A stretch of 50,301 nucleotides of DNA from Myxococcota bacterium (lineage in GTDB: Bacteria; Myxococcota_A; Polyangia; Polyangiales; Sandaracinaceae): assembly GCA_036149055.1 (NCBI GenBank), contig JAYZQJ010000116.1, positions 1 through 50,301 of the forward strand, written 5' to 3'. The notes beneath the pieces are model-generated. The model was not told where the DNA came from. It saw only the letters and a program-made list of their open reading frames with translations, and ran no database searches. Below, piece by piece: positions 1 to 50,301 of this stretch. Every line of letters starts with the position of its first letter. The first letter of the stretch is position 1. Both the position numbers and the translations under genes were made by a program.

Positions 1-84
1 TCCCGATGGGGCCCCGGGTGGGGGGGGCGTTGCGGGGGGGGGGGGGGGGGCCCCCCCCCCCCCCCCCCGGCGCCCCCCCACCCC

Positions 85-330
85 CCCCCGCGACTCCGGG
101 CGCATCCGCGCCCTACGCACGCGCCGCTGCGCCGGCTCCGCGGGGCCCCCCCTGCCCACTCCGGGGCCTCGCTCCGCTCGACCCCGACCCCGGCGCGGGG
201 CGCCGGGGGCCCTGCGGCTCGCGCTCGCGCTGCGCGCGAGCTGGCCGCCCGCCGCCGCGGGATCGAACCTAGGAGGTGGCGCTCGTGGCGACCTCCCTCG
301 GGTGTCGAGGTCGTGATCGCGGTCTGCGCG
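85..330. repeat. Dispersed intergenic REP/MITE-like repeat, copy 1
   Basis: 227-268 matches 11413-11454 at 41/42 nt (gcgctgcgcgcgagctggccgcccgc[c/t]gccgcgggatcgaac). The ggggcccccc..c(c/g)actccg sub-motif is also shared. Non-coding and hairpin-rich. Confidence 0.7.
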
Positions 331-336
331 TGAACT

Positions 337-1236
337 TTGCCGTCCCTCGAGCTTTCGCTGGCGCGTCGGTTCGGCGACAGTCGGCGGGTGGACGTCACCT
401 CGATCGCGGACGCCGAGCCGGGTCGCCGCCTCCGGTTCGAGGGCGTCATCCGGCCCGCGGCGTCCGTCGCCCTGCGCTCGCCGCTCGGCGACCGAGAGTG
501 CGTGTACTGGGACGTGCGCGAGGGCGCGTCGGACGACGTGCTGGAGCGGGGGGTGCAGCCCTTCTGGCTCGAGGACGCGACCGGGCGGGTGCTGGTCACC
601 CCGGTGCAGCCCGAGGTCGGCGCCCGCGGGGAGCGTCGCACCGCGCTCCTGGACCAGGTCGTGTCCGACGTCGACGCGGTGGCGGCGCGCATCCGGGAGC
701 TGAAGGAGGGGCTACGCGAGGATCCCAACCGCCGCGAGCTCGTGCAGGAGCGGCGGCGGCTGGCCAAGGTGGCGACCCTGCTCTGCGCCATCCGCGCCGA
801 GGCGAACGGCAACGTGCACCTCGGGGGAGATCTCGCCGGTCAGCGCGAGTGGATCGATCGGTACGCGCACCTCGCGGACGACGGCCCCGGCGCCGGCTCG
901 GTCGGGCTCCGGGTGCAGCGCTGGGAGACGGTGCTGTGCGAGGGGCAGCGGGTCGCGATCGAGGGCCGCATCGATCGCGCGCCCACGCCGCCCGGGATCG
1001 CCGGCCGCGGAGGGGGCTACCGCACCGCGCCGACCTGCCTGACCCTGAGCGACGAGCCGCTCGTGATCCTCGGGCTCGGCGACGCCGCCCCCGAGCCGCC
1101 GATCGACGCGCCGACCCACGCGCCGACCGGCGAGCCGCCAGCCGAGCGCCGAGGTCTCACGCCCTTCGAGTCACGCGTCATCGGCGGGCTGCTCGCGCTC
1201 CTGACCCTCGGCGGGCTGCTGTACCTGCTGCGGTGA
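337..1236 (+). CDS. Membrane-anchored hypothetical protein, GIDE (E3-ubiquitin-ligase-associated) domain-like
   Basis: 299-aa ORF with GC3-rich codon use. Motifs LRSPLGDRECVYW and PFWLEDATGRVLV resemble GIDE-domain proteins. C-terminal TM helix. TTG start uncertain. Confidence 0.6.
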   Translation: MPSLELSLARRFGDSRRVDVTSIADAEPGRRLRFEGVIRPAASVALRSPLGDRECVYWDVREGASDDVLERGVQPFWLEDATGRVLVTPVQPEVGARGERRTALLDQVVSDVDAVAARIRELKEGLREDPNRRELVQERRRLAKVATLLCAIRAEANGNVHLGGDLAGQREWIDRYAHLADDGPGAGSVGLRVQRWETVLCEGQRVAIEGRIDRAPTPPGIAGRGGGYRTAPTCLTLSDEPLVILGLGDAAPEPPIDAPTHAPTGEPPAERRGLTPFESRVIGGLLALLTLGGLLYLLR

Positions 1237-2140
1237 GCACCTCGAGCACGTGGGCGGCGACGCGGTCGCGGAACCAGCGGTGGCCGGCGTCGGCGTGGAG
1301 GCGCTCGGGCCAGTAGGCGGCGACGGGGATGTCGGGGATCGCGATCGGCGGACGATGCATCGCGAGGCCGAGGCGCTCGGCGAGCGGCCGGACGAGCTCC
1401 GCCGGCGCGGTGAAGAAGAGGTCGGTGCGCGACACCACCTCCGGCGCGACCAGGAAGCTCGGCACGTGCAGCCCGATCCGCCGCTCGAGCCCCGCCTGCT
1501 GGAGGGCGACGTCGACGAAGCTCGGCGTCTCGCCAGGCCGAGCGCGGATCTGGACGTGCGGGTAGGCGCACCAGCGCTTGGCGGTGAGGCGCGCCCGGAC
1601 GCCCGGGTGGTCGCGCCGCGCGAGCACCGCCCAGCTGACCTGGCCGAGGCCGCGACGCACCAGCCCGGCGACGTCGAGGGTGGCCGGGGCGAGCGCGAGG
1701 TCGGCGCCCTCGAGCGCGGCCGCGGTGTCGCCGAAGGGGGCGCGCACCTCGAGCGAGACGCGCGGCGCCGCCCGGGTCATGTCGCCGAGGAGCTCGGGAA
1801 GGAACGCGGCGAGCAGATCGGGGCACACCAGCCCGAACCGCCGCTCGCTCCGGGCCGCGTCGAACGCGCCCTCGTCGCTCAGGATGCGGCCCAGCTCGGC
1901 CAGCGCGCGCGCCAACGGCTCCTGCATCGCCAGCGCGCGCGGCGTCGGCGTCATGCCTCGCCCCTCCCGCACGAGGATCGGGTCGCCCAGCGCCTCCCGC
2001 AGCCGCGCGAGCGCGTGGCTCGTCGCCGGCTGCGTGCGCCCGAGACGCGCCGCGGCGCGGGTGACGTTGCGCTCGGTCAGCAGCGCGTCGAGCGCGAGGA
2101 GCAGGTTCAGGTCGAGCTGCGAGAGATTCACCTCATGCAT
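1178..2140 (-). CDS. LysR family transcriptional regulator
   Basis: N-terminal HTH LDLNLLLALDALLTERNVTRAAARLGRTQPATSHALARLR followed by a substrate-binding domain. ATG at 2140; divergent from the epimerase. Confidence 0.95.
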   Translation of the reverse strand: MHEVNLSQLDLNLLLALDALLTERNVTRAAARLGRTQPATSHALARLREALGDPILVREGRGMTPTPRALAMQEPLARALAELGRILSDEGAFDAARSERRFGLVCPDLLAAFLPELLGDMTRAAPRVSLEVRAPFGDTAAALEGADLALAPATLDVAGLVRRGLGQVSWAVLARRDHPGVRARLTAKRWCAYPHVQIRARPGETPSFVDVALQQAGLERRIGLHVPSFLVAPEVVSRTDLFFTAPAELVRPLAERLGLAMHRPPIAIPDIPVAAYWPERLHADAGHRWFRDRVAAHVLEVLTAAGTAARRGSGARAARR

Positions 2141-2209
2141 GCTGACATGCCGACCATCGATGCGACAGATGACCGGGCGAGGCCGAGGATGGACGCGAAG
2201 GAGGCAGCC

Positions 2210-3169
2210 ATGCGGGTGTTCGTCACGGGAGGGTCGGGGTTCGTCGGAGGTCACGTCATCGAGGCGCTCGTCGCCGAGGGTCACGAGGTGAGGGCGATGG
2301 CGCGATCTCCGCGGAGCGCGGACGCGGTGGAGGGGTTCGGCGCCGCGTCGGTGCGCTGCAGCCTCGACGAGGTCGAGGCGCGTCACCTCGAGGGCTGCGA
2401 CGCGGTCGTGCACTGCGCGGCGCGCGCCGAGGAGTGGGGCACCCGCGCGCAGTTCTGGGAGGCCAACGTCGAGGGCACGACCCGGGTCCTCGACGCGGCG
2501 CGCGACGCCGGCGTGACGCGCTTCGTGCACATCGGCAGCGAGGCCGCGCTCTTCGACGGCGGCGCGCTCGAGGGCGTCGACGAGACCGCGCCCTACCCGT
2601 CCCGGCAGCGCTTCCTCTACTCGGAGACCAAGGCGGAGGCCGAGCGGCGCGTGCTGGCGGCGAACGGCGAGGGCTTCACCACGATCTCGCTCCGCCCGCG
2701 CTTCGTCTGGGGCCCGCGCGACACCTCGGTGCTCCCCGCGGTGCTGCGCATGAAGGACTCCTGGACCTGGCTGGACGGCGGCGCGGCGCGGACCTCCACC
2801 ACCCACGTGAAGAACGTCGCCCACGCGGTGAGCCTCGCCCTGACGCACGGCCGCGGCGGCGAGGCCTACTTCGTGGCCGACGACGGCGAGCGCTCCCTGA
2901 GGGAGTTCCTCTCCGAGCTCGCCGAGACCCAGGGCGTGACGCTCGCGGACCGCAGCCTGCCCGGCGCGGTGGCCCGCCCGATGGCGAGCGCGCTCGAGTG
3001 CGTCTGGCGCGTGGCCCGCGCGGAGTCCCCGCCCCCGCTGACCCGCTTCGCCGCGGCGATGATGTCCCGCACCGTGACCGTCGACACCTCGAAGGCGCGC
3101 CGCGACCTCGGCTACGCGCCCGTGACGACGGTCCCCGAGGGCCTGGCCGCGCTACGACGCGAGGCCTGA
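2210..3169 (+). CDS. NAD-dependent epimerase/dehydratase (3-beta-HSD-like extended SDR)
   Basis: MRVFVTGGSGFVGG Rossmann motif, YSETK (YxxxK), LRPRFVWGP. AAGGAGG RBS before ATG 2210. Confidence 0.93.
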   Translation: MRVFVTGGSGFVGGHVIEALVAEGHEVRAMARSPRSADAVEGFGAASVRCSLDEVEARHLEGCDAVVHCAARAEEWGTRAQFWEANVEGTTRVLDAARDAGVTRFVHIGSEAALFDGGALEGVDETAPYPSRQRFLYSETKAEAERRVLAANGEGFTTISLRPRFVWGPRDTSVLPAVLRMKDSWTWLDGGAARTSTTHVKNVAHAVSLALTHGRGGEAYFVADDGERSLREFLSELAETQGVTLADRSLPGAVARPMASALECVWRVARAESPPPLTRFAAAMMSRTVTVDTSKARRDLGYAPVTTVPEGLAALRREA

Positions 3170-3177
3170 GGCGCTCG

Positions 3178-4008
3178 TCAGCCTTCGAGCAGGCCCTTGG
3201 CCTTCGCGACCTCGCGCACCGCGGGGAGGACCGCCTCGAGGGTGTCGGGGTTGTTGCAGGCGAGGATGCCCTTGCGGTTCTTCAGATCCTCGCCGCCGTA
3301 TTCGAAGGGCTTGCCGTCGAGATCGGTGAACTCGCCGCCGGCGGCGCGGAGGATGGCGTCGGGCGCGCAGGCGTCCCAGGCGCTCGAGTGCTCCGAGAGG
3401 TGCACGTAGAGATCGGCCTCGCGCTCGGTGATCAGGCCGACCTTCAGGCCGACCGAGCCGGAGCGCATCTCGTTCTCGATGCCGAGCTTCTCGACGAGGT
3501 CGCTCGTGGCCTTGCTGCGGTGCGAGCGCGAGACGACGAGGCGGAGATCCTTCGGCTTCGAGGTGTCGGTGACCTTGAGCGCGTAGGTGCGCGAGTCGCG
3601 CTCGAGGAAGGCGCTGTCGCCGACCACCCCGCGGTAGAGCTTGTCGCCGACCGGCTTGTAGACCACGCCGAGCTTGGCCTCCCCGTCGATCGCCAGGCCG
3701 ATCATCACCGAGAACTCGCCGTTCTTCGCGACGAACTCCTTGGTGCCGTCGAGCGGGTCCACGTACCAGACGCGGCCGCGGCGCAGGGCGTCGCTGTTGT
3801 CCTCGCTCTCCTCGGCGACGATGCCGTCGTGGGGGAAGGACTCCCGCAGACGGGCCACGAGCAGCTCGTTCGCCCGCTGGTCGGCCACGGTGACGGGGTC
3901 GCTGCCGTCCTTGTAGTCGACGTCGAAGTCGGTTCCGTACACCTCCATGAGGAGGGCGCCCGCCTCGCGAGCGAGCTTCACCGCCTCGACGAGCTCACGG
4001 TCCAGCAT
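3178..4008 (-). CDS. cysQ: 3'(2'),5'-bisphosphate nucleotidase CysQ / inositol monophosphatase family
   Basis: DPVTVAD, AEES, WYVDPLDGTKEF, VSRSH, GSVGLK and WDACA motifs. Confidence 0.9.
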   Translation of the reverse strand: MLDRELVEAVKLAREAGALLMEVYGTDFDVDYKDGSDPVTVADQRANELLVARLRESFPHDGIVAEESEDNSDALRRGRVWYVDPLDGTKEFVAKNGEFSVMIGLAIDGEAKLGVVYKPVGDKLYRGVVGDSAFLERDSRTYALKVTDTSKPKDLRLVVSRSHRSKATSDLVEKLGIENEMRSGSVGLKVGLITEREADLYVHLSEHSSAWDACAPDAILRAAGGEFTDLDGKPFEYGGEDLKNRKGILACNNPDTLEAVLPAVREVAKAKGLLEG

Positions 4009-4053
4009 CGGCCGACCCTAACCCGGACCCGGGGGACAGTGCCAATTCGGTCC

Positions 4054-4716
4054 TCAATCGACGATGACCTCGACCTCGGTCTCGCCGCTGGCGGGGCCGC
4101 GGACCGTCGCCCCGGCGGGCAGGTTGCGCTCCCGGCCGGAGCAGAATCGGGACCAGTGCCGCATGCTGTCGGGCTGCACCGCGTTCTGGGCGCAGGCGCT
4201 GTAGGCGCGGCGGGCGTGCTCGAGGAAGGGGCGCGCCTGGCTGCGGAGGATGTCCTGGTAGAGCTCCTGGATGTCGGGCTCGTCCTCGAGCTCGGCGGGC
4301 GGCGGGATGCTCCGCAGCACCCGGGCCACGTCCTCGTACATGAGGCCGACGATCGCCCCGCCCATGATGCGCTGGCGGTGGTTCTCCTCCGCCGCCCGAT
4401 CCAGCTCGCGCCGCGCCGCCTCGATGGTGTGAGTCTTCCGGGCGAGCCACGGGCTGAGCACCTGCTCGGACCAGGTCTCCAGGTTCAGGGCGCTGCGATC
4501 GGTGGGCGGCTCCGGCGGCGGCACCGAGAAGGACTCCTCGGCCAGGGTCCAGCCGAAGCGCATGCGCTGGGTGAGGGCCTCACGCTCGACGTCGGGATCC
4601 GGGAGGCAGTCGATGCTGGGCGACGCGTCCACCAGCCCCGGGTCGAGGGGGCCGGAGCGGGCCTGCGGACCCCCACACGCGGCGAGCAAGGCGATGCCGA
4701 CGATCGAAGCTCTCAC
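4054..4716 (-). CDS. Hypothetical lipoprotein
   Basis: Signal peptide with lipobox LAAC; coding-like composition. Confidence 0.75.
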   Translation of the reverse strand: MRASIVGIALLAACGGPQARSGPLDPGLVDASPSIDCLPDPDVEREALTQRMRFGWTLAEESFSVPPPEPPTDRSALNLETWSEQVLSPWLARKTHTIEAARRELDRAAEENHRQRIMGGAIVGLMYEDVARVLRSIPPPAELEDEPDIQELYQDILRSQARPFLEHARRAYSACAQNAVQPDSMRHWSRFCSGRERNLPAGATVRGPASGETEVEVIVD

Positions 4717-4729
4717 GCGCTCAGGATAA

Positions 4730-5455
4730 TCAGAACGACAGGGTGAGGCCCAATCCGTGAGTGGATCCCACGCCGAGGCGCGGGCCGGGGGCGACCGCGA
4801 CCGGCTCCTCGCAGGCGGCGTCGGGGAACCGGGCGAGGTAGGCGCGCCAGGCGTCGCGGGCCCCGGCGGGGTGGGTGAGGATGCGCCCGAGGCCGAGGAT
4901 GGAGCCGCCGATGACGTGCGAGTAGCTGCCCTGCGGGCGGTCGAAGGCGAGCAGGAGCGTCCCGGCGGCGAGCGAGAGGTAGACGAGGGTCAGCGTCGCC
5001 GGGAACCAGCCCCGGAGGAAGTCCACGCCCTTGGCGGCCCGCCGCATGAGGTCCTCGGCCGCGCGCAGCTTCGCGAGCCGCTCGGCCGGCGTCTCGTCCC
5101 CGTAGCCGCGGAGCGTGTCGCCCGCGCCCATCAGCGGCGGCGTGAAGATCAGCAGCGTGCCGATCGCCAGCACCGAGCTGGTCGTGCCGACGAGCATCTC
5201 GTTGCGGAACGCCTCGTCGTCGGCGGTGGCCGCGAAGATGGCGGCGCCGGTGGCCATGGTGCCGTGCAGGACCGCGAAGGTGGTCCACCAGCGCCGGACC
5301 GGGGGCTCCTCCCGGCGCACGTCCCGGTCGAGGATGGCCAGCCGCTGCCGGACCTCGGCGTCGCTCGGGGTGACCTCGCACGTCGCCGTCTCTTGCGCGT
5401 GCGCGCACAACGGGGCCGAGGCGATGAGGGCGGCGAGAGCGACGGCGCGCAGCAC
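4730..5455 (-). CDS. Hypothetical secreted/membrane protein
   Basis: Signal peptide (AHA-Q), several hydrophobic segments and C-terminal GLTLSF. Confidence 0.7.
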   Translation of the reverse strand: MLRAVALAALIASAPLCAHAQETATCEVTPSDAEVRQRLAILDRDVRREEPPVRRWWTTFAVLHGTMATGAAIFAATADDEAFRNEMLVGTTSSVLAIGTLLIFTPPLMGAGDTLRGYGDETPAERLAKLRAAEDLMRRAAKGVDFLRGWFPATLTLVYLSLAAGTLLLAFDRPQGSYSHVIGGSILGLGRILTHPAGARDAWRAYLARFPDAACEEPVAVAPGPRLGVGSTHGLGLTLSF

Positions 5456-5485
5456 CGGCCGAAGCTATCACGCTATCCTCCGCCC

Positions 5486-7552
5486 GTGCGTCGCCGTCCG
5501 CGCTGGTCGCTCGCGCTCGCCAGCTGCGGCTGGCTGCTCTGGGCGTCGACCGCGCAGGCGCAGAACCCCGTCTACCCGCCCGGGCTCGAGGCGCGCGTCG
5601 GGGCCCTGGTCTTCCGCGGCGACGGGCCCCCGCTCGGGCCCGACGTGGAGGTGAGCGGCGCGTCCATCGAGGGCGATCGCGTCGTCGTGCGCCTCTCGCG
5701 CGGCGGCCCGATCACCCTCGGCGATCGGGAGGCGCGCTTCCCGCTCGAGCGCGTCACGGAGACGCCCAGCTTCGGCGTGTGGATCCCGCGAGGAGCCGAC
5801 GCGCGCACCCGCGCCGCGGCGAGCGCGCTCGGAGAGCGGGTGTCCGCCCGCGACGACGGATCGGTGCGGGCCGAGCGGCCGCAGGTCGGCGGGCCGGCGC
5901 CGCCCGAGCGGCCGGCCGAGTCTCCGCCCGGACACGGGTGGGCGTGGCTGCTGCTCCTCACGCTGGGCGGCGCCCTGATCGCGATCGAGCGGCGGCACGC
6001 CCTGCCGGTCGAGGGGCGCGAGCGGGTGGCGCTGTTCGCGATCTTCGCGCTCGCGCTGGGCCTCCGCCTGGCCCTGCCCACCTGGGCGCCGCTCCACGCG
6101 AACGAGCACGGCATCGCGGAGCTGCGCGGGCTGGTGACCGAGGACTTCAGCGTCGACGCGATGCCCTACGGCGGCGCGCAAGCGAGGCTCTTCCGGGCCG
6201 CGCTGCTTCCACTCGGCCTGGGCGCGGACGCGGCGCTCGCGCTGGCCGCGCTCTTCGGCGCGCTCGCGGTCGTGCTCCTGCACCGGGTCGCGGCGCAGCT
6301 GGTCTCCGGCCCGGTCGGCCCCGCGATCGCCGCCCTCGCGCTCGCGCTGCACCCGGCGCACGTGCGGCTCTCGCTCTCGGAGGATCCGCGCCCGATCTCC
6401 GGCGCGCTGCTCCTGCTCGGGGTGCTCGCGGGCCTGCTCGCCCGGCGGGCCTCGCGCCGATCGGGGCGGGCGCTCGGGGTGCTGGTGGCCGGGCTCGCCT
6501 GGGCGCTCGCGCTGGAGCTGCGGGTGATCACCGCCGCGCTGCCGATCGCCGGGATCGTCTTCGTGATCGTCGCCGGGCCCGAGCCGACGCCCGATCGCGC
6601 GCCGCGCTCGCGTGGGCTCGATCTGGCGGCCGCGCTGGGCGCCGTCGGCGCGGTGCTGTGGGCCCTCTGGCAGCACCGCCCCGTGCTCGAGGCGGCGCTG
6701 GGATCGGCGGGCGAGCGGCACGGGGTCTCGATCCCCTCGCGGCTGCTCGAGCCGCGCATGAACCTCCTGCTCGATCCCGAGCTCACCTCGGTCGCCCTGC
6801 TCCCGGCCGCGGCGATCGGGGCCGCGCTGCTCTGGCGGAGCGGGCGGCGTCGCGCCGTGCTCGCCGCGCTGGCCGGCTTCGCGATCCTGCTGCCGCCGTC
6901 GCTCTTCGTCACCGCGTGCCGCACCGATCTGATCCGCTATCAGTCCGAGTCGGCGTTCTTCCTCTTCGCGCTCACCGCGGGGCTGGCGCCGCGACTCTGG
7001 CCGGCGACGCCGATCGCCCAGCGGGCCGCGTGGGCGGCGGTGATCGCGCTGCTCGCGCTCGCCGCGCCCGGGCTGGCCGCGCTGCGCGCGCCGGACCTCC
7101 ACGCGCAGGCGAGCGCGGTGGTGCGTCGGCAGGCCCCCGCGCCGCCGGTGACGATCCGGGTGGCGCCGCGCGAGATGCCGCGAGAGCGCAAGGTGCGATC
7201 GGACTTCCCCGACTACCTCGTCGCCTCGCCCGACCGGGTGCGGCGGCTGACCGCCGAGCAACTCGCGCCGCCGCCCGACGGACCGTGCGTGGTGTGGGTC
7301 GGCCCGGCCTGCTGGTCGTTCACCGACGAGGAGGCGCGGCGTGGCGCGCCGCGGATCGGCCGGTGGCCCTTCCGGGCGGAGTGCGTGGAGATGCTCGGCG
7401 GCGCGGCCGCGGCCCGGGCGGCGCTGGCCGAGCTCACGCCGGTGACGGTGCCGCGCCGCGATCGGGAGTTCCACCGGGTGCTCGCCGAGCGCCCGCGGAT
7501 CGGCTTCGCCCGCTGTCAGTCCGAGCGCACGACCACCACGCCGTCGCCCTGA
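5486..7552 (+). CDS. Polytopic membrane protein, GT-C (ArnT/PMT-like) glycosyltransferase-like
   Basis: Signal-like N-terminus and about 11 TM segments with loop motifs (HANEH, LHPAHVRLSLSE) typical of GT-C fold proteins. GTG start at 5486 is inferred. Confidence 0.55.
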   Translation: MRRRPRWSLALASCGWLLWASTAQAQNPVYPPGLEARVGALVFRGDGPPLGPDVEVSGASIEGDRVVVRLSRGGPITLGDREARFPLERVTETPSFGVWIPRGADARTRAAASALGERVSARDDGSVRAERPQVGGPAPPERPAESPPGHGWAWLLLLTLGGALIAIERRHALPVEGRERVALFAIFALALGLRLALPTWAPLHANEHGIAELRGLVTEDFSVDAMPYGGAQARLFRAALLPLGLGADAALALAALFGALAVVLLHRVAAQLVSGPVGPAIAALALALHPAHVRLSLSEDPRPISGALLLLGVLAGLLARRASRRSGRALGVLVAGLAWALALELRVITAALPIAGIVFVIVAGPEPTPDRAPRSRGLDLAAALGAVGAVLWALWQHRPVLEAALGSAGERHGVSIPSRLLEPRMNLLLDPELTSVALLPAAAIGAALLWRSGRRRAVLAALAGFAILLPPSLFVTACRTDLIRYQSESAFFLFALTAGLAPRLWPATPIAQRAAWAAVIALLALAAPGLAALRAPDLHAQASAVVRRQAPAPPVTIRVAPREMPRERKVRSDFPDYLVASPDRVRRLTAEQLAPPPDGPCVVWVGPACWSFTDEEARRGAPRIGRWPFRAECVEMLGGAAAARAALAELTPVTVPRRDREFHRVLAERPRIGFARCQSERTTTTPSP

Positions 7553-8406
7553 TCGGCGAGCCGGCGGGCGAGGTCGAGGGCGGTGGCGTCGGCGCCGAGG
7601 CGGAGCTCACGGCCCTCGGCCAACGAGGCGAAGCGGAGCGACGGTCGCGCCCGGGCGAGCGGCCCCTCGAGCGGCACGAGGGCCTCCACCGCGACCGCCT
7701 CGATCGCCGCGAGATCGACGCCGCAGCCGCACGCGCCGAGGGCGCGGGTGAGCGCGGCGGTCGAGGGCGGCCCGAGCGGCGGCCCGGCCGGGAGCAACGG
7801 CGCCGGGAGCGGGAGGTGCGCGCGGGCGGCGTCGCAGCCCTCGGTCGCGCGGGTCCAGGCCTCCTCGAGCCGGTCGCGGCGGTCGACCGCGTCGTGGGCG
7901 TCGCCGCGCGTCGCCGCCTCCACCCACTCCGGGGCGCCCGCGACCTCGGGGCGAGCCGCCGGGTCGCCGCGCACGAGCAGGACGAAGCGAGCCTCGGAGG
8001 GGGCGCTGGCCAGGAGCTGGGCGAGCCGATGCGCCGGCACCTCGGGCGCGACCCAGAGCCCGACCTCCCACGCGGCGCCTTCTTCGACCCGGAGCGCCCG
8101 CGCCCGCGAGCGCAGGTCGGCGCCGAGGGTCTCGGCGAGCCGCTCGAGGTCGTCGCCGCCGCCGACCCCGCGCTCGCCGAAGCGGACCTCGTCCTCGGTC
8201 ACCGTGATCAGCGGCAGGGCGGTCTCGAGCGGCACTCCGTCGGCGCGAGGGAGGGCGACGTCGGGTGGGGCGCCGCTCGGCTCGGCCATCGCCGCCGCCG
8301 CCGCGAGCCGCTCCCCGAGCTGACCGATCCGGCGCTCGCAGGGATCCTCCGCCGGCTCACCGTCGCAGGCGACCAGCGCCGCTCCGAGCATCAGCCAGCG
8401 CCACAT
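7516..8406 (-). CDS. Hypothetical lipoprotein (weak ExbD/TolR-like segment)
   Basis: MWRWLMLGAALVAC lipobox. VALPRA..LITVTEDEVRFG resembles the ExbD periplasmic domain. Confidence 0.6.
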   Translation of the reverse strand: MWRWLMLGAALVACDGEPAEDPCERRIGQLGERLAAAAAMAEPSGAPPDVALPRADGVPLETALPLITVTEDEVRFGERGVGGGDDLERLAETLGADLRSRARALRVEEGAAWEVGLWVAPEVPAHRLAQLLASAPSEARFVLLVRGDPAARPEVAGAPEWVEAATRGDAHDAVDRRDRLEEAWTRATEGCDAARAHLPLPAPLLPAGPPLGPPSTAALTRALGACGCGVDLAAIEAVAVEALVPLEGPLARARPSLRFASLAEGRELRLGADATALDLARRLADQGDGVVVVRSD

Positions 8407-8448
8407 CCGCGCGAACGTAGCAGCGCCGCCCCTCACCGGCGCACTTCC

Positions 8449-9216
8449 CTACCGTACGAGCTCGACGACGAGCGCGCCGGTGCCGCCCAGGTGGGAGGAG
8501 GCGGTGGCGAAGGCGTGCACCACCGGCGCCGCGCCGCCCTCGGTCAGCGCGTGCACCACCACGTCGCGCAGCACGCCGACGCCGCCCTCGGAGTGGTTGC
8601 CCTTGCCGTGCACGAGGCAGAGCCGGCGCGCGCCGCGGCGGTGCTGGGCGCGCACGAAGCGGGTGACGCGGGTCTCGGCCTCGTCGGCCCGGAAGCCGTG
8701 GAGGTCGAGGGTCGCCTCCGGGGTCACCCCCTTGCGGGCGAGGGCGTCCGCCGCGCTCGGGGAGCCGCCGACCCGCCAGCCGCGCACCTCGTCGTCGCGC
8801 CGGTCGAGCTCGAAGCGCACGCCGCCGCCGACCAGCGCCGCGAGGCGGGCCCGGGCCTCCTGGTCCGACGGCGACACCGCGGGCGGAGGCGGCGGGCTCC
8901 GGTCACGGCCCTTCGCCTTGGGTCCGCGTTGCCCGGCGCCGAGCGGGCGCACGCCCGACATCGCGTCGTACCAGGCGATGCGGTCGTCCCCGCGCAGCGT
9001 CTCGCTCGGGCGACCGGCCTCGGCCGCCTTCGCCTCGCCCCGCTCGGCGGCGGCCTTCGGCGCCTTCTTCCTCTTCGGCGCCGGCGAGGCCTTCGCCTCC
9101 TTCTCCGGCGTGACGGAGACCTGCGAGAGCAGCGACTTCAGCGAGGTGCCGACGTCGCCGCCCAGCTTCGGCGCGGGCTCGCCATCGCCACCCTTCTTCT
9201 TGCGCTTCTTCCCCAC
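8449..9216 (-). CDS. Smr/MutS2 C-terminal domain protein
   Basis: LDLHG, LVHGKGNHS and GGTGALVV Smr motifs; Lys-rich N-terminus from GTG 9216. Confidence 0.9.
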   Translation of the reverse strand: MGKKRKKKGGDGEPAPKLGGDVGTSLKSLLSQVSVTPEKEAKASPAPKRKKAPKAAAERGEAKAAEAGRPSETLRGDDRIAWYDAMSGVRPLGAGQRGPKAKGRDRSPPPPPAVSPSDQEARARLAALVGGGVRFELDRRDDEVRGWRVGGSPSAADALARKGVTPEATLDLHGFRADEAETRVTRFVRAQHRRGARRLCLVHGKGNHSEGGVGVLRDVVVHALTEGGAAPVVHAFATASSHLGGTGALVVELVR

Positions 9217-10052
9217 CGGTCCGGTGTAGCGCGCCTCGCCCGCGCGTGCTGCCCGTCGGGGACACGGTCGGGCGCGCGGTTGGGAGGCGGCGGCGCGAAG
9301 CCTTCTTCGCCTTCCGGGCGCACCGCGTCGGCGGGCGGGCGCTCCACGAAGCGCGGCATCGGGTCGAGCGCGCGGCCGCGGCGGCGCCACTCGAAGTGGA
9401 GGTGAGGGACGGCGGCTCGACCGGTGGCGCCGACCTCCGCCACCCCCTGCCCCCGCGCGACCCGCTGGCCCGGGGTCACCCAGATCGCCCGGCAGTGCGC
9501 GTAGAAGGTCGCCGTCGCGTCCGGGTGCAGCAGCACGAGCAGGTTGCCGTAGCCGCTGACGCCGTTGTCGGCGTAGACCACCAGGCCGTCGCGAGCCGCG
9601 CGGATGGTCTCGCCCTCCTCCGCGACGATGTCGACGCCGTCGTGCGGGCGATGGTTGATCTCGCGGCGGCGCACCCGGCCGAAGCCGCGGCTGAAGAGCC
9701 CGCGGGCGACCGGCCAGAGGAGATCGTCGCGCGGCGGAACCCCCTCGAGCGCCTCCATCCACGCGTCGTGAGGCCGCCCGATGCGGAGCCGATCGGCCGC
9801 CGATCGGGTGCCCACCTCGAGCGCCTCCGCGCGCGCCTCCTGCTCGGGCGTCGGCACCGGGACGCGCCGCGGCCCGTCGCACACCCGGGCGAGCGCGATC
9901 GCGCCGTCGCGGCCTCGCTCCCGGGCTCGGCACTCGTCGCCCTCGGACGGAGTGAACGCGCCCGGCCGCATCGGATCGGGCCGGAGCGGCGAGACCTGCG
10001 CCGAGGCGCCGGCGCTCCACGCGAGCAAGACGGCGACGAGCGCGCGCGTCAT
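9138..10052 (-). CDS. M23 family metallopeptidase
   Basis: Signal peptide; HDGVDI, GYGNLLVLLH, YAHC and PHLHFE (HxxxD/HxH) motifs. Confidence 0.92.
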   Translation of the reverse strand: MTRALVAVLLAWSAGASAQVSPLRPDPMRPGAFTPSEGDECRARERGRDGAIALARVCDGPRRVPVPTPEQEARAEALEVGTRSAADRLRIGRPHDAWMEALEGVPPRDDLLWPVARGLFSRGFGRVRRREINHRPHDGVDIVAEEGETIRAARDGLVVYADNGVSGYGNLLVLLHPDATATFYAHCRAIWVTPGQRVARGQGVAEVGATGRAAVPHLHFEWRRRGRALDPMPRFVERPPADAVRPEGEEGFAPPPPNRAPDRVPDGQHARARRATPDRWGRSARRRVAMASPRRSWAATSAPR

Positions 10053-10690
10053 CGCGAGAACGGGATCTCCGCGACCCGGTCGGCGCGATCGGCGGCCGCG
10101 ATCCACTCGACGAGATCGAAGACGAAGAGGAACGCGCCCTGGCTGATCTGCGCCGCCGCGTAGCCGCGCAGCGCCGCGCGATCGTCGGGCGCGTCGAGCT
10201 GATCGGCGAGGAAGAAGAGCAGCGCACCGGTGGCGACATAGAAGACGTCGAGCCCGAGGTTGAGCGCGAAGAGGGTGGCCGAGCCGTGCTGGGCGCGCAG
10301 GACCTCTTCGCGCGCCCGCGCGAGCTCCTCACCACGCATCGCGCGGTGCGCCTCGATCGACGCCGCGGCGCCTCCGCCCGGATCGAAGAGCGAGATCGAC
10401 AGCAGCGCGTTGATCGCGCCCCATCCGGCGCTCGCCAACCCGAACGACAGCCAGAACGGATCCTCATAGCCGACGCCCGCGACGATCCCGCCGCCGATCA
10501 CCGACACCGCGCCGCCCGAAAGCAGCGCGATCCCTGCGTGCACGCGCTCGTCGCGAAATCCCTCCTCGACGGTCGCGAGTCGCGCCGCGACGGGATCCGG
10601 CGAAGCGAGATCGATCATCTGCGCGCTCGTGAGCGCTGGACACATCGCGAAGATGCCCCACGTAAGGAAAGTGGCAGCGCGTAGGTCCAT
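10049..10690 (-). CDS. Hypothetical membrane protein
   Basis: Several TM helices and the motif LNLGLDVFYVATG; stop overlaps the M23 ATG (ATGA). Confidence 0.75.
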   Translation of the reverse strand: MDLRAATFLTWGIFAMCPALTSAQMIDLASPDPVAARLATVEEGFRDERVHAGIALLSGGAVSVIGGGIVAGVGYEDPFWLSFGLASAGWGAINALLSISLFDPGGGAAASIEAHRAMRGEELARAREEVLRAQHGSATLFALNLGLDVFYVATGALLFFLADQLDAPDDRAALRGYAAAQISQGAFLFVFDLVEWIAAADRADRVAEIPFSR

Positions 10691-10721
10691 GCGCGCTAGG
10701 GTATCAGCCGGTGTGGGAGTC

Positions 10722-11336
10722 ATGAGCGCAGCGACCAAGCAGGGATACCATCACGGCGCGCTGAGGAAGGCACTGATCGACGTCGCGGCGGACGTCGCAG
10801 CCACCGAAGGGCGCGAGAAACTCAGCCTCCGCAAGCTCGCCAAGCGAGTGGGGGTGACCCACGCGGCGGTCTACCGCCACTTCAAGAACAAGGACGCGCT
10901 GCTGTCCGCCGTCGCCGAGGAGGGCTTCGACGCCCTCGACGACGAGATGGAGGCGGCGCTCGCGAAGACGAAGGGGCTGTCGGCCAAGGCGCGCTTCCGT
11001 GCGCTCGGCGTCGCCTACGTCCGCTTCGCGATCCGTCAGCCGACGCTCTTCCACCTGATGTTCCGTCGAGAGACGGTGGTCGGTGAGGACGGCGGGCTCA
11101 CCCTGCCCATCCAGGCCAAGCGGCCGTTCATGCGGGTGGGCCTGCAGGTGGGCGCGATGCTCTCGGAGAGCGGCTCGGACCGGGACCCGAAGCTCACCAC
11201 CCTCGCGCTCTGGTCGGCGATGCACGGCTTCGCCACCCTCTGGATCCAGGGCCCGATGGTCGTGCAGAGCGGCGAGCGCGACGCCGAGCCGCTGGCCGAG
11301 CGGATCAGCGAGCTGCTCGAGGCCGTCGTCGGCTGA
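10722..11336 (+). CDS. TetR/AcrR family regulator (WHG-type C-terminus)
   Basis: YHHGALRKAL, LSLRKLAKRVGVTHAAVYRHF HTH and WSAMHGFATL. Confidence 0.95.
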   Translation: MSAATKQGYHHGALRKALIDVAADVAATEGREKLSLRKLAKRVGVTHAAVYRHFKNKDALLSAVAEEGFDALDDEMEAALAKTKGLSAKARFRALGVAYVRFAIRQPTLFHLMFRRETVVGEDGGLTLPIQAKRPFMRVGLQVGAMLSESGSDRDPKLTTLALWSAMHGFATLWIQGPMVVQSGERDAEPLAERISELLEAVVG

Positions 11337-11581
11337 GTTTTTCGGAGGGTTTGGTGCAAACCCTCCCCCCATTGGGCAAAGCGCCAATGGGGCCCCCCTC
11401 CCGACTCCGTCGGCGCTGCGCGCGAGCTGGCCGCCCGCTGCCGCGGGATCGAACACCGGTGGGGGTGGCGCGTGGGGCGACTTCGCTTCGCTCGTCGCCT
11501 GCCGTCGTCTCGGGTCAGTCGTCGCGGAGGCGGGCTTGGACTGCCCCCGCGCCATTGTTTGCCACCTCTTGAGTTTCGCGC
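11337..11581. repeat. Structured intergenic element (REP/MITE-like, copy 2) between convergent genes
   Basis: Perfect hairpins at 11344-11366 (10-bp stem) and 11367-11392 (9-bp stem), then the 42-nt block shared with 227-268. Confidence 0.7.
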
Positions 11582-13462
11582 TCACGGGATCGCGAAGACC
11601 GCCGCGCCCACCGCGCCCAGGTCGACGGGCGCGGCGAAGAACGTGACCTCGCCCCGGCCGGTGCCGGCGACGAAGAAGCGGCCGCGGGCTTCGTCCCAAG
11701 CGACCGCGTTCACGTCGAAGCGCCCGGGGAAGTGACGCAGCGCGGAGACCGGCGCGCCGTCGGCGAGGTCGAGCTCCGCGAACCAGCCGCCCTCGGTCAC
11801 GGTCTCGCCGAGGAGCGTCCCGTCGCCGACCACCCCGCCGCCGACCCCGAGCGTGCCGCGACCGGACAGGGCGAGCCGCGCCACGCGGTCGTCGACCGCG
11901 CTGCCGATCACCTCGAGCCAGACGAGGGCCCCGGCGGGATCGAAGAGCGCGACGAAGGCGTCCTCCATGCCGGCGCCGGGTCGCTCCTCGTCACCGAGCC
12001 GGACCACGCCGCTCGAGAAGCCCACCACCGCCAGCGCGCCGTCCTCGGTGAGCTCGACGTCCACCACGCGCGAGCCGGCGTCCCCGAGGATCACCTGGTG
12101 CCAGAGGTGCACGCCCTCGAGGTCGTAACAGACGACGAGCGCCGCCGTGCGCCCGGCCGGGATGAGGCTGCCGCCGCCCTCGTAGGTGACCGTGCCGCTG
12201 ACCCGCCCGCCGAAGCACGCGCGGTCCGGGCCGAGCGCGGCCGCGTTCATCGCGGTGTTGGAGCCGCCCGACACCGGGTAGGCGAAGCGCGCGGCCCCGC
12301 CCTCGACCAGCGCGACGAAGCCGTCGTCGAGGCTCGCCGGTGGGAGCGTCACGTCGTGCACCGCGAGGTTGGCGCCGTAGAGCCCGGCGATCGCGGTCCG
12401 GCCGTCCCGCGTCTCCACCCCGCGCCCCTGCGCGTTGGCCCGGTCCCCGGCGAAGAAGAGCGGGACGTCGGGGGTTCCGTCGGCGGCGACCAGAGCGGTC
12501 ACCGGCTCCTGCCTCGCGCCGGTGTCGTAGGAGGGCCCGCCGAAGGTGGAGATCCCGCTGAGCGCGCCGGTCACCACGACCGCGCCGTCGGGCCCGGCCG
12601 TCAGATCGCGGGGGCTCGAGTAGTGGGTGCTGTCCACCCGCGTGTGCCAGCGGAGCGCGCCCTCCGCGTCGAACGCCAGGAGCAGCAGCTGCTCGCCCGT
12701 CGCGCCCTCGAGCGGCGCGTCGTCGACGGTGAGCGAGCCGTGCTGCCCGGTCGCGATCACCGGCCCGCCCTCCGAGGTGGCGAGGCCGTAGACCTGACAC
12801 TGCTCGTCGGAGCGGGCGACGGCGACCCACGGCCCTTCCCCGCAGGCGCCTCCGTCACAGCGGGAAGGCGCCTCGCGGCAGCCGGCGGAGGGATCACAGT
12901 AGAAGCCGTCGGCGCAGCCGTCACCGGCGGCGAAGCAGACCCGGTCGACGCAGCGGGCGCTCGCGCAGTCGGCCCGCGGCGGCCCGCACTCGGCGTCGGC
13001 GCCGCAGCCCGCCTCGCAGTCCTCCTCGACGCCGGTCAGGCAGCGCGCGTCCTGGCAGCGACCGCCGACGCAGCGCTCTCCCTCGCCGCAGGCCACGCCC
13101 GCGCAGCCGCGCTCGACCACGATCGTGTGGACCCGGTCGGCGCGGTTGTCGACCACGGCGCGGGTCTCCGCCACCAGCGCGTCACCCGGCCCGTAGAGGC
13201 GCACGTCGACCGCCCGCCCCCGCGCCGGCGACAGGCCGGTCAGCGAGGCGAGCCGCAGGCTCCGCTCGATCGGAGGCGCCTGCAGGTCATCCCAGCGCTG
13301 CTCGCCCGAGGCGCCCTCGGCGACGACCTCGGCGCGGAGGATCTCCGCCCCCGGGACGTAGTCGGTGCGCAGGTCGATCGTCAGCGAGACGCCGCTTTCG
13401 CAGCCCATCGAGCAGAGCGCGACGAACGAGAACAGCAGAGCGCGCATCGACGGACGGACCAT
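11582..13462 (-). CDS. Cys-rich lipoprotein with C-terminal beta-propeller-like repeats
   Basis: Lipobox SMGC, a Cys-rich central region and repeated DAFVA.FD..G.L.W propeller-type motifs. Confidence 0.75.
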   Translation of the reverse strand: MVRPSMRALLFSFVALCSMGCESGVSLTIDLRTDYVPGAEILRAEVVAEGASGEQRWDDLQAPPIERSLRLASLTGLSPARGRAVDVRLYGPGDALVAETRAVVDNRADRVHTIVVERGCAGVACGEGERCVGGRCQDARCLTGVEEDCEAGCGADAECGPPRADCASARCVDRVCFAAGDGCADGFYCDPSAGCREAPSRCDGGACGEGPWVAVARSDEQCQVYGLATSEGGPVIATGQHGSLTVDDAPLEGATGEQLLLLAFDAEGALRWHTRVDSTHYSSPRDLTAGPDGAVVVTGALSGISTFGGPSYDTGARQEPVTALVAADGTPDVPLFFAGDRANAQGRGVETRDGRTAIAGLYGANLAVHDVTLPPASLDDGFVALVEGGAARFAYPVSGGSNTAMNAAALGPDRACFGGRVSGTVTYEGGGSLIPAGRTAALVVCYDLEGVHLWHQVILGDAGSRVVDVELTEDGALAVVGFSSGVVRLGDEERPGAGMEDAFVALFDPAGALVWLEVIGSAVDDRVARLALSGRGTLGVGGGVVGDGTLLGETVTEGGWFAELDLADGAPVSALRHFPGRFDVNAVAWDEARGRFFVAGTGRGEVTFFAAPVDLGAVGAAVFAIP

Positions 13463-13481
13463 AGCCGTTCGAGGCGTTCCG

Positions 13482-14615
13482 TCACACCATCTGCTCCGGC
13501 GCCGAGGGCGCGTCCTTGCCGCGGGTGAAGCCGCTGGCGAGGTCGAAGCGGGTCGCGAGGTAGAGCGCGAGCAGGATCAGCGCGAGCACGCCGAGGATCG
13601 CCCAGGTCGAGATCACGGTCTGGGTGTAGGTGCCGCCGCGGCCGGGCGCGGGCACCTCGACCGGCGCCTCCGGCAGGCCGTGGGCCCGCGCGAGGTCGCG
13701 GATGTGGCTGATGTGGAGCACGGGCACGCCGCGCTCCAGGTAGGTGCGCATCACCGACGCCCGCTCGAGCCCGCGCGGGACCTCGGTGTTCAGCCCGGGG
13801 CGGTAGTCGCGCTTGTCGGCCGCGGTGCCCACCGACGCGGTGCCGCCGCCGATGTTCACGTAGGCCGCGACCGGGCGCTGCCCGCGCGCCTGATCGAAGA
13901 GGTCGAGCCGCATCTGCACCGCCTCCTCGAAGCTCGCCGGCGACATCAGCGGCCGGCCGCTCCGCTCGACCGCGGCGAGGAGCGCGGCGCGCCCCTCCTC
14001 GGTGTGATCGCGGGCCACGTCGAGCACGCCGCCGAGGGTGACGGCGCGGCTCCGGAAGTGGACCAGGTCGCGCTCGTGCAGCACCCGCTCCATGTCGAGC
14101 CAGGTGAGCTCCGGGTGGGTCGCGCCGTACTCGGACGAGGCGACGCTGCTGACGATGAGCGGCTGCACGCCGAGGGTCTCGAAGGCCGCCATCATCGACA
14201 GGTTCATCGCCGGGAACGAGCCGGTCATGTTGGCGGCGACCACGTCGCCCTCGCGCACCCCCGCCTCGTGCAGCAGCTGCACGAAGACGGCGGCGAAGTT
14301 CGGGTTCGCGGTGGTCTGCTTGGCGCCGAGGTGACCTTCGTTCGAGACGATGGGCGAGTGCGCCGGCCCGATGAGGCCGCTGCCGGCTGGATCGAGCTCG
14401 GGGTCGAGCGGGATCTGCCGCCGGATGCGCTCGACCTGCACCGCGCGGAAGGCGCGCTCGGCGAGCCGGGCCGCCTCGAGCTTCTCCACGTGGTGCGGGT
14501 CCGGCTGCTCGGTCGGGTTGAGCTCCAGGGCCATGAGCCCGCCGGCCGCGAGCAGCGCGACGACCACGAGCTGCGGGGTCGAGACCCGGTTGCTGCGCCA
14601 GTAGAGGGCCTGCAT
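13482..14615 (-). CDS. pgsW: Poly-gamma-glutamate system protein PgsW
   Basis: GLIGP..S.I....G.L.AKQTTANPNFAA, TGSFPAMN, SSVASSEYGAT and YVNIGGGTASVG motifs. Coupled (TGATG) to pgsC. Confidence 0.85.
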   Translation of the reverse strand: MQALYWRSNRVSTPQLVVVALLAAGGLMALELNPTEQPDPHHVEKLEAARLAERAFRAVQVERIRRQIPLDPELDPAGSGLIGPAHSPIVSNEGHLGAKQTTANPNFAAVFVQLLHEAGVREGDVVAANMTGSFPAMNLSMMAAFETLGVQPLIVSSVASSEYGATHPELTWLDMERVLHERDLVHFRSRAVTLGGVLDVARDHTEEGRAALLAAVERSGRPLMSPASFEEAVQMRLDLFDQARGQRPVAAYVNIGGGTASVGTAADKRDYRPGLNTEVPRGLERASVMRTYLERGVPVLHISHIRDLARAHGLPEAPVEVPAPGRGGTYTQTVISTWAILGVLALILLALYLATRFDLASGFTRGKDAPSAPEQMV

Positions 14616-15094
14616 CACGCGCCTCCGAGAGCGAGAGGGCCGACGACGACGAGGAGCACCAGCCGGACGAGCACCGCGGCGATGGTGAGCGAGGCGGCGG
14701 TCGGGACCACGCCCTGCCGATCGAACCAGATCGCGATGAGCCCGGGGATGATGTAGCCGATGACGCTCGCGTCGGTGTCCTCGACCTCGAGGAGCTGGGG
14801 CAGCGCCTCCACCCGCGAGAGCCAGGCCCCGAGCGCGAACGCGATCAGGATCGTGATCGCGGTGCGGCGCCGGCCGTAGACGATGACGAGCTGCGCCGGG
14901 ATCTTGGTCAGCGCGTAGGCAGCCAGCGCGACGAGCAGGGTCACGGCGAGCGGGTACGGGCGGTCGAGGTAGAGCGCGATGTAGCCGGGCACGACCACGC
15001 CGCCCGCCGCGAGGCCGTAGACCTCGGAGAAGACGAAGCTCACGACGATCCCGATCGCGATCGAGACGACGATCAGCTCGGGGCCCGCCATCAT
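14615..15094 (-). CDS. pgsC: Poly-gamma-glutamate biosynthesis protein PgsC/CapC
   Basis: IGIVVSFVFSEVYGLAAGGVVVPGYIALY, YGRRR and IGYIIPGLIAIWFDRQG are CapC signatures. Confidence 0.93.
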   Translation of the reverse strand: MMAGPELIVVSIAIGIVVSFVFSEVYGLAAGGVVVPGYIALYLDRPYPLAVTLLVALAAYALTKIPAQLVIVYGRRRTAITILIAFALGAWLSRVEALPQLLEVEDTDASVIGYIIPGLIAIWFDRQGVVPTAASLTIAAVLVRLVLLVVVGPLALGGA

Positions 15095-16296
15095 CGGGCC
15101 TCCTCGCGCCAGACGCCGCGCGCGCGGTTGCGGAAGAGGCGCACCAGGTCGAGCCCGAGGCCGCCGATGTTGCCGAGGCCGACCAGGAGCGTGCGCCGGC
15201 CGCAGCCGTCGACGAGCCGCTCGAAGACCTCGCGCGCGTCGGCCCCCTCGACGCTGACGATCCGGGAGGCGTCGTAGCCGGCGGCCGCCGCCGCGCGCCC
15301 GAAGAACACGGTGCCGGTGCCGACCGCGAGCACCCGGTCGGGCGCGGACCAGCCGGGCAGCGACTCCCCGAGCTGACGCGATCGGTCGGCGCGGTCCACG
15401 CGGCAGTTGAAGACGCACACCCGGCGGTGCTCGGGATAGAGCGCGAGGGCCGTCTCCCAGATCTGGGCGCTCGACACCGGGTCGTTGGCCGCGAAGGCGT
15501 TCACGAAGACGATCTCCCGCCCGAAGAAGTCGAGCTCGTGGAAGGTGAGCGCGCCCGGATCGGGGTGCGCGCCCTGCATGCCGGAGAGGGCGGTCTCCTC
15601 GTCCACCCCGAGCGCCGCGCACACCCGCAGCGCGAGCGCGACGTTCTCGCGGTGCTCGTGGTAGCGGAAGCCGGCCATCGCCTCGTCGCTCAGCGCCGCG
15701 CCCGCCTCCTCCTCCACCGCGATCAGCTCCGTGCCGCGGTCGGCGGCCGCGTGCGCGAGGATCGGCAGCCGCTCCCGCTCGGCGGTGAAGCAGAGGGCGC
15801 GCCGGGGCATCATGCCGCTGAGCGCCTTGGCGACGTCGTCCCCGGTCGGGCCCATCACGTCGAGGTGATCGGGGCGCGCGTTGGTGATGACGCCGTGGGT
15901 GGCCTGCACGAACATGCGCTCACTGAGCCATTGCAAGATGGGCTGCAGCGCCATGCACTCGACCACCAGCACCTCGGCCTCGAGCGCGGCGGCGAAGCGC
16001 ACGATGCGGATCTGCTCGCGCACGTTCGCGCCGAGCGGTCGATACACGCTCAGCTCGCGCGCGTTGGGCAGGATCACCCGGGCGAGCGTCCCGGTGGTCT
16101 TCGCGACCGCGCGCTTGCCGCCCGCGCGCAGTCCCGCGGCCACCAGCCGGGTCACGCTGCTCTTGCCCCGCGTGCCGTTGACGTGCACCCGCACGGGGAT
16201 GCGCGCGAGCGCGCGGCGGTGGCGGAGGACCTCGAGCGCGAGCCAGCCGAGCACCAAGACGGCGAGCCCGGTGAGGATCTCGGCGGCGTGCGTCAC
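15091..16296 (-). CDS. pgsB: Poly-gamma-glutamate synthase PgsB/CapB (Mur-ligase fold)
   Basis: RVHVNGTRGKSSVTRL, AKTTGT, ECMALQP, ITNARPDHLDVMGP, PDPGAL and NAFAANDP motifs. Confidence 0.95.
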   Translation of the reverse strand: MTHAAEILTGLAVLVLGWLALEVLRHRRALARIPVRVHVNGTRGKSSVTRLVAAGLRAGGKRAVAKTTGTLARVILPNARELSVYRPLGANVREQIRIVRFAAALEAEVLVVECMALQPILQWLSERMFVQATHGVITNARPDHLDVMGPTGDDVAKALSGMMPRRALCFTAERERLPILAHAAADRGTELIAVEEEAGAALSDEAMAGFRYHEHRENVALALRVCAALGVDEETALSGMQGAHPDPGALTFHELDFFGREIVFVNAFAANDPVSSAQIWETALALYPEHRRVCVFNCRVDRADRSRQLGESLPGWSAPDRVLAVGTGTVFFGRAAAAAGYDASRIVSVEGADAREVFERLVDGCGRRTLLVGLGNIGGLGLDLVRLFRNRARGVWREEAR

Positions 16297-17315
16297 TCGG
16301 CCGCCTCGGTGACCACGATCCAGGTGCCGGCCGGGAGCGAGACCGGCGGACGCTCACGCCACCGGAGGCGCTCGGCCGGGATCTGGAAGCGGGACGCGAG
16401 GAACCGGGTGAGCCCGTCACGCTCCGCGAACCCCGCGCCCGGCGTGCCGACGGTGGCGAGCGAGACCGCGGCGTGGCGATAGCCGCGGACGAGCCCGCGC
16501 AGGTCGTCGAGGGTGTCGCCGCGCCCGCGCCACGATCGCTCCTCGAAGCGGAGCGCGTCGTCGAGCCGGACGGCGACCGAGCGGCCCTGCACCCGGGCGC
16601 GCTCACCGAGGCGGGCGCGGGCGTCGCGGGCGAAGGCGTGGGCCTCGGCGTCGGGCGGCGGAGGCTCGCCGGTGATCGGGGCGAGCAGCGCCTCGGCCTC
16701 GCGGACGAGCTCGGCGGCGTGGCCCGGCGTGCCCTCGGCGAGCGCGCGGTCGGCCTCGATCAGGCGCGTCTGCACGCCCTCGACGACCACCCGGTGCTCG
16801 CCCTCCGGCTCGAGCGACGCGATCGCCGCGGCGAGGGCCGCGAGGCGCGCGGTGAGCGGGCTCTCCGGCGCGTCCTCGGTCGGCGCGGTCGGCGCGGGCT
16901 CGGGCGGCGGCGTGGGGCTCGCGCTGGCGACGCGGGTCCGTCGACGCGGCGGCGGCTCCGGATCGGGCTCCGGCTCCGGGGGCGGCTCCTCTTCTTCCGC
17001 CGGGCGCGCCGCCTCGGCCTCGGCCGCCTCGAGCCGCACGAGCAGCTCCGAGGCCGACAGCAAGGTGAGCTGCGCGAGGGCCGCCAGCTCCTGCGCCGTC
17101 TCGTGATCGCCGCGGGCCGCGTGATCCCGCGCGAGCCGATCGAGTCGCACCACCGCCTCGGCGACCTCAGGCGCGTCCGCGTGGACCCGATTCAGACGCT
17201 GACGCTGAATCTCCGGCAGGAGCCGCGGCGCCGGTCGCGCCGTCTCCGACCGGGGCGCGGCCGCGCACGCCGAGAGCGCGAGCGCGACGAGGACGAGGGC
17301 ACTTCGTACGTCCAT
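16293..17315 (-). CDS. Lipoprotein with helical N-domain, Pro-rich linker and degenerate OmpA-C-like domain
   Basis: Lipobox LSAC. The C-terminus VAVRLDDALRF...LVRGY...FLASRFQIPAERL echoes the OmpA/MotB C domain. Stop overlaps the pgsB GTG. Confidence 0.6.
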   Translation of the reverse strand: MDVRSALVLVALALSACAAAPRSETARPAPRLLPEIQRQRLNRVHADAPEVAEAVVRLDRLARDHAARGDHETAQELAALAQLTLLSASELLVRLEAAEAEAARPAEEEEPPPEPEPDPEPPPRRRTRVASASPTPPPEPAPTAPTEDAPESPLTARLAALAAAIASLEPEGEHRVVVEGVQTRLIEADRALAEGTPGHAAELVREAEALLAPITGEPPPPDAEAHAFARDARARLGERARVQGRSVAVRLDDALRFEERSWRGRGDTLDDLRGLVRGYRHAAVSLATVGTPGAGFAERDGLTRFLASRFQIPAERLRWRERPPVSLPAGTWIVVTEAAE

Positions 17316-17437
17316 CGAGGTCGTTCGCGCTACCACGCGCGGGGCCCGTGTTCAAAGGCTTCACGCCCGCGTCACGCGAAAGACATGCTTCCGTACAACG
17401 ACGCGCGCTCTCGTCCGCTCCTGCCGGATGCAGACGT

Positions 17438-18466
17438 TCACTCGCAGCTGACGCGACGGAAGGTGTAGGGCTCGTCGATGTCGAAGGCGCCGTCGTTGTT
17501 GATCGCGTCGAAGACCTCGCGCATCACGTCGACCGAGCCGGAGAAGTTGTCGGGGGCGTACTGGGTGTCGCGGTTGGGGCAGTCCGCGCGCACGAGCCGC
17601 GCCCGGCTGGACCCGAAGGTCATGCGCCGCCCGTCGAAGTGACCGCGCGCCCGCATGCGCCAGGTGTGGTCCATGCCGAACGCGGTGCACTCGCCCGGCA
17701 CCGGGGTGCCGGCGGAGCCCGACCAGATCCGGCCGGTGATCGTGCCGGTGAGCGCGTTGGTGTCGGCGTCGCGCGAGACGTCGAGCATGAAGCGCACCCA
17801 GGTGCGATCGCCGGAGCGGTACTTCTGGGAGCGCCACGTCCCGGCCACCGGATCCTGGCAGGCGCCGCCTCCGGGGAGGAGCGCGCGGCGCGCGGTGACG
17901 GTCGTCCCGCCGAGCCCGGCCGCGCCGAGGATGAGCGCCGCCGGATCGCCCGCCTGCGTGCCCGCGGTGGTGCCCTCGTCCCCCGTGCCCCCGGACTCGA
18001 GGGCCTCGCCCGGCGCCTCGTCGTCGCCGGCGACGTCGGTCGAGTCGCCCGTCTGCGGCAGCGCCCGCGCCACCCGCTCCCGGCCTCGAGCGGCCTGCGG
18101 CTCCGGCTCCGGCTCGGAGGCGCCGTCCTCGGGCGCGCGCGTGCGCTCCGCGCCCTGACCCAGGTCCACGGTGAGCTCGCCCTCGAGCCGGGCCCCGGCG
18201 CTCCGCTCGTTCGGTCGCTGCGGCTCGACGTGCGCCGACGCCTGCCCCCGGAAGCCCTCGCCCGGCAGCGCCCCGGTCGCCGGCGCGTCGCGCGGGCCGC
18301 GGACCTCGAGCTCGATCGAGCGCCCGCCGAAGCCGTCTCCGGTGGGCGCGCCGCGCCCCAGCCTCAGCGCGCCCGCGCCCCACACGCCGAAGGTGACCCA
18401 CAGGATGATCGCGTGGGCGACGATCGACACCACGACCCACGGCCAGACGGGCGGCTTCAGCGGCAT
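17438..18466 (-). CDS. Hypothetical bitopic protein (N-terminal TM, acidic/Pro linker, Cys-containing C-domain)
   Basis: VVSIVAHAIIL TM segment (TonB-like SxxxH), low-complexity linker and a globular C-terminus with 4 Cys. Confidence 0.7.
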   Translation of the reverse strand: MPLKPPVWPWVVVSIVAHAIILWVTFGVWGAGALRLGRGAPTGDGFGGRSIELEVRGPRDAPATGALPGEGFRGQASAHVEPQRPNERSAGARLEGELTVDLGQGAERTRAPEDGASEPEPEPQAARGRERVARALPQTGDSTDVAGDDEAPGEALESGGTGDEGTTAGTQAGDPAALILGAAGLGGTTVTARRALLPGGGACQDPVAGTWRSQKYRSGDRTWVRFMLDVSRDADTNALTGTITGRIWSGSAGTPVPGECTAFGMDHTWRMRARGHFDGRRMTFGSSRARLVRADCPNRDTQYAPDNFSGSVDVMREVFDAINNDGAFDIDEPYTFRRVSCE

Positions 18467-18516
18467 CTCGGCGCGGGCGGGCACGGCCGGAGTCTGCGGC
18501 GTCGTGACGGCCTCCG

Positions 18517-19611
18517 CTACTTCACGCGCTCGGGCCGGCCCCAGAAGTAGCCCTGGCCGAGCTGGCAGCCGATCTCGGCGCAGACCTGGGCCTCCTCGGG
18601 GCGCTCGATCCCCTCGGCGAGGACCTCCACGTCCATGTCGCGCATCACCGCGACCAGCGCCTTGACCAGCTCGCGCCGCTTGGCGTGCCGGTCGATGTCG
18701 CGCACGAGCGCCATGTCGAGCTTGATGATGTCGGGCGGCACGTCCACCAGCTCCATCAGCCGCGACTGGCCGGCGCCGAAGTCGTCGTACGCGAGGCCGA
18801 TGCCGAGGGAGCGCAGCTGGTTGCGGATGCGCGCCATCGCCTCGAGGTCGGTCACCGCCCCCTCGTGGATCTCGAGCACCGCCCGCTGATCGGGGCCCAT
18901 CCCGGCCGCCATCGCCCGGAAGCTGTCGGCGAGGTGCTCGGGCTCCTCCATCTCGAGGCGGTGCAGGTTGAAGAAGATGCGGGCGGGCCCCTGCGGCAGC
19001 TCCGCGAGCGACACCTCGCGCATCATGCGGGACAGCTGCGCGCCGAAGCCTCGCTCGCTCGCGATGCGCAGCATGTCGCCGACCCCGTAGGCGCCGCCGC
19101 GATCCGGGTCGATCCGGGCGAGGCTCTCGTAGCCGACCACCGCGCCGTCCCCGAGCCGGACGATCGGCTGGTAGACCGGGTAGAGCGCGCGCGCCGCCAG
19201 GATGCGGCCGAGGTCGTTCGACTCCCGGATGATCTGCTGCTGGCGGTCGTCGACGCTGGTGAGCGTGACCTCGGGCGCGCTCCGGGTGCGGCCGATGCCG
19301 AAGCGCAGCTCGGCGTGAGCGACGTGCAGGATGTCGCCCGGCTGCAGCGGGTGCTGGTCGACTCGTTCGCCGTTGACGAAGGTGCCGTTGGTGCTGCCCA
19401 GGTCGCGCACCAGGTAGCCCTCGCCGGCCGAGACGATCTCGGCGTGGAAGCTCGAGACCTGCTGCGAGTAGATCGTGTGGTCCGCCTCGGAGCTGCGGCC
19501 GATGGTGAACGGCAGCCGATGCACGACCACCCGCTGCGCGGGCTTCCCTCGCTCGGGGTAGTGCTCCAGATACGGACGCTTGCGGCGCCGCTCTCTGCGA
19601 TCGGTGACCAA
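18517..19611 (-). CDS. FHA domain + EAL domain protein (putative c-di-GMP phosphodiesterase)
   Basis: FHA motifs IGRS, VSSFHA and DLGSTNGTFVNG. EAL motifs YQPIV, YESLAR, LEIHE, DDFGAG, IKLD, AEGIE and GQGY. Confidence 0.93.
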   Translation of the reverse strand: MVTDRRERRRKRPYLEHYPERGKPAQRVVVHRLPFTIGRSSEADHTIYSQQVSSFHAEIVSAGEGYLVRDLGSTNGTFVNGERVDQHPLQPGDILHVAHAELRFGIGRTRSAPEVTLTSVDDRQQQIIRESNDLGRILAARALYPVYQPIVRLGDGAVVGYESLARIDPDRGGAYGVGDMLRIASERGFGAQLSRMMREVSLAELPQGPARIFFNLHRLEMEEPEHLADSFRAMAAGMGPDQRAVLEIHEGAVTDLEAMARIRNQLRSLGIGLAYDDFGAGQSRLMELVDVPPDIIKLDMALVRDIDRHAKRRELVKALVAVMRDMDVEVLAEGIERPEEAQVCAEIGCQLGQGYFWGRPERVK

Positions 19612-19677
19612 GACGCGGCCAGTCTACCGCCATCTCGCCCGGGCCGCGCCCCGCGTTATGGTGAGGGGCTCCCCGCC

Positions 19678-22600
19678 ATGATGCACCTGACCTACAGCAA
19701 CCGGACCGAGGCGCTGCTCGACGCGCTGGTGCGGCGGCTCGACGCGCGCCGCCGGGAGGGCGCCGACCCGCTCGAGCCCACCTGGATCGTGGTGCCGAAC
19801 CGGAACGTGGAGCGCTACGTCGAGCTGGGTGTGGCGACGCGCCTCGGGGTCGCGGCCAACCTGCGCTTCGAGCGCCTCGCCGGCTTCGTGCAGGGCTGGC
19901 TCGGCGACTCGCTGCTCCTCGGCGACGCGTTCCTGGCCCGGGTGCTGCGCGGCCTGCTCGACGCGCCGCTGCTCGAGGACCCGGCGATGGCCCCGGTCCG
20001 CCGCTACCTCGCCGGCGCGGGGGACGCGCCCGACGCGATCGATCTCCGGCGCGCGCAGCTCGCGCTCCACGTCGCCCACCTCTTCGAGGAGTACGGCTTC
20101 TCGCGCCCGGAGCTGCTGGCCGCGTGGACGGCGGACGAGGCGCGCTTCGTCGGCACCGCGCACGAGGCCGCCGAGGGCTGGCAGCGGGCGCTGTTCCGCT
20201 TCGCGCGGGCGCACCCGGCGAGCGAGGGCATGCGCACCCTCGACGAGGCGCTGTCGTCGGCCGGCCCGCCGCCCGCGCCCGAGGTGCAGGTCTTCGGGCT
20301 CTCCTACGTGGCCCGCATCTTCTCGCGCCTCTTCGCCGAGCTGTCGCAGCGCTGCGACCTCCAGCTCTACGCGCTCAACCCCTGCGAGGAGTTCTGGGAG
20401 GACCTCGAGACCGAAGGCGAGCTGCGGCGGCGGCGCAAGCGGACGAGCGGCGCCGAGCCGGACTGGCTCTTCGAGGACGAGGACCCCTTCCAGCTCTCGG
20501 TCGACACCGAGACCCCGCTGCTCCGGCTCTGGGGCCGGCCGGGGCGCGAGCACGTGCGGCTGCTCGACGCGCTGACCGAGTGCGACTTCACGCCGGCCTT
20601 CGTCGACCCGCTCCGCGCGCGCGCCAGCCAAGACGACGCCCTGCCTCTCTTCCGCGGGCTGCACGAGCCGACCTTGCTCGAGCACCTCCAGCACGACGTG
20701 CTCTCCCGGGCCCCCCGCCGCGAGCGCCCGGCGCGCGACCTCAAGGACGACAGCGTGCAGGTCTTCGCCTGCCCGAGCGTGCGGCGCGAGGTCGAGACGG
20801 TGGCGGCGGAGATCTGGTCGCTCGTCGAGCGCACGCCCGACCTGACCTTCGATCGGATCGCGGTGCTGGTGAACGGGCCGGATCGCGACCTCTACCTCCC
20901 GCACATCGCGGCGGTGTTCGAGGAGGCGCACCGCATCCCCTTCAACGTCACCGATCTCTCGCTCTCCTCGGTCAGCCCGCTGCTCGAGGGCGCGCTCCGG
21001 CTGGTGGACCTGCCGATGTCCCGCTTCACCCGCCCCGACGTGCTCGGCGTGGTCACCCACCCCGCCGTCCGCGCGCGCGCGCCCGAGATCGACGCGCATC
21101 ACTGGGTGGAGCTGGTGGACCGCCTCGGCATCTTCCACGGGCTCGACCGCGAGGCGCACGCCGGCACCTACGTGGAGGGCGACGACCTCCTCTCGTGGGA
21201 GCAGGGCGTGACCCGGATCGCGCTCGGCGCGTTCATGAGCGGCGCGCGGAGCGGCGACGGACGCTTCGTGTCGGTGGCGGGCGGTCGCTACCTCCCGGAG
21301 GAGCCGGCGCTGGGAGATCGCGGCGACGCGCGGCTCGCGCTCCTGCTGCGCTCGCTGATGAGCGACGTGCGCTTCGCCCGCGAGGCGGAGCTGAGCCTGA
21401 GCGAGTGGTCGCGCTTCCTCGGCGAGCTGCTCTCCGCCTACCTCACGCCCACCGACGAGCGCGAGGAGACGGCGCTGCGGCGAGCCCTGAGCGCGGTGCA
21501 GGCCCTGAGCGGGCTCGACCTCGACGGCGCGAAGGTGCGCTACCCGGTCGCGCACGAGCTGGCGATCGGCCGGCTCGAGGAGCTCGGCGGCGGGCGCGGG
21601 CAGCACCTCGCCGACGGCGTGGTCGTCTCGTCGCTCATGCCGATGCGCGCGATCCCCTTCCGCGCGATCTTCGTGCTCGGGCTCGGCGAGGGTCGCTTCC
21701 CCGCGTCGGACCGGCGCGACTCGATGGATCTGCGCGCGGCGCGGCGACAGGCCGGCGACGTGACCCCGCCCGAGCGCGACCGCTACACGTTCCTGGAGAC
21801 CCTGCTCTGCGCGCGCGAGCGGCTCTACCTCTCCTACGTCGCGCGCGACGAGCACACCGGCGACGCGCTGAGCCCGTCGACCGTGGTGGAGGAGCTGCTC
21901 GACGTGATCGACGCGGGCTACCTCGAGGGCGCGCGCGGTCGCATCGTCTCGAAGCCGGCGCTCAAGCGACACGAGGCCGAGGGCCTCGCGCGGGTGCTGC
22001 CTCAGGCCGGCGCCGAGCACCGGGCGCGCCAGCTGGGTCACGCGCTTCAGCGCAGCCTGAGTGAGGACGGTCGCGCCGAGGCGCTCGGGGCGGCCGGCGT
22101 CTCGGAGGCCACCCGGCGCGTGGTGCGCGATCCCGCCCTCTCGCGTCTGCTCGGCCTCGCGTCGATCCCGGAGCGGCGCCGCTCGGAGCGGGGCGCGCGC
22201 ACGCTGCGGCTGTCGCTCTCGGCCCTCCGGAAGTTCTTGGAGTGCCCGCTCCAGGGCTGGACCCGCGCGGTGCTGCGGCTCGAGGAGGACGAGCTGCACG
22301 CGGGCGAGGCCTCCGCCGACGAGCCGTTCGCGCCGTCGATGCTGGACGCGACGATGACCCTGCGCGGCGCGTTCGTGGACGCGGCGCTCGGGCGGGCGTC
22401 GATGCGCGACGCCTACGCCGCCCGGATCGCCGAGCAGCAGGCGCACGGGCGCTGGCCCCTCGGCGCCATCGCGCACGTGGAGGCGGCGCGGCACTTCGAG
22501 GTGCTCGACCGGTGGCAGGCGGCGTGGGACGCGTTGGGCCCGGCCGAGGAGATCGCGCGCCTCCGCTTCGGCGCAGCCCAGGCGGCCGAGGCGAGCGAGC

Positions 22601-23214
22601 GCATCGCCGATCCCATCGTGCTGACCTTCGACGACGATCCGCGCGAGCGCGGCAGCGGCCGGCCGCTTCGGGTGGAGCTGGTGGGGCGCACCGAGCTGCT
22701 CCGGCTCGGCGCGGCGCGCGCGTCGGTCACCCCGCTGCTGCGGCGCGTCCCGGGCCAGCGCGGGCAGGTCAACGAGCTGCGCTACGCGCTCCGCGCCTTC
22801 TTCGACCACGCCGCCCTCAGCGCGAGCGGCGCGCCTCCCGCGCGTCACGTGGCCGCGCAGCTCTACGGCGACCAGGACGGCGCCGGCCCGGTCGAGATCG
22901 GCTTCCGCGCGCTCGAGGCGACCGAGGCGCACGCATGGCTGAAGGGCCTGGTGCGCGAGATGCTCGGACGATCGCACGCCTACTTGATGCCCATCGAGGC
23001 GGTGCTGCGGCTCGCCGACCGCGTCGACGACGTGCGCGGCGAGGCGCTGGTCGAGTCGGTGGTCTACGTCGCCGAGCGCTGGAGCGGCGGACAGTCCCGC
23101 TACGGCCCGGTGCGCGACGCGCTGGCCCACGCGCCTCCTCCGCCCGGCGAGGCCGAGGACTTCCTCGAGCGCCGCTTCGCCTTCCCGCTCCGCAGCCGGG
23201 AGGGCGCGCGATGA
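19678..23214 (+). CDS. recC: Exodeoxyribonuclease V gamma subunit RecC
   Basis: 1178 aa. YSNRTEAL, IVVPN, NPCEEFW, PLLRLWGRPGRE, CPSVRREVE, PMRAIPFRAIFVLGL and DRYTFLETLLCARERLYLSY motifs. Confidence 0.93.
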   Translation: MMHLTYSNRTEALLDALVRRLDARRREGADPLEPTWIVVPNRNVERYVELGVATRLGVAANLRFERLAGFVQGWLGDSLLLGDAFLARVLRGLLDAPLLEDPAMAPVRRYLAGAGDAPDAIDLRRAQLALHVAHLFEEYGFSRPELLAAWTADEARFVGTAHEAAEGWQRALFRFARAHPASEGMRTLDEALSSAGPPPAPEVQVFGLSYVARIFSRLFAELSQRCDLQLYALNPCEEFWEDLETEGELRRRRKRTSGAEPDWLFEDEDPFQLSVDTETPLLRLWGRPGREHVRLLDALTECDFTPAFVDPLRARASQDDALPLFRGLHEPTLLEHLQHDVLSRAPRRERPARDLKDDSVQVFACPSVRREVETVAAEIWSLVERTPDLTFDRIAVLVNGPDRDLYLPHIAAVFEEAHRIPFNVTDLSLSSVSPLLEGALRLVDLPMSRFTRPDVLGVVTHPAVRARAPEIDAHHWVELVDRLGIFHGLDREAHAGTYVEGDDLLSWEQGVTRIALGAFMSGARSGDGRFVSVAGGRYLPEEPALGDRGDARLALLLRSLMSDVRFAREAELSLSEWSRFLGELLSAYLTPTDEREETALRRALSAVQALSGLDLDGAKVRYPVAHELAIGRLEELGGGRGQHLADGVVVSSLMPMRAIPFRAIFVLGLGEGRFPASDRRDSMDLRAARRQAGDVTPPERDRYTFLETLLCARERLYLSYVARDEHTGDALSPSTVVEELLDVIDAGYLEGARGRIVSKPALKRHEAEGLARVLPQAGAEHRARQLGHALQRSLSEDGRAEALGAAGVSEATRRVVRDPALSRLLGLASIPERRRSERGARTLRLSLSALRKFLECPLQGWTRAVLRLEEDELHAGEASADEPFAPSMLDATMTLRGAFVDAALGRASMRDAYAARIAEQQAHGRWPLGAIAHVEAARHFEVLDRWQAAWDALGPAEEIARLRFGAAQAAEASERIADPIVLTFDDDPRERGSGRPLRVELVGRTELLRLGAARASVTPLLRRVPGQRGQVNELRYALRAFFDHAALSASGAPPARHVAAQLYGDQDGAGPVEIGFRALEATEAHAWLKGLVREMLGRSHAYLMPIEAVLRLADRVDDVRGEALVESVVYVAERWSGGQSRYGPVRDALAHAPPPPGEAEDFLERRFAFPLRSREGAR

Positions 23215-25199
23215 CCCTCGGCTGGCGAGCGCACGGCGCGGCCCGGATCCGCGCGGGCTTCGGCCCCGATCCCCGGCTGCCGGGGGAGCTGCCCGAGCTC
23301 GTCCGGGAGCAGCTCGGCCGCTCGGAGATCGAGGAGGAGGACGCGCACCTCGCCTGGGAGCTCGCCCGGCTCGCGCCCCTCGACGACCCGGACGATCACC
23401 TCGCGCTCCTGTCGATCCTGCTCGTCGCGCTCGAGGCGCTCGGGCGGGGCTCGACCCGGGTCGCGCTCGCGAGCGTGGCGCCGCGGGCCCGCGCGCTGAT
23501 GGCCGCCGACCCCGCCCTGCTCGCCCAGGTCGAGGCGATGCTCGACGATCCGCCGGAGCTCTTCGGCCCGCCCGAGGCGCGCCGGCCGCTGGTGATCGAG
23601 GACGGCCACCTCTACCTGGAGCGGGTGCGCGCGGTGGAGGCCCGGCTCGCGGAGCGCATCGGCGCGCGCGGGCGCCTCACGCTGACGTCGCTCGACGGCG
23701 ACGCTGCCTTGAACCATCTGCGCGAGCGCCCGGCGCATGGCCCCCGCGGACCGATGCGGCTCACCGACGAGCAGGAGGAGGCGGTGGTCACCGCGCTCCG
23801 CGCGCCGCTGTCGGTCATCAGCGGCGGGCCGGGCACCGGGAAGACCTCGATCGTGGTCGCGATCCTCCGGGCCGCGCTCGCCCAGCTCGATCTCGACCCG
23901 AGCGCGATCGCCCTCGCCGCGCCCACCGGCAAGGCGGCCGATCGCATGCGCCGCGCGATCGAGGGCGGCCTGCGCGCGGTCGCCGAGCCGAGCCCCACCG
24001 ACGGCGCGCTCCTCGAGGCGCTGCCCGAGCCGCGCACCCTGCACCGCCTCCTCGGCTGGTCGCCCGCGCGCGGCGCCTTCCGCCACCACGTCGGCAACCC
24101 GCTGAGCGAGCGCCTGGTGGTGATCGACGAGTCGTCGATGATCGACGTCTTCCTGATGGAGCGCCTCGTCGAGTCGCTGCACCCCGAGGCGCGCCTCGTC
24201 CTCCTCGGCGATGCCGAGCAGCTGCCCAGCGTCGCGGCCGGCGCCGTCTTCCGCGACCTCGGCGCCGCGCCCGGCGTCGCCTCGGTGCATCTCCGCCAGA
24301 GCCACCGCATGGACCCGACCCAGCCCGCGGGCTTCAACGTGCTCGCGGTCGCGGGCGCGCTCAACGCCGGCCGGGTGCCGCCCACCGCGCCGCTCGCGGA
24401 CGACCTGCCCGCGCAGCCCGACGCGCTCGGCCGCCTCGACGCGCTCCCGCCCCGGCTCGAGGCGCTCGGCGGCGTCTTCCTCTTCGAGCCGACCGCGCCG
24501 ATCGACCGCGAGCGCTTCCTCGACCGCTGGTACGACGAGCGCGTGCGCGGCCCCGCCGAGATCCGCCGCCTCGCCTCCCGCACCTGGGCGCACGACGGCG
24601 GCCGGCTGCTCGACCCCGAGGGCCTCGAGGCGCTCTTCGGCTTCATGGAGCGCGCCCGCCTCCTCTGCGTGACCCGCTCCGCCGCCCGCCCGACCGGCGT
24701 CGACGCGATCAACGAGAGCCTGCACCGCCGCTTCACCGAGGACGCGCGCGCCTCGGTCGGCGCCTCGCTGCTCCTCGCCGGCGAGCCCATCCTCGTGCAC
24801 CGCAACGACTACGAGCGCGGCCTCTTCAACGGCGACCAGGGCCTCGTGCTCTTCGCCGCCGAAGAGGGCGAGCCCCCGCGCCCGGCCGCCGTCTTCCGCC
24901 GCGAGGACGGCTTCGTCGCCCACCCCATCGAGGCGGTCCGCGGCGCCATCGACCTCGGCTACGCCACCACCGTGCACAAGGCCCAGGGCAGCGAGCACGA
25001 CGCCGTCGCCCTCCTCCTCCCCGACACCGACAGCCCGCGCCTCCTCACCCGCGAGATCGTCTACACCGCCGTCACCCGCGCCCGCCGCTCCGTCCTCGTC
25101 GTCGGCACCAAGGAGCTCCTCGAGCGCGCCGCCGCCCGCCGCATCGAGCGCTCCTCCGGCATCGCCGAGCGCCTGACGGCCGCACCGACGGACCCGTAA
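23211..25199 (+). CDS. recD: Exodeoxyribonuclease V alpha subunit RecD
   Basis: 662 aa. GGPGTGKT, AAPTGKAA, TLHRLLG, IDESSM, GDAEQLPSV, FNGDQG, YATTVHKAQGSE and YTAVTRAR SF1 motifs. ATGA-coupled to recC. Confidence 0.95.
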   Translation: MTLGWRAHGAARIRAGFGPDPRLPGELPELVREQLGRSEIEEEDAHLAWELARLAPLDDPDDHLALLSILLVALEALGRGSTRVALASVAPRARALMAADPALLAQVEAMLDDPPELFGPPEARRPLVIEDGHLYLERVRAVEARLAERIGARGRLTLTSLDGDAALNHLRERPAHGPRGPMRLTDEQEEAVVTALRAPLSVISGGPGTGKTSIVVAILRAALAQLDLDPSAIALAAPTGKAADRMRRAIEGGLRAVAEPSPTDGALLEALPEPRTLHRLLGWSPARGAFRHHVGNPLSERLVVIDESSMIDVFLMERLVESLHPEARLVLLGDAEQLPSVAAGAVFRDLGAAPGVASVHLRQSHRMDPTQPAGFNVLAVAGALNAGRVPPTAPLADDLPAQPDALGRLDALPPRLEALGGVFLFEPTAPIDRERFLDRWYDERVRGPAEIRRLASRTWAHDGGRLLDPEGLEALFGFMERARLLCVTRSAARPTGVDAINESLHRRFTEDARASVGASLLLAGEPILVHRNDYERGLFNGDQGLVLFAAEEGEPPRPAAVFRREDGFVAHPIEAVRGAIDLGYATTVHKAQGSEHDAVALLLPDTDSPRLLTREIVYTAVTRARRSVLVVGTKELLERAAARRIERSSGIAERLTAAPTDP

Positions 25200-25220
25200 C
25201 TGTCCCGGGTGCGCCATCGC

Positions 25221-25249
25221 CGAAAGACGATATGACGACGAGCGTCCCC
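25221..25249 (+). repeat. Cassette-boundary repeat, inverted 29-bp copy
   Basis: cgaaagacgatatgacgacgagcgtcccc is the exact reverse complement of 25683-25711 and 26113-26141. Confidence 0.95.
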
Positions 25250-25266
25250 GTCCGGGCGCGCCCCCA

Positions 25267-25647
25267 CTACTTCGCCAGCGCCGCCACGGCCTCGACCCGC
25301 GCCTCCGCCGGGAAGACCACCCGGAGCTCGCGGCCGTCCGCCAGACGCCAGGTGTCGACGGCCTCCGCGAGGATCAGCAGATAGGTTCGACACTCCTCGG
25401 GTGGGAGCGGCGGCAGCTCGGCATGCACCAGCACCAGATTCCGTGTCTCGAGCCAGCTCGAGTCTCGAAGACAATCGGACAGGGCATCCCAGTTGAAGCC
25501 GAAGTAGCCCGGGAGCCGCAACTGCTTCGAGAGCGCCTGCAGCAACTCCGACTTGCTCGCGAGCTCCGTCGGGAGCCGAGCGACGTGGGCGTCCGTCGCT
25601 GCGACGACCTCCTCGTCCGTGAATTCGAACGGCAACTCTCGAGTCAT
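25267..25647 (-). CDS. Barstar family (ribonuclease inhibitor / immunity) protein
   Basis: LSKQLRLPGYFGFNWDALSDCLRD matches the barstar signature (P.Y.G.NWDAL.D.L). GGAG RBS before ATG 25647. Confidence 0.9.
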   Translation of the reverse strand: MTRELPFEFTDEEVVAATDAHVARLPTELASKSELLQALSKQLRLPGYFGFNWDALSDCLRDSSWLETRNLVLVHAELPPLPPEECRTYLLILAEAVDTWRLADGRELRVVFPAEARVEAVAALAK

Positions 25648-25675
25648 CCCGCGCTCCACGGCAACTCTCCGCCCC

Positions 25676-25711
25676 GACAACTGGGGACGCTCGTCGTCAT
25701 ATCGTCTTTCG
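25676..25711 (-). repeat. Cassette-boundary repeat, 36-bp copy A
   Basis: gacaactggggacgctcgtcgtcatatcgtctttcg, identical to 26106-26141. Confidence 0.97.
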
Positions 25712-25723
25712 TCCCCCTGGGAA

Positions 25724-26074
25724 TCAGAACGTCTGGTGTGGCTGCGAGCACTCCGGGGTGAATACCTCATCCATGTCGACTTCTCTGGGTGGATCGATTT
25801 CCTCGAGACGGGAGTGGACCTCCGCACCGTCGAGAGACTCGGCCCGGATCATGTCGAGGGAGAGCAACTCCTCGAGTCGCCACCGCACGAGCTGCCCCGC
25901 CCCGTTCCTGTACTCCTCTTCCTGTGCACGCCCCACTTCGAGGGCCCTCTCGAAGGCGTCGTCGAAGTCAGTTGCTCGAAAGATGTGAACGGAGTCATTC
26001 GCCATCACGCATCCCTCCCCTTCCACCAAGCAGACCCGCCGCACGGTGGAACTGAACCAAGACCCCTCGGTCAT
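25724..26074 (-). CDS. DUF4288-like small protein
   Basis: 116 aa. The pattern W(F)..., IFRATDFDDAFERALEVG...YRNGAGQLVRWRL is typical of DUF4288. GGAG RBS. Confidence 0.75.
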   Translation of the reverse strand: MTEGSWFSSTVRRVCLVEGEGCVMANDSVHIFRATDFDDAFERALEVGRAQEEEYRNGAGQLVRWRLEELLSLDMIRAESLDGAEVHSRLEEIDPPREVDMDEVFTPECSQPHQTF

Positions 26075-26105
26075 CTGACGATCTCCCATCGGTAAAAAGC
26101 TTGCG

Positions 26106-26141
26106 GACAACTGGGGACGCTCGTCGTCATATCGTCTTTCG
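26106..26141 (-). repeat. Cassette-boundary repeat, 36-bp copy B
   Basis: Identical to 25676-25711; period 430 bp. Confidence 0.97.
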
Positions 26142-26151
26142 CCCTCGACGC

Positions 26152-26493
26152 TCAAGAGCCTTCCAGGAGCTCGAGCGAGGCGGCGATTCCCTTCAGCGGC
26201 TGGAAGTCCGTCTTCCACATGTCGAGCTCGAAGGGCTCCCCCGAACGATTCGCGTAGAGCGTCGCGATGACGGGGACTCCATCGGCGTCCTCGAACCGAG
26301 CCGCGGCCAGGACGCGCCCGAGCTGCCGGTCTCGGAGGGGAGGATCGGTGGGGTACAGGCGAAGCGATCCCATGCCGCCGTCGTCCATGTCCTCGACCCG
26401 GAGGCTCCGGACCCAACGCGCCGGCAGGGGCGAGCCGTCGGCCAGGAAGCTCAACAAGCGGAGCTCGTCCGCCGTCGGCTCACGCAGGGGCAC
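26152..26493 (-). CDS. DUF6984-like small protein (putative immunity-type)
   Basis: MDDGGMGSL...DADGVPVIATL...GEPFELDMWKTDFQPL motif recognised from memory. GTG start inferred. Confidence 0.7.
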   Translation of the reverse strand: MPLREPTADELRLLSFLADGSPLPARWVRSLRVEDMDDGGMGSLRLYPTDPPLRDRQLGRVLAAARFEDADGVPVIATLYANRSGEPFELDMWKTDFQPLKGIAASLELLEGS

Positions 26494-26498
26494 TTCGA

Positions 26499-26636
26499 CT
26501 ACGCGATCCAGTCGCCCGTGAGGCCGCCCGCCGTCGCGTAGATCTCGCCCGCGAGCAGCTCGTGCTTCAGGTTCGCCGTGCGCTCGAGCACGAGGTACTC
26601 GTGGTAGGTGAAGCGGCGTCGGGCGGGGACGTTCAT
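26499..26636 (-). pseudogene. Truncated Uma2-family (PD-(D/E)XK) endonuclease, N-terminal ~38 aa only
   Basis: RRFTYHEYLVLERTANLKHELLAGEIYATAGG matches the Uma2 N-terminus; the frame then stops after 7 unrelated codons. Confidence 0.8.
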
Positions 26637-26686
26637 CGCGACCCGAGCGTACCGTGGTCGCCCTCGCCCTGCTCTCCGGGTCTCGC

Positions 26687-27583
26687 TCACATCGGCGGGT
26701 CGGGCGGGCCGGCGTCGAAGCCGGCGCCCGGGCCGGCGTCGGGGACGCTGGCGTCCACGGGCTCGGGGCGGCCGGCGCAGACGCGGCCCTCACAGGTGAG
26801 GTCGTCCGCGCAGATGCCCTGGCCGTCGCCGCAGGCCTCGCCGACGGAGAGCCGGTTGACGGAGCCGTCGACGATGGCGCGGCGGACCCGCGTCTGCCCG
26901 GCTCGGGCGGAGATGGAGATGATAGCCGGCTCGTGGGCGAGCATGTCGCAGCTCGCGCGGGTGAGCGGGTCGAAGCAGCAGACGTCGACGCGGTTGCCGG
27001 TCACGGGAAGCGAGAACTCGTAGATCGTGTGCGGCCGAGTCTGATTGGGGCTCGGACCGAAGCCGTATGCGCCCTCGGCGCCGACGGAGGCGGGCTCCCC
27101 GTTGCGCTCCACCTCGACGTGCCCGTCGCCGTAGACGCGCAGGTCGAACCAGGTCTCGCCGACGCGGATCTGGAAGTAGTTGAAGCAGTCGGGCCGGATG
27201 CCCTCGACGTTCGCGCGCCAGTCGTTGAGGAAGTAGAGCCGCCCCTCGTGGTAGTCGACGTAGACGTCGGTGAAGAGCCCCTCGAGGCGCTCGGCGTCCC
27301 TCCACTCGTCGCCGGTGAACTGGCCGTCGACCACGTGCTGGTCGCTCGAGGTCTGCTCGCGCCAGCGCCCCTCGGCGTCCTGGACACGGCAGCTCCCGCG
27401 GTCGCAGTCGGGACCGCTGCACGGGCAGACCTGCTCCGAGGTCTCGACACACTCGCGCGTCTCTTCGTCGCAGACCACGCGCGTCTGCGTGACGGGACGG
27501 CTGCCGTCAGGGCATTCCAGCTCGTTGCACGAGGAGCCGAGCGCGAGCAACGCGAGCGAGCACATGAGAGTTCGGGGGGTCAT
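26687..27583 (-). CDS. Cys-rich lipoprotein
   Basis: Signal peptide with LGSSC lipobox; VDGQFTGDEW motif; C-terminal DAS/DAG repeats. Confidence 0.75.
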   Translation of the reverse strand: MTPRTLMCSLALLALGSSCNELECPDGSRPVTQTRVVCDEETRECVETSEQVCPCSGPDCDRGSCRVQDAEGRWREQTSSDQHVVDGQFTGDEWRDAERLEGLFTDVYVDYHEGRLYFLNDWRANVEGIRPDCFNYFQIRVGETWFDLRVYGDGHVEVERNGEPASVGAEGAYGFGPSPNQTRPHTIYEFSLPVTGNRVDVCCFDPLTRASCDMLAHEPAIISISARAGQTRVRRAIVDGSVNRLSVGEACGDGQGICADDLTCEGRVCAGRPEPVDASVPDAGPGAGFDAGPPDPPM

Positions 27584-27605
27584 CGCGTCATTCTCCAGGT
27601 TCGGG

Positions 27606-28841
27606 TCAAGGCAGCTCCGCGGCGCCGAGGAGGCGGACCCCACGGCTGCGGCTGCTGAACGCGGCGTCGAGCTCGCCGTCACCGTCGAAGTCGCCGAGGG
27701 CCACGGACTCGCCGAGCCGGTCGCCGCCGACCGTGAGGGGGCTGCCGCTCCAGTCGCGGCGGCTCGTGAGATCGGGCGTGGACAGCACGCGCAGGGCGCC
27801 CCGGCAGGCGTCGCCTTCGCACGCGTCGCCCGGGCAGCCGAGCAACACCACGGACGCTCGCTCGCGGGCGCCCAGCACGCAGCCGGGCGAGCCGGTGTCG
27901 AGGCTGGCGACCTCGGTCACCTCCGAAGCCGCGAGCCGATAGGCGACCAGGCGATCGGAGGCGCCCGTCTCGCGCCAGAGGACCACGACGCCACCGCTCG
28001 CGTGGGCGACCAGGCTCGCGGGCTCGGGCCCCGGGATGCGCGCGCTGGGCGCTCGGCCGTCCGGAGGCAGGGCCACCGGGCCCGGGTAGACGGCGACCCC
28101 GCCGGGCTCGGCGATCGCGAGGTCGTCGCGGCCGTCGCCGTCCACGTCGCCGAGCCCGAAGACCGCGCCGAGATCGCTGGGGGCGTCGAGCCGCGCGTCG
28201 ACGAGGGGCGCGGCGCCGGGATGGATCCAGGCGCGCCCGTCGCAGGCTTCGATCCAGAGCTCGTCCGCGCCGTCCCCGTCGAGGTCGCCGAGGGCCCGCA
28301 CGCTCGCGCCGTGAGGGGTCAGAGACGGCAGCGCCTCGAGCCGGTCCGGCAGGGCGCGCGAGGGGGCGCCGGCGAGGAGGTGGACGGCGCCCTCGCCCTC
28401 CACCGAGAGGGCGACCGCGAGGTCGAGCACTCCGTCCCCGTCGAAGTCTCCCGCCGCGAGCCCGCCGCGGACGTCGACCGGCGCGCTCGCTCCGTCGCGA
28501 ACGACGCGCGACTCGAAAGACTCGCCGAGCAGGGCGTGATCGAGCTCGTCCTCGACGCTCGGCGGCACGTCGACGCCGCCGTAGAGCAGGCGGAGGCGCG
28601 GGGCGAGCCGGGGCCGGGCGCGCTCGGCGAGCAGCTCGAGGACCGCGAGGTCGTCGCGGCCGTCCCCGTCGAGGTCGGCGAGCGCGATGCCGAGCACCGC
28701 GGAGGAGGTCGTGCCGACGCCGGCGTCCGGAGCGGGCTGCGCGTCGGCCTGCGCGTCGATCGCCGCGTCGCTCCCGCTCGTCGCGACGTGCGAGTCGTAG
28801 GTGCAGCCGAGCGCGAGCAGCGCGAAGAGCGCCCGGGTCAT
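27606..28841 (-). CDS. FG-GAP/VCBS repeat lipoprotein
   Basis: Lipobox ALGC; five D(L/F/V)DGDG..D(L/E) Ca-binding repeats. Confidence 0.85.
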   Translation of the reverse strand: MTRALFALLALGCTYDSHVATSGSDAAIDAQADAQPAPDAGVGTTSSAVLGIALADLDGDGRDDLAVLELLAERARPRLAPRLRLLYGGVDVPPSVEDELDHALLGESFESRVVRDGASAPVDVRGGLAAGDFDGDGVLDLAVALSVEGEGAVHLLAGAPSRALPDRLEALPSLTPHGASVRALGDLDGDGADELWIEACDGRAWIHPGAAPLVDARLDAPSDLGAVFGLGDVDGDGRDDLAIAEPGGVAVYPGPVALPPDGRAPSARIPGPEPASLVAHASGGVVVLWRETGASDRLVAYRLAASEVTEVASLDTGSPGCVLGARERASVVLLGCPGDACEGDACRGALRVLSTPDLTSRRDWSGSPLTVGGDRLGESVALGDFDGDGELDAAFSSRSRGVRLLGAAELP

Positions 28842-29497
28842 GGCGCCTCCTCGAGCGCCGCGCGGGCGCGCTCGGCGAGCCGCTCCCGCTCCACCTCGAG
28901 CTGCCCCTCCGCGAAGCGGCGGCGGTGCTCGGCGGCGAGCCGGAGCGTCGCTCGGGGGTCGTCCGCGAGCGACCGGCGCATGCGCTGCACGAGGGCGAGC
29001 TCCGCGGCGAAGTCGTTCTGCGCGGGGGCCTCCTCGGGTCGCGGGGGCGCGGCCGGAGCCTCCTCGGGCGCCTCCACCTCGACGGGCGCCTCGATGGGCG
29101 CCTGGACGGGCGCCTCGACGGCCGCTTCGACCTGCGGCTCGACGTCGGGCGCGACGGGCGCTGCGGGCGCGGGCGGCTCGGGCGCCAGCTCGCGCGGGGT
29201 CGGCGCGCGCTCCGGCTCGGGCGCGGGCGGGTCGCCGAGCAGCCAGATCGCGCCGACGGCCACGAGCGCGACCCCGAGGGCGATCCAGAGCTTGCCCGCC
29301 CAAAGCGCGAGGCCGCTCTGGCCGGCGACGCCCGTCGCAGCGGTCGCGTCGGTGGGCCAGACGTCGGGCCCGGCGCCGATCTCGGCCGCGATGCCGCGGG
29401 AGATCCGGGCGAGCGCCTCGGGGTCGTCGTCGAGCGTCGCGCTGCGCAGGACCTCGTGCAGCTCCGGGTCGTCGACCAGGCGTCGAGGGTCGCTCAT
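28838..29497 (-). CDS. Putative anti-sigma factor (TM, Pro-rich linker, short C-terminal helical domain)
   Basis: Coupled to the ECF sigma gene. ELALVQRMRRSL..DP..TLRLAAEHRRRFAEGQLEVERE is a typical myxobacterial anti-sigma C-terminus. Confidence 0.7.
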   Translation of the reverse strand: MSDPRRLVDDPELHEVLRSATLDDDPEALARISRGIAAEIGAGPDVWPTDATAATGVAGQSGLALWAGKLWIALGVALVAVGAIWLLGDPPAPEPERAPTPRELAPEPPAPAAPVAPDVEPQVEAAVEAPVQAPIEAPVEVEAPEEAPAAPPRPEEAPAQNDFAAELALVQRMRRSLADDPRATLRLAAEHRRRFAEGQLEVERERLAERARAALEEAP

Positions 29498-30042
29498 GTC
29501 GTCCTCCGGGACGGCGCGGCGACGGCCAGCTCCTGCCGAGCGAGCGCCTTGCGCACGATCTCCCGCGCCGCGTGGAGGCGCGTGTACGCGGTCTGGACCG
29601 GGATCTCGAGCAGCTTCGCCACCTCCGGCATCGACAGCTCCTCGAGCTCGTAGAGCACCAGCACCTCGCGCTTGTCGTCGTCGAGCCGAGAGAGCGCGTC
29701 ATCGAGCCGACGGCGCGCCTCGCTGCGCCGCACCGCGCGCTCCTGCGCCGGCGGGACGGCGACCTCGATCTCCTCGCTCCGGCGGGCGCGCCGCTGACGC
29801 TTGCGGTGGTCGGCGAGCACGCGGCGCAGGATGCCGAAGAGCACGGCCCGGACCGGGGCGTCGCGCTCGAGCAGCTCCGGTCGCCGATGCAGCACGACGA
29901 AGACCTGCTGGGTGAGGTCTTCGGCGTCGCTCGGCGTGGCCCCGAGCCTGCGGATCGTCCTGAGCACGAACGCACCTTCCTCCCGGAACACCCGGGCGAG
30001 CGAGCGCGCCTCAGCGGGAGACGTGGGGACGCGTTCGCTCAT
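29494..30042 (-). CDS. ECF RNA polymerase sigma-70 factor
   Basis: DAEDLTQQVFVVLHRR (region 2) and REVLVLYELEELSMPEVAKLLEIPVQTAYTRLHAAR (region 4). Confidence 0.93.
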   Translation of the reverse strand: MSERVPTSPAEARSLARVFREEGAFVLRTIRRLGATPSDAEDLTQQVFVVLHRRPELLERDAPVRAVLFGILRRVLADHRKRQRRARRSEEIEVAVPPAQERAVRRSEARRRLDDALSRLDDDKREVLVLYELEELSMPEVAKLLEIPVQTAYTRLHAAREIVRKALARQELAVAAPSRRTT

Positions 30043-30073
30043 CGTGAGAAGCCATGGACGCTCGGGACCGGGG

Positions 30074-31048
30074 TTATGGAAAAAAGTGGAGGCCGACCCA
30101 CGCGACGACGCCACCGAAGACGGGAGCGAAGTCGAGCGCGACCGCGCGGGGGTCGGTCTGGGTGGAGACGACGAGGGTCGGCGTCCAGAGCGGGACGCCG
30201 AGCAGCGCGTCGAGGCGGAAGGAGAGCGCGTCGAAGGACAGCTCGGCGCGCGCCCGGAGATCGGCGGCCAGCCAGGGATCGGTGCGCGCGAGCGACTCGA
30301 CGTCGAAGCCGGACGCCCGCGTGTCGAGCGCGCCGAGGGCGAGCCCCGCGCAGCCGCCGAGCCAGAGCTCCCGCGCGACCTCTCCGCCCGGGCACCCGCT
30401 GAGCCGCGCCGCGTACCAGAAGAGCGCGAGCGAGCCCTCGCGCACCGCGACGTCCCGAGGCAGCGCGGCGACGAGGCCCAGCTCGATGGAGACGGGAGCG
30501 GCGCCCCGCCAGGCCACCGACAGCTCCGCCGCGAAGCCGCTGGCGGGGCTCCGCTCGCCGAGCCAGGCGCCGACGTGGACGGAGACGCGCTGCGGGTCGT
30601 CGGGAGACGGCTCCTCGGGCGGCGCCGGGCTCGGCGGCTGCGCCTCCGGCTCGGGCTCCGGCGCTGGCTCGGGCGCTGGCTCGGCCGGCGGCGCGGGCTG
30701 CGCGGCGACCGCCTCCTCCCACTCCGCGATCGCCACGCCCACGATGAGCGCGACCGCCTCGGGCAGCCGCCCCGCCTCCTCGGCCGGCAGGGCGATCTGG
30801 CGCGAAGCCACCGCGCGCGCCGAGGCGACGGTGACCTCGACCGCGACCGACGCCCCGCAACGCACCCGCACCCGCACCGCCACGTCCCGGCCGCCCAGCT
30901 CCGTCATCGCGGCGGCCCGCAGCGCCTCCGCCTCCACGCACTCCCCCGCCAGCTCGAGCGCCACCGGCCCGACCTGCTGCGCGCGCGCCGCCCCCGCGAC
31001 CCAGACCACCGCAAGGCACGCGAGGACCCCCGAGCTCACACACCGCAT
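30074..31048 (-). CDS. Secreted/outer-membrane protein with C-terminal beta-barrel-like domain
   Basis: Signal peptide, Pro-rich linker, alternating-strand C-terminus ending VGLHFFP; first gene of the ECF cluster. Confidence 0.6.
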   Translation of the reverse strand: MRCVSSGVLACLAVVWVAGAARAQQVGPVALELAGECVEAEALRAAAMTELGGRDVAVRVRVRCGASVAVEVTVASARAVASRQIALPAEEAGRLPEAVALIVGVAIAEWEEAVAAQPAPPAEPAPEPAPEPEPEAQPPSPAPPEEPSPDDPQRVSVHVGAWLGERSPASGFAAELSVAWRGAAPVSIELGLVAALPRDVAVREGSLALFWYAARLSGCPGGEVARELWLGGCAGLALGALDTRASGFDVESLARTDPWLAADLRARAELSFDALSFRLDALLGVPLWTPTLVVSTQTDPRAVALDFAPVFGGVVAWVGLHFFP

Positions 31049-31203
31049 GCGCGGTGGACAGTGACGGATGCCGGAGCCGGCCTCAACCGACGTAGAGGGG
31101 CGCGGGGCGTGAGGATTCGCGCACCCCGGTTGGTGGACAGGTCGACGGCGGCGTTCAATATTTCCGCTGGCCGAGCGGCCGGAATCCCAGCGAGAGGCTC
31201 GAG

Positions 31204-32154
31204 ATGCTGCGTCACACCGCCGACCTACGCTCGATCGCGTTCGTCCTGACCTACTTCGTGCTCATCGGCGTCGCCTACACGGTGGCGATGCCCTGGTACG
31301 CGTGGATCGGGCTGGCGGGCGTGCTGAGCCTGCTGTCGTTCTTCTGCGCGGTCATCACCCACAACACCGTGCACTGCCCGGTGTTCAAGAGCCGCGGGCT
31401 CAACAGCATCTTCCAGGTCGCGCTGAGCCTGACCTACGGCCACCCGGTGAGCATGTTCGTGCCCGGGCACAACCTCAGCCACCACAAGTACACGCAGCAG
31501 ACCCGGGACCGGATGCGCACCGACAAGATGCGTTTCCGCTGGAATCTGCTGAACCAGCTCTTCTTCATGTTCGTGGTGGGCCCGCCGATCTTCAAGGACA
31601 ACGCCCGCTTCGTGAAGGCCATGAAGACCAAGAACCCGAAGTGGTACCGGCAGTTCATCGTCGAGCTGGTGGTCTACGTGGTGTTCCTGGCGGTGCTCCT
31701 GGTGCTCGACCCGATCAAGTTCGTCGTCTTCGTGCTCATCCCGCACCAGTACGCGGCGTGGGGCATCATGGGCATCAACTTCGTGCAGCACGACGGCTGC
31801 GACGGGAGCCACGAGTTCAACCACTCGCGGAACTTCACCGGCAAGCTCGTCAACTGGTTCACCTTCAACAACGGCTTCCACGGGATGCACCACATGCGCC
31901 CCGGCCTGCACTGGAGCCTGCTGCCCGCCGCCCACGCGAAGGAGCTGGGGCCGTTCATCCACCCGAACCTCGATCGGAAGAGCCTGCTGAAGTACTGCTT
32001 CGAGGCCTACGTGTGGCCCGGCAAGCGGCTCGACTACGAGGGCAACCCGGTGGTCCTGGACGCGCCACGCGAGGACGACGACTGGATGCCGGCGACGCTC
32101 AAGAAGGAGCTCGACATCTACGACGCCGACTACGTCCCGTCCGCCCAGGCGTAG
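31204..32154 (+). CDS. Membrane fatty acid desaturase family protein
   Basis: Three His boxes HNTVH, HNLSHH and HGMHH; TM segments. Confidence 0.9.
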   Translation: MLRHTADLRSIAFVLTYFVLIGVAYTVAMPWYAWIGLAGVLSLLSFFCAVITHNTVHCPVFKSRGLNSIFQVALSLTYGHPVSMFVPGHNLSHHKYTQQTRDRMRTDKMRFRWNLLNQLFFMFVVGPPIFKDNARFVKAMKTKNPKWYRQFIVELVVYVVFLAVLLVLDPIKFVVFVLIPHQYAAWGIMGINFVQHDGCDGSHEFNHSRNFTGKLVNWFTFNNGFHGMHHMRPGLHWSLLPAAHAKELGPFIHPNLDRKSLLKYCFEAYVWPGKRLDYEGNPVVLDAPREDDDWMPATLKKELDIYDADYVPSAQA

Positions 32155-32160
32155 CGTAGG

Positions 32161-32505
32161 CTACGCCGCGGCGAACACGACGAGGCCGGCGACGAGCACG
32201 AGCAGGCCGAGCAGCTCGCGGAGGCCCACCTTCTCCTTCAGCCAGAGCGCGCTCAGGCCGATGGTGAGCGGGTAGGTCAGCGTGATCCAGACGCTCAGCT
32301 CGCGCAGCGTCATGCCGTGGAGCGCGAGCTGGGTCAGCAGCGTCATGCCGAAGAGGAAGGCGTAGCCGACGATCAGGCGCCAGCTCGTGAAGATGCGGAG
32401 GCCGCTCGAGGCGCGGGTGCTCGCCTGCTTCACCAGCACCTGCCCCAGCCCGGTCATGAGCACCGCGGCGAGCACGTAGGCGTGCGCCGGCCCGAGCGAG
32501 CTCAT
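32161..32505 (-). CDS. Small DMT/EamA (SMR/ArnE-F-like) membrane transporter subunit
   Basis: Four TM helices, GQVLVK and LKEKVG motifs; paired with the adjacent subunit. Confidence 0.75.
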   Translation of the reverse strand: MSSLGPAHAYVLAAVLMTGLGQVLVKQASTRASSGLRIFTSWRLIVGYAFLFGMTLLTQLALHGMTLRELSVWITLTYPLTIGLSALWLKEKVGLRELLGLLVLVAGLVVFAAA

Positions 32506-32885
32506 CGATCCCTCCCGGCGAGGATCCAGACGCCGAGGGCGACGAGGGCCATGCCGACCACGTGCTGCCCGACCACCGACTCGCCGAGCAGCGCCGCCGC
32601 GCCGACCAGGTTGAGCGGGGGGATGAACGCGGTGAAGGGATAGGCGCGGCTCAGCGGGATGCGGCGCAGGACGAACGGCCACACCAGCCCGTTGACAGCC
32701 AGGAACGCGACGCTGCCGAAGAAGAAGGGGTCGACCCAGCTCTGGACCGCCGACTCCGACGCGGTGCGCAGGCCCGCCACGCGCTGACAGAGGAAGGCCC
32801 CGACCTGCACCAGGATGCTGACCGCGAGGAGCGACGCCGCGACGAGGTCGAAGCCCTGGAGGCGAGGCTGGGTCGCGTCGGCCAC
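32502..32885 (-). CDS. Small DMT/EamA (SMR/ArnE-F-like) membrane transporter subunit
   Basis: W..VLRRIPLSRAYPF and LLGESV motifs; four TM helices. Confidence 0.8.
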   Translation of the reverse strand: MADATQPRLQGFDLVAASLLAVSILVQVGAFLCQRVAGLRTASESAVQSWVDPFFFGSVAFLAVNGLVWPFVLRRIPLSRAYPFTAFIPPLNLVGAAALLGESVVGQHVVGMALVALGVWILAGRDR

Positions 32886-32925
32886 GAAGGTTCGATAGCC
32901 CCCGCGGCCGGATCTCGAAACCTTA

Positions 32926-32954
32926 TTGACGAATCGTCATTTACGATCCAGGCT
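32926..32954 (+). promoter_or_regulatory. Putative sigma70-type promoter with overlapping TetR operator
   Basis: TTGACG at 32926-31, 17-nt spacer, CAGGCT at 32949-54, then ATG 7 nt later (possibly leaderless). Palindrome TGACGA-A-TCGTCA at 32927-39. Confidence 0.55.
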
Positions 32955-32961
32955 GCTCGTC

Positions 32962-33555
32962 ATGAGGCGCAGGCTGAGCCCCGAGGAGCGGCGCGAGGAG
33001 CTGCTGGCGTTCGGCCAGGGGTTCTTCGCGGAGCACCCCGCGGACGCGTTCACGATGGACCAGATCGCGGCGCGGGCCGGGGTCTCCAAGGGGCTGCTGT
33101 ACAACTACTTCGGCGGTCGGCGCGGCTTCTACGTGGCCACCGTCGAGGCGATCGCGCAGCAGGTCTCGATCCTCACCGAGCCCGAGGGGGACATGGCCTT
33201 CGTCGACGCGCTGCAGCGGGCGCTCGCGCGCTACCTCGGCTGGGTCGAGGACCACGGGGACGTCTACCGGGTGCTCGTGCAGGGCGGGCTGGGCGTCGAC
33301 CCGGAGGTCGCCGCGATCGTGGAGCGGCTGCGCCGGACGACGGTGGAGCGGGTCACGAGCCGCATGCGGGTCACCGCGTCGCCGGCGCTGCGGCTCGCGA
33401 TCTACGGGTGGGTGTGCTTCGCCGAGCACGCCTGCCTCGAGTGGCTCTCGCAGCCCGAGGTCGACGCGGACGCGATGCTCGCGCTCCTCACCGGCGCGCT
33501 CGCCGGGGCGATCTCGGGCGCGGGGCTCTCCTGGGACGAGGTGATGCATGCGTGA
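32962..33555 (+). CDS. TetR/AcrR family regulator
   Basis: RRRLSPEERREELL...TMDQIAARAGVSKGLLYNYF HTH. Confidence 0.93.
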   Translation: MRRRLSPEERREELLAFGQGFFAEHPADAFTMDQIAARAGVSKGLLYNYFGGRRGFYVATVEAIAQQVSILTEPEGDMAFVDALQRALARYLGWVEDHGDVYRVLVQGGLGVDPEVAAIVERLRRTTVERVTSRMRVTASPALRLAIYGWVCFAEHACLEWLSQPEVDADAMLALLTGALAGAISGAGLSWDEVMHA

Positions 33556-34387
33556 CGACGCGCTCTGGCGCCCCCACGTCGGCGGGCTGGCCTGGCCGAC
33601 CCTGCTCCTGCTCGCGGTCGTGATCGCGCTGACTGCGGTGGCGTGGAGCGGCCTGGTCCCGCTCTGGGCCGGCGGCGGGATGGCCACGCTCGCCGCCTAC
33701 CTGGCGTTCACCGTCATGCACGAGGCCAGTCACGGCAACGTGCACGGGAGCCGCCGCGAGCTCCGGTGGCTCGGCGAGGCCTGCGGGTGGATCGCAAGCG
33801 TCACCCTCTTCGCGCCCTACCCCGCCTTCCGGGTGCTGCACCTGCGCCACCACAGCCACACCAACGACCCGGAGCGCGATCCGGACTTCTTCGTCGCCGG
33901 CTCCCCCGCGATGGCGCCGCTCCGCTGCCTGACCACCATCCCGCGCTACTACGCCGAGTTTCTCTTCGGCGCGGCGTCACGATCGAAGGCGGCGAAGAAG
34001 GAGCGCGGCGCGCTGCTCGTCGGGCTCGGCCTCTTCGTCGCGACCGCCGTGGGGCTCTCCGCGCTCGGCCTCTGGCGCGAGGTGCTGGCGCTCTGGATCG
34101 CGCCGGCGCTCGCCGCCTCGGCGATCCTCGCCTACTTCTTCGACTGGCTCCCGCACCACCCGCATCGCAGCCGCGAGCGCTGGCACGACACGCGCGCGAT
34201 CGACGTCGGCTTGCTCGACGCGCCGCTCCTGGGTCAGAACCTCCACCTGGTCCATCATCTCTTCCCGCGGGTGCCCTTCTACCGCTACCGGGCCGTCTTC
34301 GAGGCGGCGCGCGCGCGGATCGAAGCCGAGGGCGCCCCGGTCGTCCGCCTGCTTGGCGCGGCGCGCCCCGTCACGGAGGATTCATGA
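33548..34387 (+). CDS. Fatty acid desaturase / CrtR-like hydroxylase family protein
   Basis: His boxes HEASH, HLRHH and HLVHH; FFDWLPHHP and LGQNLHL motifs. Confidence 0.88.
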   Translation: MRDDALWRPHVGGLAWPTLLLLAVVIALTAVAWSGLVPLWAGGGMATLAAYLAFTVMHEASHGNVHGSRRELRWLGEACGWIASVTLFAPYPAFRVLHLRHHSHTNDPERDPDFFVAGSPAMAPLRCLTTIPRYYAEFLFGAASRSKAAKKERGALLVGLGLFVATAVGLSALGLWREVLALWIAPALAASAILAYFFDWLPHHPHRSRERWHDTRAIDVGLLDAPLLGQNLHLVHHLFPRVPFYRYRAVFEAARARIEAEGAPVVRLLGAARPVTEDS

Positions 34388-34812
34388 GCGAGCTCTACTG
34401 GTCCGAGCCCTACAACGAGCGATTCGTCGAGGCTCTCAATCGGGATCCGCGCTTCCAGAAAGCCGCGAAGAAGTTCGACGACGCCGTCGTGTTCCGCTGC
34501 CTGGGCACCCCGGAGGGCAAGGACGTCTCGGTCACCTACCGCATCGTGAAGGGCAAGGTCACGATGGAGCGCCGCGAGGGCAAGGCGCCCGCGCCGGAGA
34601 TCCGCGGCGAGCGGCTCGAGGGCGCCTTCGCCCGCACCACCGCGCCCTACGATCTGTGGGTGAAGCTCGACAAGGGCGACATCAGCGTCGCCCGCGCCAT
34701 CGCCTCGCCCGACTACCAGGTCGAGGGATCGAAGCTGAAGATCATGCGCCACGTCGCCGTGTTCCAGGCGATGGCCGCGGTCGGCGCCGACACCCCCAAG
34801 CGCTACGCCTGA
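34384..34812 (+). CDS. SCP2 sterol/lipid-binding domain protein
   Basis: APYDLWVKLDKGDISVARAI...VEGSKLKIM fits the SCP2 C-terminal pattern. ATGA-coupled to the desaturase. Confidence 0.7.
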   Translation: MSELYWSEPYNERFVEALNRDPRFQKAAKKFDDAVVFRCLGTPEGKDVSVTYRIVKGKVTMERREGKAPAPEIRGERLEGAFARTTAPYDLWVKLDKGDISVARAIASPDYQVEGSKLKIMRHVAVFQAMAAVGADTPKRYA

Positions 34813-34854
34813 TTTCGGGGGAACCTTCGCGGGCGCGCGGCCTCCCACCGCGCG

Positions 34855-36589
34855 ATGCGATGGTGGGGGATCGGGCTCCTGGGGATTTCGAGCGCCGTGG
34901 CGGCGGTCGCCATCTCGTGCGAGCGGGTGGATCGCGACGCCGAGACCGGGCCGCAGGCCGCGCGCGTGGTGGCGGCGCCGGGGGGCCCAGGCCACGTCGG
35001 CGTCGGCGGGGACGGTGGCGTGGAGGGCGCGGCCCGCGGCGACGGCGGCGACGCCCTGGCGCTCCTCCGGGAGATGACCGGGAGCGGCGCGCCGGAGACC
35101 TTCTGCCGGACCGCGCGGGTCATCGTCCCGGGCGGGCAGCCGATCGCCGACGCGATGGTGCTGTCGGGCGAGGTGGGGGGATCCATCTCCGAGCAGCGCA
35201 CCGACGCGGACGGAGAGGTGGAGGTCTGCTTCCCCCTCCAGGCGCGGATCTCGCTCGAGGCCTTCGACGACGACGGTCGGTGGCACCGCGCGAGTGGTCC
35301 CTGGCGACGGGATGACACGCCGATCGTGCTGGTGCCGATGGCCGCCCCCGAGCTCTCGGTGCGCGCGACCGATCCAGAGGGGCGCCCGGTCGAAGGGGCG
35401 CGCGTGTACGCGAACGGAGGCAGGCACCCCGAGCTCGAGCGAGACGCGCTCGAGGAGGCAAACCTCGCGTACACCGGGGTCGGGCCGGCGCGGACCGACG
35501 CCGACGGGCGCGCCGTCGTGCGGACGGGACGCGTGGGGATCTTTCGCCTCGTCGTCGATCACGACGGCTACCTGCCGTCGGTCTCCGGGGAGCTCTACGG
35601 CCGCCCCGGCGAGCACGCGAGCGTGGACGTCACCTTGCGGCCGGGCGTGCGGGTGTGCGGCGAGCTGTGGCTCGAGGGGAGGCCGACGCGCGGCTGGGTC
35701 GAGCTGAGCGGCCGCTCGGCGCCGGTCGGGGGTGATGGCCGATTCTGCTTCGACGAGCGGCTCGAGCCCGGCGCGCAGAGGAGGCTCGTGTACGGCGCCG
35801 AGGGGGCGGTCGAAGGGCGCCGCGTCGTCGTGGCCGACGGGACCCCGCTGCGGCTGGAGCTCGAGCGCGCCGGGACGATCGAGGTGGTCACCACGGTGGA
35901 CCGGGCGATCGCCGACTGCATCGGCTGGGGGTCGATGAGCCTCGAGAACGACCACTCGATCCGCCGGGGAGAGACCTGGTTTGGCGAGCCCTCACCCCTC
36001 CGCGGGGTCGCGCCGGGCGAGTACACGCTGCACGTCCAGGGCGTCGGCCTCTCGCTCGAGCGGCGCGTGACGGTGCGCGCAGGAGTCACCGCCGAGGCGC
36101 GCGTCGAGCTCCGCCTCCCCCCCGGCCACGGCCTGGTCGGGCTGCGGGACCGCGCGACTTGGGCCACCGTCGAGTCGCCAGACGGCGCGCTGGAGGTCTC
36201 CGGCTGCCGCGCGCTGCCGCCCGGCGCGCACGTCGTCCGCTACGGCGGCGAGCCGGTCTCGATCCACGTGCAGGCCGGCCAGGTCTCCTGGATCGAGGCG
36301 CCCACCTACGAAGAGGCCGCGCCTCCTGCGCCGCCCCCGACCGCTCCCGAGCGCTGCAGGCCGAGCGTCTACGTGCGGGGGGCGGAGGCGGAGGTCACCT
36401 ACGCGCGCCGCGCGGTGAGCGCCGCGGCTGCCCGGGGACCACCTGATCTCGGTGAACGGCGTGGGGGTCGCGGAGGACGAGGTCGGGGAGACGTTCGTCG
36501 GCGCGCGCGACACCCTGGTGACGCTGGTGTTCGAGCGAGACGGGCGACGATTCACCGAGCGGCTGCCTCGCGACCGCTGCCCACGCTGA
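34855..36589 (+). pseudogene. Carboxypeptidase-regulatory-like repeat lipoprotein with C-terminal PDZ domain, frameshifted near 36420-36428
   Basis: DPEGRPVEGARV and RTDADG repeats. The PDZ-like sequence LPGDHLISVNG...VTLVFERDG lies in another frame (36428-36589). Confidence 0.65.
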
Positions 36590-36602
36590 TATCTTCACCG
36601 GG

Positions 36603-36833
36603 TTGAGCAAGCGGAGGCGCGAGGATTGGGAGCGGCGCGGGCGGGTCATGAAGGGCCTCGTCGTCGTCGTGCTCGTGGCCGCGATCACCGCCTGGCTCGC
36701 CCGGAACGACGCGCCGCCGCATCGCTGGCTCGAGCCGCTGGTGGGGGCGCGCGGCAGCTACGCCATCGTGTTCCTCGGCCTGCTCGCGCCCGTCCTCGGG
36801 CTGAAGCTCTGGCTCGACGCCCGCAAAGGCTGA
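36603..36833 (+). CDS. Small two-TM membrane protein
   Basis: Two hydrophobic helices; start either TTG 36603 or ATG 36648. Confidence 0.55.
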   Translation: MSKRRREDWERRGRVMKGLVVVVLVAAITAWLARNDAPPHRWLEPLVGARGSYAIVFLGLLAPVLGLKLWLDARKG

Positions 36834-36845
36834 TACAGAAGGCGA

Positions 36846-37886
36846 GTGGACCTTCGACCCCTCGGCGCGGCCGACGCGGAGGCGCTGGCGACGCTGGCCT
36901 CCCAGCCGGACGTCGTCCGCATCGGCGACCACCTCGGGACGGAGCGCGCGAGCGAGTGGGAGGCGTGGATCGGGCCGCCCGACCGCGACGGCCCGGTGCT
37001 CCTCGGCGCCTTCGACGAAGGCGCGCTGGTCGCGGCCGCCCGGATCGTCCCTCGCACGCGGCGGCGCATGGTCCACACCGCCAAGCTCACGATCGTCGCG
37101 AGCGAGAAGCGGAGGGCCGATCGCGCGGTCGGCGCGCTCCTCTCCTCGCTGATCGACACCGCCGATCGCTGGCTGCAGATCGTGCGGCTGGACCTCGCCG
37201 CGCCGGCCGGGCACCGCCGGCTGAAGCTCTACGAACGGCACGGCTTCGCGCTCGAGACGGTGCAGCGCGGCGCGGTGCTGAACGACGGCGAGTACATCGA
37301 CGAGGCGACGCTCGCGCGCATCCGTCCGGGGACCGAGCCCTACGCCCCGCCGCCCTCGAACCTCGAGCTGCCGCTGCCGGGCAAGGGCCCGCGCATCAGA
37401 GCGAAGGTGCGGCTCGCGCGCGAGGAGGACGGCCCGGCGGTGGGCGCCTTCATGGGCGAGACCACGGTGGTCTGGGGCACGATGCAGATCCCCGTGCAGC
37501 CGCCCGGGCTCTGGAGCGGCCGGTTCGCGACCAACCCCCCCGAGCGCTTCTTCAGCTTCGTCGCGGAGCACCGCGGCGAGATCCTCGGGCAGGCCTCGCT
37601 CATCGTGCTCGAGGGGTTCCGCCGCCGGCACGTGGCGTCGATCGGCATGAGCGTCGCCACCCGGGCGCAGGGCCGAGGCGTCGGCGGCGCGCTGATGACG
37701 GCGCTGACCGAGACCGCCGATCGGCTGCGGCTGCACCGCGTGGAGCTCGGCGTGTACGTCGACAACGACCGCGCCATCCGCCTCTACGAGCGCTTCGGCT
37801 TCCGGCGCGAGGGCAAGCAGCGGCTCATGGTCTTCCGCGACGGCGGCTGGGTCGACAACCTCGCGATGGGGCGGGTGCGGTCGTGA
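36846..37886 (+). CDS. Tandem GNAT acetyltransferase
   Basis: Two GNAT domains; second has AQGRGVGGALM, LGVYVDNDRAIRLYERFGF. Confidence 0.9.
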   Translation: MDLRPLGAADAEALATLASQPDVVRIGDHLGTERASEWEAWIGPPDRDGPVLLGAFDEGALVAAARIVPRTRRRMVHTAKLTIVASEKRRADRAVGALLSSLIDTADRWLQIVRLDLAAPAGHRRLKLYERHGFALETVQRGAVLNDGEYIDEATLARIRPGTEPYAPPPSNLELPLPGKGPRIRAKVRLAREEDGPAVGAFMGETTVVWGTMQIPVQPPGLWSGRFATNPPERFFSFVAEHRGEILGQASLIVLEGFRRRHVASIGMSVATRAQGRGVGGALMTALTETADRLRLHRVELGVYVDNDRAIRLYERFGFRREGKQRLMVFRDGGWVDNLAMGRVRS

Positions 37887-39055
37887 GGGAGCACTGGACG
37901 CTCGACCCCGAGATCGTCTTCCTCAACCACGGCTCGTTCGGCGCGTGCCCGCGGGAGGTGCTCGCGCACCAGAGCGAGCTGCGGGCGCGCATGGAGCGGG
38001 AGCCGGTGTGCTTCTTCGTGCATCAGCTCGAGCCGCTGTGGAACGAGGCCCGCGAGCGGGTGGCGGCGTTCGTGGGCGCGCGACCCGAGGACATGGGCTT
38101 CGTGCGCAACGCCACCTCCGGGGTGAACGCGGTGCTGCGCTCGCTCCGCTTCGAGCCGGGCGATCAGCTCCTCTGCACCGACCACGGCTACAACGCCTGC
38201 AAGAACGTGCTCGACTTCGTCGCCGCGCGCTGGGGCGCCGAGGTGGTGGTGGCGAAGCTGCCGTGGCCGGTGCCCGCGCCGGAGGCGATCACCCGCGCGA
38301 TCGAGGGCGCGGTGACCCCGCGGACCCGCCTCGCGCTGATCGATCACGTCACCAGCCCGACCGGGCTCGTCCTGCCCATCGCCGAGATCGTGCGGGCGCT
38401 CGACGCGCGCGGGGTGGACGTCCTGGTGGACGGCGCGCACGCCCCCGGCATGCTCCCGCTCGACGTCGAGGCGATCGGCGCCGCCTGGTACACGGCGAAC
38501 TTCCACAAGTGGACCTGCGCGCCCAAGGGCGCCGCCATGCTCTGGGCGCGGGCGGACCGGCAGGCCGAGCTCCACCCCGCCGTCATCAGCCACGGCTTCA
38601 ACTCGGGCCGGCCGCGCAAGCGCCTCCTCGAGGAGCTCGACTGGACCGGGACCGACGATCCGACGCCCGCGCTCTGCGTGCCGAAGGCGATCGACGTCGT
38701 CGGCCGGATCGGCGGCGGCTGGGACGCGATCCGCGCCCGGAACCGGTCGCTCGCGCTCCGGGGCCGCGACCTCCTCGCGGAGGCGCTCGCGGTGGAGCCC
38801 CCGGCGCCCGACGAGATGATCGGCGCCCTCGCCGCGCTGCCCCTCCCCGACGGAGACGGCGCGCCCCCGAGCTCCGCCCTCTACGCCGACCCGCTGCAGG
38901 TCGCGCTCTTCGAGCGGCACCGCGTCGAGGTCCCCATCCCGCCCTGGCCGCGCCCCCCGCATCGGCTCGTCCGGATCTCGGCCTTCCTGCACAACGACGA
39001 GGCCGACTACCACGCCCTCGCCACCGCGCTGCGGAAGGAGCTGAGCGGGGGATAG
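37883..39055 (+). CDS. Class V PLP aminotransferase (isopenicillin-N epimerase / EgtE-like)
   Basis: FLNHGSFGACP, NATSGVN, DHVTSPTG, VDGAHAPG and NFHKW (PLP-binding Lys) motifs. Confidence 0.92.
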   Translation: MREHWTLDPEIVFLNHGSFGACPREVLAHQSELRARMEREPVCFFVHQLEPLWNEARERVAAFVGARPEDMGFVRNATSGVNAVLRSLRFEPGDQLLCTDHGYNACKNVLDFVAARWGAEVVVAKLPWPVPAPEAITRAIEGAVTPRTRLALIDHVTSPTGLVLPIAEIVRALDARGVDVLVDGAHAPGMLPLDVEAIGAAWYTANFHKWTCAPKGAAMLWARADRQAELHPAVISHGFNSGRPRKRLLEELDWTGTDDPTPALCVPKAIDVVGRIGGGWDAIRARNRSLALRGRDLLAEALAVEPPAPDEMIGALAALPLPDGDGAPPSSALYADPLQVALFERHRVEVPIPPWPRPPHRLVRISAFLHNDEADYHALATALRKELSGG

Positions 39056-39115
39056 CGCCACAGGGACCTTCTGCTACGGTCGGCGCTTCGTCCTTTGAAC
39101 GCCGTAGAGGTCCAG

Positions 39116-40771
39116 ATGTCCCGCAGTACCCTCGCGCTCGTCGCGCTCCTCGCCGCCGGTTGCTCCGTCGGCAACCCCGTCATCCCCTCGCCCGACGGAG
39201 GCGGCCGCGACGCGACGACCAGCTTCTGCCCGGACGCGGACGGCGACACCATCTGCGACGCCGACGAGGGCGCCGGCGACGCCGACGGGGACGGGATCCC
39301 GAACGCGATGGACGAGGACTCGGACGGCGACGGCGTGCCCGACCGCGTCGAGGCGGGCGACGACGACCCGCGCACGCCGCCCCCGGACTCCGACGGCGAC
39401 GGCGTGCCGGACCACCTCGACGAGGACTGGCCGAGCTTCCCCGACGCGGGCGTCGACTCCGGCGTCGACTCCGGCGTCGACTCGGGCGTCGACTCCGGCA
39501 TGATCGTTCCGTCGGTCTGCCCGCCCGAGGCGCGGGTCGACGACGGCTGCGTGGCTGCGGTGCGCGAGGGCGACGCCTCCCTCTGCAACGGCGCCGACGA
39601 CGACTGCGACGGCATGATCGACGAGGGCTGCGCCTGCACGCCCGGCTCGGTGCAGCGCTGCTTCGCGGGGCCGCCCGGCCGGCGCGACGTGGGCGCGTGC
39701 ACCGACGGAACGCAGACCTGCAGCGAGTTCGGCTGGGGTCCCTGCGAGGGCGGCATCGCCCCCGGCGCGGAGGTCTGCGACGACCTCGACAACGACTGCA
39801 ACGGCTGCTCGGACGAGGTGAGCGGCTGCGTGCCGGTCGGCTCCTGCCCCGCCCCGGGCGACCCGCGCGTCCCCGACGCGACGCCCTTCTCCACCTACCG
39901 CCTCGACGGCGAGATGTTCTACTCCGGCAGCGACGCGGTGTCGTGGCGCTGGGAGGTCGAGGGCACGCCCTGCGACCGCATGTTCCGGGGCATCCCCGGC
40001 TCGTCCGCCACCAGCGACAACGGTCAGCTCAGCTACCGGCTCCGCAACGGCTCGTCCCGCAACGCGACGCTCGAGACGACGCTCAGCGGCGACTACACGG
40101 TCACCCTCACCGTCACCCGCAGCGACGGCACCGAGTTCACCTGCACCTGGATCGTGCACGTGCGCGCGCCCGGCCTCCGGGTCGAGCTCTGCTGGGACCA
40201 GACCGGGCCCACCTCCAGCGGCGACACCGTCGACCTCGACCTGCACCTCGGCCGTCAGGGCCGGACCGGCATGTGGTTCGACGACCAGGACTGCCACTAC
40301 GCGAACTGCGACAGCCTCGGCGGCGGGTTCGGCGGCGGCCCCGACTGGGGCTACCCCGACACCCCCGGCTGCGCGATGCCGCCCGGCTCGTTCGGCAGCT
40401 GCATCAACCCGCGCCTCGACATCGACAACATCTCGGAGACGAGCTCCTACGTTCCCGAGAACATCAACGTCGACAACCCCGGCGAGGGCGACGCCTTCCG
40501 GGTGATGGTCAACTACTACAGCGGCTCGCGCGCCACCTACCCGCTCGTCAACGTCTACTGCGGCGGTGAGATCGCGGCGACGTTCGGCGCGGCCCCCGAC
40601 CAGGTCGCCGGCTTCATGAGCAGCGCGGTCGGCGAGGACGGCCTGATGTGGCGGGTGGCCGACGTGGTCACCCGGGTCAGCGGCGGCGCGACCACCTGCG
40701 ACATCACCCCGCTCTTCCCGGCCGGCGCGATGACCGGCCACGACCTGCGGACCGGCGACACCGCCTATTGA
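39116..40771 (+). CDS. Cys-rich lipoprotein with DxDxDG Ca-binding repeats and MopE-like (CNGxDDDCDG) repeats
   Basis: Lipobox AAGC; D(A/S)DGDG repeats; [14 protein letters not shown] and [11 protein letters not shown]-terminal DLDLH...PRLDID...PENIN domain. Confidence 0.85.
39449..39500 (+). repeat. 12-bp in-frame tandem repeat (GVDS x4)
   Basis: ggcgtcgactc(c/g) repeated four times. Confidence 0.85.
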
Positions 40772-40807
40772 TCGAATGTGGAGCCCGGAGCGCGGGTTGC
40801 ACCGAGC

Positions 40808-41335
40808 ATGGGGATCGCGAGCTGGCTCGCCCGAGGGCGATACACCTTCCACACGAGGCTGCGCCGGGAGGAGGCGGAGGCGCTGCTCCGGGCGCTGCCC
40901 GACGTGCTGCCGCCTCCGTTCGGGATCGAGCGGACGGGGAAGGACATCGGCTTCGAGGACGAGACGCAGACCGGGCCGCGGAACGGCTGGATGCCGACCG
41001 AGATCGAGGGTGGCCGCTGGGCCCTCCGCCCGTGGGGTACCAAGAAGACGGCGCTCCTCCGCGGTCAGCTCGAGGGGCCGCCGGACGAGACCGTCGTCAC
41101 GCTGGATCCGCCGAGCGCCGCTCCCGAGATCCTGGTCGCGATCGGCGGCGGCCTCATCGGGCTCGTCGGCCTGCTGCGAGGGCAGCTCGAGCTGCTCCTC
41201 GCGCTCCTGACGACGCCGCTCGGCGTGCTGCTGCTCCGCGCGCACGCGGGCTGGCAGGTGCGGCGTCTGCTCCCCGCGCTCCGGGCGCACCTCCCCGACG
41301 ACCCGCCGGGGCCGAACGCGGGCCCGTTCCGCTGA
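40808..41335 (+). CDS. Hypothetical membrane protein
   Basis: Two C-terminal TM helices; start either ATG 40808 or GTG 40778. Confidence 0.6.
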   Translation: MGIASWLARGRYTFHTRLRREEAEALLRALPDVLPPPFGIERTGKDIGFEDETQTGPRNGWMPTEIEGGRWALRPWGTKKTALLRGQLEGPPDETVVTLDPPSAAPEILVAIGGGLIGLVGLLRGQLELLLALLTTPLGVLLLRAHAGWQVRRLLPALRAHLPDDPPGPNAGPFR

Positions 41336-41344
41336 CGCCTGCGC

Positions 41345-42832
41345 CTATTCGGCAGGCACGACCGCACGCCAGCGCGCGTGCGCGATCTGGAGGGCGGCCT
41401 CGGCCTCGACGAGGTACTTGCGGGCCTCGGCGGCGTACTGCTCGCGCAGGTTGACCATCAGGAGCTGCGCGTCGCCGAGCTCGAAGCGGGTGCGCTCGGC
41501 GTTGGCGACCGCGACGGCCACCTCGGCCGCCTCGCGCGCGAGCACGAGGCCTTCACGCGCCGCCTCGAGGGCGCTGTGGGCGTCGCGCACGCTCTGCGCG
41601 ATCTGATCCCGGGCGAGCCGGGCCTCCTCGCGGAGCGCGCCGAGATCTGCGCGCTCGCGATCGATCCCACCGCGGGCCTCCCGGAACTGGAGCGGGACCT
41701 CGATGAGCACCGAGCCCTCGACCACCGGCGCCTCGTAGGTGGACTGCTGCCGATCGTTGCCCGCGCCGAGATCGACGCTCGCCTCGAGCTGCACGTCGAT
41801 GCGCGGGGCGAAGCGGTTCTCGGCGTAGTCGACGTAGACCTCCTGGCGGCGCTGGAGCGCCTCGTAGCGCTGGACCGTCGGGTGGCGCGCGCTGGCGAGG
41901 CGCACCGCGCGCTCGAGCGGCATCGGCTGGTCCGCGGGCGCCGGGATGGCGGCGGGGAGCCGCGCCGGCGACGGGACGATCGGGTCGCCGCGCCGGTCGC
42001 GCACGTAGAGCGAGAGCCCGATCGCCGCCTGCTCGAGGGCCCGGCGCGCGGAGACGAGGTCGCGCTGCCGCCCCAGGATCACGCGCCGGTTCTCGAGCGC
42101 CTCGATCGCCGGGTACGCGCCCGCCGCGACCTGCGCCCGGATCTGCGCGTCCCGCGCCTCGGCGAGGGCGAGCAGGTCCGACGCGATCACGTACTTCCGG
42201 CCGGCCGCCGCCCAGTACCAGTAGGCGCTCGCCGCCTCGTAGCCGACGTAGAGCCGGCGCACCTCGAGGTACTGCGCGTAGGCGTCGCGGTAGTGCTCGG
42301 CCGCCCAGAGTCGGCGGCGCCGGTAGTCGATGGGGCCGTCGCGCCAGAGCGGGACCCGGACGCCGGCCCGCAGCTCGCCCGCGTCGAGGGTCTCGTAGTT
42401 GCGGTAGTAGCTGGGGATGCCGGGGTCGCTGGACTCGTCGGCGTCGAAGGGCCGGCCGATGCGCCAGCCGCCGAAGAAGGTCGCGCCCCAGAGCGGCGTC
42501 GGCTGGTAGAGGTTCGCGTAGGCGCGGCCCCACTGGTAGTAGCCGGCCGGCGCCATCCACGCCTGGCCCGACAGCGTGGTGTCGAAGCCGCCCTCGGCCG
42601 CGAAGCGCTCGCCCTCGGCCGACCGAAGCTCCTGCCGGGCCGCCTCGATCGCCGGGTGATGGCGCTCGACCGAAGAGAGGACCTGCCCGAGCGTGAGCGG
42701 CTCGCCGCCGCCCACGTCCACCCGCTGGACCGGGGTCGACGGCGGGAGCGGCACGCGGCCGATCGGGGGGACCTGCGCCGCCGCCGGGAGGGCGAGCAGG
42801 CTCATCGCGAGGCCGGCGATCAGCGCGCGCAT
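41345..42832 (-). CDS. TolC family outer-membrane channel
   Basis: Signal peptide; LGQVLSSVERHHP, EGGFD, VRVPLWRD, IEVPLQFREARG and ERTRFELGD..LLMVNLREQ are OEP patterns. Confidence 0.9.
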   Translation of the reverse strand: MRALIAGLAMSLLALPAAAQVPPIGRVPLPPSTPVQRVDVGGGEPLTLGQVLSSVERHHPAIEAARQELRSAEGERFAAEGGFDTTLSGQAWMAPAGYYQWGRAYANLYQPTPLWGATFFGGWRIGRPFDADESSDPGIPSYYRNYETLDAGELRAGVRVPLWRDGPIDYRRRRLWAAEHYRDAYAQYLEVRRLYVGYEAASAYWYWAAAGRKYVIASDLLALAEARDAQIRAQVAAGAYPAIEALENRRVILGRQRDLVSARRALEQAAIGLSLYVRDRRGDPIVPSPARLPAAIPAPADQPMPLERAVRLASARHPTVQRYEALQRRQEVYVDYAENRFAPRIDVQLEASVDLGAGNDRQQSTYEAPVVEGSVLIEVPLQFREARGGIDRERADLGALREEARLARDQIAQSVRDAHSALEAAREGLVLAREAAEVAVAVANAERTRFELGDAQLLMVNLREQYAAEARKYLVEAEAALQIAHARWRAVVPAE

Positions 42833-44385
42833 CAGTAGCCCCCCGAGGCGCCGTAGCCGCCGCCGCCGCCGTAGTCGTCGGCGCCGTAGTCGTCCCCTCC
42901 GTAGTCGCCGCCGCCCCCGCCGTAGCCGCCGCCGCCGTAGGAGCCGCCGCCGTAGGAGCCGCCCGCCTTGGTGCCGCCGCCGTAGCCGCCGCCTCCGTAG
43001 GAGCCGCCGTAGCCGCCCTCGTCCGCGCCGCCGTAGGCCCCGGCGCCGTGGTAGTCGCCGCCTCCGTAGCCGCCGCCGCCGCTCCCCTGCGCGGTGGTCG
43101 TCGGGGGGATGTTCAGGCTCGGGGGGAAGCCGTTGAGCTGCCGCCAGAGCTCGAAGCCGATGGAGACCTCGCGGAGCAGGACCCAGCCGTTGACCCGGGT
43201 GCCCTGCCGCAGGAAGCGGGTGTCGGGCCAGGGCTCGTCCTCGGAGTCGGGGGTGATGACGACGCGGAAGTTGCCGCGCCCGTCGTCGGTGGAGTCGACG
43301 AACGCGACCCGGCCGCCGAAGGTGCCGACCGCGACCGACGGCCACCCCGCGAACTGCACGGCGGGCCAGCCCTCGAACTGCAGGCGGACCGGCCGGCCGG
43401 GCTCGATGATCGCGGCGTCGTTGCCGTCGACCCAGATCTCCGCCGCCCGGCTCCGCGTGTCGGGCACGAGGATCGCGAGGGTGTCGCCGGCGCTGACCTG
43501 CTCGCCGCCCTGGTTGGCGACGAGCCGGAAGATCGTGCCGTCGCGAGGGGCGAGGACGCGCTGCTGCTCCTGCCGCGCCACCTGCGTCTCGAGGCTCGCG
43601 AGGGTCGCGCGGGCGCCCTGCTCGCCGGCGATCGCCGACTGCAGGGAGGCCTGCGCGGACGCCCGGGCGGACGCCGCGTCGGCGCGGGCGCGCTCGAGGT
43701 CGGCCTGCTTGCCGGAGAGCTCGGACTGGGCCGCCGAGACCCGGGCCCGGGCGGACTCGCGCCCGGTGCTCGCGCGCTGCTCGGCCAGGATCGCGAGCTC
43801 GAGGTCTCGCTGCGACGCGAGGCCCTGCTCCTCGAGCGCTCGCCGCCGCGCGAGGTTCAGCCGCGCGGTCTCGAGGGCGGCGTCGGCCGCCTGCTCGCTC
43901 TGCCGCGCCGCCTCGACCGACTGCTGCGCCACCCGGAGGCGCGCCTCCGCCGCCCGCACCGCCTGCGCCTGAGCGCGCTCGGTCGCCTCGAGCTGCTCCC
44001 GCGCCGCGCTCACGCGCTGGGTGTAGGTCTCGAGCTGGGCCTCCTGCGCGGTCCGGCGCAGCTCGAGGCGCTGCATGAAGCGCGGATCGTTGTCGGAGAT
44101 GTCGACGATCGGATCGCCCTCGCGGACGGTCGATCCCTCCTGCACGTGCCAGCGCACCACCCGGCCGCCGATCGGCGCCTCGACGTTCTGCTGACGCTCG
44201 AGCGGCGTGTAGGCGATGACCCGGCCGGAGCCCTGGACGTTCTGCCGCCAAGGGGCGAGCAGCGCGAAGAGGATGAAGGCGACGAACGCGCCGGCCAGCG
44301 CGAGCGCCACCCGTCGAGCGTGCGTGGGGGGCGGCACGAGGCGCGTCGCCCGGAGGCTCTCGCGGTAGGGTCCTGCGTTGAGCAT
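42832..44385 (-). CDS. HlyD family membrane fusion protein with Gly/Tyr-rich C-terminal tail
   Basis: TM helix + PWRQNVQGSG, APIGGRV..WHVQEGSTVREGD lipoyl-like motif, coiled coil, APRDG, RLQFEGWPAVQFAGWP. Confidence 0.92.
   Translation of the reverse strand: MLNAGPYRESLRATRLVPPPTHARRVALALAGAFVAFILFALLAPWRQNVQGSGRVIAYTPLERQQNVEAPIGGRVVRWHVQEGSTVREGDPIVDISDNDPRFMQRLELRRTAQEAQLETYTQRVSAAREQLEATERAQAQAVRAAEARLRVAQQSVEAARQSEQAADAALETARLNLARRRALEEQGLASQRDLELAILAEQRASTGRESARARVSAAQSELSGKQADLERARADAASARASAQASLQSAIAGEQGARATLASLETQVARQEQQRVLAPRDGTIFRLVANQGGEQVSAGDTLAILVPDTRSRAAEIWVDGNDAAIIEPGRPVRLQFEGWPAVQFAGWPSVAVGTFGGRVAFVDSTDDGRGNFRVVITPDSEDEPWPDTRFLRQGTRVNGWVLLREVSIGFELWRQLNGFPPSLNIPPTTTAQGSGGGGYGGGDYHGAGAYGGADEGGYGGSYGGGGYGGGTKAGGSYGGGSYGGGGYGGGGGDYGGDDYGADDYGGGGGYGASGGY
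42835..43086 (-). repeat. Low-complexity Gly/Tyr coding repeat (84 aa, 14 Tyr)
   Basis: GSGGGGYGGGDY...YGGDDYGADDYGGGGGYGASGGY; repeated ccgtag/ccgccg on the + strand. Confidence 0.9.
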
Positions 44386-46520
44386 CAAGCGATCTCCGTG
44401 AGGCGGCCGTTCTCGAGAAAGAGCTGCCGCGAGCAGCGGTGAGCGACGCGCGGGTCGCGCGACACGATGACGAGCGTCCACGGGGCGTCGCTCTGGAACA
44501 GCACATCGAGCACCCGCGCGGCGGTCTCGTCGTCGAGCCCGTCGAGGGCCCGGTCGACCACCAGCAGCGACGGGCGCCCGGCGAGCGCGCGGGCCAGCGT
44601 GAGGCGCGTCGCCTGGCTCGCGGAGAGCGGGCCTCCGCCGGGGTTGATGGGCGTGTCGAGCCCGTCCGCCAGCGCCGCCACCTCGTCGAGCAGGTCGACC
44701 GCGTCGAGGGCCTCGCGGATGCGCGACACGTCGACGCCGGGGCGGCCGAAGGCGACGTTGTCGGCGATCGTGCCGACGACGACCTCCCCGCCGTGCACGA
44801 GCGCCATCCGGGCGCGGAGCGCGTCGCGGTGCAGGTCGCTGACGTCGACGCCGTCGATGAGGACCCGGCCGCCGTCGGGGCTGCGGAGCCCGGTGATCAC
44901 GTCGAGCAGGGTCGAGGCGCCGGCGCCGCTCGGGCCGCCGAGGATCACCCGGTCGCCGGCCTCGAGCTCGAGGGACACGTCGTCGAGCACCGGCCGGTTG
45001 CCGTAGGCGAAGCTCACGCCGTCGACGACGAGGCGCGTCCCGCGAGCGTCCGGGTTCGGCAGGGCCGCGGTGCGCGCGGGATCCTCGGTCGGGAGATCGA
45101 CGAGCTGGCCGAGCTTGTCGATGGCGGCGAGCAGGTCGTAGCTCGTCTCGAGGTGCTTCCCGAGCTTGGCGAAGCTCGCGACCATCGCGGTCACGATGAG
45201 CTCGGCCGCGACGAGCTGACCGAGGGTGAGCTGCCGCTCGATGACCAGCCAGCCGCCGATCCCGAGCACGCCCGCGCTCGCCACCGCCTGCAGGGTCAGC
45301 GCGCCCACGAGCTGCCGGAAGACGACGCGCCAGTGCTCGCGCCGCGAGGCGAGGTACTTGCTGGCCAGCCGATCGGCGTGCTCGCGCGCGAGGGCGGGCC
45401 CACCGGCGAGCTTGAACGCCACCGGGTGCCGCGCCACCTCCTCGAGCCAGCCGGCGACCTCGTACTTCTTCTTGGACTCGGTCACCGCCGTCTGGGTGGC
45501 GCCGCGCCCGAGCACGAACAGGATGCCGGCCACGAGCACCACCAGCACCAGGTCGAAGGCGAGCAGGACCGGGTGGTAGAAGGCGAGCACCAGCGCGCCG
45601 ACCATCGCGGTGAGCACGATCTCGAGGCCGCCGAGCAGCAGCTGCGACGACGCCTTCTGCACGGTGAAGATGTCGAAGAACCGGTTCAGCAGCTCCGGCC
45701 CGTGGGCGCGGTCGAACGCCTCGAGCTTCACGCGCGGGAGCCGGTGGGACAGGTCGCCGACGAAGCGGAGGAAGAGCCGCCGCTGGAGGATCTCCACCAC
45801 CCAGGCCTGCAGCGCCCGGAGCACCGCCGCGAAGCCGAGGCCGAGCAGCAGGAGGAACGCGAGCACCACGAGCGGCTGGAGCAGGGTGCCGAAGGCGACC
45901 GTGTTGACCAGCGCCTGCACGGCGATGGGCGTGGCCAGCGTGAGCACGCCGACCCCGATCGCGTAGACCAGCACCACCGCGAGGTCGTGGCGCTCGAGCC
46001 GCATGATCGAGCGCAGCCGCTTCATGGGGCTCGGGGGAGTGGGCTGGTCGCCGGGGACCTTGGACGCGTTCAGGATCGCCGGCGGCTCGATCGCGACCCA
46101 GACCATCGAGCCGAGGCTCTCCGGGTCGACCATCGCCGCCACCTGACCGCGCCCGAGCCAGCGCCGCTCGGTGCCCTCGGCGGTCTCGATCTGGAGCTTC
46201 CGGCCGAGCCGGTCGGTGAGCAGCACCCAGTCCGTGTCACCCTCGCCGACCACGACCACGGGGTGCTCCGGCCCGACCGCGGAGGCCGCGTCCGCGACCG
46301 TGCCGCGCATGATGACGCCGCGCAGCCCGAGCTCGTCGAGCCCGGCCACGATCGCCTCCGCGAGGTCCACGCACTGCGGCCGGGTGCTCCGGGCCGCCGC
46401 GCGCACGTCATCGAGCTCCGGCTGCCCGCCGGTCGCGAACACGAGGCGCGCGAGCAGGTCCTCGAAGTGACCGCTGGGCGCGGGGGGGACGACGCCCCCG
46501 TCCATCGTCGCAGCCGTCAC
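44385..46520 (-). CDS. T1SS-type ABC transporter (C39-like N-domain + TMD + degenerate NBD)
   Basis: TMD with LATPIAVQALVN and LTLGQLVAAEL. NBD has GPSGAGAST, LSASQ, VVDRALDGLD and VSRD in place of the canonical motifs. Confidence 0.88.
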   Translation of the reverse strand: MTAATMDGGVVPPAPSGHFEDLLARLVFATGGQPELDDVRAAARSTRPQCVDLAEAIVAGLDELGLRGVIMRGTVADAASAVGPEHPVVVVGEGDTDWVLLTDRLGRKLQIETAEGTERRWLGRGQVAAMVDPESLGSMVWVAIEPPAILNASKVPGDQPTPPSPMKRLRSIMRLERHDLAVVLVYAIGVGVLTLATPIAVQALVNTVAFGTLLQPLVVLAFLLLLGLGFAAVLRALQAWVVEILQRRLFLRFVGDLSHRLPRVKLEAFDRAHGPELLNRFFDIFTVQKASSQLLLGGLEIVLTAMVGALVLAFYHPVLLAFDLVLVVLVAGILFVLGRGATQTAVTESKKKYEVAGWLEEVARHPVAFKLAGGPALAREHADRLASKYLASRREHWRVVFRQLVGALTLQAVASAGVLGIGGWLVIERQLTLGQLVAAELIVTAMVASFAKLGKHLETSYDLLAAIDKLGQLVDLPTEDPARTAALPNPDARGTRLVVDGVSFAYGNRPVLDDVSLELEAGDRVILGGPSGAGASTLLDVITGLRSPDGGRVLIDGVDVSDLHRDALRARMALVHGGEVVVGTIADNVAFGRPGVDVSRIREALDAVDLLDEVAALADGLDTPINPGGGPLSASQATRLTLARALAGRPSLLVVDRALDGLDDETAARVLDVLFQSDAPWTLVIVSRDPRVAHRCSRQLFLENGRLTEIA

Positions 46521-46819
46521 GACGACCTCCGGAAGAGCGCGTCCATCGCGGTGAGGCGCTCGGCCATCGCGACGGCGCGGCTGACGGTGCGCTCGCGGAG
46601 ACGGTCCGCGTCGAGGTCGCAGAGCTCCGACTCGAGCCGGGCCCCGCCCTCGAGCTCCACCTCGATGTCACAGAAGAGCCGGTTCTCGTCCCGGAACGTC
46701 AGGCGCACGCGACGCACGCCGCGCCCCTGGAGCGTCCGGGCGATCTCTCCTCGGAGCGCCTCCAGCGCCCCGACCGGCTGTCCCCGGCTCCCACTGATCT
46801 CCACTCGCATGGATGACAT
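46517..46819 (-). CDS. Small protein, HPF/RaiA-like fold (putative)
   Basis: VRRVRLTFRDEN...CDIEVEL.GG pattern resembles the HPF/RaiA-family proteins often found divergent from nhaR. GTGA-coupled to the ABC gene; start 46819 or 46810. Confidence 0.55.
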   Translation of the reverse strand: MSSMRVEISGSRGQPVGALEALRGEIARTLQGRGVRRVRLTFRDENRLFCDIEVELEGGARLESELCDLDADRLRERTVSRAVAMAERLTAMDALFRRSS

Positions 46820-46895
46820 TTGGTACCGAGAGACCAGGAGGACCAATCGATAATTCCCAGCCAACCAATAGGCTGACCCTTGGTATGCTCCGGCC

Positions 46896-47801
46896 ATGGA
46901 GTGGCTCAACTACCACCACCTCCTCTACTTCTGGATGGTGGCCAAAGAAGGCACGGTGACCGCGGCCGCGCGCAAGCTCAGCCTCTCGCAGCCCACGGTG
47001 AGCGAGCAGCTCAAGTCCCTGGAGCAGAGCCTCGGCGAGCCCCTGTTCCGGCGCGCGGGTCGCCGGCTGGAGCTCACCGAGGTGGGGCAGGTCGTCTTCC
47101 GGTATGCGGACGAGATCTTCGCGCTGGGACGCGAGATGCAGGACGCCCTCGTCGGGAGGGGTCTGGGTGCTCGACCGGCAAAGCTGCACGTCGGGGTGAG
47201 CGACCTGGTACCGAAGCTGGTCCTCTATCGGCTGCTCGAGCCGGCGCTCACCCTCGAAGAGCGGGTGCAGTTGGTCTGCCGCGAGGACAAGACCGAGCGT
47301 CTGCTCGGCGAGCTGAGCATGCAGAGCCTCGACCTCGTGATCGCGGAGGCGCCGCTCGCGCGCCAGGCCAAGGTGCGCGCCTACAACCACCTGCTCGGCG
47401 AGTGCGGCGTCACCTTCTACGCGGCCAAGCCGCTCGCGAAGGCGCTGACCCGCGGCTTCCCGGAGAGCCTCGACGACGCGCCCATGCTCCTGCCGACCGA
47501 CAACACCCTGCTCCGTCGCGACCTCGACCAGTGGTTCGAGCGGCGCGGCGTCCGCCCGAACCTGGTCGCCGAGTTCGAGGACAGCGCGCTCCTGAAGGCC
47601 TTCGGTCAGAACGGCGCCGGCGTCTTCCCCGGCCCGACGGCGATCGAGGACGAGATCCGGTCCCAGTACGACGTCGACGTCATCGGCCGCGCCCCCGAGG
47701 TCCGCGAGCGCTTCTACGCCATCACCGTGAAGCGCCGCCTCGAGCACCCCGCGGTCCGCGCGATCAGCGAGGCGGCCAAAGCGCGGATCTTTGCCAGCTG
47801 A
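46896..47801 (+). CDS. nhaR: Transcriptional activator NhaR (LysR family)
   Basis: MEWLNYHHLLYFWMVAKEG, YADEIFALGRE, PKLVLYRLL, HLLGECGV, FPESLD.AP.LLP and EFEDSALLKAFG are NhaR signatures. Confidence 0.92.
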   Translation: MEWLNYHHLLYFWMVAKEGTVTAAARKLSLSQPTVSEQLKSLEQSLGEPLFRRAGRRLELTEVGQVVFRYADEIFALGREMQDALVGRGLGARPAKLHVGVSDLVPKLVLYRLLEPALTLEERVQLVCREDKTERLLGELSMQSLDLVIAEAPLARQAKVRAYNHLLGECGVTFYAAKPLAKALTRGFPESLDDAPMLLPTDNTLLRRDLDQWFERRGVRPNLVAEFEDSALLKAFGQNGAGVFPGPTAIEDEIRSQYDVDVIGRAPEVRERFYAITVKRRLEHPAVRAISEAAKARIFAS

Positions 47802-47825
47802 GCGGCGGACGTTCATCGTGGCCGC

Positions 47826-48515
47826 GTGGAGACGAACGGACCTCGGCGGATCCTCGCGATGGGCGGCGGCGGCTTCTCGATGGAGCCGGACAACCTCCGC
47901 CTCGACGAGCACGCCTTGATGCTGACCGGGCAAGCGCGGCCGCGCGTCTGCTTCGTGCCGACCGCGAGCGGCGACTCGGAGCGCTACCTCGTCGGCTTCT
48001 ACACCGCCTTCAGCCAGCGGGCCGAGGCGACGCACCTGCCGCTCTTCCGCCGGGACGACCGCGACCTGCGCGAGCTGCTCCTCGCGCAGCACATCATCTA
48101 CGTGGGCGGCGGCAACACCGCCAACATGCTCTCGATCTGGCGCGTGCACGGCGTCGACGCGATCCTCCGCGAAGCCTACGAGGCCGGCGTGCTCCTCTGC
48201 GGCCTGAGCGCCGGCGCGATCTGCTGGTTCGAGTCCTCGGTCACCGACTCCTTCGGCGGCATGGCCCCGCTCCACGACGGCCTCGGCCTCCTCGCCGGGA
48301 GCTTCTGCCCTCACTTCGACGGCGAGGCCGAGCGCCGCCCCACCTACCACCGCCTCGTCGCCCAGGGCGCGCTGCCGCCCGGCTACGCAGCGGACGACGG
48401 CGCCGCGATCCTCTTCACCGACGGCGCCCTCGATCACGTCGTGACCTCCCGCCCCGACGCCGCCGCCTACCGCGTCACCCGCGAAGGAGACCGCGCGATC
48501 GAGGAGCGCCTCTAG
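47826..48515 (+). CDS. pepE: Peptidase E (family S51)
   Basis: MGGGGFS, FVPTASGD, IYVGGGNTANML, GLSAGA (catalytic Ser) and CPHFDGE motifs. Confidence 0.9.
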   Translation: METNGPRRILAMGGGGFSMEPDNLRLDEHALMLTGQARPRVCFVPTASGDSERYLVGFYTAFSQRAEATHLPLFRRDDRDLRELLLAQHIIYVGGGNTANMLSIWRVHGVDAILREAYEAGVLLCGLSAGAICWFESSVTDSFGGMAPLHDGLGLLAGSFCPHFDGEAERRPTYHRLVAQGALPPGYAADDGAAILFTDGALDHVVTSRPDAAAYRVTREGDRAIEERL

Positions 48516-48652
48516 CAGCGCTGCGATCTCTGCCGAATCGAGATCCGGGCCTTCGATTCGGCAGAGCCTCGAACCGCGTCGCGCTCTCGAGCCGCACGCG
48601 ATGAATCGGCAGAGAACCGCGCATGCGCCGAGGGCTCCGCGTCCGGGCGGGC

Positions 48653-48848
48653 ATGCGCGGGAAGGGAGGCGGCGCAACGCACGCTTCCGCTGCTCACACG
48701 GCGACGCGCGGAAGAGCGCCGGTCGCAGCCCAGGGGGAGAAGCCGGGCTTGCAGCACCCGGGAGCGCCTTCGCGGCCCGGCGCCCCGTGCGGGTCACGCC
48801 GAAGGTCATGCGCGGCATCTGGAGCCTGCGCGGCTCTCGGCGCGCTAG
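48653..48848 (+). pseudogene. Degenerate 5' fragment of the HUH transposase, copy 1
   Basis: Aligns with 49831 to about 50023 (ends gaaggtcatgcgcggcatctggagcctgcgcggc) with multiple indels. Confidence 0.8.
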
Positions 48849-49172
48849 CAGCGAGAGCAGCGGCCGGCCCCGGCGTCCGGGAGCTCCCCGCCGGATCTCT
48901 GCCGAATCGAGAGCAGCGGCCGCCCCGGCGAGGAGGAGCTCGCGCCGGATCTCTGCCAAATCGAGATCCGGTGCCGCGAAGTCGATTCAGCAGAGCTTCG
49001 AACGCCGCCGCGTCGCGCTCCGGAGCCGGTTCACCGTACTCGAGGCCGCACACATGAATCGGCAGAGCTCCCACGGCGTTCTCCGCCGAATCGAGTCCGC
49101 ACCCGGTGAATCGGCAGAGAATCCCGGCGATACGCATCACAGTCGCGACGAGGGCTCTGCGTCCGTACGGGC

Positions 49173-49379
49173 ATGCGCAAGAGAAGGAAGGCGGAGCAAG
49201 TTGCGCTCCCGCCGTTCAGACATGGCGGCGCGCGGAAGGCGCCGACCGCAAGCCCAAGGGGAAGAAGGCGGGCGTGCCGCACAGCACCCGGAGCGCTTCG
49301 CGGCGCGGCACCCCGTGCGGGTCACGTCGAAGGTCACGCGAGGCATCTGGAGCCTGCGCGGCCGGCGCCTCTCGACGCG
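49173..49379 (+). pseudogene. Degenerate 5' fragment of the HUH transposase, copy 2
   Basis: MRKRRKAEQVALPPFRHGGARK then frameshifts; DNA aligns with 49831-50039. Confidence 0.85.
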
Positions 49380-49830
49380 CGGAGCGGCGCCGCGACAGTG
49401 TCGAGCGAGGCCTGCCCCAGCCTGTGCTGGCCCGCTGCCACCGCCCACACCGCAAGCTCCTGAACTGTTCATCGGGCTGCACGAGATCTCTGCCGAATCG
49501 AGAGCAGCGCCCACCCCCACGACGGGGAGCTCGCCGCCGGATCTCCGCCGAATCGAGGGCAGCGGCCGCCCCGGCGACGGGGAGCTCGCGCCGGATCTCT
49601 GCCGAATCGAGATCCGGTGCCGCGAAGTCGATTCAGCAGAGCTTCGAACGCCGCCGCGTCGCGCTCTCGAGCCGGTTCGTCGCGCTCGAGGCCGCTCACA
49701 TGAATCGGCAGAGCTCCCACGGCGTTCTCCGCCGAATCGAGCCCGCACCGATGAATCGGCAGAGAAGGACCGCGCATCTTTCATTGCAAACTTGCGTCAG
49801 TCGCACCGAGGGCTCTGCGTCCGTACGGGC

Positions 49831-50301
49831 ATGCGCAGGAAGAAGAGGGCGGAGCAAGGTACGCTCCTGCTGTTCAGACACGGCGGCGCGCGGAAGGGCG
49901 CCGGTCGCAAGCCCAAGGGAGACGAGGCGGGGGTCCCCCACACCCCCCGCGAGCGCTTCGCGGCGCGGCACCCGGTGCTGGTCACGCTGAAGGTCATGCG
50001 CGGCATCTGGAGCCTGCGCGGCCGGCGCCTCTCGACGCGGCTCTGGGAGATCATCGCGAAGGCGAACGCCCGGGGCGGGGTGCGTATCGTGCACTTCTCC
50101 ATCCAGCGGAACCACCTCCACCTCCTGGTCGAGGCGGAGGACGCGGAGCTCCTCGCGCGCGGCATGCAGGGGCTGAGCGTGCGCATCGCGCGCATGGTCA
50201 ACCGCACCATGGGTCGCAAGGGCACCGTCTTCGCCGACCGCTACCACAGCCGCGCGCTCACCACGCCCCGGGCCGTCCGCAACGCGATCGCCTACGTGCT
50301 C
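49831..50301 (+). mobile_element. REP-associated tyrosine (Y1 HUH, IS200/RAYT-like) transposase, truncated by the window end
   Basis: Own translation: MRRKKRAEQG...HGGARKGAGRKPK...HPVLVTLK...VHFSIQRNHLHLLVE (HUH)...GTVFADRYHSRAL...RNAIAYVL (catalytic Tyr). Absent from the ORF track because there is no stop in the window. Confidence 0.92.

What the first reader, a model, noticed from the sequence alone, without database searches (positions are those of the whole stretch)
25200..26640. Repeat-delimited array of small immunity-type gene cassettes (candidate non-integron cassette capture system)
Seen: three co-oriented minus-strand genes of 113-126 aa (DUF6984-like, DUF4288-like, barstar) are separated by an exact 36-bp repeat (26106-26141 = 25676-25711). 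On the coding strand each copy starts 10-12 nt after a stop and ends about 30 nt before the next ATG. A third, inverted 29-bp copy (25221-25249) closes the array against the recD stop. Hand counts give about 60-63% GC in the cassettes versus about 73% in recD. Known: barstar-like proteins act as immunity proteins in polymorphic toxin systems, and integrons stack cassettes with attC sites. This repeat, however, lacks attC RYYYAAC/GTTRRRY architecture, and no integrase is nearby. Inference: a site-directed capture system stockpiles orphan immunity genes, with the recombinase acting in trans. A REP-type HUH transposase such as the one at 49831 is one candidate, since the GGGGACG/CGTCCCC end resembles REP-like ends.
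Basis: partly seen in the sequence, partly recalled or inferred. Interest (0 to 1): 0.85.

Follow-up and report, generated by a model that had tools for sequence, protein, structure and literature searches.

The report
Transposase repeats framing swappable gene cassettes
The short repeat between these small protective-type genes is the end signal of a little-studied DNA-cutting enzyme family; it is scattered through the genome but often sits where close strains gain, lose or swap genes, which hints at an integron-like way of collecting genes that has not yet been demonstrated.

Summary
The repeat and three genes are real. The repeat is not locus-specific: about 60 copies lie on some 22 contigs. 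It is the terminal inverted repeat of a TIRYT-type HUH transposase: in the sister species an intact gene of this type is bracketed by 85-nt doublets of it, and 17 of 20 homologous loci show such arms. The HUH gene at 49831 has a different repeat; no cognate enzyme was found in this assembly. Unlike ordinary REPs, these arms favour codon-atypical neighbours, are locally duplicated, and the window locus is polymorphic: other strains carry an extra Imm8 gene at arm 3. In one sister-species strain a 1,033-nt segment that is arm-free in the reference lies between two doublets. Against a dedicated immunity system: cargo is mixed, many arms have none, breakpoint enrichment is weak (9 of 16, p about 0.02, biased sample), and a related family in another genus behaves as a plain intergenic repeat. 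Verdict: new variant of a known kind; enzyme-driven capture is plausible, unproven.

The parts
23211..25199 (+). recD-like helicase gene, conserved left anchor; not part of the array
   Evidence: ortholog 81% identical in G001 with no repeat and other genes downstream
25221..25249 (-). Arm 1 of the family-A terminal repeat, G-run end facing barstar
25267..25647 (-). Barstar-family gene, 126 aa, no toxin partner in the array
   Evidence: E 2.8e-19; in run X18 a contig joins 25668 to other DNA and 25309-25611 has no cover
25676..25714 (+). Arm 2 (core 25683-25711) with a 7-nt outer flank shared only with arm 3
   Evidence: this flank occurs in 2 of 61 copies
25724..26074 (-). DUF4288 gene, 116 aa; an arm-free paralog at G000:C160:3599-3989 is 86% identical and its homology runs almost exactly from arm to arm
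26106..26144 (+). Arm 3 (core 26113-26141)
26145..26164 (.). Polymorphic junction: these 20 nt are replaced by about 830 nt carrying a 255-aa Imm8-domain gene in other strains
   Evidence: L094 (Imm8 E 3.6e-30); run X8 joint with 837 letters between; run X11 pieces 6 and 7 fit the same form
26152..26493 (-). DUF6984 gene, 113 aa; last codons differ between the two alleles
26499..26636 (-). 5' fragment (45 aa) of a gene whose relatives are 192-194 aa; homology stops at about 26523. Marks the repeat-free end of the array. The label Uma2-type is recalled; Pfam found nothing for the fragment

Best explanation
The repeat is the 27-29-nt terminal arm of a TIRYT (subclass 2.1 Y1/HUH transposase) element, dispersed as a non-autonomous family of single arms, tandem arms and inverted doublets (shown by co-location and fold; binding not shown). 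In this genus the family marks junctions of accessory DNA. Inferred mechanism, by analogy with TnpA-REP: the enzyme binds an arm on single-stranded DNA, nicks at a loosely defined site some tens of bases away and joins the end to another strand, so a copy of the arm unit (arm plus 7-20 nt of flank) is laid down together with a neighbouring or incoming DNA piece whose far end is arbitrary. Repeating this gives gene-arm-gene-arm arrays; host recombination between the near-identical units then drops or exchanges modules. The window holds one small such array that happens to contain orphan immunity-type genes, which are small, self-contained and presumably retained by selection. In this genome the cognate enzyme was not found, so present-day changes here are more likely recombination or import from kin, or cross-activity of the 62% identical paralog on C209.
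For: Enzyme link: 297-aa gene L024:9402-10295 with doublets on both sides; invariant H60-x-H62 and Y120 in 16 homologs; model's best hit TnpA-REP 4ER8, E 1e-6; 17 of 20 homolog loci have inward arms, A-like ones in G017 and G024 and on one side of a fragment in G008. Accessory bias: 39% of 62 neighbours codon-atypical against 14% of 3,285 controls, p 5e-9; by contig 0.45 against 0.20, p 0.009, and against 0.28 on the same contigs, p 0.025; in G001 13 of 48 arm-adjacent genes have a G000 ortholog against 87 of 154 others, p 5e-4. Local duplication: doublet spacers 0.85 identical within 5 kb (56 pairs), 0.48 between contigs (940 pairs); all three window arms have the variant found in 12 of 61 copies. 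Arrays: G001 C130 has 7 doublets about 1 kb apart with Imm5, DUF1963 and unknown genes between; C124 has Imm11, AbiE, HIT. Capture-like case: L144 holds a 1,033-nt segment 99.2% identical to arm-free G001 DNA, ending about 20 nt from a doublet on each side. Junctions with one end at an arm and the other inside a gene: L153 and X18. TnpA-REP cuts up to >400 nt from a BIME and was proposed to sequester genes or gene fragments (PMC3333891).
Against: No family-A-flanked transposase in G000 or in the metagenome loci of the conspecific strain; G000 is 96% complete and 12 of 61 copies lie within 400 nt of contig ends, so absence is not proven. Breakpoint enrichment is weak: 5 of 10 (p 0.06) and 4 of 6 (p 0.16), pooled p 0.02, on loci fetched because they bear arms; 7 of 16 events have no end within 30 nt of an arm. 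Cargo-free doublets sit between conserved genes (L028, L031). Families B and D show no accessory bias, C a weaker one (11 of 22 gaps, p 0.025). The A-like family of G008 lies among housekeeping genes without arrays in the 8 regions viewed. Gene orientation relative to arms is mixed, and around barstar the arms point outward, not inward as around a transposase. No biochemistry for subclass 2.1 was found in the searches.
Confidence: 0.5

Rival explanations
1. Passive colonisation. Genes arrive by ordinary horizontal transfer; the arm or doublet hops locally into the roomy, weakly selected gaps of islands; host recombination between copies then deletes or swaps the DNA between them. The enzyme moves only the repeat.
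For: Dispersed, tandem and cargo-free copies; same gap held by family A in G001 and family B in G000 (L028); cognate enzyme not found in G000; doublet-to-doublet loss of three genes in L091; A-like arms in G008 without arrays.
Against: Classical REPs avoid atypical regions (PMC3390384) and family B and three control repeats do so here; the L144 segment moved into a position between two doublets with both ends about 20 nt from them, which hopping of the repeat alone does not explain; DUF4288 homology ends at the arms.
Confidence: 0.38
2. One reading: a dedicated site-specific system that stockpiles orphan immunity genes, driven in trans by the HUH gene at 49831.
For: Three immunity-type or small genes here and a fourth (Imm8) in other strains; Imm5, Imm11, Imm33-like, DUF1963 and SMI1/KNR4 genes next to arms elsewhere.
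Against: The 49831 gene has its own repeat, found beside 6 of 9 Y1 loci; of 30 genes picked from arm-rich regions of G000 and kin strains only 1 had an immunity-type Pfam hit, others were methyltransferases, MerR, RCC1-like or unknown.
Confidence: 0.05
3. Integron or CALIN with unusual attC sites, or an assembly artefact.
For: Co-oriented small lower-GC genes; the doublet folds into a long imperfect hairpin (-31.8 kcal/mol).
Against: No IntI over the cut-off (best 88 against 265 bits); no attC-like box pair in 25150-26720; independent contigs carry the same arrangement.
Confidence: 0.02

Closest known systems
TIRYT / TIRtron and TIR repeat families (Di Nocera 2013, PMC3733652; subclass 2.1 of Quentin 2018, 10.1101/279083)
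   Same: Y1 HUH transposase with C-terminal extension, flanked by inward-pointing non-palindromic arms that start with a G run; arms form moderately abundant families as singles, dimers and clusters.
   Different: Arm head is GGGGACGC, 7 of 8 positions of GGGGWSAS. The passages read describe no link to accessory genes, cassette-like arrays or strain polymorphism.
RAYT / TnpA-REP with REP, BIME and REPIN (Ton-Hoang 2012, PMC3333891; Loper 2012, PMC3390384)
   Same: Same fold; single-copy enzyme with many non-autonomous doublets of fixed spacing; capture of flanking genes or fragments was already proposed.
   Different: The single arm is not a hairpin and has no GTAG tag; REPs mark old core regions and avoid atypical DNA, whereas family A is enriched beside it.
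rAID orphan-immunity arrays of Bacteroidales (10.1101/2025.05.03.651265)
   Same: Co-oriented short orphan-immunity genes with conserved intergenic motifs.
   Different: rAID has a linked tyrosine recombinase; none lies on this contig; the repeat is dispersed and cargo is not limited to immunity genes.
Integrons / CALIN
   Same: Gene-site-gene-site arrays that differ between strains; site can fold as single-stranded hairpin (doublets).
   Different: No IntI, no attC boxes, mixed orientation, imprecise and sometimes intragenic far ends.

Membership tests
TIRYT TIR family | Arms flank a Y1 transposase with HUH motif and catalytic Tyr | tested here: met
   In G001, not in G000; NCBIfam NF047646 E 4e-8 but below its cut-off; no Pfam hit
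TIRYT TIR family | Terminal inverted repeats rather than REP hairpins | tested here: met
   17 of 20 homolog loci; single arm folds no better than shuffles, z -0.4 and -0.1
TIRYT TIR family | C-terminal helix-turn-helix (DnaA_C-like) | tested here: inconclusive
   Profile hits DnaA C-terminus at E 0.044; model has confident C-terminal helices
TIRYT TIR family | GGGGWSAS head (described for some, not all, TIRs) | tested here: inconclusive
   7 of 8 positions, read from the sequence; consensus
TIRYT TIR family | Dispersed singles, dimers and clusters | tested here: met
   94 of 101 arms in the fetched G001 regions are in doublets
TIRYT TIR family | Enzyme binds and cleaves at the arm | not testable with these tools
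   needs biochemistry
REP / REPIN (GTAG type) | Palindromic unit with GTAG tag | tested here: not met
   and the sequence itself
Integron | IntI integrase in the genome | tested here: not met
   TIGR02249 best 87.7 bits against cut-off 265; genome 96% complete
Integron | attC with paired R boxes | tested here: not met
   own scan of 25150-26720 found none; IntegronFinder itself was not available
rAID | Tyrosine recombinase upstream of the array | tested here: not met
   4 PF00589 matches, none on this contig
rAID | Co-oriented short lower-GC genes with conserved intergenic motif | tested here: met
   (this locus only)

The most novel reading that the evidence does not exclude
A TIRYT lineage has been domesticated into an integron analogue: an HUH enzyme that inserts foreign or neighbouring DNA at its repeat, duplicating the repeat each time, and so builds strain-variable arrays of immunity, defence and surface genes without any tyrosine recombinase.
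Probability: 0.27. Interest if true: 0.87.

Novelty: new variant of a known kind. Interest (0 to 1): 0.6.

Why it matters
What single-copy REP/TIR-associated transposases do for their hosts is an open question, and TIRYT enzymes seem hardly studied (the term TIRtron occurs in 1 paper of the library). Here one TIR family tracks accessory genes instead of avoiding them, forms arrays with locally copied repeats, and shows gain and loss between strains. The intact enzyme and its DNA site are identified, so the gene-sequestering model proposed for TnpA-REP can be tested directly. If true it is a second enzymatic route to cassette arrays and a possible single-strand insertion tool; if false it is still a clear case of a repeat family creating recombination joints in variable DNA.

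Tried and rejected
HUH at 49831 as the enzyme: rejected. IS200-like tnpA of G001 C74 as the enzyme: no family-A arm nearby. attC or IntI: not found. MITE with target duplication: no duplicated flanks seen by eye in the G001 doublets. DUF4288 relatives in genome contigs: none confirmed. Run X5 holds the stretch only in short pieces and was not used. Lack of barstar cover in X18 is not proof of absence; only the contig join at 25668 is used. L091's doublet-to-doublet loss could be assembly collapse across a 105-nt repeat. Events that cross G000 contig breaks (C36, C134, C267, C250 left end) looked arm-bounded but were left out of the count; within the count, L106 is tandem-repeat variation, L148's near end is an arm duplication (the gene's own breakpoint is about 55 nt away) and L153's two ends are one junction. 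The insert part failed on an index and was redone (no Imm8 homolog in G000). PMC8266576 gave nothing on subclass 2.1. Earlier findings: nothing relevant. The taxonomic label Myxococcota was not tested.

Full report
Observation. The 36-nt direct repeat, the inverted 29-nt copy and the three minus-strand genes are as described. GC of the genes is 0.62-0.69 against 0.77 for recD, less extreme than stated. The upstream end of the array has no repeat: DUF6984 abuts a 45-aa fragment of a gene that is 192-194 aa long in relatives, homology stopping at about 26523 (the name Uma2 is recalled). Independent contigs carry the same order, so it is not an assembly error.

The repeat is dispersed. The 29-nt core has 9 exact and 60 near copies (up to 4 mismatches) in the 9.9-Mb genome, as singles, tandem runs and a few head-to-head pairs, next to genes as ordinary as an apparent tyrosyl-tRNA synthetase (label by eye). 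It was found in 4 of 41 genomes searched, abundantly only here and in the same-genus genome G001 (76 matches). In the G001 regions fetched, 94 of 101 arms form 85-nt inverted doublets, and 45 of 46 doublets have a 33-nt spacer. The single arm does not fold better than shuffles.

What it is. The HUH gene at 49831 belongs to a multi-copy group with another repeat. A second group of HUH genes, missed by the Pfam look in G000, turned up through G001. Two lie in G000, each between inward-pointing arms of its own G-run-headed family, B and C; a census shows four such families in the genome. The family-A member is in G001: a 297-aa gene with doublets of our repeat on both sides, absent from the orthologous site of G000. 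It has invariant H-x-H and Tyr120, a confident model (pLDDT 88) whose best structural match is TnpA-REP, and a weak DnaA-like C-terminus. Of 20 homologous loci in relatives, 17 have an inward pair of arms. This fits TIRYT as described in PMC3733652 (passages) and subclass 2.1 in 10.1101/279083 (passages and section 19). I put the identification at about 0.9.

Does it mark gene traffic? Using my own gene caller and codon score, 39% of the 62 neighbours of family A are in the lowest decile against 14% of 3,285 control genes; B, C, D give 13, 17, 18% and three unrelated repeats 4-8%; gene length is not significantly different. Counting by contig with a lower calling threshold, A stays enriched (16 of 29 gaps; p 0.009, and p 0.025 against the same contigs), C moderately (11 of 22), B and D not (14 of 61; 5 of 15). 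In G001, arm-adjacent genes lack G000 orthologs more often (13 of 48 have one, against 87 of 154). Classical REPs show the opposite (PMC3390384, passages). G001 has arrays of 7 and more than 10 doublets with mostly one or two accessory genes per interval, among them Imm5, DUF1963, Imm11, AbiE and HIT genes, in mixed orientation; neighbouring doublets share spacer and flanks. Elsewhere the cargo is varied: 1 of 30 hand-picked genes from arm-rich regions had an immunity-type domain.

Strain variation. At the window locus, L094 and run X8 replace 26145-26164 by about 830 nt encoding an Imm8-domain protein, and X11 fits the same form; one end lies at arm 3, the other in the last codons of DUF6984. 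In X18 a contig joins 25668 to a diverged piece of a DUF6984 3' end instead of barstar (4 of 24 listed runs were laid). G001 and four other relatives have different genes after recD and no arms in the stretches viewed. An arm-free DUF4288 paralog on C160 aligns from the arm's end to 6 nt past the stop, though such homology could also simply fade at gene ends. In L144, a 1,033-nt segment that lies without arms about 4 kb away in G001 sits between two doublets, each end about 20 nt from one, where G001 has a single doublet; the junctions are in unique sequence, so repeat collapse does not explain them, but direction is unknown. A formal count on 40 and 26 of the 78 metagenome loci gave 5 of 10 and 4 of 6 events with an end within 30 nt of an arm, expected 4.7 of 16, pooled p 0.02; the sample is biased towards arms and several events are debatable (see Tried and rejected).

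Mechanism. Shown: arm-enzyme co-location, local copying of arm units, accessory bias, polymorphism with junctions at arms. Inferred: single-strand nicking near an arm and joining to other DNA, as TnpA-REP does in vitro; PMC3333891 (passages and section 25) already proposes that this could sequester genes or gene fragments. Against: no cognate enzyme in G000 or in the conspecific loci, cargo-free doublets between conserved genes, and an A-like family in G008 that lies among housekeeping genes in the 8 regions viewed; G024 has one cluster with small genes among 7 regions. I give enzyme-linked acquisition 0.5 and passive colonisation plus host recombination 0.38.

Novelty. Repeat class and enzyme class are known. 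Searches listed no paper describing TIR-delimited accessory arrays; the library lacks most subscription journals, most hits were seen only as listings, and I did not open the supplements or figures of PMC3733652 (Fig. 9, additional files) or PMC3333891 (Fig. S7), which may hold comparable cases. rAID features are from passages of 10.1101/2025.05.03.651265; PMC5581495 (passages) added little. Verdict: new variant of a known kind, interest 0.6; the integron-analogue reading has probability about 0.27.

Noticed in passing
window 48527-50301: HUH gene (49831 to contig end) preceded by two truncated copies of its own 5' part (48739-48840, 49291-49380) and several copies of a separate repeat (45 exact 16-mers genome-wide); matches on 9 contigs at 79-98% identity.
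   Followed up: partly
G000:C63:7855-9094 and G000:C209:58002-59335: Two further TIRYT elements with their own arm families; the C209 element is followed by a small gene closed by one more arm. Family B (126 copies) prefers gaps between convergent genes, 36 of 61.
   Followed up: partly
G000:C160:1-4050: Low-GC stretch of small genes at a contig start, with the arm-free DUF4288 paralog; looks like an orphan-immunity tail (by eye).
   Followed up: partly
G000:C4:116067, C25:206; G001 L029, L030, L033-L036: Multi-copy four-helix-bundle genes (PF05635) with hexamer tandem tracts often lie next to arms in both species.
   Followed up: no
L144:1165-1199 and 3760-3800: About 40 nt of the 3' end of a LysR-like gene is duplicated at the far side of the doublet array, also in G001.
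   Followed up: no
G000:C36:2240-2276 and C134 start: Remnants of collapsed doublets where a conspecific strain has whole ones, with different genes between units.
   Followed up: partly
window 26687-31009: Lipoprotein-like gene, repeat protein, anti-sigma-like and ECF-sigma-like genes lie between the array and a desaturase-like gene that directly follows recD in G003 (labels by eye).
   Followed up: no
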